The notes under the pieces were generated by a model, which saw only the letters and a program-made list of their open reading frames with translations, searched no databases and was not told the origin of the DNA. Positions 1 to 64,000 of a DNA stretch of 64,000 bases are shown one piece after another. This DNA comes from Octopus vulgaris (lineage: Eukaryota): assembly GCA_951406725.2 (NCBI GenBank), contig OX597827.1:57784001-57848000 (forward strand), read 5' to 3'. The position numbers and the translations under genes are program-made. How positions within the stretch are numbered: position 1 is the first letter of the stretch; every line of letters starts with the position of its first letter.

Positions 1-94
1 ATGCCCTTGACCCTCTGGGAACAGCCTAGTTCCAGCAACTAATAAATGTTACATTAGCTTGCAAAGCTAAACTGGATAAAACTGTGACCAGACA

Positions 95-378
95 GGCATA
101 TGGTGTAGAGCGTGGGCTACTAACCCCAAAATTCTGAGTTCGATTCCAAGCAGTGACCTGAACAACAGTAATAATAACATCAAAGAATACCTTAGGAATG
201 AGAACCCAGGTTCGAAATTTCCCCAAGACACCTGAAGAAGGCTGGATGGTATATCGCCTTTTTCCCAAACTTCTCAAACCTGCTATAATGTAATACATGT
301 TTTTGTTGTTGTAATTGTCCGCAGCTGACAAGATGAGGACAAATATCCGGCGAATGTAAATAATGTAAATAATGTAAT
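95..378 (+). mobile_element. tRNA-derived SINE-like element (disrupted)
   Basis: tRNA-like head (TGGTGTAGAGCG...GAGTTCGATTCC; A/B-box-like) and a short tandem tail (ATGTAAATA)n. An internal CTGAAGA-AGGCTG motif lies at 232. Confidence 0.5.
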
Positions 379-837
379 ACTTGTTTATTTACATTGCTTG
401 GAAGTAATCATACATTATCTTGTAGCTTCAAGATTTTGATGAAGTGATTTTTAGAATGACATTGTATGTAGGTATGAGAGGTTGGGTCTGCTCAGTTTTA
501 ACATAAAACAGGTAGAATATTTGGGCTAGATATGGCCAGTTAGATACTAAATATATGCTAAAGTGTCAAGCCATGAAAAGTGGGATATTAGGGGCCTTTT
601 CAATCAGAGCTCACTTTGTATCTGCATCTGAATACACAGACCCAAGGAAGAGGTTTTGTTGCACCCTGCTGAAGGAGAGCCCTAAGTTCAGAAAAATGAG
701 TCAAGTAGGAGTACACGAAAGTTTATGAGCAGCACAGCAATTTACAGAAGTGAGAGGAGACTCTCTCCTATCGCGAACATATTCTTGCTTTTCATAATAG
801 CATATTCTTTGAATAATCCATTGATCAGGTTACCTTA

Positions 838-1198
838 TCTATATATATAAAGCTGAAGTTGTCTGTGTATGGCAGGTTTGGTAGCCTTCAACTAACACTA
901 TCTCCTCCGAGACCCTGCAGTGCAAGTTGACCAAAATTGAGAGTATGATAGAAGGCTTGCATTTCATTCTGTAGAAGATAAATTTCAAATCGGACCATGT
1001 TAACACCAAAAATTATTTACATCAAAAAGGTGCTTTTTTTCTATGAAAATCCCTATTTTTTACAATTTTTTTACTGCTGTGTTGCCATTTTTCAGTGTAT
1101 TTCAACCAGAAAAATGTTCACTTAAAATTTTTACTTTTCAAAAATTCCAATTCTAAAGGGTCGAAACAAACCTGAGCAACGCCGGGTGATACTTCTAG
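838..1198 (+). mobile_element. Non-autonomous Helitron-like element, copy 1
   Basis: Starts A|TC and ends CTAG|T, with a subterminal GC-rich hairpin (CCTGAGCAACGCCGGG). A near-identical copy lies at 49728-50117. Confidence 0.7.
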
Positions 1199-2145
1199 TG
1201 TTTTATATAATTTTTTGATTTCCAGTGCAATAGTTGTAAAGAAAGCTCAATCTAAAACGAGTGGTTCAAATTCATTCAACTCTACTTTTCTGAGAGTTTT
1301 TCAGCAGAAAACTGACAGTTGCCCAAATGGGCAAGTCTCCTCTCTCCATGCTACTGCTGTTATCCAATGGAAAATCCACTTCTTAAAAGCTAATACTGTT
1401 TGGAGCCAACTGTTATTCTAATCGTTGTCAGATCTCAAAGGTCTGGGAGCAATACCACAAGCATCTAGCAGACTGAAAAATCTGCCATCCAAGGTAGGCA
1501 CTCTATTTATTGACCCCGAAAGGACAGAAGACAAAGTTGACCTTGGTGGGATATGAACTCGTAACACAAAGAACTAGTGCAAATACTAAAGGACATTCTA
1601 TCCCATGCTCTAATGACTCAGCTAATTTCTGATTTGCTGATTCCGTGCCATGAAAAATGGCATAATTCCAATACACTGTAATACAGTCTAGTGATAGCAA
1701 AGATGAGAAACAAGCTGTTATAAGTGTAGTTGTAGCTTTTAATTTTTGCTCTCTGTACTCTCTGCATGTGTGTGTGTGGAGAGAGAGAAAGAGAGAGAGA
1801 GAAGGCGAAAGAGAGATGTATATTGGCATACATCGATAAATCTGCCTTTAGGTTTTTAAATTGCTAAATAAGCCACCTATATTATTTGTAGTTTTCACTT
1901 TTACTATTTTTTAAATCAGCATATGAATTTCAATGGTTTTCTTGTAAGACTGACACAGAGAGGTGAGTTTAACCCTTGGCACAGTAAGAGCCATTGATTA
2001 GGATTAAGATGCTCTGCATCAAAATCTGAAATCATTGATGATTTGCCTATATCTGTTGGGAGCTTGCCTCCCTTTGTCAGTCATTAAGATAATGCTTTGT
2101 GGCTGTTGTTTTGACTCTTATTTCTAGCAATACTAGTACTACTTA

Positions 2146-2486
2146 TGTGAAGGTGCATGGCTCAGTGGTTAGAGCGTCGAGCTTACGATCGCGAGGTTGT
2201 GAGCATGAATCCCGGACCGGGCTGCATGTTGTGTTCTTGAGCAAGACACTTTATTTCACGTTGCTCCAGTTCACTCAGCTGCAGAAATGAGTTGCAACAT
2301 CACAGGTGCCAAGCTGTATCGGCCTTTGCTTTTCCCTTGGATAACACTGGTGGCATGGAGAGGGGAGGCTGGTATGCATGGGCGACTGCTGGTCTTCCAT
2401 AAACAACCTTGCCTGGACTTGTGCCTGGGAGGGTAACTTCCTAGGTGTAATCCCATGGTCAGTCATGACCGAAGGGGGTCTCAGCA
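2146..2486 (+). mobile_element. tRNA-derived SINE family B
   Basis: tRNA-like head (GGCTCAGTGGTTAGAGCG) and a 14-bp TSD ACTAGTACTACTTA (2132-2145 / 2487-2500). Other copies at 10411, 57775 and 63655. Confidence 0.85.
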
Positions 2487-2589
2487 ACTAGTACTACTTA
2501 GTACCCTCTGTCACTTTGGTGGCGTCTATAAATTTGCCTTTAGGTTGTTAAATTGCTAATCAGCCACCTGTATTATTTATATATATATG

Positions 2590-2650
<61 letters not shown>

Positions 2651-3120
2651 TTATACATACATGTATATATGCATGTATATGTGTGTTTATATGATTGATT
2701 GATTCTAGTTTCAGCTCACGAGCTGTGGCCATGCTGGGGCACCGCCATTTATATACATACACATGCACACATATACACACACAGGCAAATGTGTGTATAT
2801 GTGTGTGCGTGAGTGGATGTATGTATGCGAGAATGGTCAAAATGTTTGTTTCACAACAAATGGGGTATATATATATATATATATATGTACATACATGTAT
2901 ATATGCATGTATATGTGTGTTTATATGATTGATTGATTCTAGTTTCAGTCCAGTGTGATGAAGCCTGAATGCACACATATATCATGTGATATGTGGTGCT
3001 AGTGCGAATACTAGTCTTAAACTGACTTGTTATTGCCAGGAAAACTATAAAAAATGGGAAGAGGTTGGGATCTGATCCCTGTTGTGTTCTGAGTTCATAT
3101 CCCACCAAGGTCAGACTCAA

Positions 3121-3208
3121 ATGGCCAGGCCATTTGGGTCTGATGAGTCATCTATACACCTAAGTGCTTTATAGGCACGAAACCAATGGTCACTCTCTCA
3201 CTGGCCAT
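3121..3208 (+). ncRNA. Type I hammerhead ribozyme (extended, canonical core)
   Basis: GGGT-CTGATGA-stem II-GAAA-CC-AAT-GG-TC-ACTC. Proximal stem I is GGGT/ACTC and distal stem I is ATGGCCAG/CTGGCCAT. Predicted GUC cleavage after 3191. Confidence 0.75.
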
Positions 3209-3230
3209 AACAAACAATCTTCTTAGTATT

Positions 3231-3450
3231 CTTTTATTCCTTTATTTGTTTCAGTCATTTGACCTCGGCCATGCTGGAGCACTTCCTTTAGTCAAGCAAA
3301 TCGACCCCAGGACTTATTCTTTGTAAGCCTAGTACTTATTCTATCGGTCTCTTTTGCCGAACCGCTAGGGACATAAACACAGCAGCATCGGTTGTCAAGC
3401 GATGTTGGGGAGACAAATACAGACACACAAACATGTACACACACACATAT

Positions 3451-3511
<61 letters not shown>

Positions 3512-3668
3512 CGACGGGCTTCTTTCAGTTTCCGTCTACCAAATCCAGTCACAAGGCTTTGGTTGGCCCGAAGCTATAGTAGAAGACACTTGCCGAAGGT
3601 GCCACGCAGTGGGACTGAACCCAGAACCATGTGGTTCGTAAGCAGGCTACTTACCACACAGCCACTCT
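3231..3668 (-). mobile_element. SINE family A (tRNA-like head, internal microsatellite)
   Basis: Reverse-complement copy of the ~400-bp family seen at 6345, 48631, 51128 and 59793. Confidence 0.9.
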
Positions 3669-5102
3669 TATGAAAATTTAAAAGGTAAATACTTACACGT
3701 TGTAAGGGAGATAATTACAGATGGCACAATTTTAAACTTCGTTTTATTTTGAAATCTTTTTTCATAATTTTACTAGTTTTAGCCCCTGGACTGCAGTCCT
3801 GCTAGGTCCATCATATAATCTCCTGTCTGTTACTTATTTTTATTGACCATTTCATCGAAGTTAATGAACATAACGAGACACCATAAAGACAGACACGGAG
3901 GCAAACATGTAGTTGTGTGTATGTGTGTGTTTGTGCATGTGTGTGTATACGTGAGTGTGTGTGTGTGTATGTGTGTGTGTGTGCGTGCGTCTGTGGTTGT
4001 GTGTATGAGCGTGCGTGCAAGCGTGTGTGCGACCGTGCGCGTGCATATGTATGTGTGTGTGTGTGTGTGTGTGTGTAGGCCCCTGCGCCATTAGAATCCA
4101 TATATGGGGCCCATGTTAATATCTAAGTTTGAGAATTTTTTATTCACTCCTGGAAGAATGCATTAATTATTTGAGCCTGGCTGTTTGTAGACAGTTGAAA
4201 AGAATACTTTTAACAAAAAAAAAAAAAAATTAAATGATAGCATTTTAGTTGCGGGTGGGTCCCCCACCCATTGTAGTTGCGAGTAGGCCTCCTTGTTGTT
4301 GAGGGTGGGCCCCCTTAGTCACCTGGCAACCAATATTTTTAGACCTAGTCCGCCACTGATTATAAGATTAGACTTTCCGCTGCATTCTATTGTTTTGTTT
4401 AATAAAATTGCTGTTTCTTCGAAGGTGGGGGTTTGTACTTGGCATTTCCTCGTCGTATGTTAGAAAAGAGGTCGTATTTATTCAAATTTCAAAAACGATA
4501 AACAAAAGTTGCTGTGGAAGAAGCGAGCTACAAAAAAAAAAAAACATTTAACCATTACGATAAAATATTTTTGTTGTTAATTCAAATAACAGTGGAAATG
4601 ATAAACATTTAAATTTTATATTTCAAGAGTTGACTCCCTTGTTTTACTTGATTTCTTTTTTCCTCACTCGTTGTGCGCTTGTTTTAAAGTGGAACTGTTT
4701 CTTGTCTCCCCTTTTTACATATAGTGTTAGCATAGCATCCACTTTACTGTTTGCTTTTCATGCAGTAGGCCTCACCAAGAATATTTCACTTAATCAATCT
4801 CTTCAATTTAGGCAGACGTTTCCACCTATCTGACATTTGACAAGACCACCCAAAATATTGTAAGGTTAGTAATCATAAATATTATAAATTGTCCACACTT
4901 TTACGTAGGTGGTTTCTCAGACTTACAAGTTAGTAATTTACATGACTAATTTATTTAAGAACAATTTATATCAGATAGATTATAGATTGTATGAGTACTT
5001 ATTAAGGAAAACCATCACGCATTAGGGCAGACTTCATACTTATAATAATATATATACACACACATACATACATACATACACACATACATACGTACATGCA
5101 TG

Positions 5103-5161
<59 letters not shown>

Positions 5162-5229
5162 ACCCACACACATGCGCAGAAACAAACAAAAAGGAACGCA
5201 GTGTAAGTAAATAACGGACAGAGTCAAGA

Positions 5230-5362
5230 CTATTGAAAAGGTTGCAAGACGCAACGAAAATTTTAGGAAAATAAAAATAAGAAATAAGTGGAAATTTTAC
5301 CGGTGAGTGTGTTACATTATAGGGCACAAAAAGAAAATGACTCTCCTCAGACACAACAGAAT
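5230..5362 (+). mobile_element. PLE pseudo-LTR-like fragment with U3-A8 hammerhead variant
   Basis: CTA-TTGAAAA-G-GTTGC-AAGAC-GCAAC-GAAA-ATTT-TAG. Same family at 26616 and, without the HHR, as a fold-back at 7268-7459. Confidence 0.6.
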
Positions 5363-5439
5363 AATATGTACAGTTAAACCAAAATTTTGGCTTTTAAAGT
5401 TAGCTATAAATGATAGAATAAAGACACTAGCTGAGCGCA

Positions 5440-5990
5440 ACGATTCCACCACTGTTAAGGCTAAAATGTAAATGTAGGCTGATTAACACCAAGGAATCTG
5501 AGATAGGTTAGAGTCAGTAAGCACATATTTAAGAATATGAATAACACGAAGAAAACGTCTGACCTCACCCAGTGGCGTGACACATGCGAAGTCATTACGT
5601 GGTTAGAAGCAAAGGCAGGGTCAGAGTTACTCTGTGAATTTTCAGCTATCGACTTCCACGGATTTATTAACCAAGTCACTAGATTTCGCAGATATAACGG
5701 ACAGAGTTATAGAAGTTGCGCACACTAGGAATACTCTCATCTTTGATAGCGATTCAGCCTAAATGGTTCTTTTGGTGCGGTAATGGGATTGTTTGATCGC
5801 TCCAATATTTGTGACTTCATTGAGTTTTACTTGTTAGATGTCCTGCGTAAGAGGTTCCCTTCTACTACGTTTGATTTGCATAGGGACGGCATACTGACTG
5901 TATTTATATGTGACAGTAAGCAGACGCAATCTAAATAAACTAAGGAAGGACATAATGCAAGTTTTCAAGTCCGAAAGACTAGGATATGAG
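5440..5990 (+). pseudogene. Degenerate Penelope-like reverse transcriptase
   Basis: Frameshifted translations KCRLINTKESEIG, DLTQWRDTCEVITWL, SFGAVMGLFDRSNICDFIEFYLL...FDLHRDGIL and NLNKLRKDIMQVFK resemble PLE RT motifs ([30 protein letters not shown]). Confidence 0.6.
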
Positions 5991-6075
5991 ATATATGGCA
6001 CGGCCGTTTTGGCGCCACCTGTTAGATACCACGGAGTTTATTTATTTTACGCTTTACTGTTTCTCTGTCTGTCTG

Positions 6076-6118
<43 letters not shown>

Positions 6119-6131
6119 GTCCGTCTGTCTG

Positions 6132-6183
<52 letters not shown>

Positions 6184-6344
6184 CCTGTCTATCTGTCTGT
6201 CTATCTGTATGTCTATATTTTTGTGTGCATGCGCGCGTATGTTTGCTTCCACAAAACAGGTCGAATGTTCAGTCAGCCGTACCAAACCATCACTGTCCAA
6301 ACAGCTGCAACCAGTTGTCTCGGACTTAGTATTACAAAAATGAA

Positions 6345-6716
6345 GGCGCAGGAGTGGCTGTGTGGTAAGTAGCTTGCTAACCAACCACATGGTTCCGGGT
6401 TCAGTCCCATTGCGTGGCATCTTGGGCAAGTGTCTTCTGCTATAGCCCCGGGCCGACCAATGCCTTGTGAGTGGATTTGGTAGACGGAAACTGAAAGAAG
6501 CCTGTCGTATATATGTATATATATATGCGTGTGTGTGTATATGTTTGTGTGTCTGTGTTTGTCCCCCTAGCATTGCTTGACAACCGATGCTGGTGTGTTT
6601 ACGTCCCCGTCACTTAGCGGTTCGGCAAAAGAGACCGATAGAATAAGTACTGAGCTTACAAAAGAATAAGTCCCGGGGTCGATTTGCTCGACTAAAGGCG
6701 GTGCTCCAGCATGGCC
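6345..6716 (+). mobile_element. SINE family A (3'-truncated)
   Basis: Head GGCGCAGGAGTGGCTGTGTGGTAAG. Ends at CAGCATGGCC. Confidence 0.9.
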
Positions 6717-7145
6717 AAGAGAGATGTAGCGCTAGTTTCCACAAACTCTGTTACAAGCTCAGTGAGAAGCTCACCAGTATTAACACCAGTTCCTACCATC
6801 CAGTCTTGGCGTTCAAGAACCTTGTCAGGGTTTGAACAGAAGGATCTCGGGTCTGCTCTCTAGTAAAAAAGAATCTTTGATAAGAGCGGACTCAACAAGA
6901 AAATGAGAATGATTATAAAAAGCTATGAATAAAAGAGAGATGTAGCGCTAGTTTCCACAAACTCTGTTACAAGCTCAGTGAGAAGCTCACCAGTATTAAC
7001 ACCAGTTCCTACCATCCAGTCTTGGCGTTCAAGAACCTTGTCAGGGTTTGAACAGAAGGATCTCGGGTCTGCTCTCTAGTAAAAAAGAATCTTTGATAAG
7101 AGCGGACTCAACAAGAAAATGAGAATGATTATAAAAAGCTATGAA
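6717..7145 (+). repeat. Tandem duplication, 216-bp period
   Basis: 6717-6929 is repeated at 6933-7145 with no mismatch seen by eye. Confidence 0.95.
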
Positions 7146-7267
7146 AAAGAAGTGTCCTCGTATAGAAAATATATAGATGTAGAAATACGTTTACATGAAT
7201 GAAATTATAAATTTCGTTTTTGGATTTGGTTTGCAAGATTCTTTATTTGAGTTCGTGTGTTGAAGCA

Positions 7268-7459
7268 TATTCTGTTGTGTCTGGGGAGAGTCATTTCCTT
7301 TTTGTGCCTTATAATGTAACACACTCACCAGTAAAAATTTCCACTTATTCCTTTTTTTTTTTTAATTTTCAAATAAGGAACAAGTGGAAATTTTACCGGT
7401 GAGTGTGTTACATTATAAGGCACAAAAAGAACATGACTCTCCCCAGACACAACAGAATA
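7268..7459. repeat. Fold-back (inverted repeat, ~85-bp arms) of the 5230/26616 family
   Basis: TATTCTGTTGTGTCTGGGGAGAGTC...CACTTATTCC is mirrored by GGAACAAGTG...CAGACACAACAGAATA. Confidence 0.85.
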
Positions 7460-7759
7460 CAAATTATAAATTATAAATTAAGAATCTTTAAACTATACGA
7501 AGGAAAATGTTAACTTAGAGTTAAAAGGTGTATGACGCGTGCAAGGGAAATAATTTACGAATATAACAACTGGATTATTCTAAAGGAAGAGTATTTTGTA
7601 GCAAGTGGAGATAATTGTGATAAAGCTAGCGGCGAAATAACAACACGACTCTCAGTTATCCATTTGGATGCTTATGATTGCGTAATGGTATTATAAGCTT
7701 ACATAATACATACATACATACATACATACATACATACATACATACATACATACATACAT

Positions 7760-7790
<31 letters not shown>

Positions 7791-8056
7791 TACGCGTACA
7801 CACATATCTGTATGCATACACACATTCATGCCCACACGTCTATGCATAGCTACGAATGAGCGAGTTTTCATGAGCTTACCTAGCACACAAGAAACGGTAG
7901 TCCCATCACACACGAATCAAATGTCAGTCTCTTAAAAATAGAATGACACGTTGGACAATGCACTGTCCGACACAATAGATACGGGAATGGAATGACACTG
8001 ACTGACGTCGTGGGTGACCCGAGGCAAAACAATTATCTATTATATAAAATCCGTTC

Positions 8057-8087
<31 letters not shown>

Positions 8088-8423
8088 CTTCTAGGATCTC
8101 GGGCATCCTCCATCCGATTGCGCTCAAATTTGATATGTAGATACCGACGGTATAAGGGCATGTATAAGTCTTGAAAAAATTACAAAAATCGATTCCAGGT
8201 GAGAATGCGATCGATAAAGCATTCTTTGGAATAGAAAAAATGTCTATCTTTATTTCTTCTTTTGCTGGTGTCTCAAATTTAGGTTAAATCAGTGTTTCTC
8301 AAAGGGAAGCCTATGGGACGGTCGGACAAGTTGTTTTGAGAAAATTTGGTTTAAATGTTTGACAACTCAGCACCGTCCATTGGACGGGGGCGTTTTGCTC
8401 GTATATATATATATATATATATA

Positions 8424-9191
8424 CTAGCAGCATAGCCCGGCGTTGCCCGGGTGTGTTAGAGTCCCTAGTAGGCAACGACTAATCCCAATCTAGTCCTTTC
8501 CCTCTAGGGAACGAAGACGCATGTGTAGGTTGCAATGTCTTCTCTTCACTCCCAAATAACTATCAAACAGCTATCGATAATTCAACCCAACCAATTCCTA
8601 CCAGGAAGAAATTACATTCGAGACTTTACCCTCAACACCGCCCCTTCTGCTAATAGCTGCTGCAGCCGCAAGTTATTCGAATACTTTTTTTGTTTACACT
8701 TTCTTTATAACTACCACCCCAAACGTTTTACCTTAAATTTTTGACGCACCCTAAGGGTCCTCGGACGCTACTTGCAAACTCTTGGTTTATTATAAACCGC
8801 TTTTGCCGTGTGCATCAAAAAACCTTTTCCATTCGTTTGTTCAGTTTGGTCACTTTTGACTTTTTCGTAGTTGTCACTCACATTGCTGCCCGCTTTTTGG
8901 CCGTTTTTGTACATTTTTATACATTTTGGGATACTTACCCCACGTGTTCCAAGAGTTAAAAGGTCGAGTTGCGTCCCCTAGACAGTCTCGACCCATGTCG
9001 AATTTATCGATTTTTTTTCAGAACTGGGAGAACTTTTCAAAATTTTCGCTGCGTTAGTTTTGAATTATGACATTGGGCTATGTGTGTGTCAAGTTTCATC
9101 AGAATCGGTTGAAAGCCGTGGTCAGGGTGAGGGTACAACCTGACAGACACACAGACACACAGACAGACAAACTGCCGTTTATATATAGAGA

Positions 9192-9194
<3 letters not shown>
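8424..9194 (-). mobile_element. Non-autonomous Helitron-like element
   Basis: The minus strand begins A|TCTTCTCTATATATAAA and ends with the hairpin CCCGGGCAACGCCGGG then CTAG|T. Inserted in (TA)n. Confidence 0.65.
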
Positions 9195-9229
<35 letters not shown>

Positions 9230-9524
9230 GTAAAGCGGTGGAGGACAATGCTAGCTGCTATGGCATGGCTAGAGATAGAGGGAAAAGTTAATGACAAGAG
9301 GAAGCGTGAACAAGGAGTATGGTGAGATGTTCACTAATACCTGTAAGCGAGAAAGAGCCTGAAGTATAGAGCCTGGAGTATAGGCAAACCTGCTGTAGTT
9401 CAGGCTTCCGCCGCTAGAAGCCACCTGACCCACCGGCGTTGGTCTACCGATCGAAGTCGTCACGTAAAGTTGTACTGCCACGTTTTTATTTTACTGTGCT
9501 TCTCCCCTGCTCGTTGACTTTTGC

Positions 9525-9690
9525 TATAGCTGAAACGGAGGAACAACGTGCTTCCGTGAAATTCTGTTTTCTATTGGGGAAAACGGCGACTGGAACAGTT
9601 GTCATACTTCAAACAACTTACAAGCAACTCGTTCAGGACGGCTGTCGACCAGCTGGATGAATGAAAACATCATGGAAATTCATGAACGAC
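9525..9690 (+). pseudogene. Mariner transposase N-terminal (HTH) fragment
   Basis: EEQRASVKFCFLLGKTATGTVVILQTTYK followed by RSGRLSTS, typical of a mariner N-terminus. Confidence 0.75.
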
Positions 9691-9691
9691 A

Positions 9692-9843
9692 GGCGCAGGT
9701 AAGTAGCTTGCTTACCAACCACATGGTTCCGGGTTCAGTCCCACTGCGTGGCATCTTGGGCAAGTGTCTTCTACTATAGCCTCGGGCCGACCAAAGCCTT
9801 GTGAGTCGATTTGGTTGACGGAAACTGAAAGAAGCCCGTCGTA

Positions 9844-9882
<39 letters not shown>

Positions 9883-10170
9883 TTTATTTTAAGCAGCAGA
9901 AAATTCAACAAAATCTGTTACTCTGAGTTTCTCGTTGCTGTCTGATGAACGGCAACGAGAAACTCAGAGTAACAGATTTTGTTGAATTTTCTGCTGCTTA
10001 AAATAAAGCATATTACTCTACCACTGTGTGTGTATGTTTGTGTGCCTATGTTTGTCCCCCTAGCATTGCTTAGCGGTTCGGCAAAAGAGACTGATAGAAT
10101 AAGTACTGGGCTTACAAAGAATAAGTCCCGGGGTCGATTTGCTCGACTAAAAGGCATGGCCGCAGTCAAA
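9692..10170 (+). mobile_element. SINE family A, interrupted by a fold-back insertion
   Basis: Family A head and tail flank the 9882-10026 insert, which sits in the internal (TA)n. Confidence 0.85.
9882..10008 (+). ncRNA. Fold-back PLE-type insertion with minimal hammerhead motif (9938-9975)
   Basis: 60-bp arms with CTGATGA as the loop. The HHR reads CTGT-CTGATGA-aCGgcaaCGa-GAAA-CTCAGAG-TA-ACAG. Confidence 0.65.
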
Positions 10171-10410
10171 TATATAGTTTCATCGTACAATTTCATTTGT
10201 ATTTGTTTATGTTGCTTTGTGGGATATACTATGTGGATAAATCTACATTGTTCTTGGTTCACTCCTAGTACATGGTACATTGGGCAAGTGTCCTACTATA
10301 GCCTCGGGCCATCCAAAGGCTTGTGATTTTGTAGACGGAAACTGAAATAAGTATCTCGCATATATTGACCGCCAGTGTTGGTGTGTCTACGTCCGATAGA
10401 ATAAGTACCA

Positions 10411-10662
10411 GGCTGTATGTTGTGTTCTTGAACAAGACACTTTATTTCACGTTGCTCCAGTTCACTCATCTGTAAAAACGAGTTGCGACGTCACTGGTGC
10501 CAAGCTGTCTCGGCCTTTGCCTTTTCCTGGGACAACCTTGGTGGTATGGAGACGGGGCACTGATATTTATGGTCTTCCATAAACAACCTTGCCCAGACTT
10601 GTGCCCCGGAGGGGAACTTTCTCGGTGCGATCTCATAGTCACTCATGACCGAAGGGGGTCTT
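10411..10662 (+). mobile_element. SINE family B, 5'-truncated
   Basis: Matches the body and tail of 2146-2486 (CATGACCGAAGGGGGTCT). Confidence 0.8.
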
Positions 10663-11019
10663 TACCATTTAAGTCTATATTTTATAGAATGTATATATTG
10701 CAGTATTTATGTTAGTGATTGCGGTTTGTGTGAAAATCAGCAAACCTTGATTTTATTCCCTGGTAGAGTTAGTTCCATTAGCCTTGTAGGCATTATAATG
10801 TTTACATATCTTAGAATCCTATGACCTGATTAGCTCCAGCTCATTGTGATTCCTTCATAAGCAAACGTACAATGTTTTATTATGTCAGCTGAAAGTTGTC
10901 ACATGACCAAGATTTCAAGATGAGGCGGTGCTTCCAAAAACATTTATTGTTTGATTGAGCCTACGACCAAGTATAAAAATAGTTTGTCTTGTTTGTTTAT
11001 TTTTTCCCCCGTCCAAAAG

Positions 11020-11115
11020 ACCAGTTGCGATCAAGAAACGAACAGGTGCAGTCAAGAGGCAGAAGTGACGGACAAGTTACTGACAAATGGGAACATGACA
11101 CGAATGCAGTTTTAA
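11020..11115 (+). CDS. Candidate terminal coding exon (TSCDQETNRCSQEAEVTDKLLTNGNMTRMQF*), host gene unknown
   Basis: A long pyrimidine tract plus AG precedes non-repetitive, balanced-composition sequence. No homology recognised, and the frame is uncertain. Confidence 0.25.
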   Translation, partial: TSCDQETNRCSQEAEVTDKLLTNGNMTRMQF

Positions 11116-11736
11116 AGGCCTTCACTAAGAGAAACCGAACGTTTCTGACAAACAGAACATCAGTCAGAGACTGCATGTACTAACTTCTTTCTTAAGCCCA
11201 AGTTGTGTTACTAATATCCATATACAAATGTTCCCGCTGCTCACTTATTTATTTTTTTCATCCTTACACATGCGAAATTCCCTTTGGTGACGCAACAGCA
11301 AGTTGGGTTGTTGTTTCTAGTAAAACAATATTTTTAAAAAAACGCTTCTTTGCCACACTTACACTAAATCTGTGGAAAAACTAAACGACAAACATTTCGC
11401 TGTTTAATATGACAAAACTAATTCATTTATCGTATGTTTACGGAGAATATTCTCTAGTGATGAAATTTCAAACGCCTTACGTGACTAATTGTTTTTTTGT
11501 TCTTTTTTTTAGCAAACTATTTCGCTGCTGTAGATTGCACAGCCAAATGTTCATTCTAACAAAAAGAAAACAAACACTATGAACTGAGTAAACAGTAAAT
11601 TTTTCGGCATACCTATACAAGTGTCAGTGGAGACGTGTGGCTTAGTGGTTAGGGGTGTTGGATTATGGTTTCAATTCCTCGATCAGGCGATGTGTTGTGT
11701 TTTTGAGTAAAACACTGCACTTCACGTTGCTGCAGT

Positions 11737-12093
11737 TTGTTTGTTTGTTGAGCGAAGCGGTCTTCGTCCGATTAGTGGGAGAAGTCTTAAATGTGGTCCT
11801 TTGCTATTCGTAAGACCCGCAGAAGAGAAAGCAGGTCAACCCCCGACACCGAGAGCATCGACGGATGGATGAATGCGCATCTAGGCTCAGCGGTTGCGTA
11901 GGAAGTCGGAGACAAAAAACAAGAAGAAAGAGTGAGAGAAAGAGTACAACAGGGGTCGCCACCACCCACTGCCTCGTGGAGCTTTAGGTTTTTTCGCTCA
12001 ATAAACACACACAACGCCCGGTCTGGGAATCGAAACCGCGATCCTCCGACCGCGAGTCCGCTGCCCTAGCCACTGGGCCATTGCGCCTCCACT
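11737..12093 (-). mobile_element. tRNA-derived SINE family D, nested in an older SINE (11627-12208)
   Basis: tRNA-like head GTGGAGGCGCAATGGCCCAGTGG, (AAAC)n tail and a 12-bp TSD CGTTGCTGCAGT (11725-11736 / 12094-12105). Confidence 0.9.
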
Positions 12094-12281
12094 CGTTGCT
12101 GCAGTCCACTCAGCTGGCAAAAATAAGTAGTCCTGCGATGGACTGGGGTTTTGTCCAAGGGTGGGGGAAATATATGTGCCACTGAAATCGGGAAACCTAC
12201 CCTATGAGTCTCTCTTTCTTCTCTCTTTTTTTCTCTCTTCCTCTTTTTTCTTTCTCTCTCTCTCTCTCTCTCTCGCATATG

Positions 12282-12357
<76 letters not shown>

Positions 12358-12584
12358 TTATATATATATATATATATATATCGAACTATGCTCCTAAGAG
12401 CCCATGGCGAAACTGTTTATCAGTGTATGTTGAAATAGTTCGATTTGTTTTCCTGTTCTGTTTTGTTTTCCAACGATTCTATTCGAAAAATATGTCCATA
12501 TCCACTGCTGTGATTTTTGCTACTAAGGTATCGGTTAAACTTTTGATTAATCTACTACAAGATTATTCATCTTTCTATTTCACA

Positions 12585-12620
<36 letters not shown>

Positions 12621-12622
<2 letters not shown>

Positions 12623-14075
12623 CGGGAAGCTTTATGAAAATAGACAAAAGACGAAGGCAGGTTTACGGAAATAAACAAAAGACGAAGGCAGGTGGAATAC
12701 AAACAAACAATTGTATTAGTATGGCGCTCAGAAAATATAAATAAAACAAGTCTTTAACGTTTCGAGCCTACGCTCTTCAACAGAAAGATACACAGAGAAA
12801 AACCACAGAAAGAAGGAGAGAAGAAAAATATGCGTGCAGAAGCTAGCGAATCAACATGGCGATCTGATTTCGGCCAGAAGTCAAAGATCAAACATGAGAC
12901 GCAAGAGCGAAATAGGGGAGATAATAGGGTTGAATGACCTCGCTCCAACATAAGAGTGTGTGTGTATGAGAAGAGTGTGTGTGTGTGTATGAGAGAGTAT
13001 TAGTGCGTATGAGAGGTCTGGACGTGTGTATGTATGTATGATGTGATGTGTAAAGTCGTATGGTGTAGTGTAGAGAGAGGAGATGAGGGAAGAGGGGGAG
13101 GTGAGGGGGAGAAAGAAAGGGGAGAAGAGGAGGGGGAAGGGGAAGGGGGAGAAGGAAGGAGAGGAGAGGAGGAGGGGAGAGGAGGAGGGAGGATAGACGG
13201 AGAGGGGGAGAGAGAGAAGGGGAGTGAGGGATCAGAGAGAAAGAGGGAAGGGGAAGAGGGAAGAAGGAGGGAGGGAGAAAGAGGGAAGAAGGGAAGAGGA
13301 GTAGGGGTGAAAGGATGAAGGACTGAAGAGAAGTATGGGTCGGGGGGGAGGTTAGATGAGGAGGGGGGAGGGGGGTTAGATGAGGAGGGGGAGAGTTGAG
13401 ACCAAATGGCGTATAACAGCGAAGAGAGAAGATTAATTCCTGTTCACGGCGCAAACGGGAATCCGGATGGCCTCTGTGTAAGGACAAACCGAACACAGAC
13501 AGGTGTTGCAAGGAGTGACCGGTGGAGCGGAAATGGCGTGAGACCGGTGTGTCGTTCGCAAGGCGGATGTCACGAAGGTGTTCCGCGAACCGGTCAGCCA
13601 AGCGGCGTCCCGTTTGTCCGATGTACAGGGAATGGCAGAGAGAGCAAGAGACGCAATAGATAATATTGCTGGAGGTGCAGGTGAAGGAGTTGATGATGCG
13701 AAAGGGTCGATGATGGGTGCCAGTGAGGAGGGTGGTGTTGGAGAGGTAAGGGCAAGTGCGGCAACGTGGGCGGGAGCAGGGGAACGAGCCAGGTTGGGAG
13801 GTAGGGTCAGGGAAGGAGCTATGGACCAAAAGGTCTCGAAGGTTATGGGCTCGTTTGAAAGAGGGGAGGGGTCGGTTAGGGAAGAGGTGTGAAGTGGACG
13901 GGTCGGACTGGAGATGACGGAAAGCTCGAAGAATGGTGCGTTGGAGAGGTAGGGTCGTGGGGTGGTAAGTGAGGGGAAAAGGGAGGCGGGAGACTACAGG
14001 GCGGGTTCGGGGAGAGAGAGCAGATACACGGTCCACAGAACGTGTTCTGGCAAGGGCGGTGTGGATAGTGGTGAG
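12621..14075 (-). mobile_element. 5'-truncated Penelope-like element (Neptune-type): GIY-YIG endonuclease, purine-rich spacer and pseudo-LTR
   Basis: ORF 12888-14036 contains the Cys linker CSRPRCRTC, then IIYCVSCSLCHSLYIGQTGRRLADRFAEH...RREQELIFSL..PFGLN. An HHR motif lies in the 3' pLTR and the element is flanked by microsatellites. Confidence 0.9.
12751..12788 (-). ncRNA. Minimal hammerhead-like motif (A6U core) in the PLE pLTR
   Basis: Minus strand TCTTT-CTGTTGA-A-GAGC-GTAG-GCTC-GAAA-CG-TT-AAAGA. Confidence 0.6.
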
Positions 14076-14080
14076 GTGGT

Positions 14081-14372
14081 ATATATGTGTGTGTGTGTGT
14101 GTGTGTATGTCGTATATGTATATATAGGTCGTATATGTACATATATGCGTATCTGCTTATGTGTGTGTGTTTGTCCCCCGCCAACGCTTGACAACCGATG
14201 CTGGTGTGTTTATGTCCCCGTAACTTATCGGTTTGGCGAAAGAGACTGATAAAATAAGTACTAGGCTCACAAAGAATAAGTCCTGTGGTCGATTTCTTCG
14301 ACTAAAACCCTTTAAGGCGGTGCTCCAGCATGGCCGTAGTCACACGACTGAAACAAGTTAAAGAATAGAAGA
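14081..14372 (+). mobile_element. SINE family A, 3' half
   Basis: GTTTGTCCCCC...GGCGGTGCTCCAGCATGGCC...GACTGAAACAAG. Confidence 0.8.
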
Positions 14373-14403
14373 ACATACATGCATACATACATACATACAT
14401 ACA

Positions 14404-14437
<34 letters not shown>

Positions 14438-14565
14438 CATACATGTGTGTCTGTGTATTATGTAATATATATGTTGCATTGTATGGGTCCACACACGGCT
14501 GTTGCTGAGAAATATTCAACTACACAGTAGTTATAAAGAATGATCTAAATCTTATTGGAATATAA

Positions 14566-14812
14566 TCATCATCATCATTGTTCGACCGTGGTCGAGACAA
14601 TGGAATTTACCATGCTACGCCAGACTTCACGGTCCATCATGGCATTACGGAGGTCCTGTTGCTGGATGCCTGTATCCCTGGAGATTACATCAGGGTAGGA
14701 GAGTGTGCGCCCTCTGGTATTGCGAGTAGATGGCTTCCAGAGGAGAAGAGTAGAAATTACTTCTTTTTCAGCTCTACAACAATGTCCAGCAAACTGGACT
14801 CTCCTACCTTTC
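14566..14812 (-). mobile_element. RTE-clade LINE 3' end
   Basis: RRVQFAGHCCRAEKEVISTLLLWKP...RGRTLSYPDVISRDTG...AMMDREVWRSMV, followed by a (TGA)n tail. Confidence 0.8.
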
Positions 14813-15758
14813 GCATATAAACTGAGCAACTGAAAGCTGGTGTGCGGTGCAGAAACAAATGTTGTGATCTATGATCAAAACCTGATATTTTCCATCTTCC
14901 TGTTATATCATTTTAACATAAAATGATATGTGTGTGTGTGTGTGTATGTATTACATAAGTGTATCGTATGATCGTTCCACAGTATATTGACGTGCACCTA
15001 TATACATAAAATGTCACACTTTTTTAATGTTTTCAGATAAAAAAAAAATTGTGAATTTCAGAAACGGGACGCGCAACTGCAGAATTTAAAATAAAATTAA
15101 ATATTGTTTGGCAATCGCTTTGATTTATTTCTCTTACTTCATTTAAATATATTTTATTTGTTATGCATGGTTACGATGAGACGGGGAAGAAAAACGAGAA
15201 AATAGCAAACAGTTTTACACATAGACGCACGCATACACACATAGAAACAAGCAAACACACACACACACGTTTGGATCGGATAACGCTGTCCTGTATTTTT
15301 AAAATGTCTGACATTACGAAGCGAAATATAGGAGAAATGACGTCAGACTTTTTTTTGATTTTGAATGAAAACATTAGCATTACAGCTGGAAGCCAAACTG
15401 AGAAGAGCGCCATTGGGCGTTCTGTCTATCAAAGTCTGTATTACGTCATAATTAATATTGATTTCGAGGCAGAATAGAGGACTAAATTGTTTCTACGTTT
15501 CGTCCTTCTATCTCTATACGAATTCAAATTCCACAGGAGTTAGTTTTCGCCTTTCATCTAAACAGGGTCGATAAATTAAGTAGCTGTCATATACTAAATT
15601 CAAATCAATACAATTTTACCTCTCTCTTGCAAATATTTGGTTCTGTGCGAATGTGAGAAATTGCATTTAGTGATTGCACAAGACCATAATAGCTACAAAC
15701 ACGAGGAAATTGAACTGTGTGGTGTTTGTGTTTGTGCATTTCTCGACGGCAGTGACTA

Positions 15759-16279
15759 CCGTAAATCCTCGAGTATAATCCGCATTTTTTCCCCAAAATT
15801 TAAAGGTCAAAATCCATAGAGCGTACTATATACGAGGTTAAAAATGAAAAATATTTTCTAAGCAATGTCCGAGTCTCTATTTGCTGTCCGGCAATGTTTA
15901 TTCAGACGCATTTTGTGATGTCGGGCGCGAAAATAACTTAAGCTAAGCCTGAAAGCAATGAAGTCATAAAAGAATCATCTATAACTTGTAGTAAGCAACA
16001 TTTATTAAACGTTATTACTGTTATTTCTTTATTTTCTGCAAACAAAATGCAAACAAAATGCACAAAAAAGCTACTATAGCATTATGTTATACATACAATA
16101 ATAATAAAGGACGTTACCGTATACATTTTTACAAACCAAGGACGTTATAGAGACCTCCTTGACTCAAGTTAGAGAAAGGGTGCGTATTATACACAAGGTT
16201 TAGGTTTTTCAGAGGTACAACCCCCTAAAAATCCCCTGTGTATTATACTCAAGGGCGGACTATACGCGAGGATTTACGG
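15759..16279. mobile_element. Tc1/mariner-superfamily MITE, copy 1
   Basis: TIR CCGTAAATCCTCGAGTATA and TA target duplication. Copies at 32370 and 42158 in the opposite orientation. Confidence 0.9.
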
Positions 16280-16879
16280 TATGTCACGGGAGCAAAACTA
16301 ACATGGCTACAACTTGCTTATCGACTCTGCTCTCTTGGGCTTTAACTCTTTCTCCACAATGCTCGCCTGTCGTACATATTCTCTACGTTTACTCGGCTTC
16401 ATTTGCGAATGTGAATAACACTGTAACAAAATTTTTATTTCGTTGTCTTTGGTCAGTAAGAGTTATTATTCCTTATTTACTTCTATCTAGAAATCAAAGG
16501 ATATCACTGCTATTTCCTTCAAACTGCTTTTGTGACCTGGACATCAATGCTTTCAAACTGGCCTATTTTCTATTACATTTCAGACAGATTCAGCATTGAG
16601 TTGCTGAAGCAGAAATATTGTTATAGCAAATATTCTGCTCAGCACCACAGATTTGTTTGTCAGTTGCTTGACCTTAACCATTGGACCATGTTCCTTAGTG
16701 GGTAACAATATGTGCATCTCTGATCATGAGCAGGAGGAGTAGTGGTGGAACATTATAGCCATGTGTTAAGAGGGATTCTTTTTGTAGGGGTAAGCAAATA
16801 GGAAATAACAGTTGCCATCCAAGGACAAATATCATGTTACACAGAGTAATCGATTTTTGCATAGACACAAACACGCGCG

Positions 16880-17400
16880 CGCAGCGGCACACACACATAC
16901 ACACATACAGACACATACATACATACATACACACACACATACAGACACACATACATACATACATACATACATACATACATACATACATACATACAGACAC
17001 ACATACATACATACATACATACATACATACATACATACATACATACATACATACATACATACGTACGTACGTACATACATACATACATACATACATACGT
17101 ACGTACATACTTACATAATACATACATACGTACGTACGTACATACATACATACATACATACATACATACATACATACATACATACAAACATACATACAGA
17201 CACACACACACATACATACATACATACATACATACATACATACATACATACATACGTACGTACATGCTTACATAATACATACATACATACATACATACAT
17301 ACATACATACATACATACATACATACATACATACATACATACATACATACATACGTACGAACATACATACATACATACATACATACATACATACATACGT
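16880..17400. repeat. (CATA)n compound microsatellite
   Basis: About 500 bp of CATA/CGTA/CA units. One of many (TA)n, (CA)n, (CATA)n, (GATA)n and (GACA)n arrays in the window. Confidence 0.95.
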
Positions 17401-17815
17401 GATGGCAAGTTTCTTCTTATCCAAAGATCATGAGAAAGAGCAGCACGGCTTCAACTGGTTATTTAAACCGATCTATAGCGATGCAGGACATTTCCTCCTG
17501 CCTGCGTTAAATAGTTTTAAAGTAAGAATCAGACCACGCAATCCGATGCCACGCTTTGGACTTGGGGGTCCGGCCACGCGGCTCAGCGGGCTAAGACAGC
17601 TGCAGTGGTCAGCAAGCTGTCGGTTTTATGGCGGCGAGCTGGTAGAATCGTTAGCACGCCGGGCGAAATGCGTAGCCGTATTTCGTCTGCCGTTACGTTC
17701 TGAGTTGTGTATGAATGTGTATTGTACAAGTAAGCATATATATACATATACACATCAAACATACAAAGATATACATGTATATATATATATATATATACAC
17801 ATCAAACATACAAAG

Positions 17816-17952
<137 letters not shown>

Positions 17953-18007
17953 GGTGCATATGTACTCCCACACGCACACGTCCACAGTCGATTGGTATTT
18001 ACATAAA

Positions 18008-18245
18008 GGCGGCGAGCTGGCAGAAACGTTAGCACGCCGGACGAAATGCGTAGCCGTATTTCGTCTGCCGTTACGTTCTGAGTTCAAATTCCGCCGAGAT
18101 CGACTTTGCCGTTCATCCTTTCGGGGTCGATAAATTAATTACGAGTTACGCACTGGAGTCGATGTAATCGACTTAATCCGATTGTCTGTCCTTGTTTGTC
18201 CTCTCTGTGTTTAGCCCCTTGTGGGTAGTAAAGAAATAGGTATTT
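18008..18245 (+). mobile_element. SINE family C (MetaSINE-like central domain)
   Basis: GGCGGCGAGCTGGCAGAAACGTTAGC head and TTCATCCTTTCGGGGTCGATAAA core. Other copies at 17629, 21449, 22197, 33108, 53952 and 58085. Confidence 0.8.
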
Positions 18246-19628
18246 ACATGGACAACTTTGGAAAATGTAACTCACTGGAATGAAATTAAACATTACCAAA
18301 CATTTGTATCTGTTCATCTCCGTTTGTGACAGTTCCTCCTCCTCCTCCTCCTCCTCCTCCTCCTTACCATTGATTTCTTTACTAAAAACAATGGATATAT
18401 ATTTAGGTAAGCTTACTGGAGTCATACGGGTTTAAAATATCCAGGCCCTAATATGTTATGACGTAACATTTTAAAATAAAGGCGCGTGTATACATTTATA
18501 TATATATATATTTATATGATGCATACATTACACACACACAGGAGACCAACAGAATAAGTTAAGTACTAGGGTTAAAAAAAATAAGATTAATCTAAACCTT
18601 CCGAAACAGTGTCTCAATATGGCCGCCGTCCAATGACGGAACGAGTAAAAGATGAATGATAACAACTAAGTCGGCAGACATTGAATGCCAATGTTGCTAT
18701 CTGCTTCTTGTATCGGTCCCTTTCTGTGGTGACGTTTGGTTGTTTATGGCTTCGAAACTGGGCGTACATATAATTTAGTGTCAAACAAACAGTGATACGG
18801 CTAACTCTAGGTTTTCAATTCACTGAACGTCACAATAAATTGACGTTTTCGTCGTAATGTTTTGAGTTCTATATTAAACTATGTTTTTCAGTTCCGTATC
18901 AACCAACATATAAATAGTCAAGTGAATGCTATAGTGTCAGCAGAATTTTGAAGCAATCAGACGACAGTGTGTCACAAACAAAAATATGTAAAAGGATATT
19001 TTCTTTCTCTCTTCGTTTGCTCGTAACACAGATTCAAGCACAAAAGCTCTTAACTTGAAAAGTGTGGAGGGAGAGAGAGAAAAAAAAAAGTGACACATTT
19101 GCATTACATGAATAAGGTTTCTTTGTTTTCGCGTTTTGCATGGTTGCAAGTTTTCGACGAAGTCTGAGTGCTTTCAAGATTAAAATGATTTCTGAATTCT
19201 CTTTTAGTGTTCCTGGTTACTGTAGCAATACAGAAACAAACACAAACAAACAAACAAACGATAATAATAATAATAATAATAATTATAATAATAATAATAA
19301 TAATAATAATAAAATAATAAAAGGGAAAGGAAAAAAGAAGCAATTATATGAAACTGAATTAAAGAGAACGAGTGTAGCTGTTTGAATCAGCCTGTTTGGG
19401 AAGAATAGACGCTATGAAAGGAGATCTGATGAAGGGAAGCTACTACAAATATGCTTGTCTGGTTAGAATGAAATAATCTAAGTATATTTCTCCAGTCGTT
19501 TATGTTCTAGAAGCACACAGTGTTATCAATAGAACGATACTGTGCATTGATTTCTATTAATCGAGTATAGCATGATTTATTGATTGGATGATCGATAAAG
19601 TCATATACAATGATGTGCAACGCACATT

Positions 19629-19660
<32 letters not shown>

Positions 19661-21048
19661 CTTTTTTTTTTTTTTTGGTATTTCGAGTTTCAAATCAGGT
19701 CGAAACAGTATAATGAACAAGACTGAGAATATCAATTTAAGGTTTTTAATTCATTTTATTTTATTTTATTTTTCGTTGAGCTTTCAGATTGATCAAATGG
19801 AAATGATTGTATAAACAGAAACGAGAGAAAGAGAGAAAGAAAGAGAGAGTGAGTTAAAGATAGACAGACAGACACATAGTGTGAGGATCTAAAGCTGGAA
19901 TTCAATTTACGAAAATACATTAAAAAAATGATAATAAAATATTCAAAAATAATTTGAAAAATTTTAAATTTAAAATTTAAATATAAAAACCGAATTTAAT
20001 TTTTTTTTTAAAGAAACTGCATTAAGAATATAGTTTGAATTTTTATTTCATTTTTTTTTTCTCTTTTATGGATTCGAGTGTCATCCCGATCTTAAAACCA
20101 TTTTATTTTAATGAATTTGAAACAGGCGGTGAGCTCGCAAAATCATTAGCATGCCTGACAAAACTGCTTGGCTCTTTACGTTCTGAGTTCAAGTCCCGCC
20201 GATCTATTCTTTCTAGGTTGATAAAAAAAAAAATCACCTTTAATACAAAGCCTGAAATTTTTCGAGGTGGAGCTAGGAAATTACATTGATGCCAGGGCTT
20301 AACTGGTGATTTATTAAATTTGAAATATCGAACGATATTAACTGGTGGGGTGGGGGGTGGAGAAAAAGAAAGAAAATTTTAATCAAATTCCCAGCCCTGA
20401 TACGTGGAGTGAAGCAACATTTAACTAATTTTAGCTTCGGAAACCAAACTGGCTTGTGGAACACATTGGAAACACAAGATTAAAGAAAAAGGTCAGCACT
20501 TCATTGTGGATTTGGATGCGATCAAATTAAGTAAAATAACTGCAGAAGTCCTCATCTGCCGATCACTCTCTCTCTCTCTCTCTCTCGCTCTCACGCTCTT
20601 TCTCTCCCTCTCTTCCTCCCTCTCAATCCATAGTATTTTTACTAACGTCAGAATGGAAGAGTTAGACCGCAAAAAAGGGGAAGTAATTCATTGAAAGATA
20701 ACCTGAAAAAGTACAGAGGATAAATCTTCTGACCACCGGACAGCAAGAACGAAAATATACCGCTGCTCATGATCATGTCATTTAATGTATTTTTTCTTTG
20801 AAGATGTATAATTTTTCTTCAACGCACCTACCTACCCATCTACATACATACATACATTATAAGCTGTGTATTTTCATCATATTTTCAATTGTGTAATAAA
20901 ATCCACAGTTTATCTATAAAGGATTAGTTTTTTCGATATATCGATCTAAGTTTTATATTACAGATGAAAAGCGAAAAGAAAAATAAAATGCTTTATGGAA
21001 CTCACTTACAACCCTTTGGAAAACAGATTTTCAGGGAGCATACACACA

Positions 21049-21123
<75 letters not shown>

Positions 21124-21669
21124 TCAAACACTCAACAAAGACGTCTTACTACTTCATTATCCAAATGTATCTGGATTCTAAAGATAATAATGCATATATT
21201 TCTGAAATCAGAGTAATTCTTTAAAGCTATTGATATATGTTCGTCCAGTCTCATTAGCGAGCTTGTTGCTCTTGTTTTTTTGTTTGTTTTTTTGTCTCAA
21301 ATTAGTGCTCATAGCATCGAATAAAATTTTACAGTGAAAATCTCTGCAGTTAATTCATTTCTCATTTTTGAGAGTAGGTTTTAATTCTCGTCGCAAACAT
21401 CGAATTGGGGCAAGACATTTTGTCACAGCTGACATTTAGCTTATATATTGGTTTCAAATTCTGGTACAAGGCCAGAAATTTCGGGGGTGGGAAGTAAGTC
21501 AATCACATCGACCCCAAAAGGATGAAAGGCAAAGTTTGAACCCAGAACATAAAGACAGACGAAATGCAGCTAAGCATTTTGTCCGGCGTACTATCGATTC
21601 CGCCAGCTCGCCGCCTTATTTATTTCATATATTAACACATGTGTCATAACCTATCCTGCTAACGCTAAC

Positions 21670-22170
21670 TAACTGAGCTGTGAGGAGAAATCGTCGAATC
21701 ACCGTCCATGAGTTATTAGAGGATGTGTGCAGATTAATTATGGTTCAGTTCAGTCCATTATCACTGAAGATTTGGATATGAGACGCGTATCCGCCAAGTT
21801 TGTGTCAAAATTGCTTTCAGCTGACGAAAAACACTCAGGTTTCAATTGCAAAAGATCTCCTTGAATGTGTCGAGAACGATGAAAACTTTTTGAAACTTTG
21901 TATTGGAATCTAAGCATATATCGCCAAGCTTTTGGCAAAGTTTGATGCAGATTCTCAGCTCAATTTTTTTTATGTTCAATGCGCTTATCACACGCTACAC
22001 ACGTTCCTTCCAAGCACTGCTGTAAACAGCGGAAGTAAACTAGAATGTTGAAACTTAGTGCGCATGCACAGCGGAGTTCAAGGTCAATCTGCGCCAAGCG
22101 GCTTTACGCTGCGTGCTTTAGCTTCGTTACTATGGCAACAGTCCGGATACTTATTGATCAGACCACGTGG
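21670..22170 (+). mobile_element. Internally deleted mariner element
   Basis: RRNRRITVHELLED...SIITEDLDMRRVSAKFVSKLLSAD (WVPHEL-equivalent motif) and a terminal CAGTCCGGATACTTATTGATCAGACC TIR-like end. Confidence 0.75.
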
Positions 22171-22498
22171 TTCATAAACATAAAAAAATTGCCTCAAATT
22201 TTGGCACAATGCCAGCAATTTTGGCGGAATTTGTCAGCAGATTACGTCGAGCTCAGTATATTTAACTGGTATTGTATTTTGTTGACTCTCAAAGGACGAA
22301 GTGCAAAGTTGACCTCGGCGGTATTTGAACTTAGAACATAAAAAGTTGAAAGAAATACTTTGAGGTATTTTTTCGGTCGGCTAATAATAATACTGCTAGC
22401 TCATCGCCTTTAAACACGAAATAATAACAACTGAAAAATAATAATGATAAATGGAAAATTCATTTATGATTTAGTAATTTCTCATCGGATATATTGGG

Positions 22499-22575
<77 letters not shown>

Positions 22576-22601
22576 GTCTTCTGTCTGCCTGCCTGCCTGC
22601 C

Positions 22602-22644
<43 letters not shown>

Positions 22645-22875
22645 ATGTATGTATGTAAGTATTTATAAAAAAGAAGTTTGAAAACGCCACTCTATAAGAT
22701 AAATTTTAATTTTCTTTGAGATTTTACATGTTTCGGTTCTTGAAAAAACGAACCTTATCAAAAATATTTTTAAAAGTTATAAATATATATATGTGTGTGT
22801 GTATATATATGTATGTATGTATATGTGTGTGTGTATATATATGTATGTATGTATATGTGTGTGTGCGCGCGCGCG

Positions 22876-22912
<37 letters not shown>

Positions 22913-23044
22913 CAGAGTTACTAGTGAGGGATTATCAGTCCGATTAAAATACATTATAAGCTTTCTGTTAATACATCAGGCTAACAATATTCTATATTGT
23001 AAATCCATAGTTGAGCTCCAATTATACAGATTTTTACACAGAGG

Positions 23045-23208
23045 CATAAATTATGGCCATTACATATTTTTTCTTTTATTATAGTAAATTTGACTTACAG
23101 CTGTTTTCAGTAGTCATTATAGGTTCATTATTGATAGGTAGCAGCTGGAAACAGCTGTAAGGCAAATTTTCTAGAAAAAAGAAAAATATCTAATGCCCAT
23201 TATTTATG
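23045..23208. repeat. Degenerate fold-back with HHR 3'-half (GAAACAGCTGTA)
   Basis: CATAAATTATGGCCATTA...TTACAGCTGTTTTCAG is mirrored by CTGGAAACAGCTGTAA...TAATGCCCATTATTTATG. Confidence 0.6.
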
Positions 23209-23583
23209 GCTCGTCTTATGTATATATAAATACATAGGCATTTGAAAGATACACCTAAATATAATTTGTAGAACTTTATACATGCTGGATTTTGGTTGAG
23301 CGTTCTGTATCTAGTTCTGGAAATTATGTTTTGTAAACGACAGACTATGCTGACGATCTTGCAGATATTTGCGTGTTCATATATGTAAATATTAACAAGT
23401 GAGACCAATGGTACATAGGTAATCGTTTTTTTTATTTCGTATATTTTCATTTGTCTTGCTTATTTTTACATTTTGTTTTTTTGCTGAGATTTTTCTTGAG
23501 AACACATTCTTTGTGATAGTAGCGATTTGACGTCTATGTTTAGCATATAGGCTGTCCACTTTAGTGGTCAGTCCTCTAAATTT

Positions 23584-23626
<43 letters not shown>

Positions 23627-24587
23627 ATTTATTATATATAGTGCATAATACGAAATATATAATGATTAATACGAATGGATGTAGTTGTGGAGGAAAACGG
23701 TTGCTTTGTACTTAACAAGAGTTGAAAAGATTATATCAGTAAACGAATAAATATATCCGAATAGACAGGCAACTAAATCACGAACCTTCTTACCGATTAG
23801 TGGTTTTTAGAGAGATAAAAAGAAAACGGTTCTTTAAATATCACTATTTTGTTAATCAATAATAAAAATATTAAACAAAAACATAGAAAATTTGATTGGT
23901 TGTTCTTTTGTGTTCGTTCATTAGTACTGAGGGAATTGCCTCAGTTAAAATATTGATATAGTAACAATAATATCTGGAAGACTCTAAGAGAATCCAAATG
24001 TCTGTTAGTCTGTCATTTCTTACTTCTCTTTACTAATTAGTACAACTCACCATTTAGAAATTATCGGCTGTTCCTTTGACACGTAATTAGATTTCTAGAT
24101 CGGTGATGATTAAACAAAACTCTCGGCTGCTTCTTACCAAAAAAGGACATCTTTAGATGTTTTTATCTCCACTCATATTGGCTGATTTGTAGACGTAGGA
24201 GAGAAAAAATAAGACTTTCATGCTGATTAACTAACATAAAATATTAAAAATGAAAACTAAAAAAGGATACGTAAATAAAAATTAGAATTACAAACAAAAC
24301 AATGTAGGTGTAGAATTTTAAATAATGTTTGGAATTTACTTCGATTTCTGTATTTTGTAGACACACACATCTATATTCATTCATTCATTCATACATACAT
24401 ACATACATACATACATACATACATACATACATACATACATACATACATACATACATGCATACATAAATACATACATACATACATACATACATACATACAC
24501 ACATACATACATACATACATACATACATACATACATACATACATACATACATACATACATACATACATACATACATACATACATACG

Positions 24588-24830
24588 TATATGATGGCTG
24601 TCCTCTCGTTATCGAGTATGGCCATTGCACGATCTTAACTGTTATTGGTGCTGTGATCGAATGTGACTTTTTAGCCCAGCTAAAGATCTACAATGTCTTG
24701 TACAGAATTGGCAGCTAAAACCTTTACTGGTAATAGCCGGTTGTAGTTGTAACTGGGCTTCATGTCCCTTTGCATGTCGTTTAAGTCCTCCTGCCGAATT
24801 ACACTCTCTTCCACATGCCTGGCAGACATA
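24588..24830 (-). mobile_element. RTE (BovB-like) LINE 3' end with two C2H2-like motifs
   Basis: CQACGRECNSAGGLKRHAKGH...CQFCTRHCRSLAGLKSHIRSQH*, then a short 3' UTR. Embedded in (CATA)n. Confidence 0.7.
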
Positions 24831-24954
24831 CGTGCATACATACATACATACATACATACATACATACATACATACATACATACATACATACATACATACA
24901 TACAAACATGCATGCATACATACATACATACATACATACATACATACATACATA

Positions 24955-25152
24955 CATCAAAAGTCCAGGAAACTGGACATTTATGGCGAATTGATGCACA
25001 ACTTAGAGCTATTGCACCCTGACTATGAATTCTCATTTGTACTTATCATCGTAGGTGCATTAGGTTATGTACCAACAAATTTGCAGAAAAACCTAGAAAC
25101 ACTTGGTTTCACGGAAAAAGAGCAAAAGAAACTGACACGGATTCTCCAAATC
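24955..25152 (+). mobile_element. R4/Dong-like LINE C-terminal restriction-like endonuclease fragment
   Basis: KLDIYGELMHNLELLHPDYEFSFVLIIVGALGYVPTNLQKNLETLGF...LQ (K..Y..L....PIIVGALG motif). Confidence 0.75.
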
Positions 25153-26615
25153 TTTTTTTTTTTTTTTTTTGTTATGTTCAATGCGCTGATCACACGCTAC
25201 ACACGTTCCTTCCAAGCACTGCTGTAAACACGGAAGTAAGCTAGAATGTTCAAATTTAGTACGCATGCACAGTAGAGTTCAAGGTCAATCTGTGCCAAGC
25301 GGCTTTACGCTGCGTGCTTTAGCTTCGTTACTATGGCAACAGTCCGGATACTTACTGATCAGACCACGTGGTTCATAAACATGAAAGAATCGTCTTAAAT
25401 TTTGGCACAACGCCAGCAATTTTGGCAGAAGTTGTTAGCAGATTACGTCGACCTCAGTGAAGATTTGCAAGACATTCCAAAAAGTCTTCATCTGAGATAC
25501 TTATGTGAATAGATGCAAATAACTGAATGTATGTATCGGCAGTTCAACCAACACGCCAATCCAATCACATATTTACAAACACCGGGAACTCTGTTAACTC
25601 AAAATGCCGTGTCGCTTTATTAGCAACCGACTTGAACACTCATAAGAACTGAAACTAAACTCACATATATACGTAGGTGTCTAATAGGTCTTTGTCCGTA
25701 GTGAGTGAAGCTTTGGTTACATCTTAAGAATGTATCAAGCCAACACACAATTATAAACTTACATTCATACAAACACATACATACATACATACATACATAC
25801 ATACATACATACATACATACAAGCACGCACATACATAGATGCATATATACACAAACATAATGTACTTTGCATACTTTTATCTTATTTTTAAGTGTACAAT
25901 AAAATTCTCAACCGTCATCAATTTAAGGGTTGCATTGCAACTACAAAACGAAACAAAAAAGTTTTATAGGGATCAATTAAAAAGTTCTTTATATAAACCC
26001 ATAACATTTGTATGCCTTCATACATTCAGAAAGACGTTTTACTACTTCATTCTCCAAATATATCTGGTATCTTGTAATATCTCCCATCATATTTTTAATT
26101 GCATACAGTCATTAATGGTGTCTGTCTATCGACCAATGGATTCTCTCACAAATGAAAAGCAAAACAAAAACGCTTTAGAGAACCCACTTGTAATCCTTAA
26201 AAAGAAAACATTTGTATACATTCTGTCTCTCATAGACGTGTTAATACTTCATTGTCTAAATATATCTGGAGCCTAAAGGATAATGATAATAATAATAATA
26301 ATTATATAGTCGACTGCTCCATCACAGGTCACACATTTCCCTACATCAACGGTCTCAGCAAGTGCAATTTTTGTCTTCCAGAGAAGTTTAACATTCTTTG
26401 ACAACCATTTGCATTTTTTTTAACAAAAGACTTGAATTGATAAATTCTTGCAGAGTTTTCGATTGCTGTTTATTAAAAAATTTTCAACTGCCAGAGTTAG
26501 CTCAAAATTTTATTTTCTACATCATGGATATTCAATATCCTAAAATATGGTCCATATTTCAAAAAACATTCATACACTCGTCAATGTTGAGATTTATCTT
26601 GACTATTGAAAAAAA

Positions 26616-26750
26616 CTATTGAAAAGGTTGCAAGACGCAACGAAAATTTTTGGAAAATATAAATAAGAAATAAGTGAAAATTTTACCGGTGTGTGTGTGT
26701 CACATTATAAGGCACAAAAAGAAAATGACTCTCCCCAGACACAACAGAAT
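26616..26750 (+). mobile_element. PLE pLTR-like fragment with U3-A8 hammerhead variant, copy 2
   Basis: CTA-TTGAAAA-G-GTTGC-AAGAC-GCAAC-GAAA-ATTTT-TGG. The body matches 5230-5362. Confidence 0.6.
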
Positions 26751-27111
26751 ATATATGTGTGTGTGTATAACGCAAATGAAAAAACGCAAAAAGGAAATAG
26801 GCAAAAGTTTGGGTATTCGAGTAACCATCCGACAATTCATTGAGACTGAGAAGGAGGATATATATTACAAATTTTCTATTCGAGCGACATTTGAAGGATA
26901 TTACAAACGACAAAGGAATTAATTCCCGTTCTGTTCAACAATTTGTAATAAGCTTTCTTTCTATTTTGGTATTTCAAAATATTTATCTGCTCTTGGCACT
27001 GTTATATATCAATGGCTGGCATTAGGAATTTGAGCTGCGACTTTACGAAAATAGACTCCGTGAATGTCGGTGTGCCTGTGTGTGTGTGTGTGTGTGATTG
27101 TGTGTGTGTGT

Positions 27112-27155
<44 letters not shown>

Positions 27156-27193
27156 AGGCACACGAATAAGTAATAGAAAATCGATGCATACAT

Positions 27194-27224
<31 letters not shown>

Positions 27225-27421
27225 TATATATAAATATACATAAATATAAACATATATTACATATACATATGTATGTATGTCATGCATACGTGTGTGTGTG
27301 TACATATATATATATATGTACACACACACACACACACACACACTCAGTATACGTTATACATTTTTTATTTGTCGTTAGCGCATTCAAAATACATTTTTTT
27401 CATTTTCGTATATATATATGT

Positions 27422-27490
<69 letters not shown>

Positions 27491-27735
27491 TGTGCTTGCG
27501 TGCGTGCGTGAGTACATGAGTGTGTGTGTAATATATATATGTAATGAGAGGATTGATTTAACTCCTATAACGGGATACTGGCATCAACTACTCGAACTTG
27601 ACAGTGGTGATTGTCTTGCTTTCCTAAATCTTTAAACTTCTATTCCACCTTTGACTTCCATCGACTCATTTTCGTCTTCATATTTCTGTCTACTCAACCA
27701 TTACACAGACATACATACATACATGTGTGTGGGTG

Positions 27736-27766
<31 letters not shown>

Positions 27767-28013
27767 AAATGTATCTATATATGTATGTATGTATGCATGT
27801 ATGTATGTATGTGTGTATGTATGTATGTATGTATGTATGTATGTATGTATGTATGTATGTATGTATGTGTGTGTGTATGTATGTATGTATGTAGGTAGGT
27901 AGGTAGGTAGGTAGGTAAGTATACAATGATTAATATGTACTTAACCAGATATATATATATGTATATATATATAAGTATGTATTTATGTATGTATATGTAT
28001 ATGTATGTATATG

Positions 28014-28049
<36 letters not shown>

Positions 28050-28286
28050 TGTATGTATGTATGTATGTATGTGTGTGTGTGTATGTGTGTGTGTGTGTGT
28101 ATGTGTGTGTGTAAATTAATGAATTAATGCATGTATTTATACATTAACTATCCACATCTCTGTATGTGTGCCAGCTTAAATGGCTTTGCATTTATTGATC
28201 TATGTTTTGGCACATGTGTATATATATATATATACCCTGTATATATACATACATACATATATACATACATACATATATACATACAT

Positions 28287-28367
<81 letters not shown>

Positions 28368-29107
28368 CACACATGCATATATACATATATACATATATAC
28401 ACATACATATGCATATGTGTACCTATCCACTGGTTACATTCTGTAGTTCTGGAATGTCTTACATCTTTTCACAGCTGCATTAATGGCTTTTAATTACAAT
28501 TTCTTAATTAGCTGTACTTTAAAATTTTGCGGAACGTAGCTTCTGAAGATTGATGGTGAGCCAAGCCAGTTACTTATGCATCCAAATGCTTCAATAATTG
28601 CAGGTATGGATCTGAAGTAATAGTCTGGTTAGAATATTTATAGATTCCTCATTAATTGGCATAGATATTTTCACTCATCTTTAATAACATGTTAATATTT
28701 AAAGAACCGATTTCCACCCAATGCGCGCAAATTTTTTTCGCGGGTTCAGAGCAGTATGTGTGGTCTACTATGTTTTCAGTTAAACGAAGTCTTGATAGGA
28801 ACATTCCCTTGTATTCTTTCGTATTACGGAAGATCATGTCAACAGGAATCCTCAACCACCGGGAGCGGACCAGTACCACACCGTAGATCATTTCGTGCCG
28901 GGCCTCTCAGAAAAAATTAATTTTTTAATTTCATTTTTATTATATTGACTATCACAGCCTGCAAAGTGGTTTTTTTTTCTTTTTTGTGCATTATATATGT
29001 AACACTATATACTGAATGAGCGAAAACAAGAAAAATCACAGTAAAAGGGGCATTTTTTCCCACAAAGATGTTAGTTTCATGATCGAAAGTAAAAACAAAA
29101 AAAAACG

Positions 29108-29146
29108 GTCTTTGACGTTTCGGATATGCAGTCATTCATCAGAAGA
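29108..29146 (-). ncRNA. Minimal hammerhead motif (canonical core, decayed stem II)
   Basis: Minus strand TCTT-CTGATGA-ATGACTGCATATCC-GAAA-CG-TC-AAAGA. It lies downstream of purine-rich (on +) sequence like that of the 12.6-14 kb PLE. Confidence 0.55.
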
Positions 29147-30414
29147 AAAAAGAGGAAAGAAAAAGAGGAGGGTGGTGGAAATATGGGAAGAAGAGAAAAA
29201 AGTGGGGTTAAGGACCGGGTGAGAATGCAGTTCTAATAGGAGGAGTTAGAAAGAGAAGAAGAGGTGGAGAATTGCGTGCATGTAAAGGAGGGGGGTCAGT
29301 GTAGGGTTATGGATATAGGAAGAATGGTGTGAGCAGTGAGGTGCAGGTGGTTAAAGTGATGGGGAGACGAGAAAGCAGAAAAGGCAGAGAGGAAGGGAAC
29401 GAAAGGCTTACAAAATATATTTAAAAATCACGTGGATTTATATTTAAAAATCACGTGAAAACAGGGAGAGTGGCTACAGGGAGAAAGGTTCATGTCCAGA
29501 GAAGAGGTTGTAAAGTCAATATAATGAAATAGGTAGGAATGTGTTGAAACGCAGAGTAGATTGGAACGCGTGGGTTAAAAGAAAATTATACATAAAGTAC
29601 GAGGCGAGGGTGAGTTGATTGTAAAAAGGATGTAAAAAGGAATACTATAAAAGTTAGTTTACACGGGCTGTGTGAAAGAATTGATGAAATCCAATAGAGA
29701 GGGTAAAGTTTCCAGAAAGTGGAGGTAATCCAATGCTGTAAGACATACAGAAATGGCTTAACGATCGGTTTTACAAAAGCACGTGTTGCGTGGTGGGTGT
29801 TCGGTGATGAAACAGAGATGATAACGGAAGGAAATTGTAACGGAGTAAGAGAGCGAAGTCAGGGGAGATAATAGTGTGTTAGCGTGATTGCGTGCATGTT
29901 TGTGTGTGTGAGTGTGTGCACGTGCGAGATTGTGGCTATGTGCGTGCGTGTATGTCTGTGTGTGTGTGCGTGTATGTGTCTGTGTGCGTGGGCACGTGTT
30001 AAATGTGTGTGCTTGCGTGGTAGTACGTAGGCGTGAGTGCCCTTGCGCATATCCGCCGATAACAACATAAGCGACAATAACTGCAAAAGCGGTGGCGGCG
30101 GCGGCGGCGGCGGCGGCGGCAGTTACACCGATAACGCATTGAGCAGCAGCGGTAGCTACTGCAGCAATAATAACAGCTACAACAGCAGCAACAGCAATGC
30201 GTCCGGCAGTGGCAGCAACAGCAGCCTTGTTAGCGGTAACTGTGAAACCAGCATCGCGTCCATCAGCAACAGCAACAACAACAGTACCACCAGCAGCAGC
30301 ACCAGTGACAGCAGTAGTAACCACAGCAGCAACAGCAGCACCACAAGCAACGGGTCCGGCAGTGACAATAACATCAGCAGCGATAACGACGGTAACAACA
30401 GCAGCTGTAACATT

Positions 30415-30932
30415 GCCAGTACAAGGGCGCAAACCAGGAAATATGTTGGATCTAAAGGCGGCCCATTCAAGCATATCTTAGCAATCACAGGTCCGCCTTT
30501 ATGATACCGGAGAGGCACAACATCACGTTTCTGGTCAGCTATGTTTGGCATTTAAAAGAGGAGCGTATACCATACATAATTAAATGAAGGCTCCTAGAAT
30601 AACCAGGGACGTACCTCAACGGGAGCAAACAATGTAAGCTTTGCTTGCAATAATCTTGAAAAACTCACTTGACTCGGGGACCTTTGTAAACTCCGAAAAA
30701 GAGATGTTTAGCCAGCGCTTCCATCAGAGGAAATTCATGCTGGAAACATGGAATGTTTGCCGATCAGGAAAGTGCTGCCATCTTCAGCGTAACTGAAACC
30801 GATCTAAAGTTTTGTTAGAAGAGCTTCATCCGGGATTTTTTGTTAACAAAATTAACTGATCATGACGTTTTCCTGCCTCCAGTTGTATAGAGGTTACGTG
30901 CCTCCGGTCATTTGGATCTGATGAGTCACCTT
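30415..30932 (+). mobile_element. Degenerate PLE 3' end: GIY-YIG C-terminus plus pLTR with a truncated HHR
   Basis: KYVGSKGGPFKH..., VSYVWHLKEERIPYIIK, YLNGSKQCKLCL and VNSEKEMFSQRFHQRKF, followed by GGTCATTTGGATCTGATGAGTCA, which matches the 3121 HHR. Confidence 0.75.
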
Positions 30933-31157
30933 GTTCTCGTATATATATATATACAAACACACACACACAAGCATATATGTATACGTTATGTGTGTGTATC
31001 TAGCTATCTATCTGTCTGTCTGTCTGTATGCATGTATGTATGTATACGCACACGCACACACACGTGTGTTGTATTCAGATATGTATATGTAGAGAGGGAG
31101 AGAGAGGGGAGAAAGAACATAAAGAGAGTACAGACAGACAGACAAACAAACAAACAA

Positions 31158-31268
<111 letters not shown>

Positions 31269-32369
31269 TATAGATAGATAGATAGAAACCACGTTCGCGC
31301 ATAAATAGATACGGATGCACAACTATGCTTATTTACTTATTAGTTGCTTTCATAATATAGTGAAGCATGCAATATAAAAAGACATTATATCGATTTAAAG
31401 TGAATATTTTTCAACTGCAAATGATAAAAACGCCTGCAAGAATTTCATTTTCCATTCCACTTCGGTAGCTAAATTTAAACTTAATATATTTCAAAAGGGA
31501 TAGAGAGAGAAAAAAAAATTGTTTACCGCTGCTATCAAACTTTGCTTTCGCTTGCAAGTTTTTGAAATTCTGATTCGTTGTTATTCAGTTCTGTGAATTA
31601 ATATCTCTGGAAACCCAAATATAAGTATTCTCTTGCTGTTCTTGAAAAGAAAATTAATTCTATAGATCTCATAATAAGTTTTATAATCTCGAAATACGGG
31701 ACAAGAACACAAAACACACACACACGCACACACACTCCAATCATTTCGAAAACTCATGTATATTAATGCTGGCTACAAGTTCAGCGAAACACACCAATAC
31801 ATCTCTATGTATGGTATTTACCAATGGCAATTGGGGAAAATTCAATTATAATAAAGCCACTGAACTATATGCATTTGATTACGATCAGTGACTTGTCGTA
31901 TGGTTGAGTTTTATAAATTCTTTACTGCCAGTTCTTTTGACTGACGGGTTTTATGTGCTAGCAATTACTACGATTTATTTTCAGAAAGGAATGGTTTCAA
32001 TTCTTCAACGCTCTGTTGAAAAATAAAATTGAAATTGGATTGTTTTTGGTAATTTGTTAGAGAAGTAGTAGCAGTGCCAATCATCTTTATAAGCTTTTCC
32101 GGACTGGTTATATCGATGCGGCTGTTGTTTATTTGGAATGTCTATAGAAGCGTGAGAATTTCTGAAGAACTAAAAAGAAACTATTCGCCGAAGTGTTTAA
32201 AGTGGAATCTGGTTTGAAGGAATCTCAGTAGGGATGGCGAGAGAAAAAGAGACCAGTGCATCAACGTAGACTTAGGTAGATGTGGTATATTTATTGCTAG
32301 GTCAGACTAAGAGTTTTAGTTTGCAGTGAGATAGAAGCAGCTATAATGAAACTGCACATATGTGAATTA

Positions 32370-32884
32370 CCGTAAATCCTCGAGTATAGTCCGCCCTTGA
32401 GTATAATACGCAGGGGACTTTTAGGGGGCTGTACCTCTGAAAAACCTAAACCTTGTGTATAATACGCACCCTTTCTCTAACTTGAGTCATGCATAGTTAA
32501 GCCAGCAGCACCTAGTCGAATAAACACTTCCGCGCATACAATAATGGTGATGTTCTTAACTGCTATATGGGCATGTAAATATGTTTGCAAATTGTTTTTG
32601 TTACATGTTATTCTGTGTTCTGAATACTTTTATTTTAATAAATGTTGCTTACTGCAAGTTATGGATGATTCTTTTATGACGTCATTGCTTTCAGGCTTAG
32701 CTTAAGTTATTTTCGCGCCCGACATCACAAAATGCGTCTGAATAAACATTGCCGGACAGCAGATAGAGACTCGGACATTGCTTAGAAAATATTTTTCATT
32801 TTTAATCTCGTATATAGTACACACAAGGGATTTTGACCTTTAAATTTTGGGGGGAAAATACAGATTATACTCGAGGATTTACGG
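32370..32884. mobile_element. MITE, copy 2
   Basis: Same TIRs as copy 1, with TA on both sides. Confidence 0.9.
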
Positions 32885-33371
32885 TAGTGGATGTAGCAAA
32901 CTGGTAAGTGAATGTTTGCCATCAAGGAAACTGGCTTTTCTGAGCATGTGATCTATGGTGATTGTGTGTAGTTGTGAAATCGTCCCTGCCATATGAGTAG
33001 TGAGTGAGCTGCTGTTAATGATATTTGAACTTCGTAGATCGTCAGTTGGTCAGAGCTGCAGTAGTTTCTGGTTTCAAGAAGATGACTAATATTTTGGGCG
33101 AAGTTAAGGTGAGGAGCTAGCAGAATTGTTACAGCGCTGGGAAAAGATTTTAGCGGCATTTCTTCCAACTTAACGTTCTGAGTTCGAATGCCACTGGGGT
33201 CGACTTTGCCTGTCATCTTTTGAGGTTCTATAAACACCGGGGTCCATGTAATCGACTTACCTCCTCCTCTGAAATTACTGGCCTTGTGGCAAAATTTGAA
33301 ATCAATATCTTGGGTGAAGTTTTGGTAATATTACATATGTAGGGTTCCCATAAGACATTAAGGAAAAATTC

Positions 33372-33913
33372 TTTTTTACTCTAGGCACAAGGCTCGAAAT
33401 TTTTAGGGATAGGCAGTCGATGAAATCGACTCCAGTACGTAACTGGTACTAAATTTATCGACCCCCTAAGGGGCGAAAGGCAAAGTCGATCTCGGCAGAA
33501 TTTGAACTCAGAACGTAAAGACAGACGAAATACCTATTTCTTTACTACCCACAAGGGGCTACACACACAGAAAGGACAAACAAGGACAGACAAACGGATT
33601 AAGTCGATTACATCGACCCCAGTGCGTAACAGGTACTTATTTTATCGACCCCGAAAGGATGAAAAGCAAAGTCGACCTCGGCGGAATTTAAACTCAGAAC
33701 GTAGCGGCAGACGAAATACCTATTTCTTTACTACCCACAAGGGGCTAAACACAGAGGGAACAAACAAGGACAGACAAATGGATTAAGTCGATTACATCGA
33801 CCCCAGTGCGTAACAGGTACTTATTTTATCGACCCCGAAAGGATGAAAAGCAAAGTCGACCTCGGCGGAATTTGAACTCAGAACGTAGCGAACAGACGAA
33901 ATACCGCTAAGCA
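33372..33913 (-). mobile_element. SINE family C head-to-tail multimer (~185-bp period)
   Basis: ACGAAATACC recurs at 33525, 33711 and 33896. Confidence 0.85.
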
Positions 33914-34210
33914 TTCAGTTGCCGTCTCTCGGTGATGCCTACGAGCTTGAAAGCCAGTCAATGACAACCGATATTATTATCATCACAGAAAAATGTAGAT
34001 TCACTTGATTAAGCAGAGAGAAGGAAACGCGCAAGAAACTCAGTCAGCTGGCTGAACCGTTAGGGCTTCCAATGCGTGGGGCTAATTTAGAGGTTCACAA
34101 CGTGGGCGGTACCGCCCCTAAGAGAGTGCTGAGCATGTTGAGAGGGTCTTTAGGAAGCGGTGAGGTAACATAATTACCATACTAAATTTTACCTGTAGTA
34201 GTAATTATAT

Positions 34211-34574
34211 TTAATGTGACAGTCCCATGAAAGGAATCATACTATTGCTATTTAGCCCTAGGAAGCAGCAACGCTCCCTGTCGGCCTTGATACATTTCCT
34301 GTGTCCTTATGTTTTCAAGGGGGAGATAAGCACCTCCACCCAGCTAAGCCTGCATCCAGAGACTAGTTTCTTAGCAGGCCATGCTAATCCAGACTGATGA
34401 CAAGCAAATACTCAGAAACTAGTCTCTGAATGCAGGCTTAGCTGGGTGGAGATGCTTATCTCCCCCTTGTTAACATAAGGACACAGGAAATGTGTCAAAG
34501 CCGACAGGAAGCGTTACTGCTTCCTAGGGCTAAATAGCAGTAGTATGATTCCCTTCATGGGACTGTCACATTAA
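34211..34574 (+). ncRNA. Large fold-back (~160-bp arms) of a PLE pLTR with central hammerhead motif (34390-34428)
   Basis: Arms 34211-34371 and 34414-34574. The HHR reads CAGA-CTGATGA-caAGCaaatACTca-GAAA-CTAG-TC-TCTG. Confidence 0.75.
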
Positions 34575-34665
34575 GTCGACAGTATACAACTACTCTATCG
34601 TACCACTACTGCATAGATCTCTCTGAGATATTTAGAAATGTATTATTTCTATTTTAGTAATTATA

Positions 34666-34784
34666 TTTGTGTGTTTTTGTGTGTTTCTTAAATGGCTTAT
34701 AAACACCTTCCACGCTGCAATTATTTTCGTTCCAGCACACGATCTCAGATCAGGTCACTTGCTATGCAAGTACATCTCAGTAAT
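34666..34784 (+). mobile_element. Fragment of the 41252-41447 pLTR family (no HHR)
   Basis: Reverse complement of 41252-41362. Confidence 0.8.
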
Positions 34785-35135
34785 TATATTATTCTTGATA
34801 AAACTAGTAATAGTTAATAAAATAAAATCTCACCAGACACAGGGAGGTCATTAACTTACAATGTATAAAGTAAATTTACAACTTTTGTTTTTATTCATTT
34901 TTTAATCATTTGACTGTTAAGAGCTTATGCAATCCATTTTTAGAGTAAAATTTATAAATTATCATCCATGTTATGTTAGTTTAGTCGTGATACCTCACTC
35001 ACAACTAAGGTAGGCGCAAAGCGTTAAAACTACTTAGTGGGGTGAGGTGCCACAAAAAAAAAATGTTAAGAAACGTTGGGTTAATTAGTAGCTGGAAAAT
35101 CGACAGTTCATATTTTGTCACTACCGCTGCAATGT

Positions 35136-35342
35136 TTACTCTTATACTTGTTTCAGTCATTTGACTGTGGTCATGCTGGAGCACCGCCTTTATTCGAGCA
35201 AATTGACCCCAAGACTTATTTTTTGTAAGCCTAGTACTTATTCTATCGGTCGCTTTTGCCGAACCGCTAATGTTACGGGGACGTAAAACACACCAACATC
35301 GGTTGTCAAGCGATGTTGGGGTGGCAAACACAGACACACAAA

Positions 35343-35378
<36 letters not shown>

Positions 35379-35578
35379 AACAAACAAACACACACATATA
35401 TATATACATATATACGACGGGTTTCTTTCAGTTTCCGTCTACCAAATCCACTCACAAGGCTTTGGTCGGCCCGAGGCTATAGTAGAAGACACTTGCCCAA
35501 GGTGCCACGCAGTGGGACTGAACCCGGAACCATGTGGTTCATAAGCAAGCTACTTACCACTCAACCACTCCTGCGCCT
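35136..35578 (-). mobile_element. SINE family A
   Basis: Full-length reverse-complement copy. Confidence 0.9.
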
Positions 35579-36232
35579 ATACTGGTAACGAACGATGCAC
35601 GTAACCTAGAATCTGGAGGCTAGAGATACCCAGGTGAAGACGATCGCTTGTTCAAAGTGCGGTAGCCGTAGACAAACCTCTTAACACACTCTCACACGTT
35701 CTGCCTAGCTTTCTCCGTCACTCTCCTCGCCTCGCTTTACCCCCACCCTCCTCACCTCCACCGCCCTCTTCATTCCATAATCACATTTGCCATTTGAACG
35801 TCAACGTGCAAAGAATATGATCAAATAGATCAATCTAAGGGACATAACTCCGATAGGCTTAAGGACCTTTCGATATTAAAAGAAAAACTAAAACCTGCCA
35901 TTTTCAACTCACAGATTTTCTTTTTGATATCTCATGGACTTGCATAACCATTTCGCACGTTTCTGATGTGCGTCTGTGTGTGCGCGTGCGCGCGTGCTCC
36001 AACCTGTTAAATGATTTAGCTAACGATCGTTGTTGGATAATGAAAAGGATATCAATATCGACATTCTTTTATTTGTTTTATTTTACACTGCGATTGATGA
36101 ACTATACCTTCAGTTTCTGCGGAAAATTTTCGGCTTAGTAGATTGTCTTTCCTTTCTATATCTCCTGATAGGGTGGGGTTCGCATTGAACATTGACTGGG
36201 GCATTCGGCTGGATTTCACGAATTCTTATTTA

Positions 36233-36353
<121 letters not shown>

Positions 36354-36409
36354 GTGACAAACAGACAGACAGAGACAGACAGACAGAAGACAGAGACAGA
36401 GAGACAGAC

Positions 36410-36499
<90 letters not shown>

Positions 36500-36547
36500 G
36501 TATGTAGGTAGGTAGGTACGTACGTACGTACGTATGTAGGTAGTATA

Positions 36548-36703
36548 GGCACAGGCGTGGCTGTGTGGTAAGAAGCTTGCTTCCCAACCATATGGTTCCG
36601 AGTACAGTCCCACTGCGTAGCATATTGGGCAAGAGTCTTCTACTATGGCCTCGGGCCGACCATGTGAGTGGATTTGATAGACGGAAACTGGAAGAAGCCC
36701 GTC

Positions 36704-36753
<50 letters not shown>

Positions 36754-36940
36754 GCGTGTGTGTTTCCCCCACCCACCTTCCATTGCTTGACAATAGATGC
36801 TGGTGTGCTTATGACCGTAACTTAGCGGTTCAGCAAAAAAACAATAAAAAAAGTACTAGACTTACAAAGAATAAGTCCTGGGGGCAATTCCTTCGACTAA
36901 CATAGTTTAAGGCGGATAAAACAAGAAAAAGAATAAAAGA
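36548..36940 (+). mobile_element. SINE family A (diverged)
   Basis: Head GGCACAGGCGTGGCTGTGTGGTAAG and the family body. Confidence 0.8.
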
Positions 36941-36946
36941 ATATGT

Positions 36947-36980
<34 letters not shown>

Positions 36981-37037
36981 GTATGTATGTATGTATGTAT
37001 GTATGTATGTATGTATGTATGTATGTATGTATGTATA

Positions 37038-37071
<34 letters not shown>

Positions 37072-37482
37072 CATGAATGTATGTATGTATGTGCGCGCGC
37101 GCGCGTGTTTGTAAGTTTTTATAAAAGAATTCTTAATATAGTGACATAATTTGAAGTAGGATTTTCTAAAATTAAAGATTATAAATTGAATTTTTTAAAT
37201 CCTAATAACAAAAAAAAAAAAAACAGAATGAGATGAACCTTTTGCAAGGAAGTTTTCATATTGTGTTTAATAGCTTTCACTGTTTACAGCTTTTCAAACA
37301 CACGTTTTATGGAGTAATTATATGACTTATCCAAGAATATCCATGATTAAAAGCTGTAAACAGTGAAAACAATTAAACGCCATATAAAAGGTCACTTTCA
37401 AAAGTTACGTGTAATTTTGTTTTAAGATTTTTCTGTGTGATAAATACTTTCTAATTTAAGAAAATCGTTCTTCACATGTGTG

Positions 37483-37532
<50 letters not shown>

Positions 37533-37757
37533 TGTGTGTGTGTGTGTGTGCCATGCACGAAACTCTTGTCTCTTGAGTCACTTTTTGTAAAATTTGCCGA
37601 TTAAAGTGATAAAGTGATAATATATATATACTCTTGTGTTAAGTTCTATATATTCTGTTTGTTCCACCAAACCTATGTATTTGTATGTATGTATGTGTGT
37701 TTGTATGTATTTACGTCTGTATGTATATGTTTTATACAGACGTACATGCATACATGC

Positions 37758-37854
<97 letters not shown>

Positions 37855-37929
37855 GCGTATATATATGTATATATATATATATATGTATATATATGTATAT
37901 ATATATATACATATATACATAGATATACT

Positions 37930-39183
37930 TATGGATTTGTCCCTAACTCCAGCTGCAGTGATCAGCTTGTCGAGTTCCTTGAGGACATTACTCAGATCAC
38001 TGACAGTGGCTCATGGGTGGATGTTGTCTACCTTGACTTTGCTAAGGCTTTCAACTCTGTGCCACACAAAAGGCTTATGGTGAAACTCTCTGCAATGGGT
38101 GTGAGGGATGACCTTTTTAACTGGTTGAAGTCCTTCATTCTCAACCGAAAGGAGGTAGTCACAGTTCTAGGACAGCATTCTACACCATATGAGATGTCAT
38201 CGGGTGTACCACAGGGATCTGTCCTTGGTCCCCTCTTGTTTGTGGCATACATTAATGATATAGATGCAAATTTAAAGAATGCCACAGTATTAAAATATGC
38301 AGACGACATCAAGCTGTACCTTGAAATCAAGAGGACAGATCCTGTTGTCTACAGCTCTTTCCTGCAATCAGACCTGGACACAATGCAGCAATGGATCACA
38401 GACTGGCAACTGAAACTGGCTGTGGACAAGTGTACCACCATGCATTTTGGGAGAAAAAACCCTGCGTCCACATACTCCCTCCACAACACTGATATCAAGA
38501 AATCCTCTTGCGAGCGTGACCTAGGCATCACTGTCAGCAGTGATTTGCGTTGGACAAAGCATATCTCTAAAATTGTCAAGAAGGCCGAGGGTGTCTTGGC
38601 ATCACTCAGCAAGACTTTTGTTAGCCGCTCTCCAGCCATCTATTTAAAACTGTATACAGCTATGGTACGACCACACTTGGAATTCGCATCATCAGTTTGG
38701 AACCCCTATCTTGCTCAGAACATTGACCTCCTGGAATCTGTTCAGAGACGTGCAACCAAACGCATACCCTCCATCAGACACCTACCATATTCTGAGCGCC
38801 TTGTTTCCCTGGGCATGGATTCACTGAAGCTCCGGCGTCTGGCGACGGACTTGGTAAACGCCCACAAAGTTGTCAACCACCTCACCAATAACAACACTGA
38901 TCACCTTTTTGATCTCCATGTGTCTAACACACGTGGACATGCCTACAAAGTCAGAAAACAACACAGCTCCCATGACTTTCGGAAACATTACTTCACACTC
39001 AGAGTTGCTGAAGCGTGGAATAAACTGCCTGCGTCAGTTGTTGACTGCCATGACACTGCATCCTTTAAGGCCCTCATGCTTTCCGAAATCCGTCGAAACT
39101 ACACCTGATTATATATACACTTTCGATGAGTTGTAGTGCACCTGAGCACTGTACACAATGTTTATTATTATTATTATTATTAT
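37930..39183 (+). mobile_element. 5'-truncated CR1-clade LINE: reverse transcriptase C-terminal ORF (stop at 39108), short 3' UTR, (TTA)n tail
   Basis: [60 protein letters not shown]...WNKLP. About 390 codons without a stop. Confidence 0.95.
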
Positions 39184-39267
39184 ACATACATAGAAATATT
39201 AAAATTTCTAAGTCTCTCTAAAGGAAACTACGGCAGCGGTACTGGAAATTAACGGCTATCGCCAAGC

Positions 39268-39492
39268 TAATATGGCAGTCCATAAATGTAAGACTAAAGT
39301 TGCCGTTGATTAGCTCCAAGAGGCCATCGTCTCTAGCTAGCTATATGACACACGAACCTGTGTCCATTATAACCTTCGAACAGGAGGCAAATACCCTGGT
39401 AAAGGGAAAATACCCTGAAACTTGTCTGCAGATGCCTGACCAGCAAGGGGAAGCGGCTGACCTCCCCTATTCGAAGGTTATATGGACACAGG
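39268..39492. mobile_element. PLE pLTR fold-back with decayed hammerhead (39396-39426)
   Basis: Arms 39357-39387 and 39461-39492, with CTGGTAA-AGGG-AAAATA-CCCT-GAAA-CTTG-TC between them. Confidence 0.55.
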
Positions 39493-40132
39493 CGATGTTG
39501 ATCGCCATTTCCAAAACTTTTTTCTTTTCTCAAACCTTCAAGACTTCTCCTATCGTTTTAAAGTGCGTAGTGCGAAAAACATAGACCAAAATCAGTACTG
39601 AGTGAGGGCGGGGGTTTGAAAAGGTTCATAAATTTTCGATTTTTTCCCCTTTTTTTTTATAGCAAAGACCATTGCTTTTAAGTGCATAGTGCAAAATAAA
39701 ATTGGACAAAACCAGTCAGAAAGTCGGGAAGGTGGATTTATAAATTTTCAAAAATGTTTTTCATAAAAAATTTTCCCCCCGGAAAATCCTCATCAAAACG
39801 TAGGAAATCCGATTTATGTGGGTATGCTATTCCAAAAGTTTCCCAAAGCATTCTATTGGGAAAATTACCCGGCAACGACAATATACTCAGCTAGAGGAGC
39901 TCAAGTCAAAAGAGTTACGAAATTATAAGATGTGATAGGAGGTGGGAGTCACATAATCTCACATTGCGTTTGATATCCTTGGGCGGTATAACAGTAGTCC
40001 GATGACTGGAGCCAGCAAAGGGATTAATTATTGTATCCGTGTCCTAACGCTGTTATGAAACAGAATTGTAAACCTTTCAACACTTCCACACACTGTGATA
40101 ACTCGGATTAACTATTCTGATCTCGCTAAACG

Positions 40133-40538
40133 TATCTCTTTATTGCCCACAAGGGGCTAAACATAGAGGGGAAAAAATAAGGACAGACAAAAGGATTAAG
40201 TCGATTGTATTAAATAACTGGTAATTAATTTATCGAGCCCGAAAGGATGAAAGGCAAAGTCGACCTTGGCAGAATTTGAACTCAGAACGTAACGGCAAAC
40301 GAAATACCTATTTCTTTACTACCCACAAGGGGCTAAACACAGAGAGGACAAACAAGAATAGACAAACGGATTAAGTCGATTATGTCGACCCCAGTGCGTA
40401 ACTGGTACTTATTTAATCGACCCCGAAAGGATGAAAAGCAAAGTCGACCTCGGCGGAATTTGAACTCAGAACGCAGCGGCAGACGAAATACGGCTACGCA
40501 TTTCGCCCGGCGTGCTAACGTTTCTGCCAGCTCACCGC
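40133..40538 (-). mobile_element. SINE family C dimer
   Basis: Two units joined at GAAATACCTATTTCTTTAC (~40301-40320). Confidence 0.85.
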
Positions 40539-41208
40539 TCTGTGTAGTTTCTGTTTTGTTCAAGTAAAATACAAACACATGCACGTGCGCGCACATACAC
40601 ACACACACACAAACACACGCACGCACGCACGCACACACACACATGCATGCACACACACAAACTCACACACACCACCGTTAAAGTTGGTTAAGAAAGCCAG
40701 TTGGAAATAAGGAAGTTAGAACTTTTATACTTTTACCCATTTCAATATTTCGGGTTAAAGCACCTTTATCAAGAGGAGAAAGAAGGATAGCGACGAGCTG
40801 GTTTCATGTTCACATATGTCTTCACTGCAAACCAAATAAACAACCATTTAACAAAAGAAATGGCTTTCAATAGCATTTATCCCCTTTAAGAAAAATTTGA
40901 AAAATATCTTTAACAAGTTGCTATTCAACAGTGAATTCTTTAAACTAAGAAACATTCTTGTTTGGCAGCCAGGGAAGGATCGTAAAACTTCTTTTGCTTT
41001 GACAATATTGTATTCACTTGTTGACGATTATCATTGCTTATCATTGCTATAACACCAGCAAAAATAACAGTAAACATTCTGATTCAATTATTCCTTTCCC
41101 TTATGATAAACAGGCTGTTCATTTACTTCTCTGTATCACTGTCTTTCTGCATTCTCTCATCACCATCTGTCTCCACATCTATTTCTCTTATACTATATAT
41201 ATATGTAT

Positions 41209-41251
<43 letters not shown>

Positions 41252-41256
<5 letters not shown>

Positions 41257-41447
41257 CGGAGATGTACTTGCATAGCAAGTGATTTGATCTGAGATCGTGT
41301 GCTGGAACGAAAACAATTGCAGCGTGGAAGGTGTTTGTAAGCCATTTAAGAAACACACAAAAGCCGTTCGATTCACTTCAACATTTAAGTTTAATTTGTC
41401 AAAACATTTTCGTCGCTTTAAGACCGCGACCTGTTCACTGACAAAAA
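41252..41447 (-). mobile_element. PLE pLTR-like element in (TA)n with G3-C8 hammerhead variant (41395-41445)
   Basis: Minus strand TTTGTCA-GTGAACA-G-GTCGC-GGTCTTAAA-GCGAC-GAAA-ATGT-TT-TGACAAA, with (TA)n on both sides. Confidence 0.65.
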
Positions 41448-41492
41448 TATATATATATATATATATGTTTATATATATATACACACACACAC

Positions 41493-41542
<50 letters not shown>

Positions 41543-42157
41543 CATATGTATATACACACACATATATACATACTCACGCATGCACATATGTATATACGCA
41601 TGTATGAATGTAAGTATGTAAGTATGTATGTATGTATGTATGGATGGATGGATGGATGGATGGATGGATGGATGGATGGATGGATGGATGGATGGATATG
41701 CATCCCTCGAGGATAGCGTTATTTTTTTTACAGTTATGCTTTAACCCATAAATACTCATTCTGCAAAAACAAAACCAAAAGCGATAAAAACTGGATTCGC
41801 AACCAAGGATCGAAACCTCGATCTTCATGTTAGCTTCTATTGTTCTTGTAATTAGAATATGTTAGTTCATCCTGTCAAATTTGCCAATCTAGAAGGCACA
41901 TACTATTGTACTGTCAATGACCTAGATCGAATTTAACACAGCTTTATATCGAGATACCTATAGTAAAGCTATCTCTTTCGGCCACTAACGGCCTGTTTAC
42001 TCCTATCATCATGGAAGTCAGAGAAATAGCTTACACACACACACTCATACAGACATGTACGCACGCACACACGCACACATATACGCCCCACCATACAGAC
42101 ATGCAATACATTTTGCACGAGTTTTACATCAACTTAGAGACAGCTTACTGCGAGATA

Positions 42158-42657
42158 CCGTAAATCCTCGAGTATAGTCCGCCCTTGAGCAGGGGATTTT
42201 TTCTGAAAAACCTAAACCTTGTGTATAATACGCACCCCTTCTCTAACTTGAGTCGTTTGTAATTAAGCCAGCAGCACCTAGTCGAACAAACACTTCCGCG
42301 GATGCGTAATACAATAATGGTGATGTTCTTAACTGTTATATGGGAATGTAAATATGTTTGCAAATTGTTTTTCTTACATGTTATTCTGTGTTCTGAATAC
42401 TTTTATTTTAATAAATGTTGCTTACTGCAAGTTTTGGATGATTCTTTTATGACTTCATTGCTTTCAGGCTTAACTTAAGATATTTTCGCGCCCGACACCA
42501 CAAAATGCGTCTGAATAAACATTGCCGGACAGCAAATAGAGACTTGGACATTGCTTAGAAAATAATTTTCATTTTTAACCTCGTATATAGTACGCACTAG
42601 GGATTTTGACCTTTAAATTTTGGGAAAAAAGTGCGGATTATACTCGAGGATTTACGG
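42158..42657. mobile_element. MITE, copy 3
   Basis: Same TIRs, with TA on the left and CA on the right. Confidence 0.9.
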
Positions 42658-43483
42658 CACTCTTTCAAAACTAATTAACATTCATATTTACTTCCAGTTC
42701 GTAGCATTTGTGAAAAACTTCGTAACGGTTCAATAAAGTCAATAAAGTTTATAAATCATCTTGTGTCAATTTCTTTCAGTTCATCATAAAATGATTAACT
42801 ATTCAACGTGAAGCCTATCTCAACTTTTTATCAAGCATCCTACAGTTATACAGTTTACAAATGCTAACCTCAACATACTACACCTAACCGTTACAATTGG
42901 TAACCCCGAATGCCTAACTGTTATACGACCAACGTAAGCAGGCCTAATCGTCTGAAATATAATCAAGTTTCATTTCATTATTTTGTACTTTCAAAACAAA
43001 AGAGGACACAGAAAAAACTTTACAATTTCATATTGTGTTAAAGATAAAGACGGGGCAAAACCAACCCCCTATGGGAGAAGTTCAATATTTCTGTCAAAAA
43101 TGCACACATTTTAATGTAAATTGCTATGTGCATAGAGAATAGACATTCACATGTTTCTGTGTAGTATGATTAATTGGAAAAAAAATATCTTGCATAGATA
43201 TCTGCAAAAGAAATTTTTATCAGACATGGTCTGTTTTGACCCATAAGAATGTTTATTACATTTTTCCGTATTCATGTACATAGTTGTGTGTATTATACTG
43301 GAATACATCTTTTATTTATAAAACAACTGAAAATTATATAAATGAAAGTAAAGTATGGTCATGAGAAATACTGTTTCCTGCTTTCAGTTTGCAGACGCAT
43401 CCCACCACTGAAGGTTCATGTTTTGTTATTTTTCTAAAGAAACAGATATAGTGCTCAATGTGACTGGTCAGCAGGGTAGCTGA

Positions 43484-45110
43484 TTAGGGGACACAAGGTT
43501 CACAAATGAATGTAACGTCATCAATTTCAACCCCAGCACATTTTTCATGTGCCCATTCCCTGCACAGCTGGCATTCAATCCGATTTTTTGTCGGGAGTTC
43601 TTCACAGAAAATGCAATGGAAGTCCTTATCGTTTTTGATGTGAAGGCTGGTGTCTTCAGCAAACTTTCAGGGGTCTTGGATTTGTGACCTTTTCTCCTTG
43701 CTGTTGGTTTGTTGATTTTTCATGGCTTTAGCTGAGAGAGAGTCTTTAAAGAGTAAACTGGTGAGGCACTCTGAAGTCTGAGCTCTTCTTTATCTTGTAG
43801 CCTGAGTTCGTGGAACAGGCGACAAGAAAACAAAAGAGATTCTTTATTGGGATGAATTGTGTAGGCCTACCTCTATGTCTTCTTGACTTTTGCATCCATC
43901 TGCACCTTTGACAGATATCTCATAAGACTGGGGGTGGGGTGCAGGATCTACTTATGGCTGTTTCTGTGATGGTGCTGGACTTTCCTTAAGATCAGCAATT
44001 TCAGTGACTTCTACCGAAATGAAATCGACATCACCAAACATCCGGATTGTATGGCCAGATTCCAGTGCAACGAAATCCACTGCAGGCATTCCGAACTGTT
44101 GCAACTCGTATGAAGACAGAAACTTTGAAGTCATCTACCCGTTGACTTGGGTAATTGATGATCCACTTGTCAAGTTCCTGGTGATAAAAGTTTTTGAGGG
44201 GCGCAAAAAAGGTCCTGCCTAAAGGTTGAAGCTTTTGGCTGATATGAGGTGGAATTGATACCGTGACTACGCCATGTTTGCGATTACTACTCACACACAC
44301 ACACCATCTCTTGCTTCCTCTGTCCTCTTTCATGATATATGTTTATAGGGAAAGAACATTCCGAACTGTTGCAGCTCGTATGAAGACAGAAACTTTGAAG
44401 TCATCTACCCGTTGACTTGGGTAATTGATGATCCACTTGTCAAGTTCCTGGTGATAAAAGTTTTTGAGGGGCGCAAAAAAGGTCCTGCCTGAAGGTTGAA
44501 ACTTTTGGCTGATATGAGGTGGAATTGATACCATGACTACGCCATGTTTGCGATTACTACTCACACACACACACCATCTCTTGCTTCCTCTGTCCTCTTT
44601 CATGACATATGTTTTTGGGGAAAGAACATTCCGAACTGTTGCAGCTCGTATGAAGACAGAAACTTTGAAGTGATCTACCCGCTGACCTGGGTAATTGATG
44701 ATCCACTTGTCAAGTTCCTGGTGATAAAAGTTTTTGAGGGGCGCAAAAAAGGTCCTGCCTAAAGGTTGAAGCTTTTGGCTGATATGAGGCGGAATTGATA
44801 CCATGACTACGCCATGTTTGCGAGCAAGCTCAATTGAATCCACGTTAATGTGGCTGATATGATTGTCCAAAAAGGAAGAGAACTTTTCTCTCAACAGATG
44901 GATTTGTATGTTGAATGAAATGGCGTGGCCACTTAGAAAATGTTCTCCCATCAGTCCATCCATTTTCGCTTCCATGAGCAACTGAACCTTCTGGCGCTCG
45001 ATGAAGCAGTGGGTTGGCTACGTGCTTCCTCTTGAAGATAAATGCAGGCGGTATGAAATGCCCGGTGACGCTCATTGCATACACAGCTGTCGCAGTTCGT
45101 CCTGTGTTGA
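43484..45110 (-). pseudogene. pogo/Tigger-like DDE_1 transposase with C-terminal PHD-like finger (frameshifted)
   Basis: GHFIPPAFIFKRK, SENGWTD, LDNHISH, PPHISQKLQPL, SGFRCTGIWPYNP and terminal CIFCEE...IECQLCREWAHEKCAG...FICEPC*. Confidence 0.9.
44087..44822. repeat. 270-bp tandem repeat (2.7 units) inside the transposase
   Basis: CATTCCGAACTGTTGC starts at 44087, 44357 and 44627. Confidence 0.95.
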
Positions 45111-45625
45111 TGTTGAAATTTCAATGACGGAACCTTGGATCTAGTTCAGAAACCGGTACTTTCTCTATTGGCAAGAAATCTTGAAATAAACTGAATAATG
45201 ACATACATACATATACACACAACGCATATATACATACATGCATACATACATACACAACACATACATACATGCGTTCACACATAACACATACATACATACA
45301 TACACACACAACACATACATACATGCATACACACACAACACATATATACATGCATACACACATATACATACATACAGACAGACAGACACAACGCATACAT
45401 ACATGCATACATTCATATACACACACACAAACATACATACATACATACATACATATATGCATGCATGCATACGTACATACATACATATATGTGTGTGCGT
45501 ATACATAAACACACGCATACACATATAGGCGCACGCACGCACACAATTGTGCAATGCGTGGGCCTTTGTAGAATGCCTCAACCTCGAATGTCACCATATG
45601 GTCCAATCAATAACGTAGTACAAGA

Positions 45626-45687
<62 letters not shown>

Positions 45688-46067
45688 CACCACCACCACC
45701 ACCACCACCACCACCACCTCTACCACAGCGTTCGTTCGTAATACTACTTACGTTGAAGAACTCGGGTAGATTGGTCAAAATTTTTAGTCTTATCAACATC
45801 ATCATCCGATTGAATTTTCTTTCTTCCTTTATCTTATCACCAGAAGATTATTTCATCGATTTAACCGTGGTAACATCATCAGTTGGTATCTAATCAACCA
45901 TGCAAGAAGAAAAAAAAAGAAAAAGTTTTTTTATTTCTTTTATTAAATGATTTTCGTTTTCATTGAATTATTTCGCTAGGCGACTTAAAAATACTGCGTG
46001 TATGCGTGTGCGTATATATATATATGTATGTATGTATGTATGCATATATATCATGTATGTATCTATG

Positions 46068-46129
<62 letters not shown>

Positions 46130-46314
46130 TGTATGTATGTATGCATGTATGTATGTATGTATGTATATACTGCTCTACATCTTAGAGTGTGCTTCTTTCG
46201 AATATATGTTTTTTTCAGAAACGATATATATATATATATATATATATATAGTGTAATAAATAAAATATATATATATATATTATAATGTATGTACATACAC
46301 ACACATGTATATAC

Positions 46315-46371
<57 letters not shown>

Positions 46372-47123
46372 TGTCTGTCTGTCTGTCTGTGTGTGTGTGT
46401 ATGTATGTAAATATGTATATTGTAATGCGCAGATATAGAGTGCCCCCAAGCAAGCAGCCAGCCACCCACGTACCGTGAACACGCGCGCGCGTGCGCGCAA
46501 TGAAATAGTGAGATAATGGCCTTGAGAAAGAGCCGAATGTGTTAGCGACTTCTCGTAAAATATCGATCTCTATCTGCCCAATCACTGGAAATATTCTCCT
46601 GACAAACACACCAGATCGATATTTTCTGAACACTCTGTCTGTTCCAATACAAAGGGAATACTATAGCAGAATCTTTCACCGTTAGATTATTCCACATAAA
46701 TTATAAAGAAGCGAAGAATATCGTAATGGAGTGGTTGTTGCGACATTTGCTGAACATGCAAATGCTTTGTGAGAGGGGCATGAACGTCAGAAATCCTCAT
46801 GCTCTTGGGGGTAACCCACGTTCTATTAAGGCCCCCATCTGAAATTTAGGTTATTGCTGCAAGTTTTTGTCTTTAGTCTGTCTGTGTGTGTGTGTGTGTG
46901 TGTGTATTCGTGAGCGTTTGTGTGCTTGTGTGTGCGTGTGTATTCTTGCATGCATATGTGTATATATACAGGCAAGATTGCACACACACACACACACACA
47001 CATACACACACACACACGCGTATATACATATAGATTTATAGACAAATAGATGGATAAATAGACAGACAGACAGATAGATGGACAGACAGACAGACAGACA
47101 GACAGACAGTCAGACAGACAGAC

Positions 47124-47190
<67 letters not shown>

Positions 47191-47242
47191 CAGACATGCA
47201 CACTGACACACTCACATATCCATATACATAAGTATACATACA

Positions 47243-47279
<37 letters not shown>

Positions 47280-47555
47280 GCATACATACATACATACATA
47301 CATACATACATACATACATACATACATACATACATACATACATACATGCAGCATGCACGCACAGACACAGATGTCAGTGTGCATATGTGTTTGTGTTGTT
47401 TGTATCTGCATAGATATCCATATAGAAGCGCAAATACACTTACATACAATACGTGGATAAATACATACATATATGGGTGCATGCATATGTATTCATATAT
47501 ATATATATATATATATTATATACACATACATACACATATATATATGTGCGTTCAT

Positions 47556-47645
<90 letters not shown>

Positions 47646-48630
47646 TTATACATATCCTTCTAGTTTTAAGTTGTTATCAATGAAAATTGATAAAAGAAAA
47701 TTTACAAAACTGAAACATAAACACTGATAATTAGATAACTTATAAACATTACTATCTTTTTATCTTACACCACACTCTATCTTCTGGTCTGCCTTTCTTT
47801 ATCCTGAGTCAGTTCATATGCACCCATTGCAGGCAGGAATTCTTGATATGTTTCCAAAAATGTTGCACCACACCCCCACCCACCCACACACACATGGGCA
47901 CGCGCATGTACATACATAGATAGAACAATGAAAAATATGGTTGCCGTTGTTGGATCTTTACTTTTTGGCTGCCGCTTTTCAGTTTCTTCAATGTTTGTTC
48001 CAGTTGATATCATATTTGGTGTTTTGGTGTAGTTCTGTATGGTAATCATTGATATGAAATTCATTTTCGCCATAAATCAATAAAGAGTTAGTAGCTTTTA
48101 AATGTCGCAAATTTTGGATAATTTTAGTCAATCGAAAGCCATAGACATAGAGGTGCCTGTTTCCATAATAACAAACCAAGCAGTTACCAAGCTGCTTATC
48201 CTCTGTTGTGGTCCTGTCAAGCCACATGGTCGTTTTAAACTGCTTAAATGCTTAAAACACGAGGTATGTGTTAGTCATGTGATGTGTTAAAAATAACAGC
48301 TAAATAGGCCTTAAATCATGCACCAAAAGAATTTAAATTTCGATGTTAGCATAATCGTATAAATTCCCGTGTGTAGAACACAATTTCGCAAAAGAATTTG
48401 TAGAATGCAAATTCCAAAAAGTAAAAGTTATCAGGGGTTATATGGTATGCACAAATCAGAATTCCGCTAGTATTTCATTTGTTAAGAGTTCCCAATCTTG
48501 TTTTCTGACTGGGTAAAGATGATGTAACTCTTACTTTCAAAATTCTGGAAAAAGTGAAATTACCCCTGAAATAGCCCCTGGAAAATTACATCGATGCATC
48601 AAATTTTAAAATTTTCTTTATTCCACAGGT

Positions 48631-49001
48631 AGGCGTAGGAGTGGCTGTGTGGTAAGTAGCTTGTTTACCAACCACATGGTTCCGGGTTCGTCCCACTGCG
48701 TGGCACCTTGGGCAAGTGTCTTCTACTATGGCCTCGAGCCGACCAAAGCCTTGTGAGTGGATTTGGTAGACGGAAACTGAAAGAAGCCTGTCGTATATAT
48801 GTATATGTGTGTGTGTGTGTGTATGTTTGTGTGTCTGTGTTTGTCCCCCCAACATCGCTTGACAACCGATGCTGGTGTGTTTACGTCCCTGTAACTTAGC
48901 GGTTCGGCAAAAGAGACCGATAGAATAAGTACTAGGCTTACAAAGAATAAGTCCCGGTGCTCTAGCATGGCCTCAGTCGAATGACTGAAACAAGTAAAAG
49001 A
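48631..49001 (+). mobile_element. SINE family A
   Basis: Family head, body and tail. Confidence 0.9.
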
Positions 49002-49727
49002 GGTGCAGGCAAACAGAACAGATCCCTGTTGTTTAGTCCCCAGATCAGCTTTAATCGAGCATATCTATGATACTATGCGTTCCAGTCGTGACCACCCCGT
49101 ATTTTTTCTATATACAGGGAAGCCAACATCACGTTATCCAAAGTGTACTTTTCTAAGACGGAAGAGTGAGATTTGAAAGAGATTTGGTTATTAATTCTAG
49201 CGGGCCCAGCAACTTAATAAATGCTCTTTTGTTGTTCTGACGGATCAACTGAGGACTTGCTCACCAGTTGATCGGTTGCTGATATTCACTACCAAGCACA
49301 ATTACGACCTAGATTGAAGTTCATATATTTGGGGTGATGCTGCTATCGTATACGCAAACATATTACACAACATCCACAAGAGGACTTGTCGACTTATTGG
49401 TAAGGATTCATTCAACAGTAAGCCACAACTACTTGCTCGCTACTCAATTTTCTCTGCCTCATTTATTTTTGCGAAAACTGGTTCTGTCCCTCTGAATCGT
49501 CTACCGACAAATTCCTTCTGAAACCACGCAACACGAGTCTTTCTGCGTTTCACACCCTCCAGATCCAGTATTAAATACAGTGGCGCGCAGAGGTTTGGTG
49601 ATACCCAGGGTTAGCTCCTAGACTGTATGCCCCCAAGACTCATGTATAGCGCCAACTACTGAGAAATATAACAAAGGAAGATATCTTAAATGCATAAAAA
49701 CAAATTAAATAAACTTTTATTTAAATT

Positions 49728-50117
49728 TCTCTATATATAAAGCTGAAGTTGTCTGTGTATGGCAGGTTTGGTAGCCTTCAACTAACACAATCTCCTCCAA
49801 GACCCTGCGGCGTAAGTTGACCAAAATTGAGAGTATGATAGAAGAAGGCTTGCTGCTTCTTCCGTAGAAGAAAAAATTAAAATCGTACCATGTTAACACC
49901 AAAAATTATTTACATCAAAAAGGTGCTTTTTTTCTATGAAAATCCCTATTTTTTACGATTTTTTGACTGCTGTGTCACCATTTATCGGTGTATTTCAACC
50001 AGAAAAATGTTCACTTAAAGAGAGTAACAAGCTACATAAGACAACATTTTTACTTTTCAAAAATTCCAATTCTAAAAGGTCGAAACAAACCCGAGCAACG
50101 CCGGGCGATACGGCTAG
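49728..50117 (+). mobile_element. Non-autonomous Helitron-like element, copy 2
   Basis: Matches 838-1198 and ends CCCGAGCAACGCCGGG...CTAG|T. Confidence 0.7.
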
Positions 50118-50139
50118 TTAAATATAAATTAGCTACATT

Positions 50140-51299
50140 AAGTAAGTTCGATACTAAATGAGATCAGTTAGAAAACACTCATCCTACTTAATTTAAATTT
50201 TTTTTTTTGTGGTGACATTGAAAACTTCAGATATGTTTTTATTAATTTCGGCTTTGAAAATGCAACAGTAAGTAGTAACCTGTATGCGCTACATACCATG
50301 AGGAAGATCTCCCTTCTCAACTGCTGAAAAACTACCAGATCATTTTGCGGATCAGAGAAAACTGCATTCAGTCAATAATTTCATCACATAGCTCAATGAC
50401 TGTCCCATCATTACCAGAATGATCTGCAAAATCTGAAAATAGCATTTTTAAAAATCTTTCTCTTGCTTTATAACTGAATTCAAATTCTGAAGAAAGGAAA
50501 ATCGATGTCTGAAGTCTCGATGGCGAACACTGCGGTCTTCCATTTCGATTTTAATCGGTTCACAGCCTCTACTGTTACTCTACTCATATTCATTTCTTGT
50601 TGTTGTGCCGTCAGTCCAATGACTCCTGTCGATTCTCCGGGCATTACGCTCCTTGTTTTACAGTTGGTGTCCCCCATTTTTCAAATATTCATTAGCTGAA
50701 TGCATTGCTATGTAGATAATTTCTTCATTTTTCAAATCCAAGATTTGGATAAGTTCTTTCAGGCACAAGGAACTTCCAGGAACCCCATTTTCGAATCCTT
50801 CAAGCATTTTGAAACTCTCCATTAATGATAAAATTGGGTAGCAAAAACTTAATTTAATAAAAAATTTAATAGGAATCGTTGAAAAGACTTCAGAAGTAAT
50901 CCTTCATGAGAATGGGTATCCCTAAAAAATTCTTTTTCCTACAAGTCTGAAATAACATTGTTGCATTCTTCGTAGATTGCTTTCACATCATCATCGTTGG
51001 AACTGTCACTTTTATCACACTGTCTTTTTACAGTCCGAGAGATAAGTGATTTTAACATTTCTTAAAGAGGAGTAGATGAAGAAAAAAGGCAAACAGTTTT
51101 CCCAAAACTTAGAAGAATTTAATAAACAGGCGCAGGAGTGGCTGTGTGGTAAGTAGCTTGTTTACCAACCACATGATTCCGGGTTCAGTCCCACTGCTTG
51201 GCATCTTGGGCAAGTGTCTTCTGCTATAGCCCCGGGCCGACAAATGCCTTGTGAGTGGATTTGGTAGACGGAAACTGAAAGAAGCCTGTCGTATATATG

Positions 51300-51330
<31 letters not shown>

Positions 51331-52900
51331 ATGTGTGTCTGTGTTTGTTCCCCTAGCATTGCTTGACCACCGATGCTGGTGTGTTTACGTCCCCGTTACT
51401 TAGCGGTTCGGCAAAAAGAGACCGATAGAATAAGTACTGGGCTTACAAAGAATAAGTCCCGGGGTCGAGTTGCTCGACTAAAGGCGGTGCTCCAGCATGG
51501 CCGCAGTCAAATGACTGAAACAAGTAAAAGAGTAAAAAAGAGTAGGTCGTGCCTCACTAAATGGACACAAGCTAAACTGAGGTTCTGGCCCTCGTAATTC
51601 ACAAACACACCTTTTTGATTAACATCAAGAATTTGGGGGGACACTTCCCTTCACTCCATTATCATATACTTGGTCGCGACATCATTGATAGAAATTTTGT
51701 TCCCCAATTTTACCAAAATTATATTTTCCAAGCTTTCTGCATCTTTTTTGTTGATTTGAAAACATCTCAGAAATATCTCCTTCTTTTGTTTCTATTTTTC
51801 TGTTTTCATCAATATCTATGTAACACGCAATTTCGGAAACTTGATCTTCATGGGTAAAATCTGGGGTTGAAACTAGTATTATGCTAAAATATTTTGTATC
51901 CTTAATTTCAGAATATTTTTCTTGATGTTTTCACAAAAGAGATCGATTATTTCAGTCTGCCTTCTGCTAGACCAGTAGGTGACGTTTTTTTTTTTTTTTT
52001 CTCTGTTTTTCTGTTCCTCCTTGCAAGTGTTCTACTAAGATTAGATTATACTTAGCTAAAAGTCTGATCGTTGCTAAAATGTTTCATTGTTTTGACATAT
52101 TCTTTCTCGTCGACGCCTACGAAAAACCAAATTCTGTTCTGCCCGAAATTATGCAAAGACATCAATTCATTCAGTTATAGCTTTCCATTTTCTTTTTTCA
52201 TTTCATCAGAAATTTACTGTTGAAGTTCAGCATCTCTCGTAGTCAACCGTTAGAGTCGAACTACGAATTTCGGGTATTCGCACATATAAACTCCATGAGA
52301 AGGGCTTGTCTCGTAGTCTGATATTCGCGAATTCGGTTTTCCCTAAGTGAAGAAATCTTTCCAGTATGGAGAGTATAACAACCTTTTCTTCTCCCAATTT
52401 TCCTGTTTGTAGAAACTTTCTCAAATCACCGTTTGGAAAGGGATCTCCCATCCTTCTTAGCAAACGGACAGCTTTTATTTTGATATCTTTCAGGGCCATA
52501 TTGTACTATTGTCACTTTCAAGTTATCTGGAACCATTTTCTTCAATCAGCCAAAATTATTCCTTTGCAGAAATGTTCTAACATCTCCTTTATCATTTTCA
52601 CTTGAAACATCATCTTGACAAGGAAACTGCGGAGATAAAGTATTATATTGCGATCCCATATCAGAAGAATCCTCCGCGACTCCCACGTCATCTTTTATTT
52701 CCCATTCTTCCTCGTTGCTTCTTTCTACTGAGGCAATTAATGCATTTCTTTACCAGGACTCTTCTTCGACTCTGGTTCTCTCCCCCCACCACCACGTCCC
52801 CTATTGTGCGCTCCATTTGGTTGTGCTTTCTTCGAATTCAGTTATTTATACGGCTAACAATGTGGGCAGTTGATATCCTCCTCAGAGTTAAAGAATAGGA
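50140..52900 (-). pseudogene. Heavily decayed hAT (ZMYM1/Tip100-like) transposase, interrupted by SINE A
   Basis: Fragments MPGESTGVIGLTAQQQEMN..VEAVNRLKS, IELCDEIID and LLLTVAFSKPKLIKTYLKFSMS (dimerisation-domain-like). A TIR-like CAGTGGCG lies at 49578. Confidence 0.55.
51128..51543 (+). mobile_element. SINE family A
   Basis: Full-length copy. Confidence 0.9.
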
Positions 52901-52947
52901 GAAACCATAGGCATAACCTATAATATTATGACATTATTCTCAACACA

Positions 52948-53240
52948 TGTGGAGGCGCAATGGCCCAGTGGTTAGGGCAGCGGACTCGCGGTCTCGATTC
53001 CCAAACCGGGCGTTGTGTGTGTTTATTGAGCGAAAACACCTAAAACTCCACGAGGCTCCGGCAGGGGATGGTGGTGACCCCTGTTGTACTCTTTCGCCTC
53101 AACTTTCTCTCACTCTTTCTTCCTGTTTCTTGAGTAACGCTGCGATGGACTGGCGTTCCGTCCAGCTGGGGGGGACACATACGCCATAGAAACCGGGAAA
53201 CCGGGTCCATGAGCCTGGCTAGGCTTGAAAAGGGGCGTAT
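52948..53240 (+). mobile_element. SINE family D head with a different (V-domain-like) 3' part
   Basis: Head shared with 11737-12093, followed by CTGCGATGGACTGGCGTTCCGTCCAG...AGAAACCGGG. Confidence 0.75.
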
Positions 53241-54309
53241 AAAAAACTTCTCAACATATATGTAAGTACATGCATTCATGCACACGTTACGTGGGTACTC
53301 CGGCCACTCAGCCTCTAAAGACATTTTACAGTTATCTTTTCTGTATCTGTACAATTAACTTCAAATATATGTTGTGCATATTCAGTTATTCCTTACGTAA
53401 ATACTCGGTTTTACTTATTTCCTGCACTAATTATATTCGTTTGGTCGTTCGGCTGTTTGTGTGTATTTAGTGGCCTATGTTAACATAGCCAACAAGTTGT
53501 AAGTTAACGTTGGGCTTTAGTATTACTATTTGTAACGTTACAACTCATTGGTGTCGCAAGCAGACGGTCCGAATTTAAGAGAATTCTTCAGCGCTCACAG
53601 GTTCACCGCTATTTTACATTATCCTGATAAGCAATGTATGCAGTATTTACACGTAACAAGTTCTCTACTCTGGTTTCGCTTACAAAAACACTAATCAACA
53701 TTCATGCTGGCTTGTAAGACTATTTTTTTAGTGGCATGTGTGGAAAAATTTAATTTTCACCAAAAATGACACAAACCATATTTTTTTCTTACGTTACATT
53801 TATGAATGCAATGAATACATTGAGTAAATTCACTGTTTTTAATTTTGTTTTCCCAAATAAGTTACAAGAAAATTATCTTGATCTCAAGATAGCGTGTGAC
53901 GGACGGACGGACAGAGAAACACAGCTCTTATTATAATATAGATGATATATTGATTTCAAATTTTGGCACAAGGCCAGTAAGCTCGGATGAAGGATAACTC
54001 GATTGCATTGACCCCAGTGCTCAACTGGTACTTATTTTATCGAGCCCGAAAGTATGAGAGGCATAGTCGACCTCGGTGGGTTTTTGTACCAAGAACGTAA
54101 AGACGGACGAGATATTGCTAATATTTTGCCTGGCGTGCGAACGATTCTGTCGGCTCGAACGCCTTAGATGATACATATATCAAATATTGTTTTCGACTTC
54201 TCAATTTGTAGCTGTACTTATAGGATTTCAGTCTTTTACAATTAGTGCATTTTGGATAGAATCGTATTGTGAATTAAAGAACCGGATGTAGGTTGTTTTA
54301 AGATGTGAA

Positions 54310-54900
54310 AATTATTTAATTCTTCTGATTTTTCCCATAATCATCTGAGGAGTATTTCTTCTCAATGTATAGTCGAAAAATTTTTCGTGATATTCTTTCA
54401 CAGTGCCTGCGTAGATCCCTATCGCCGCATGTAACCAAATAAAGGGCAACATATATTGGTGAACTGTTGTTCCCATCTTGATGCTGAACTCTTGTCGGTA
54501 AAATAAACAAACTGTTATTTACCATAATCAAATTAATAGCTCCTAGAATAATGCTCTTGGGACATTTATTTTCAATTATTTCTATAAGTACGTCTAACCT
54601 TCTTCGATTGCTAGATCATGAAGGAAATGAGAGTAAAGATTTGTAACTTCAAAAGAAATTGGGACTGAGATTATTCCAGTTTTTTTTTTCTTTTCATAAA
54701 CAACTGAGCTATTATAGTGTATTCTATATAAAGTTATTGATTTGATATATGTAAAGTTTGTGAAGTTTTATCTAAGAATTTTCGTATTATATAGCTTTCA
54801 CACGTAAGTCCTGCAACAATGGTTCGCAGAATCAGTACTATAGATTTTTCGAATCTTGAGAATATAGAAGTACTTTTATTAGTTGGGGGAAAAAACGGGT
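54310..54900 (-). pseudogene. Degenerate Penelope-like RT
   Basis: LRTIVAGLTCESYIIRKFLD and FYRQEFSIKMGT resemble PLE RT motifs (LRPIVAGP.C.T..LS.FLD; Y.Q..G.AMGT). Confidence 0.6.
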
Positions 54901-54908
54901 AAAGAATT

Positions 54909-55444
54909 TCATTCATTCATTTTCTCCGCCCACTGTTCCTGGGAGGGTCATAGGGGGAGAGAGACTTCAGGCACCTCCTCCAAAGGGTCCTGTCAGAAAT
55001 AATCGTCATTAAACTTCCTGGCTGGATTCCCAAGCATGATCAACTGAAATTATGGATATTATTCAATTATTACAGTAATGCACTACCTCAAACATTCGAT
55101 CCTCAGAAGAGGAGAAGTTGATTCAAATAAAAAAATAAAAAACAGAAGCCAAATTTTCTATCTTCAGTTCGATTTTCGTGCTTATCCTTACTTATGGCTA
55201 TGAATGTTGAGCAATGGCCAAAATAATACGATCGCGAATGCGAGCAGCCAGAATGGGATTCCTCAGAAACACCTCTGGAATAACGTTACTCGACAGTGTG
55301 TAGCTCAGAGATCAGAGAATCACTACTTCTCTGCATTGAAGGATGACAGCAGCTCTGGCACTAGAAACATGTGACTAGAATGTTGCTGGAAAGAATCGCA
55401 AAACGGATTCTTCAAGCTGGGCTAAACGGCGGGAGACTTAAGGA
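54909..55444. mobile_element. RTE-clade LINE fragment with 5' inversion
   Basis: + strand AKFSIFSSIFVLILTYGYEC...MGFLR...HVTRM..ERIAKRIL. Minus-strand 3' end SCLGIQP...DRTLWRRCL with an (ATGA)n tail. Flanking TAAAGAATT repeat. Confidence 0.75.
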
Positions 55445-56849
55445 TAAAGAATTCCCAAACAGGAAATATTTCCCTAATCGAGTAACTGAATAATTATGAG
55501 GCAATCCAACGATTTTGTACGTATATCATGATTTAAAAATCCCGTGAAGTTAGTTTATATGAATAGATTTTTAAGATTGTAACGGCAGAGATTGATTAGG
55601 TACACATTATTATGATGAAATGTTGGAGTCAGTAGTTGTGACGATAAAATTTTGTTGTTATGACGGCATACTGTAGAATGTGAAAGATGGACAATGCATT
55701 AAGGAAATATTTATTTACCGTTACGTTACAATTGCCTTGCCTCGACGGGCAGGTTATGATAAATCCAAAAGCATGCGAAGTAAAGTTTGTGTTTGTGTCC
55801 TCTTCAGATATATTTAAAATGTCTTCGCCTTTCTCTCTGAGTTTTGAGTTTATTTCAAAAACTAACAAGTAAATATAAATGAGCTTTATATCAAATACAG
55901 CTCTTGACCTGTTTGCATATCTACGCGTAGGTTTACATGTATTATACCATACCTTGATACTGTGGACTGGGTTCCGCATTATTAAATAAAATTATTTTAT
56001 TATATTATTTTATAATATGCAGATTAGTGGATCCAGTTCTCCGAAGCTACTGGATTTGATGCGTATATGAAGCGAACTGGCTACCGGTTTCTCTGGGTTT
56101 GGGCAAGTAATGTAGACCACTGATGAGTCCCCAATAAGGGTGGAAAATCCTTCGTCATTACCAAATAGACAAATTTGATATGTGACATGTATGTAACTAT
56201 CTATCTATCGTGGTCAGAATATTTCCGACAGGTGTTCAGTCAACCGAACAACCAGATCCAGAGAACGAGTGTGTAAGCGGCTGAGTATTCCTCAGACGCG
56301 TCTACTTTTAATGTAATTCTCAGGCTGAACCTTTGAATTATAGGTAAGATTCACCTGACGAGCTTCCATACCGTTTCTGTCTACTCGAGTTCACTGTCAT
56401 GGTATGGGTCAACTCAAGGCTATAGGAAATGACACTTGCCGAAGATGCTACGCATGCGAAATGGACTTCTTCACCATTCGGCTATATGGCGCATGTATGT
56501 ATTTATGTATGTACGAGAGCGTGCGCGAGAGTGTGTGCACGCATGCGCGCGAGTATCGCCGACATATATCGGCAAAGGATGTAAACATCGGCGATGAGAA
56601 AAACGGAAAATTGGTGCTTCTGCAACGAAGTCCCTTGCTACACTTGTTCTACGCCGAACTTCAGGCACTTCCTTGTCCTTCTCTCCTACCAGAAAGTGAA
56701 CCAGTAATTGTTCAGTCGCTGACTTGTTATCAACGACACTGTTGTTGATGAATTGCAATACTAAGATAAATAATAGTTAGTTCGATAAAAGTATATCACA
56801 TGCGTATATCATATGTGTAGCCCCTTGTGGGCAATAAAGAAATAAAAAA

Positions 56850-57173
56850 AAGCATGATATCGCTTCTGCACCCGCCCTATTCGTCAGATTTAGCATCTGC
56901 GGACTTCCATCTCTTCTCCAAAATAAAAATGCAGCTCAAAGGTCACCGTTTTAACACCAGTGTCGAGATCCAGGGCGAATCGCAGAAAGTCCTCGACTCA
57001 CTTACGGAAAACGGCTTCAAGGCCGGATTCCAAAAGTGGCAGGAACGCTGGGACCGGGGTATTGCTGCGCAAGGTGACTATTTCGAAGGAGATAATGCTA
57101 AAACTTAGGTAAATAAGTTTGTTTTTTTTTTATTAAACATATTAGCCCTGGAATTTTTTTATACCATCTCGTA
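56850..57173 (+). mobile_element. Mariner transposase C-terminus plus 3' TIR
   Basis: HPPYSSDLASADFHLFSKIKMQLKGHRF...FQKWQERWDRGIAAQGDYFEGD, ending ...ATCTCGTA. Confidence 0.9.
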
Positions 57174-57774
57174 AGAGAAGGTAATTCCATACAAATCATG
57201 CAACCTGGTGCAATCTGGGTTCATGGCACATGTTGCCTCAGGCCAATACAAGTTTGAAGAACAAGAGAGTGGGATTGAATCTCCACACACTGAGCCCACT
57301 ATATTATTCATTATGCTGGTTGTTTAGCAAATCAAGACACCTACACCAACACCAACACCAATAACAACACCACACCAACACACTTTCCAAGTTCATTAGC
57401 GATAGGGAAAGAGGCGACGGGGATAGAAAGAGGATACTACTACAAACCTTCAGCTTTGACCTTGTACACTGATGGCAATAGGGTGATGGTGATTTTACTT
57501 GCTGAACCCTCATTTGTCGAAGCCCAGAGAGCGTTGACCACACTACTGATTCTGTACGTGTCACCTAGTCGACCAGGGTCCTGCATGTCACAGATTTGTG
57601 ATATGTAGGTCCCCGTTATGTTAACTACATGACATGCAGAAAGACAACTAGAATGCTATTTTTCCTGGTTGTTGTTTTGTCCCAGGTCACATCTGGTAGA
57701 GTAGACTTATGATCAAAGGTATTCAAATCATGACCATCCAGTCTTTTTAGGAGTGTGTAGTGGGTAAGGGGTAA

Positions 57775-58062
57775 AGACCCCCTTCGATCATGAGTGACCA
57801 TGGGATTGCACAAGTCCGGGCAAGGTTGTTATGGAAGACCAACAGTTACTCATGCATTCCAGCCTCCCCTCTTCGCGCCACCGATGTTATCCAAGCGAAA
57901 GGCAAAGGAAGATACAGCTTGGCACTAGTAACGTCAGCTGAGTAAACTGAAGCAACGTGAAATGAAGTGTTTTGCTCAAGAACACAACACACAGCCTAGT
58001 TCAGGAATCGAAACCACTACCTCAAGACTGTGAGCCCGACGCTCTAACCACTGAGCCATGCG
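57775..58062 (-). mobile_element. SINE family B
   Basis: Reverse complement of 2146-2486. Confidence 0.8.
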
Positions 58063-58084
58063 TATTATATTTAATGTGTCCTAT

Positions 58085-58312
58085 GCGGCGAGCTGGCAGA
58101 CACGTTAGCGCGCCGGGCGAAATGCTTAGTGGTATTTTTCTGTCGTTACGTTCTGAGTTCAAATTCCGCTGAGGTCGACTTTGCCTTTCATCCTTTCGAG
58201 GTCGATAAATAAAGTACCAGTTTCGCATTGGAGTCGATGTAATCGACTTAATCCCTTTATCTGTCCTTGTTTGTCCCCTCTATGTTTAGCCCCTTTTGGG
58301 CAATAAAGAAAT
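58085..58312 (+). mobile_element. SINE family C monomer
   Basis: Matches 18008-18240. Confidence 0.85.
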
Positions 58313-59792
58313 ATATATTTAATGTGTCCATTTCCTTTTCGTCATAAACGATGTAATATCCAGTTACATCGCTTTATAATGAATTCAAATCGCACCGAGT
58401 CAAATTTGTCTACCTTTTTTTTTTCTTCTAGGGTCGATAAAATAAAACATTAACTATAACTGATTAACCCCACTTCCTGTTCAGAAAATACATCGTTGTG
58501 CCTATGTTAGAAATCAATAATTATGTTATTACACTACAAATACGACTTCATGAATATAGAAATAAAATGTAGCTGAAATAATTTCAGAGAAAACTTATTC
58601 GAAAATAAACTTTTCAGAAGGCAAAAAAAAGAAGAAAAAAAAGGAAAGAAAGAAAATTAAAACCGACTTTAATAATAACATATCTGGTCAGTTACTAACC
58701 TGACAGAGAACAAACATACATCTCTTAGTGGAAGCAATCTCTCTTGTGTCATTCATAGTTGCCAATTCCAAATAAACTTCAAGAAAATGTGCATCCAAAC
58801 ATCATCTTATGTGAAACGATTGAACGGTTTTCATTCACTGTACGCATTCTTAAATGAAACTGAATCATAGCTATTTCAATATCAATGTCTAGTACACATA
58901 TTTATGTCAAATACTGTCAAACTTGTTTCAGTGAGCATCTAACCGTTGTAGCTATACTTCTTGAGACGCAAGGTTTTCAAACAAACCTGCTATTTGACGA
59001 AATTTCGAAGACAAAAACCAGTTGTATTGTCTGTGGCATTCCTTTGATAGCCCTGACAGATTATTTTATACGCCACCACTGCTGTCTCCTGGGAGTTATT
59101 TTGCTCTGTTTGCATTTGAAATCAAAATGGACAAACTTTGTGACGGAACCCTAATTAAATGTGAAATGACCTCTAAGTACATATAAAATTCACTCTGATT
59201 CTATATTACGTGATCACAAATACACACACGTATGTACTTATAATGGCTTAGTGCTCGTGAGTTCAACTCCTGGACCTGACGGCGCGTTGTACTCTGAATT
59301 GAGCCAAGCACATAATTTCAAGTTGCTTCAGTATACTCGGCTGAAATGCATACCAGCTGTCTGCTGGTGCAGCTCTCTATGTGCCTTCAGCTGTCACATC
59401 CTTGATATTCTGCTGGGCCGAGAGTAAGAAGGCCAAAAGGGTGTCTGTGTCTACTTCGACTACATAAGCACCGAAAAACACGCGCGTATGTGAATATATA
59501 ATCAGAGAGAAACTAGTTAAGTGTTTTGATGATATTGGTTTGTTAAGTGATACGCGGCATAGTTTCCGTCCAAGTAGGAGTTACATCATACAACATCTCC
59601 AACAGTACTAGTGGATACTGAAGTTCTCAACCAATGAAAGATACCGTATTTTAACATGTATAAGGAGCCCTCGTGCATAAGGAACTCCCTAATTTGGGGG
59701 TGGGGTTTAAAATTGGGGAAAAATGTCTTGCAAGGGATTATAATACTATCCATGTATAAGAAACTCCCATATTTTTTAAACCTAATTTTTGA

Positions 59793-60171
59793 CAGGAGTG
59801 GCTGTGTGGTAAGTAGCTTGTTTACCAACCACATGGTTCCAGGTTCATTCCCACTGCGTGGCACCTTGGGCAACTGTCTTCTTCTATAGCCTCGGGCCGA
59901 CCAAAGCCTTGTGAGTGGATTTGGTAGACAGAAACCTGTCGTATATATGTATGTATGTGTGTGTGTGTCTGTGTTTGTCCCCCCAACATCCCTTGACAAC
60001 CGATGCTGGTGTGTTTACGTCCCCGTAACTTAGCGGTTCGGCAAAAGAGACCGATAGAATAAGTACTAGGCTTACAAAGAAAAAGTCCTGGGGTCGATTT
60101 GCTCGACTAAAGACGGTGCTCCAGAATGGCCGCAGTCAAATGACTGAAACAAGTAAAAGAATAAAAGAGTA
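59793..60171 (+). mobile_element. SINE family A
   Basis: Family head, body and tail. Confidence 0.9.
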
Positions 60172-61444
60172 AAAAAAAAAGGGTTCCTTATACACGTTAA
60201 CATATGATAGTTGTGATATTTCTGGAGTTTGCAATATCAATCCAGTTATAATACTACAAGCTTTCTAACTTCGGCTCATTTTAGAGGCATGTGACGTTTT
60301 CGGGAAGAAGAGTGAAATAGTTGCAAATTGTTGAACTTTTCAAAGAAGCCCACACTATTGGATGAGGGCTTTCGGGAAACTGTCTGAAGGCTCCTTAGGC
60401 ATATGTTTATGATTTTGTGTAGCTTTGAAGTTTTGTAGATTCTTAGATTTTCCTGTTGCTTTTTGGGAGTCTAATAGAAAGAAAGTGTCAAAATCAGGTT
60501 TTAAGCGGTAGGTAAGGGGATTTTTTTTTTTCGTTCTGTGTTTCTGTCTTTGCAACGTTTTCTGTTGACTGACATTTGAGTAACACTTGAGAAGAACGTT
60601 TCCTTGAATTGGAGTGCAGTTGTGTCGAAGTTGATATAATGATGACATGGATGTTGGCGTTAATAGTTGGCATTGGTAATGTATATTACTCTATATAATT
60701 ATGTTTAGTTTACTTCAATCATTGCGGAATATAACAGAAACTCACGCACTGATTTTATTATATACTCTCTGAAGCATTTTGCCGTTTATTTTGTGATTTT
60801 TATGGAGTACAAATTTTGTCAATTTTCTGCGGTTTGTTGTCGTCGTCATCATCATCATCATCGTTCTTACCTCCACCTTAGCAATGGAGGATGTATTGGT
60901 TTTAGTCGTGTTTATTTGTCCGTGAACAAGTTATCTCAAGAACCGCAGGATGGATTTGGATGAAACTTTCAAGGATGTTTGGCCTCGTGACTGGCACGAA
61001 CTGATTAGATTTTGGGATCGATCCGGTACCGGACAAGGATTCTGGATTATTTGTTATATTTACTTTATTTTACATGAAGTATTACGAACTTACGTTTACT
61101 TTCAAGGCTTTCTCTGATTATCTCCCTTGAAAGCACGCTCATAGTTTCCACGTAAATTATGGTGGTGTTGCTGATTCCAAAGTTTTATTCCCATTTCCCT
61201 ATTATTAATTTTAATCGTGTCTCTATCTTAGCAGAAACTGATGGATAAAGAATCAAACTACATAAACAAACGACAGCAAAACCGTTAAGAAATTAAATAA
61301 CATTAACATATTCAGTAATAATAATAAATTTAATTTATCCTCGACAATTTTTAGTTTTACCAATTTTGAATATATCGCCCCTGTTTGAAACCTCTCACCT
61401 ACTTGACAATTGCATTTCTAACTTTGCCGTGAAAGAAGCTTTAC

Positions 61445-61605
61445 TTCTTGGACTCACGTTTTTGTGCTCAACGATGTTGTTAAACCTCTGTTAACAGCAC
61501 CGTATGTAGGTCCTTTCTGCTTTCTTTCACTCACAGATAAGCTTTTCACTATTGACCTTAATGATCATAAAGACACTATATCAGTGGATAGACTAAAAAA
61601 AGGCC
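61445..61605 (+). pseudogene. Gypsy/Ty3 integrase C-terminal (GPF/Y) fragment
   Basis: THVFVLNDVVKPLLTAPYVGPF...DKLFTIDLNDHKDTISVDRLKK. Confidence 0.75.
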
Positions 61606-61681
61606 TTCATAGAGAAAACTGTCCTTGTCCCCATTGCAGACGTTACACACACAGCATTACAAATATAGCCCGCATACCGTA

Positions 61682-61739
<58 letters not shown>

Positions 61740-62070
61740 GTTGTTCTTCCCTTGTTTAATTATTTGATGCTGGATGCTGTTACTTTTATTGAAATGAGGG
61801 TTTGTATTTTTTATGTTAACTTGTGATACATGTATATTTTTTTCTGTGTTAGTGGCTATGATGTTGTCGATCCTGTTTCCTCATAGATTTGCAGAAGATT
61901 TGGTTGCAGTTTTTAGTAGGTCATGCAACCATTTAAAAGTTCCTTTCTTTTTTCTCGTGGAATTTAGTGTTTCAGTAAGCTGGATAAGGAGCAAAATTCT
62001 ATACTTGAACTTCATTTGAAAACAATTATTGAGAGAAAATAGGATTTTAACACTGAAGTATATTTGCCAC

Positions 62071-62264
62071 CTAAATGTGGCTAACCACTAAGAGTGGGTG
62101 CTACTGTAGCTTGTAGCCCCAGGAGAACATCTTCTCCACTTGGCTATTGACACACTTTCTGTGCCCTATCAGTATTTGCAAAGGGAAGTCATCCTTCCCA
62201 TCGTCAACCTGACGTGATACGCACGGACTTGGGTTTCTGGGTATTTACCTGTCGTCAGCGCACG
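62071..62264 (-). ncRNA. PLE pLTR with hammerhead motif (62220-62264) and downstream hairpin module
   Basis: Minus strand CGTGCG-CTGACGA-caGGTaaatACCca-GAAA-CCCAAG-TC-CGTGCG. Confidence 0.65.
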
Positions 62265-62429
62265 ACAATCCCCGGTCTTCGATGCGAAGGGGTGCCAATG
62301 CAAATACATATATCCTTTTTCCAGTGACGAAAAGTCACTGATCTCGAAAAAGTGTAAACAAGCAATAATAAATCTCGGCACTGTTTAAATTAAACAAATG
62401 GAATTAAAACAATAATGCACCTGTATGTG

Positions 62430-62493
<64 letters not shown>

Positions 62494-62952
62494 TGTGTGT
62501 TGTGTGTGTTGTGTGTGTGTGTGTGAGAGTGTGTGTGTGTGTTGTGTGTGTGTGTGTGTGTGTGCCTAGTGATTTTGATGTGTCTGGTGAATTAGTGTTG
62601 TTTAGTATCAGGTGGCCTTATTCATTCAGATCTATAACCAAAAATCATTCCAGTACAGCTACCCAGTCTTTTAATCTGCCTTGGTACATCGAGGATCACA
62701 TTATCCAATGCATTCTTCTTTTCTAAAACAGTAGAGTATGATTCTAAGAAAATTAGGCAGCTATTTCGTCTAGTCAAGCAACTGCATATAGGCTTCCTTA
62801 CAGGCTTATGTGTAGACAAAGTCTCCTGGCTCTTTGACATTTAAGAGGCAACCCAGATGGTGAAGATATGTTACATGTAAGCTGAATAACTCTTTTCAGC
62901 ATCATTGTTCACTTCATTTACCATACAGGCATCATTGTAAAGAGTTGTTGCA

Positions 62953-63011
<59 letters not shown>

Positions 63012-63094
63012 AATGATGGTGATGGTGATGGGTGGCAGTGACAGTGTTGGTAGTGATGGCAGTGATTATGATGAGGCTGATGACATTGATGGCA

Positions 63095-63135
<41 letters not shown>

Positions 63136-63654
63136 AATGTGCATTTACAATGTGCAGCTGCTATTCTGGTTACCAATTCAAGGAGGCTATCAAAAAGCCA
63201 TTCTTCAGTTACACAAGAATGGTATTACAAGTATTTTATCTCCGCTTCAGAATATATCACTCTCAGTTAGTGTGCAGCAAATGCTGAAGAGCAAAAGGTA
63301 TGCTGTTAGCTGAGACTAGCCTGCAATGCGACTTAAGATTCTTGGCTGAAACTATTTCACTTTGCTTGCACTGCTATTACTATATGGGAGGGTATATGAC
63401 TACTACAGCCCTTACTCATAAGAAAGTACATCTTGGTAAAATGTATCATGCTTTTGTTTATTGTCTTGGGTGCCCAGGTAGTCATTAGCAAATGCAGACA
63501 CTCTTTGACCCTATTACCCTTCCCCTACAGTTATATCCAGGATGTATCAGCTAGCTGGAAAGAAGGTTGCAACTATCACTAACTCAATTTACTAATTTCC
63601 TCTTTAAAATATAAAACTTTTGTATTTCGTCATTGTTATGCTTATGCTGCTACT

Positions 63655-63989
63655 GAGACTCCTTCGGTCATGACTGACCATGGGATTGCAACTAGAATGT
63701 TGCCCTCCCAGGCACAAGTCTGGGCAATGATGTTTATGGAAGTCCAGCAGTCACCCATGCATACCAGCCTCCTCTCTCCACGCCACCAGTGTTATCCAAG
63801 GGAAAGGCAAAGGCCAATACAGTTTGGCACCTGTGATGCTGCAACTCATTCCTACAGCTGAGTGAACTGGAGCAATATGAAATATAGTGTCTTGCTCAAG
63901 AACACAACACGCAGCCTGGTCCAGGATTCGAACTCACAGCCTCACGATTGTAAGCTCGATGCTCTAACCACTGAGCAATGCACCTTCAC
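63655..63989 (-). mobile_element. SINE family B
   Basis: Full-length reverse-complement copy, with GTCATTGT on both flanks. Confidence 0.85.
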
Positions 63990-64000
63990 TTTGTCATTGT

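What the first reader, a model, noticed from the sequence alone, without database searches (positions are those of the whole stretch)
3121..3208. Extended canonical type I hammerhead ribozyme
Seen: intact CUGAUGA/GAAA/GUC core, a 3-bp stem III with a 3-nt loop, a long stem II, and stem I with an internal loop closed by 8 bp (ATGGCCAG/CTGGCCAT). Established: this architecture allows the loop-loop tertiary contacts of efficient natural HHRs, unlike minimal PLE HHRs. A truncated homologue at 30905-30930 sits just downstream of a PLE GIY-YIG remnant, tying the family to a PLE (inference). It could cleave any + strand transcript passing through it.
Basis: partly seen in the sequence, partly recalled or inferred. 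Interest (0 to 1): 0.7.

Follow-up and report, generated by a model that had tools for sequence, protein, structure and literature searches.

The report
Penelope transposon end with blocked hammerhead
This is the short leftover end of a common jumping gene of a known kind; it carries an intact self-cutting RNA core, but an inverted copy of its own start, likely made during insertion, is predicted to fold over that core and keep it from cutting host RNA.

Summary
The type I hammerhead core is real (CUGAUGA 3140-3146, GAAA 3179-3182, GUC 3189-3191) and beyond chance. It lies in the 3'-terminal 96 bases (3128-3223) of a dispersed repeat family: 497 contigs of one run lay on it, ending in (TA)n, some in inverted pairs. 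The family's upstream flank matches 30875-30905, which follows a decayed GIY-YIG endonuclease, so the Penelope-like (PLE) link holds. The 'extended canonical, efficient' reading does not. Helix I/II sizes (4 and 8-9 bp) and the palindromic helix III fit PLE dimer-type hammerheads; Rfam HH9 scores 16.3 bits against a cut-off of 52; no tandem partner exists in the window. Cleavage was not tested. Verdict: new member of a known kind, probably inactive in place. The scan has noted PLE hammerheads and two-armed insertions elsewhere in this genome.

The parts
3128..3223 (+). 5'-truncated, 3'-complete end (pLTR/3' UTR) of a Penelope-like element family; holds the hammerhead
   Evidence: Family pieces start 3126-3134 (24 of 28 shown) and end 3212-3223; loose ends beyond 3211-3223 run into TA-rich sequence
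3140..3146 (+). Hammerhead core strand CUGAUGA (C3-A9)
3147..3178 (+). Helix II: here 2 bp + 2x1 loop + 6 bp; with the family's majority letters 1 bp + bulged U + 8 bp; competing hairpin 3164-3178 in this copy
   Evidence: pair tables and folds; letter shares
3179..3191 (+). GAAA core strand, short palindromic helix III (3182-3190) and GUC triplet; predicted cut after C3191
   Evidence: monomer hairpin +0.4, self-duplex -8.2 kcal/mol
3136..3195 (+). Proximal helix I, 4 bp (3136-3139 with 3192-3195)
3111..3126 (-). Inverted arm: reverse complement of 3128-3143 (15 of 16), 1-nt spacer; forms a -22.7 kcal/mol hairpin over helix I and C3-A6; its outer bases overlap the flanking repeat
   Evidence: junction present unchanged in contigs of three runs (records 9, 18, 25)
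3121..3208 (+).
   Evidence: 3121-3125 not covered by family pieces
3082..3117 (.). Fragment of a high-copy repeat (SINE-like; label recalled) on the left of the insertion, broken off at the inverted arm
   Evidence: blastn to 1538-1569 and six other window copies; depth rise at 3080-3113
3227..3420 (.). High-copy repeat (SINE-like; label recalled) on the right of the insertion
30414..30757 (+). Decayed C-terminal GIY-YIG endonuclease of a PLE (stops and frameshifts)
   Evidence: 152 phmmer hits, best E 2.8e-12; 3 of 14 hits scanned carry a sub-cut-off Pfam GIY-YIG match; profile of 150 hits matches 30414-30665 at 2.8e-20
30875..30931 (+). 3' UTR and 5' half of the same hammerhead family, broken off after the start of helix II
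   Evidence: matches the family's loose-end letters before 3129

Best explanation
The motif is the hammerhead in the last 96 bases of a dispersed repeat family that is likely the end repeat of an endonuclease-bearing Penelope-like retrotransposon, and at this site a 16-base inverted copy of its own 5' edge, likely left by the insertion reaction, is predicted to pair with helix I and the first four core bases so that the ribozyme would not cut transcripts running through. Shown: core, family membership, family limits, (TA)n beyond the 3' end, inverted pairs among family copies, homology of the family's upstream flank to sequence about 120-150 bases behind a GIY-YIG remnant, the inverted arm. 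Inferred: reverse transcription began near the element's 3' end and stopped at about 3128; the other cut target strand annealed by a few bases to the element RNA near 3137-3143 and was extended over the same short stretch (or the cDNA folded back), giving the arm. In the source element the ribozyme likely worked as PLE hammerheads do, as a dimer through the palindromic helix III between tandem end repeats, perhaps protein-assisted, cutting about 33 bases before the element's end. This solo copy has no partner in the window.
For: Family: 497 contigs laid in X2 on 3114-3226; 24 of 28 family pieces shown start at 3126-3134 (the same loci recur across runs). Loose ends before 3129 (16 contigs, agreement 0.63) match 30875-30905; those behind 3211-3223 end in TA-rich sequence. 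Seven opposite-strand joints inside the motif, the inverted arrangement described for PLEs (PMC8557442; PMC3846280). Endonuclease homology. With the majority letters at 3151, 3159, 3176, 3177, 3199, 3202 (54-95% of summed depth) helix II and a distal helix I pair better than in this copy. CpG-type loss at C11.1 (22-32%) and G12 (20-30%) across the family shows most copies are not held to an active core. Hairpin P 0.997-1.0 in all 6 prefixes folded; cost of the hammerhead fold rises from 10.3 to 18.5 kcal/mol when the arm is included. Long helix II, short helix I, a bulge and palindromic helix III are described PLE traits with low activity (PMC4209133); a PLE protein cuts and extends both target strands, and its hammerhead needs protein and is dispensable for insertion in vitro (PMC11167929).
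Against: No full element with RT, EN and this hammerhead was seen; the EN link rests on one window locus. One X2 contig (record 14) matches 3131-3222 with 1 other letter and 1 gap but other flanks, so this copy's minority letters are a small subfamily, not private decay, and may have their own workable fold (5-bp distal helix, U10.2-A11.2). A 16-bp inverted repeat of this kind arose 2 times in 12 shuffled windows, so only its position at the junction argues for an insertion origin. One X1 record aligns back to 3110, with 9 gap letters. Folding ignores tertiary and Mg2+ stabilisation and had no positive control. No cleavage data.
Confidence: 0.75

Rival explanations
1. Solo, truncated copy of a non-autonomous retrozyme-type repeat derived from the PLE end (tandem non-coding units, circular RNA), mobilised by PLE enzymes.
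For: Retrozymes derive from pLTRs and leave many monomers (bioRxiv 10.64898/2026.07.22.740005); earlier notes report 492-535-nt hammerhead units with long helix II in this genome (unchecked); hundreds of contigs carry the motif.
Confidence: 0.12
2. One reading: an efficient monomeric, extended hammerhead that cuts + strand host transcripts, possibly kept by the host.
For: Core intact; 8-bp or 5-bp distal helix possible; weak HH9 match with the same distal GGCC helix; locus unchanged over 3084-3202 in runs of three organism labels; a near-identical second copy exists (record 14); small runs guessed or possibly RNA hold the locus unchanged (records 1, 23).
Against: Inverted arm sequesters the core; helix sizes differ from the canonical 6/4 bp; HH9 score 16.3 of 52; identity across labels extends equally into the flanking repeat, so it shows close kinship, not selection; no host exon found among 70 open frames scanned in 1-16 kb.
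Confidence: 0.08
3. The element reading is right but the inverted arm is a later template-switch mutation or chance, not a product of insertion.
For: Such repeats occur about 0.17 times per shuffled window; the arm is only 16 bases and does not reach the element's 3' end, unlike the typical inverted copy.
Against: Its centre coincides with the 5' truncation point and its outer end with the break in the flanking repeat.
Confidence: 0.15

Closest known systems
Type I hammerheads of metazoan Penelope-like elements (Cervera and de la Pena 2014, PMC4209133; parts 1-2 of 4 read, supplements not seen)
   Same: Type I topology, long helix II (7-8 bp there, 8-9 here), short proximal helix I (4-5 bp), G10.1-C11.1, palindromic short helix III, mostly solo truncated copies, place near the element's end.
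   Different: Helix III is present (as in the Drosophila virilis and shrimp variants rather than the barest min-HHR); the unpaired base follows G10.1 instead of preceding it; the family seems to close helix I with a further 7 bp beyond a 3x2 loop.
C-terminal EN+ PLEs, Neptune/Nematis group (Craig et al. 2021, PMC8557442; passages read, figures not seen)
   Same: GIY-YIG endonuclease at the 3' end followed by a hammerhead; inverted copies at insertions; TA-rich sequence at the ends; relatives carry a Cys cluster before the YVG/YIG motif.
   Different: No RT seen; clade name Nematis is recalled from the look of the endonuclease, not tested; the inverted arm here is only 16 bases and starts internally.
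Canonical type I hammerheads of animal retrozymes and Rfam HH9 (PMC7229834 passages; RF02275)
   Same: Core, type I topology, internal loop in helix I, distal GGCC helix aligns to HH9.
   Different: Proximal helix I three pairs shorter than HH9's, helix II much longer, score 16.3 of 52 bits, no tandem array.

Membership tests
Type I hammerhead ribozyme | Conserved core CUGANGA / GAAA / NUH with G10.1-C11.1 | tested here: met
Type I hammerhead ribozyme | Three helices can form around the core, helix I open | tested here: met
   pair tables; better with family majority letters
Type I hammerhead ribozyme | Active fold is accessible in genomic context | tested here: not met
   predicted only: P(helix I) about 1e-9 with 3111-3126 present
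Type I hammerhead ribozyme | Self-cleavage after C17 | not testable with these tools
   needs an assay
Canonical (tertiary-stabilised) metazoan type I HHR / Rfam HH9 | Helix I 6 bp and helix II 4 bp with interacting loops; Rfam gathering score | tested here: not met
   4 and 8-9 bp; 16.3 of 52 bits; sizes from PMC4209133
EN+ Penelope-like element end repeat | Hammerhead downstream of a GIY-YIG endonuclease | tested here: met
   one locus: 30414-30757 then 30906-30931, tied to the family by loose ends
EN+ Penelope-like element end repeat | Dispersed copies with fixed 3' end, inverted arrangements, TA-rich neighbours | tested here: met
EN+ Penelope-like element end repeat | Telomerase-like RT in the same ORF; tandem pLTRs; tail and target-site duplication | not testable with these tools
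   no genome held; contig letters not returned; no duplication recognised at this site
Nematis clade | RT phylogeny; linker Zn-finger and CCHH motif | tested here: inconclusive
   Cys cluster in relatives but lost from the window remnant; clade name recalled
Non-LTR retrozyme | Tandem non-coding units each with a hammerhead | tested here: not met
   none in the window; genome-wide not testable
Non-LTR retrozyme | Circular RNA | not testable with these tools
   only contigs were available

The most novel reading that the evidence does not exclude
This PLE family carries a hammerhead with both a long bulged helix II and a closed, extended helix I, a build between minimal PLE motifs and canonical retrozyme motifs that may use an undescribed helix I-II contact and cut as a monomer; and the inverted arms made when both target strands prime on the element RNA act as built-in antisense safety catches, so that insertions surviving in transcribed DNA are those whose ribozyme is folded shut (both 3111-3143 and 9875-10015 in this window look so).
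Probability: 0.12. Interest if true: 0.5.

Novelty: new member of a known kind. Interest (0 to 1): 0.18.

Why it matters
As read here it is ordinary: one of many PLE end fragments with a hammerhead, a class described in 2014. Its value is as a caution (a locus-specific inverted arm mimics an 'extended helix I') and as a small example of a junction where a second, internally primed strand may be recorded. If inverted arms systematically silence PLE hammerheads in read-through RNA, that would explain how genomes tolerate very many such cores, and it is testable by counting. Searches for hammerhead + Penelope + Octopus, hammerhead ribozyme + cephalopod and Penelope-like + twin priming + inverted listed no paper on this family or on that idea; the library lacks most subscription papers and I saw no supplements or figures, where similar motifs may be drawn.

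Tried and rejected
No genome is held for the window, so family data come only from contigs laid on 3000-3270 and 3114-3226. Metagenome pattern scan gave one bacterial chance match with no hammerhead context. Pfam did not recognise the 30400-30776 frames, the word-index protein search found nothing and PDB sequences gave 0 matches; the full phmmer search did. A second inverted arm at 3006-3039 was considered and rejected (170 of 2000 shuffles reach its score). No hammerhead of this family follows the other endonuclease remnants at 25942-26502, 21031-21183 or 13400-13900. No RNA holder was listed as such; X8 and X10 hold the locus unchanged and X8's contig bridges 3191/3192, but their kind is unknown or guessed and contigs show no strand or ends, so this is not used as evidence on expression or cleavage. 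Host gene: 0 of 70 open frames scanned from 1-16 kb hit Pfam (70 of the 270 listed for the window). The loose descriptor with 1000-base shuffle blocks underestimates chance in this microsatellite-rich DNA and was redone with 100-base blocks. Summed contig depth was not used as a copy number. Lunse et al. 2017 is not held and is known only through PMC6765202. The ESM Atlas gave no result for the endonuclease remnant, so that comparison is open.

Full report
Observation. The window is microsatellite- and repeat-rich animal DNA (octopus-like; label recalled and taken from earlier notes). At 3140-3191 there is a complete type I hammerhead core with G10.1-C11.1 and a GUC triplet. Helix III is A15.1-U16.1 plus two C-G pairs and a 3-nt loop; the nine bases are palindromic, unstable as a hairpin (+0.4 kcal/mol) and stable as a self-duplex (-8.2). 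Proximal helix I has 4 bp. A strict descriptor finds 2 sites in the window against 0.013 per shuffled window (4 of 300 shuffles with a hit). Rfam lists no hammerhead among the matches shown for the window or for 3040-3300 and a weak HH9 match for 3118-3226 alone (16.3 bits, cut-off 52).

3111-3126 is the reverse complement of 3128-3143 (15 of 16 bases, 1-nt spacer). The hairpin is -22.7 kcal/mol and pairs away the 5' strand of helix I and C3-U4-G5-A6. In six prefixes starting at 3080 its pairs have probability 0.997-1.0, so it is predicted to form before the rest of the ribozyme is made. The cost of the hammerhead fold is 10.3 kcal/mol for an RNA starting at 3128 and 18.5 for one starting at 3111. 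The first figure is uncalibrated, as no known hammerhead was folded as a control; the rise is an internal comparison. The junction is not an assembly error: contigs of three runs carry 3084-3202 or more unchanged (records 9, 18, 25).

The family. No genome was held, so I laid public contigs. On 3114-3226, 497 contigs of run X2 were laid. Of the 32 longest pieces shown, 4 are this locus and 28 are other copies; 24 of the 28 start at 3126-3134, one reaches 3110 with 9 gap letters, three start further in (the same loci recur between runs). Ends fall at 3212-3223, and loose letters beyond run through a short fixed end into TA-rich sequence. Seven joints join family sequence on opposite strands, the head-to-head layout known for PLEs (PMC8557442, passages; PMC3846280, passages).

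Family structure. At six positions the window letter is the minority: 3151 (C 74-78%), 3159 (G 84%), 3176 (T 89-95%), 3177 (G 78-88%), 3199 (G 87-93%), 3202 (C 54-64%) of summed depth in four runs. With the majority letters helix II becomes G-C, a bulged U, and 8 further pairs, and 3126-3132 can pair with 3198-3204 when read with the letters of the 30904-30910 copy; in this copy two of those helix II pairs and three of those seven distal pairs are mismatched. Linkage between positions cannot be read from the table. C11.1 and G12 form a CpG and are lost in 22-32% and 20-30% of depth; G12 is the catalytic base (established knowledge, recalled), so much of the family is decaying. Against a simple 'private decay' reading: X2 record 14 matches 3131-3222 with one other letter and one gap but has other flanks, so this copy belongs to a small, young-looking subfamily, which can form a 5-bp distal helix and a U10.2-A11.2 pair but also the competing hairpin 3164-3178.

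PLE link. The loose letters before 3129 (16 contigs, agreement 0.63) match window 30875-30905, directly upstream of the half-hammerhead at 30906-30931. Upstream of that lies a broken frame that Pfam misses but phmmer ties to 152 proteins (best E 2.8e-12); 3 of 14 scanned have sub-cut-off GIY-YIG matches, several show a Cys cluster then YVG/YIG, and a profile of 150 hits matches 30414-30665 at 2.8e-20 with a weak tail to 30757. The order endonuclease, short UTR, hammerhead, end is that of C-terminal EN+ PLEs. The clade name Nematis is recalled, not tested; no RT was seen.

Mechanism. Inferred: reverse transcription from near the element's 3' end stopped at about 3128. The left flank is a high-copy repeat whose match runs to 3113-3117, overlapping the outer arm, so 3 to 7 bases of the arm can be target microhomology and the remaining 9 to 13 a templated copy. 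That fits priming by the second target strand inside the RNA, in line with a PLE protein that cuts and extends both strands (PMC11167929, passages), or a fold-back of the cDNA (self-priming proposed in PMC3846280). Such a repeat arose 2 times in 12 shuffled windows, so the argument rests on its position. In the source element the ribozyme likely acted as a dimer between tandem end repeats (PMC4209133 parts 1-2 of 4; PMC6765202 passages); PLE hammerheads are slow, one needs protein and is dispensable for insertion in vitro. A 2-bp helix III does allow some monomer cleavage in retrozymes that keep loop contacts (22% in an hour for an axolotl motif; PMC7229834 passages), so the short helix alone does not rule activity out; the inverted arm is the main argument. 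No second complete copy is in the window.

Comparison and verdict. It works like, and by the testable features belongs to, the hammerheads of PLE end repeats. It fails the size and score tests for canonical loop-loop type I motifs (6-bp helix I, 4-bp helix II; tertiary contacts reviewed in PMC6155905, passages). A retrozyme derivative is possible (bioRxiv 10.64898/2026.07.22.740005, part 1 of 5 and passages) but no tandem was seen. Earlier notes on other DNA of this genome report abundant PLE hammerheads and two-armed insertions (unchecked); none covers this family by sequence. Searches listed no description of this family; supplements and figures were not seen. New member of a known kind; interest 0.18.

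Noticed in passing
window 9875-10015: Near-perfect palindrome with arms of about 67 bases and CTGATGA as its central loop, next to (TA)n; the right arm carries GAAA and a palindromic helix III-like stretch. Looks like a head-to-head pair of ends of another PLE family, with the hammerhead folded shut.
   Followed up: partly
window 54340-54392 (+): Second site passing the strict type I descriptor: 5-bp helix I, G10.1-C11.1, A/T palindromic helix III, but almost no helix II.
   Followed up: partly
window 56112-56150 (+), 56289-56295 (-), 56355-56361 (+): Three CTGANGA cores within 250 bases; the first is followed by a possible degenerate helix II and GAAA. Possibly remnants of another hammerhead-bearing repeat.
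   Followed up: no
window 30037-30410 (+): Asn/Ser/Gly-rich trinucleotide stretch directly before the endonuclease remnant; the two best protein relatives (P0001, P0002) also have low-complexity stretches there, recalling the Asn-rich inserts of Adineta Penelopes.
   Followed up: partly
window 25942-26502 (+) and 21031-21183 (+): Further decayed endonuclease remnants matching the same profile (E 1.5e-14 and 0.01), with no hammerhead of this family behind them.
   Followed up: partly
window 13400-14100 (-): Open GIY-YIG frame with a CxxC linker (Neptune-like; label recalled), Pfam E 0.0084, followed by a purine/pyrimidine tract.
   Followed up: no
window 37990-39108 (+): Open 370-aa reverse transcriptase C-terminal frame (RVT_1, E 2e-26), LINE-like, behind a (TA)n tract.
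   Followed up: no
run X2 record 14: An 839-base contig holds a copy of 3131-3222 with only one other letter and one gap but different flanks: a sibling insertion of this variant.
   Followed up: no
window 3175-3178: The two-base difference from the family majority equals the reverse complement of 3164-3167 and perfects the competing hairpin; it may be one templated event.
   Followed up: no
runs X8 and X11: Their deepest family contig has G12 changed to A and an internal deletion before 3163, so the best-represented copy there has a dead core; run type is unknown.
   Followed up: no
window 43926-45120 (-), 56821-57108 (+): Frames resembling DDE/mariner-type transposase fragments (by eye; label recalled); the first is internally repeated.
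   Followed up: no

Follow-up and report, generated by a model that had tools for sequence, protein, structure and literature searches.

The window analysed here is a stretch of 64,000 nucleotides of the Octopus vulgaris genome (assembly GCA_951406725.2, contig OX597827.1, positions 57,784,001 to 57,848,000). A sequence-only reading had described in it three loci with a hammerhead motif followed by a module of several hairpins, and had placed them in the pseudo-LTRs (pLTRs) of three diverged PLE families. The loci, the order of their parts and most of the stems are indeed present. All three are members of a single superfamily whose ORF-less tandem monomers, about 355 nt long, carry a minimal type I hammerhead motif. 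The features of the window are listed below, counted from its first nucleotide; all structures are predictions.

34373..34657, plus: subfamily A retrozyme copy, forward arm; 5'-truncated, tail present, ending at 3' site 2
34211..34374, minus: other arm of this insertion, in inverse orientation and 5'-truncated, 93% identical and ending within P9
34394..34424, plus: A, minimal type I hammerhead motif (CUGAUGA, stem II, GAAAC, palindromic loop III, GUC), with a cut predicted from its sequence after 34424
34425..34475, plus: A, 3' arm of the long rod P5 (extended helix I), including what had been called hairpin 2
34480..34496, plus: A, P6 hairpin, nearly invariant in sequence between subfamilies
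34499..34531, plus: A, two-tier hairpin P7, with the strongest covariation
34537..34544, plus: A, module strand of P1, partner of 34605-34612
34550..34562, plus: A, short hairpin P8, weak and not universal
34563..34582, plus: A, P9 hairpin, containing the CA(C/T)ATT motif
34583..34604, plus: A, A/C-rich linker carrying 3' end site 1 (about 34594), a putative first RT start
34605..34657, plus: A, tail, with the P1 tail strand (34605-34612), P2 (34618-34628) and P3 (34633-34651); 3' end site 2, a putative second RT start, lies after P3 at its end
62051..62348, minus: subfamily B copy, ending at site 1; P4 62322-62340, rod 62172-62307, hammerhead 62226-62258, P6 62149-62165, P7 62114-62146, P1 strand 62100-62107, P8 62085-62097, P9 62066-62081
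39190..39388, minus: subfamily C copy, long arm, ending at site 2; P6 39347-39364, P7 39311-39343, P1 39299-39306 with 39230-39237, and also P8, P9, P2 and P3
39393..39498, plus: subfamily C, short opposite arm; hammerhead 3' half, rod arm and half of P6
12620..14060, minus: abundant autonomous PLE, a copy truncated on its 5' side; final part of the ORF, with a GIY-YIG-type domain, followed by the pLTR
near 12755-12780, minus: hammerhead motif of that pLTR; module absent
22761, minus: hammerhead motif of a family related to a PLE with 781-aa open frames
37621-39108, plus: LINE-type RT ORF, 3' portion (Pfam RVT_1, E 4e-29), which stops shortly before the subfamily C copy
44343-45017, minus: DDE_1 transposase fragment
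33400-33910, 40130-40540 and elsewhere: SINE-like repeats in many copies, some tandem, about 180 nt

The start of the forward A arm at 34373 is approximate because the rod is self-complementary, and the C copy of the window lacks the 5' half of the hammerhead core.

A superfamily of non-coding tandem monomers

The sequence 3' of the module recurs 5' of the hammerhead, as in a tandem arrangement. Self-comparison gives periods of 351, 357 and 361 nt, with further units of 356-357 and 359 nt, so that monomers measure 351-361 nt over the superfamily; subfamily J forms arrays of at least five units of 359 nt. The three families had been regarded as diverged and sharing patchy identity; the divergence is real (54-59% identity), but the A, B and C monomers are homologous from end to end and belong to one superfamily, with a GC content of 42-46%. 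In trimers of their consensus monomers the longest stop-free run is 43-91 aa, and with no run above 91 aa a coding role of the monomers is ruled out. A tandem period, the absence of an ORF and one minimal type I hammerhead per unit fit the class of non-LTR retrozymes. Metazoan members are described as ORF-less tandem units of 170-400 nt with one type I hammerhead each (PMC7229834; bioRxiv 10.64898/2026.07.22.740005), the monomers of which are cut and circularised, with ligation by RtcB in vitro (PMC7229834). The present family resembles them in its GC content below 50%, its strong self-pairing, its range from monomers to multimers and the presence of PLEs in the same genome. It differs in that its hammerhead is of the minimal PLE type, whereas the examples of 2020 are canonical (PMC7229834), although Li et al. 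(2026) count minimal ones as well; in its clear marks of PLE insertion; and in being known from DNA sequence and a few RNA reads, whereas retrozymes are known as unit-length circular RNA.

The hammerhead is a minimal motif on a long rod with a palindromic loop III, and lacks the canonical loop 1-loop 2 contact of the 2020 definition. Its core is kept in 16 of 18 consensuses, the others being the U4C variant of subfamily G and B2, a consensus of low coverage. Versions of the core interchange between subfamilies (C3-G8 and U3-A8), and in most consensuses loop III is palindromic or nearly so although its sequence changes, which corresponds to the dimer-type hammerhead design of PMC4209133; PLE hammerhead dimers are attributed to Lunse et al. 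in the review PMC6765202. Further likenesses to the PLE pLTRs of PMC4209133 and PMC8557442 are the extra base before stem II, the U3-A8 core variant, partial tandems, an inverted 5'-truncated copy, a tail at one end and microsatellite targets; unlike them, the present family has no RT-endonuclease ORF, and the fold is absent from the pLTRs of the autonomous PLEs sampled in the genome. Satellite 2 of newts, cited in PMC7229834 and compared here by description only, is likewise a tandem unit of about 330 nt with a type I hammerhead.

The SM-alpha repeat of schistosomes is another tandem repeat of about 330 nt with a type I hammerhead. In contrast to both of these satellites, no tRNA-like part was found in the present family: ARAGORN gave no tRNA-like head in eight loci, in which the A and B boxes were inspected by eye, and the identity of a tRNA-derived SINE was rejected on this ground.

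A first look at the 2.8-Gb genome returned 3201, 4211 and 2128 candidates for the three families, numbers that are not copy numbers. A pattern made of P6 and the start of P7 matched 3494 places, against one for the reversed control, while a pattern scan of metagenomes gave a single match without the other helices, which was judged to be due to chance. The loci collected were grouped into subfamilies by hand and rows were then reassigned by identity, which placed 288 of 306 distinct segments in 16 subfamilies. Another two, I and J, came to light by chance next to PLE loci; the A/B/C model detects them at 73 bits and at about 30 bits, respectively. The resulting 18 subfamilies, with divergence down to 50% identity, are a lower bound, as pattern and DNA searches favour families with the common P6 sequence. 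Subfamily J is young, its copies being 95-100% identical to the consensus.

Predicted fold and selection on RNA structure

Folded singly, the A, B and C monomers give the same predicted plan. It comprises, in order, P4, the long rod tipped by the hammerhead, P6, the two-tier P7, and P1, which encloses P8, P9 and the A/C-rich linker; P2 follows and, in A and C, P3, which is unpaired in B, I and J. The consensus monomers fold better than shuffled sequences (z=-9.5, -6.4 and -6.9 for A, B and C), as do the window copies A (z=-5.9) and B (z=-4.8), with copy C exceeding its shuffles weakly (z=-2.0; 9 of 200 were equally good). For the 77 pairs that occur in at least two of the three single-sequence folds, 13 other subfamilies offer 879 cells, and pairing is possible in 807 of them. 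The module had been taken for a separate downstream unit, but the whole monomer folds, and helix P1, in which a module strand pairs with a tail strand over a span of 60-70 nt, had been missed. Likewise, a stand-alone GGGA/TCCC-type hairpin behind the hammerhead forms only when excised (z -2.0 to +1.3 in all 18 consensuses, with no conserved register); this segment forms the 3' arm of the rod, and its partner strand lies 5' of the hammerhead in all 10 whole monomers examined. Through this rod the two predicted cut ends come to lie close together. The motif CA(C/T)ATT, read as the terminus, turns out to be the 5' arm and loop of P9, and the ends lie 10-20 or 55-80 nt further on.

In sequence, P6, P9 and P1 are near-invariant, and conserved loop and linker bases occur within the multi-helix fold. 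P6, whose closing pair is U-G in I and C-G in J, is the clearest case: the hairpin is present and conserved as reported, but covariation in it is nearly absent and what is seen is conservation of sequence. P8 exists at the window loci, but is weak in general and lost in subfamily G. A MAFFT alignment of 15 copies (five per family), built from sequence only, brought P6, P7 and P9 of all three families into the same register; 96.8% of its 340 cells pair, against 26-48% with slid partners, and six pairs are changed on both sides, five of them in P7 and one in P9.

On the tree of the 18 subfamilies, the hairpins of the sequence-only reading show 11.9 same-branch double changes that keep pairing, against a null of 2.5+/-1.4, and P6, P7, P8, P9 and P1 together show 19.9 against 3.7+/-1.8. 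On the 20 held-out branches, those outside the lines to A, B and C, the corresponding values are 5.0 against 1.1+/-1.0 for those hairpins and 8.0 against 1.8+/-1.2 with P1 added, p being at its floor of 0.0008. P7 and P1 carry the signal, to which stem II of the hammerhead and the rod contribute outside the module, although the rod alone is not significant on the held-out branches (p 0.10). No tree-level double change was found in P6, P8 or P2, and one in P9; the outer P7 stem of J lies in an alignment gap and was left unscored. The claim that the stems vary while their pairing is kept holds best for P7; P6 is near-invariant, P8 weak, and P9 has a single double change. A blind, R-scape-like test of all 55,278 column pairs against a tree-shuffled null, which has low power with 16 consensuses, returned one pair at E<0.05 (E 0.02) and no significant pair indicating a pseudoknot, so that the expected covariation appears in the tree-aware test (P7, P1, rod, stem II) and hardly in the blind one.

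Changes on the lineages keep and break pairs in a ratio of 37:10, whereas changes at the level of single copies do so at 155:198 (Fisher p=8e-6), a contrast that points to selection on master lineages. Moreover, G-U pairs outnumber A-C combinations by 62 to 32, which points to the strand of the hammerhead as the RNA strand. We read the RNA structure as real and selected, and the earlier proposal of a selected cis-acting RNA structure tied to PLE biology is supported, with tree-aware covariation and no Rfam counterpart: at gathering score Rfam matched none of six loci, with only chance-level matches at E up to 10. For the whole window at E 10, mostly matches to microsatellite-type miRNA entries appear among the matches listed, of 340 in total.

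Ends of the copies and the search for a helper

The 3' ends were studied in 234 distinct insertions with 311 outer ends, of which 126 lie at site 1, in the linker after P9, 158 at site 2, at the end of the tail, and 27 elsewhere. The two sites, which together account for 284 ends, flank the P1 tail strand about 45-60 nt apart and occupy matching positions in subfamilies that are 50% apart. In the same insertions, 52 arms exceed the length of one unit and 77 fold-backs occur. Of the latter, 55 combine a site 1 end with a site 2 end, 5 use the same site twice and 17 include an atypical end. One of each is thus the rule in 55 of the 60 with both ends at the two sites (binomial p=1e-11), in a sample where the choice of loci by similarity to queries fixed one arm in some cases but did not force the other to differ. 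A (TA)4 run lies within 30 nt of 129 of the 284 ends, compared with 3.5% of window positions. The copies bear the marks of PLE mobilisation: 5' truncation, partial tandems, an inverted 5' copy, an optional one-sided tail, and AT-rich or microsatellite targets; a tail often at one end only is among the PLE hallmarks given in PMC8557442.

The abundant autonomous PLE represented in the window at 12620..14060, and in the genome by 17,528 candidates, is a candidate helper and also serves as a negative control; its U-rich pLTR has a hammerhead with the core UUGAAGA but no module. This PLE has long open frames elsewhere in the genome and a CT-rich 3' UTR, and its copies end at (TA)n. In a further PLE family (L278, L283 and related matches) open frames of 781 aa are numerous and the 3' UTR is repetitive, and a GIY-YIG match in L289 lies in what we take to be an exon of a host SLX1-type nuclease and not in a PLE. 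Other GIY-YIG families sampled are likewise without the module: apart from a single chimera, it was found as a pLTR in none of 86 sources searched, where the model matches were separate insertions, two positive controls or that chimera. The sample comprises about 85 PLE loci, of a handful of protein types among many thousand candidates, and none of them proved to be a helper with shared sequence. No RT and GIY-YIG ORF between pLTRs was found for elements with the module, and the segments screened share no flanking sequence that suggests an ORF. The assignment to pLTRs of three coding PLE families is not supported; the elements are ORF-less monomers, and the autonomous PLEs sampled lack the module.

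In two chimeras the interior of the abundant autonomous PLE stands in sense orientation directly 5' of a monomer, in one case of subfamily B (L049 567-1450) and in the other of J (L251 1907-2986, minus). They represent one of 150 5' junctions, plus a single-copy case found from the PLE side, and the pattern of the PLE-J junction matched once, which means that it is not an amplified family. Both chimeras look like template switches and possibly hint at the helper.

Three RNA runs of a related organism contain 216-379 matching reads each among about 12 million examined (about 6%). These reads are mostly 85-95% alike, lie in both orientations and in about 80% of cases continue into other sequence; no discrete RNA and no pile-up of read ends at the predicted cut were seen in these runs. 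They fit read-through of embedded copies.

Possible roles of the fold

The closest precedent is PAc, a Poseidon element of Anolis (Frangieh et al. 2024; PMC11167929). Its RT is described as requiring the first 172 nt of the ORF, starting inside the hammerhead, as initiating at two sites that bound the tail, in an AC-rich stem-loop downstream of the hammerhead, and as cutting and extending both strands, with a predicted dimer. The present family is alike in its putative cis signal 3' of the hammerhead, two apparent start sites bounding a tail, an AC-rich start region, AT-rich targets and the apparent extension of both strands. However, PAc is autonomous, its signal lies inside the ORF and the available text of PMC11167929 reports no covariation across families, whereas here the element is ORF-less, the signal is read from the fold and the ends, and the tail is about 45-60 nt long instead of 30-40.

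On balance, we favour as probable that the covarying fold serves as a scaffold on which a PLE RT acting in trans finds two initiation sites. Tandem transcripts would be cut to unit length by dimeric hammerheads and perhaps ligated into circles. A PLE protein, probably as a dimer, would bind the region of P6, P7, P1 and P9 and nick both strands of AT-rich DNA; one DNA strand would be primed at site 1 and the other at site 2. Copying would then proceed back round the monomer, sometimes for more than one unit, which would account for fold-backs, for partial tandems and for a tail confined to one arm. Among the three functions suggested earlier, namely RT binding or priming, protection of the 3' end and a second ribozyme, the first appears the best, because 3' ends directly follow the module and PAc offers a precedent by analogy; proximity to the 3' ends is circumstantial as a sign of priming. 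Features reminiscent of telomerase RNA amount to a single-stranded start site beside a closing helix, with no pseudoknot signal and no repeat synthesis seen. More tentatively, as a possibility that we hold in some doubt, a non-coding RNA of 355 nt would have evolved a folded landing pad for a dimeric, telomerase-related PLE RT, with one start site per DNA strand and no sequence shared with the helper pLTR. The lack of the module in the sampled autonomous PLEs means that there is no common 3' sequence of the kind known from SINE-LINE pairs.

According to PMC7761336, metazoan retrozymes have no conserved motif that would indicate a helper, and both the mobilisation of animal retrozymes and the features of an RNA that a PLE RT recognises are open questions in the field (PMC7761336; PMC7229834; bioRxiv 10.64898/2026.07.22.740005). 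With eighteen naturally occurring variants of a fold modelled helix by helix, two mapped putative start sites, and ORFs of the same genome as candidate helpers, these questions become testable by the published in vitro assay of PAc; the one-of-each rule offers a genomic test of two-strand priming. The landing-pad reading, if true, would give animal retrozymes their first defined structural signal for mobilisation in trans, explain the one-sided PLE tail in structural terms and offer a compact means of steering PLE RTs to RNAs of choice. Previous work has already established the class of element, the tail and, for one PLE, a downstream RT signal, and the publication of such a signal behind the hammerhead of PAc lessens the novelty; new is the covarying fold over 18 subfamilies, resolved helix by helix, whereas the retrozyme papers, in their available text, give energy-minimum drawings and similar sequence and structure among corals. 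We found no description of the fold in the openly accessible literature searched, and the family may carry other names in catalogues such as Repbase, Dfam and the repeat library of PMC13282606; the available text of PMC13282606 does not mention it.

The fold might instead have been selected for survival and processing of the RNA, that is, for folding of the dimeric hammerhead, holding of the cut ends for ligation or stability of circles, while the RT would see only the A/C-rich linker or nothing specific. General selection on the fold accounts equally well for the conservation of the rod and P4, which are distant from the ends, and of the monomer as a whole beyond its 3' part. The cut ends brought together by the rod, the high self-pairing of retrozyme circles and their ligation by RtcB in vitro (PMC7229834), and candidate helpers without the module point the same way. 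Such a role leaves unexplained the near-invariant sequence of P6, P9 and P1, the two fixed start sites in subfamilies 50% apart and the one-of-each rule, and we regard it as the main rival, though rather unlikely.

Another origin of the scaffold would be a rare or extinct autonomous PLE, of which the monomer would represent the pLTR and 5' end, and the fold a cis signal inherited by ORF-less derivatives. Homology between retrozymes and pLTRs in Xenopus (Li et al. 2026, bioRxiv 10.64898/2026.07.22.740005) and the modest sample of PLE loci and protein types give this idea some room, but it is improbable considering that the segments screened share no ORF-like flank, that no source except the single chimera has a pLTR with the module, and that the subfamilies diverged to 50% identity as intact units of about 355 nt; moreover, the function would largely equal that of the RT scaffold.

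Stems that arose at the DNA level, by template-switch mutation or through a cruciform or promoter role, would need no selection on RNA. Template switching can create and repair hairpins (PMC8794818) and fold-backs are frequent in these elements, yet lineage changes keep pairs that copy-level changes mostly break, G-U prevails over A-C, bulges are retained and P1 spans too wide a stretch to suit this origin, which makes it very improbable. A second self-cleaving ribozyme, to which the conserved multi-helix fold with its conserved loop and linker bases might be ascribed, gained no other support and is hardly credible, as no Rfam ribozyme matched even at E 10, no pseudoknot pair was significant and the 3' ends fit RT starts, as in PAc.

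Some of the loci collected are of mixed composition. An inverted arm switches from C-type to A-type sequence in L088 (1616-1742), and a common repeat has captured a piece resembling subfamily I, with a P1 strand, P8, P9 and site 1, in L002 (1232-1345), L004 (2258-2370), L054 (631-745) and L082 (2271-2384). Another hammerhead-bearing repeat, unrelated to the module family, occurs in L034 (near 215) and L048 (near 2405, minus).
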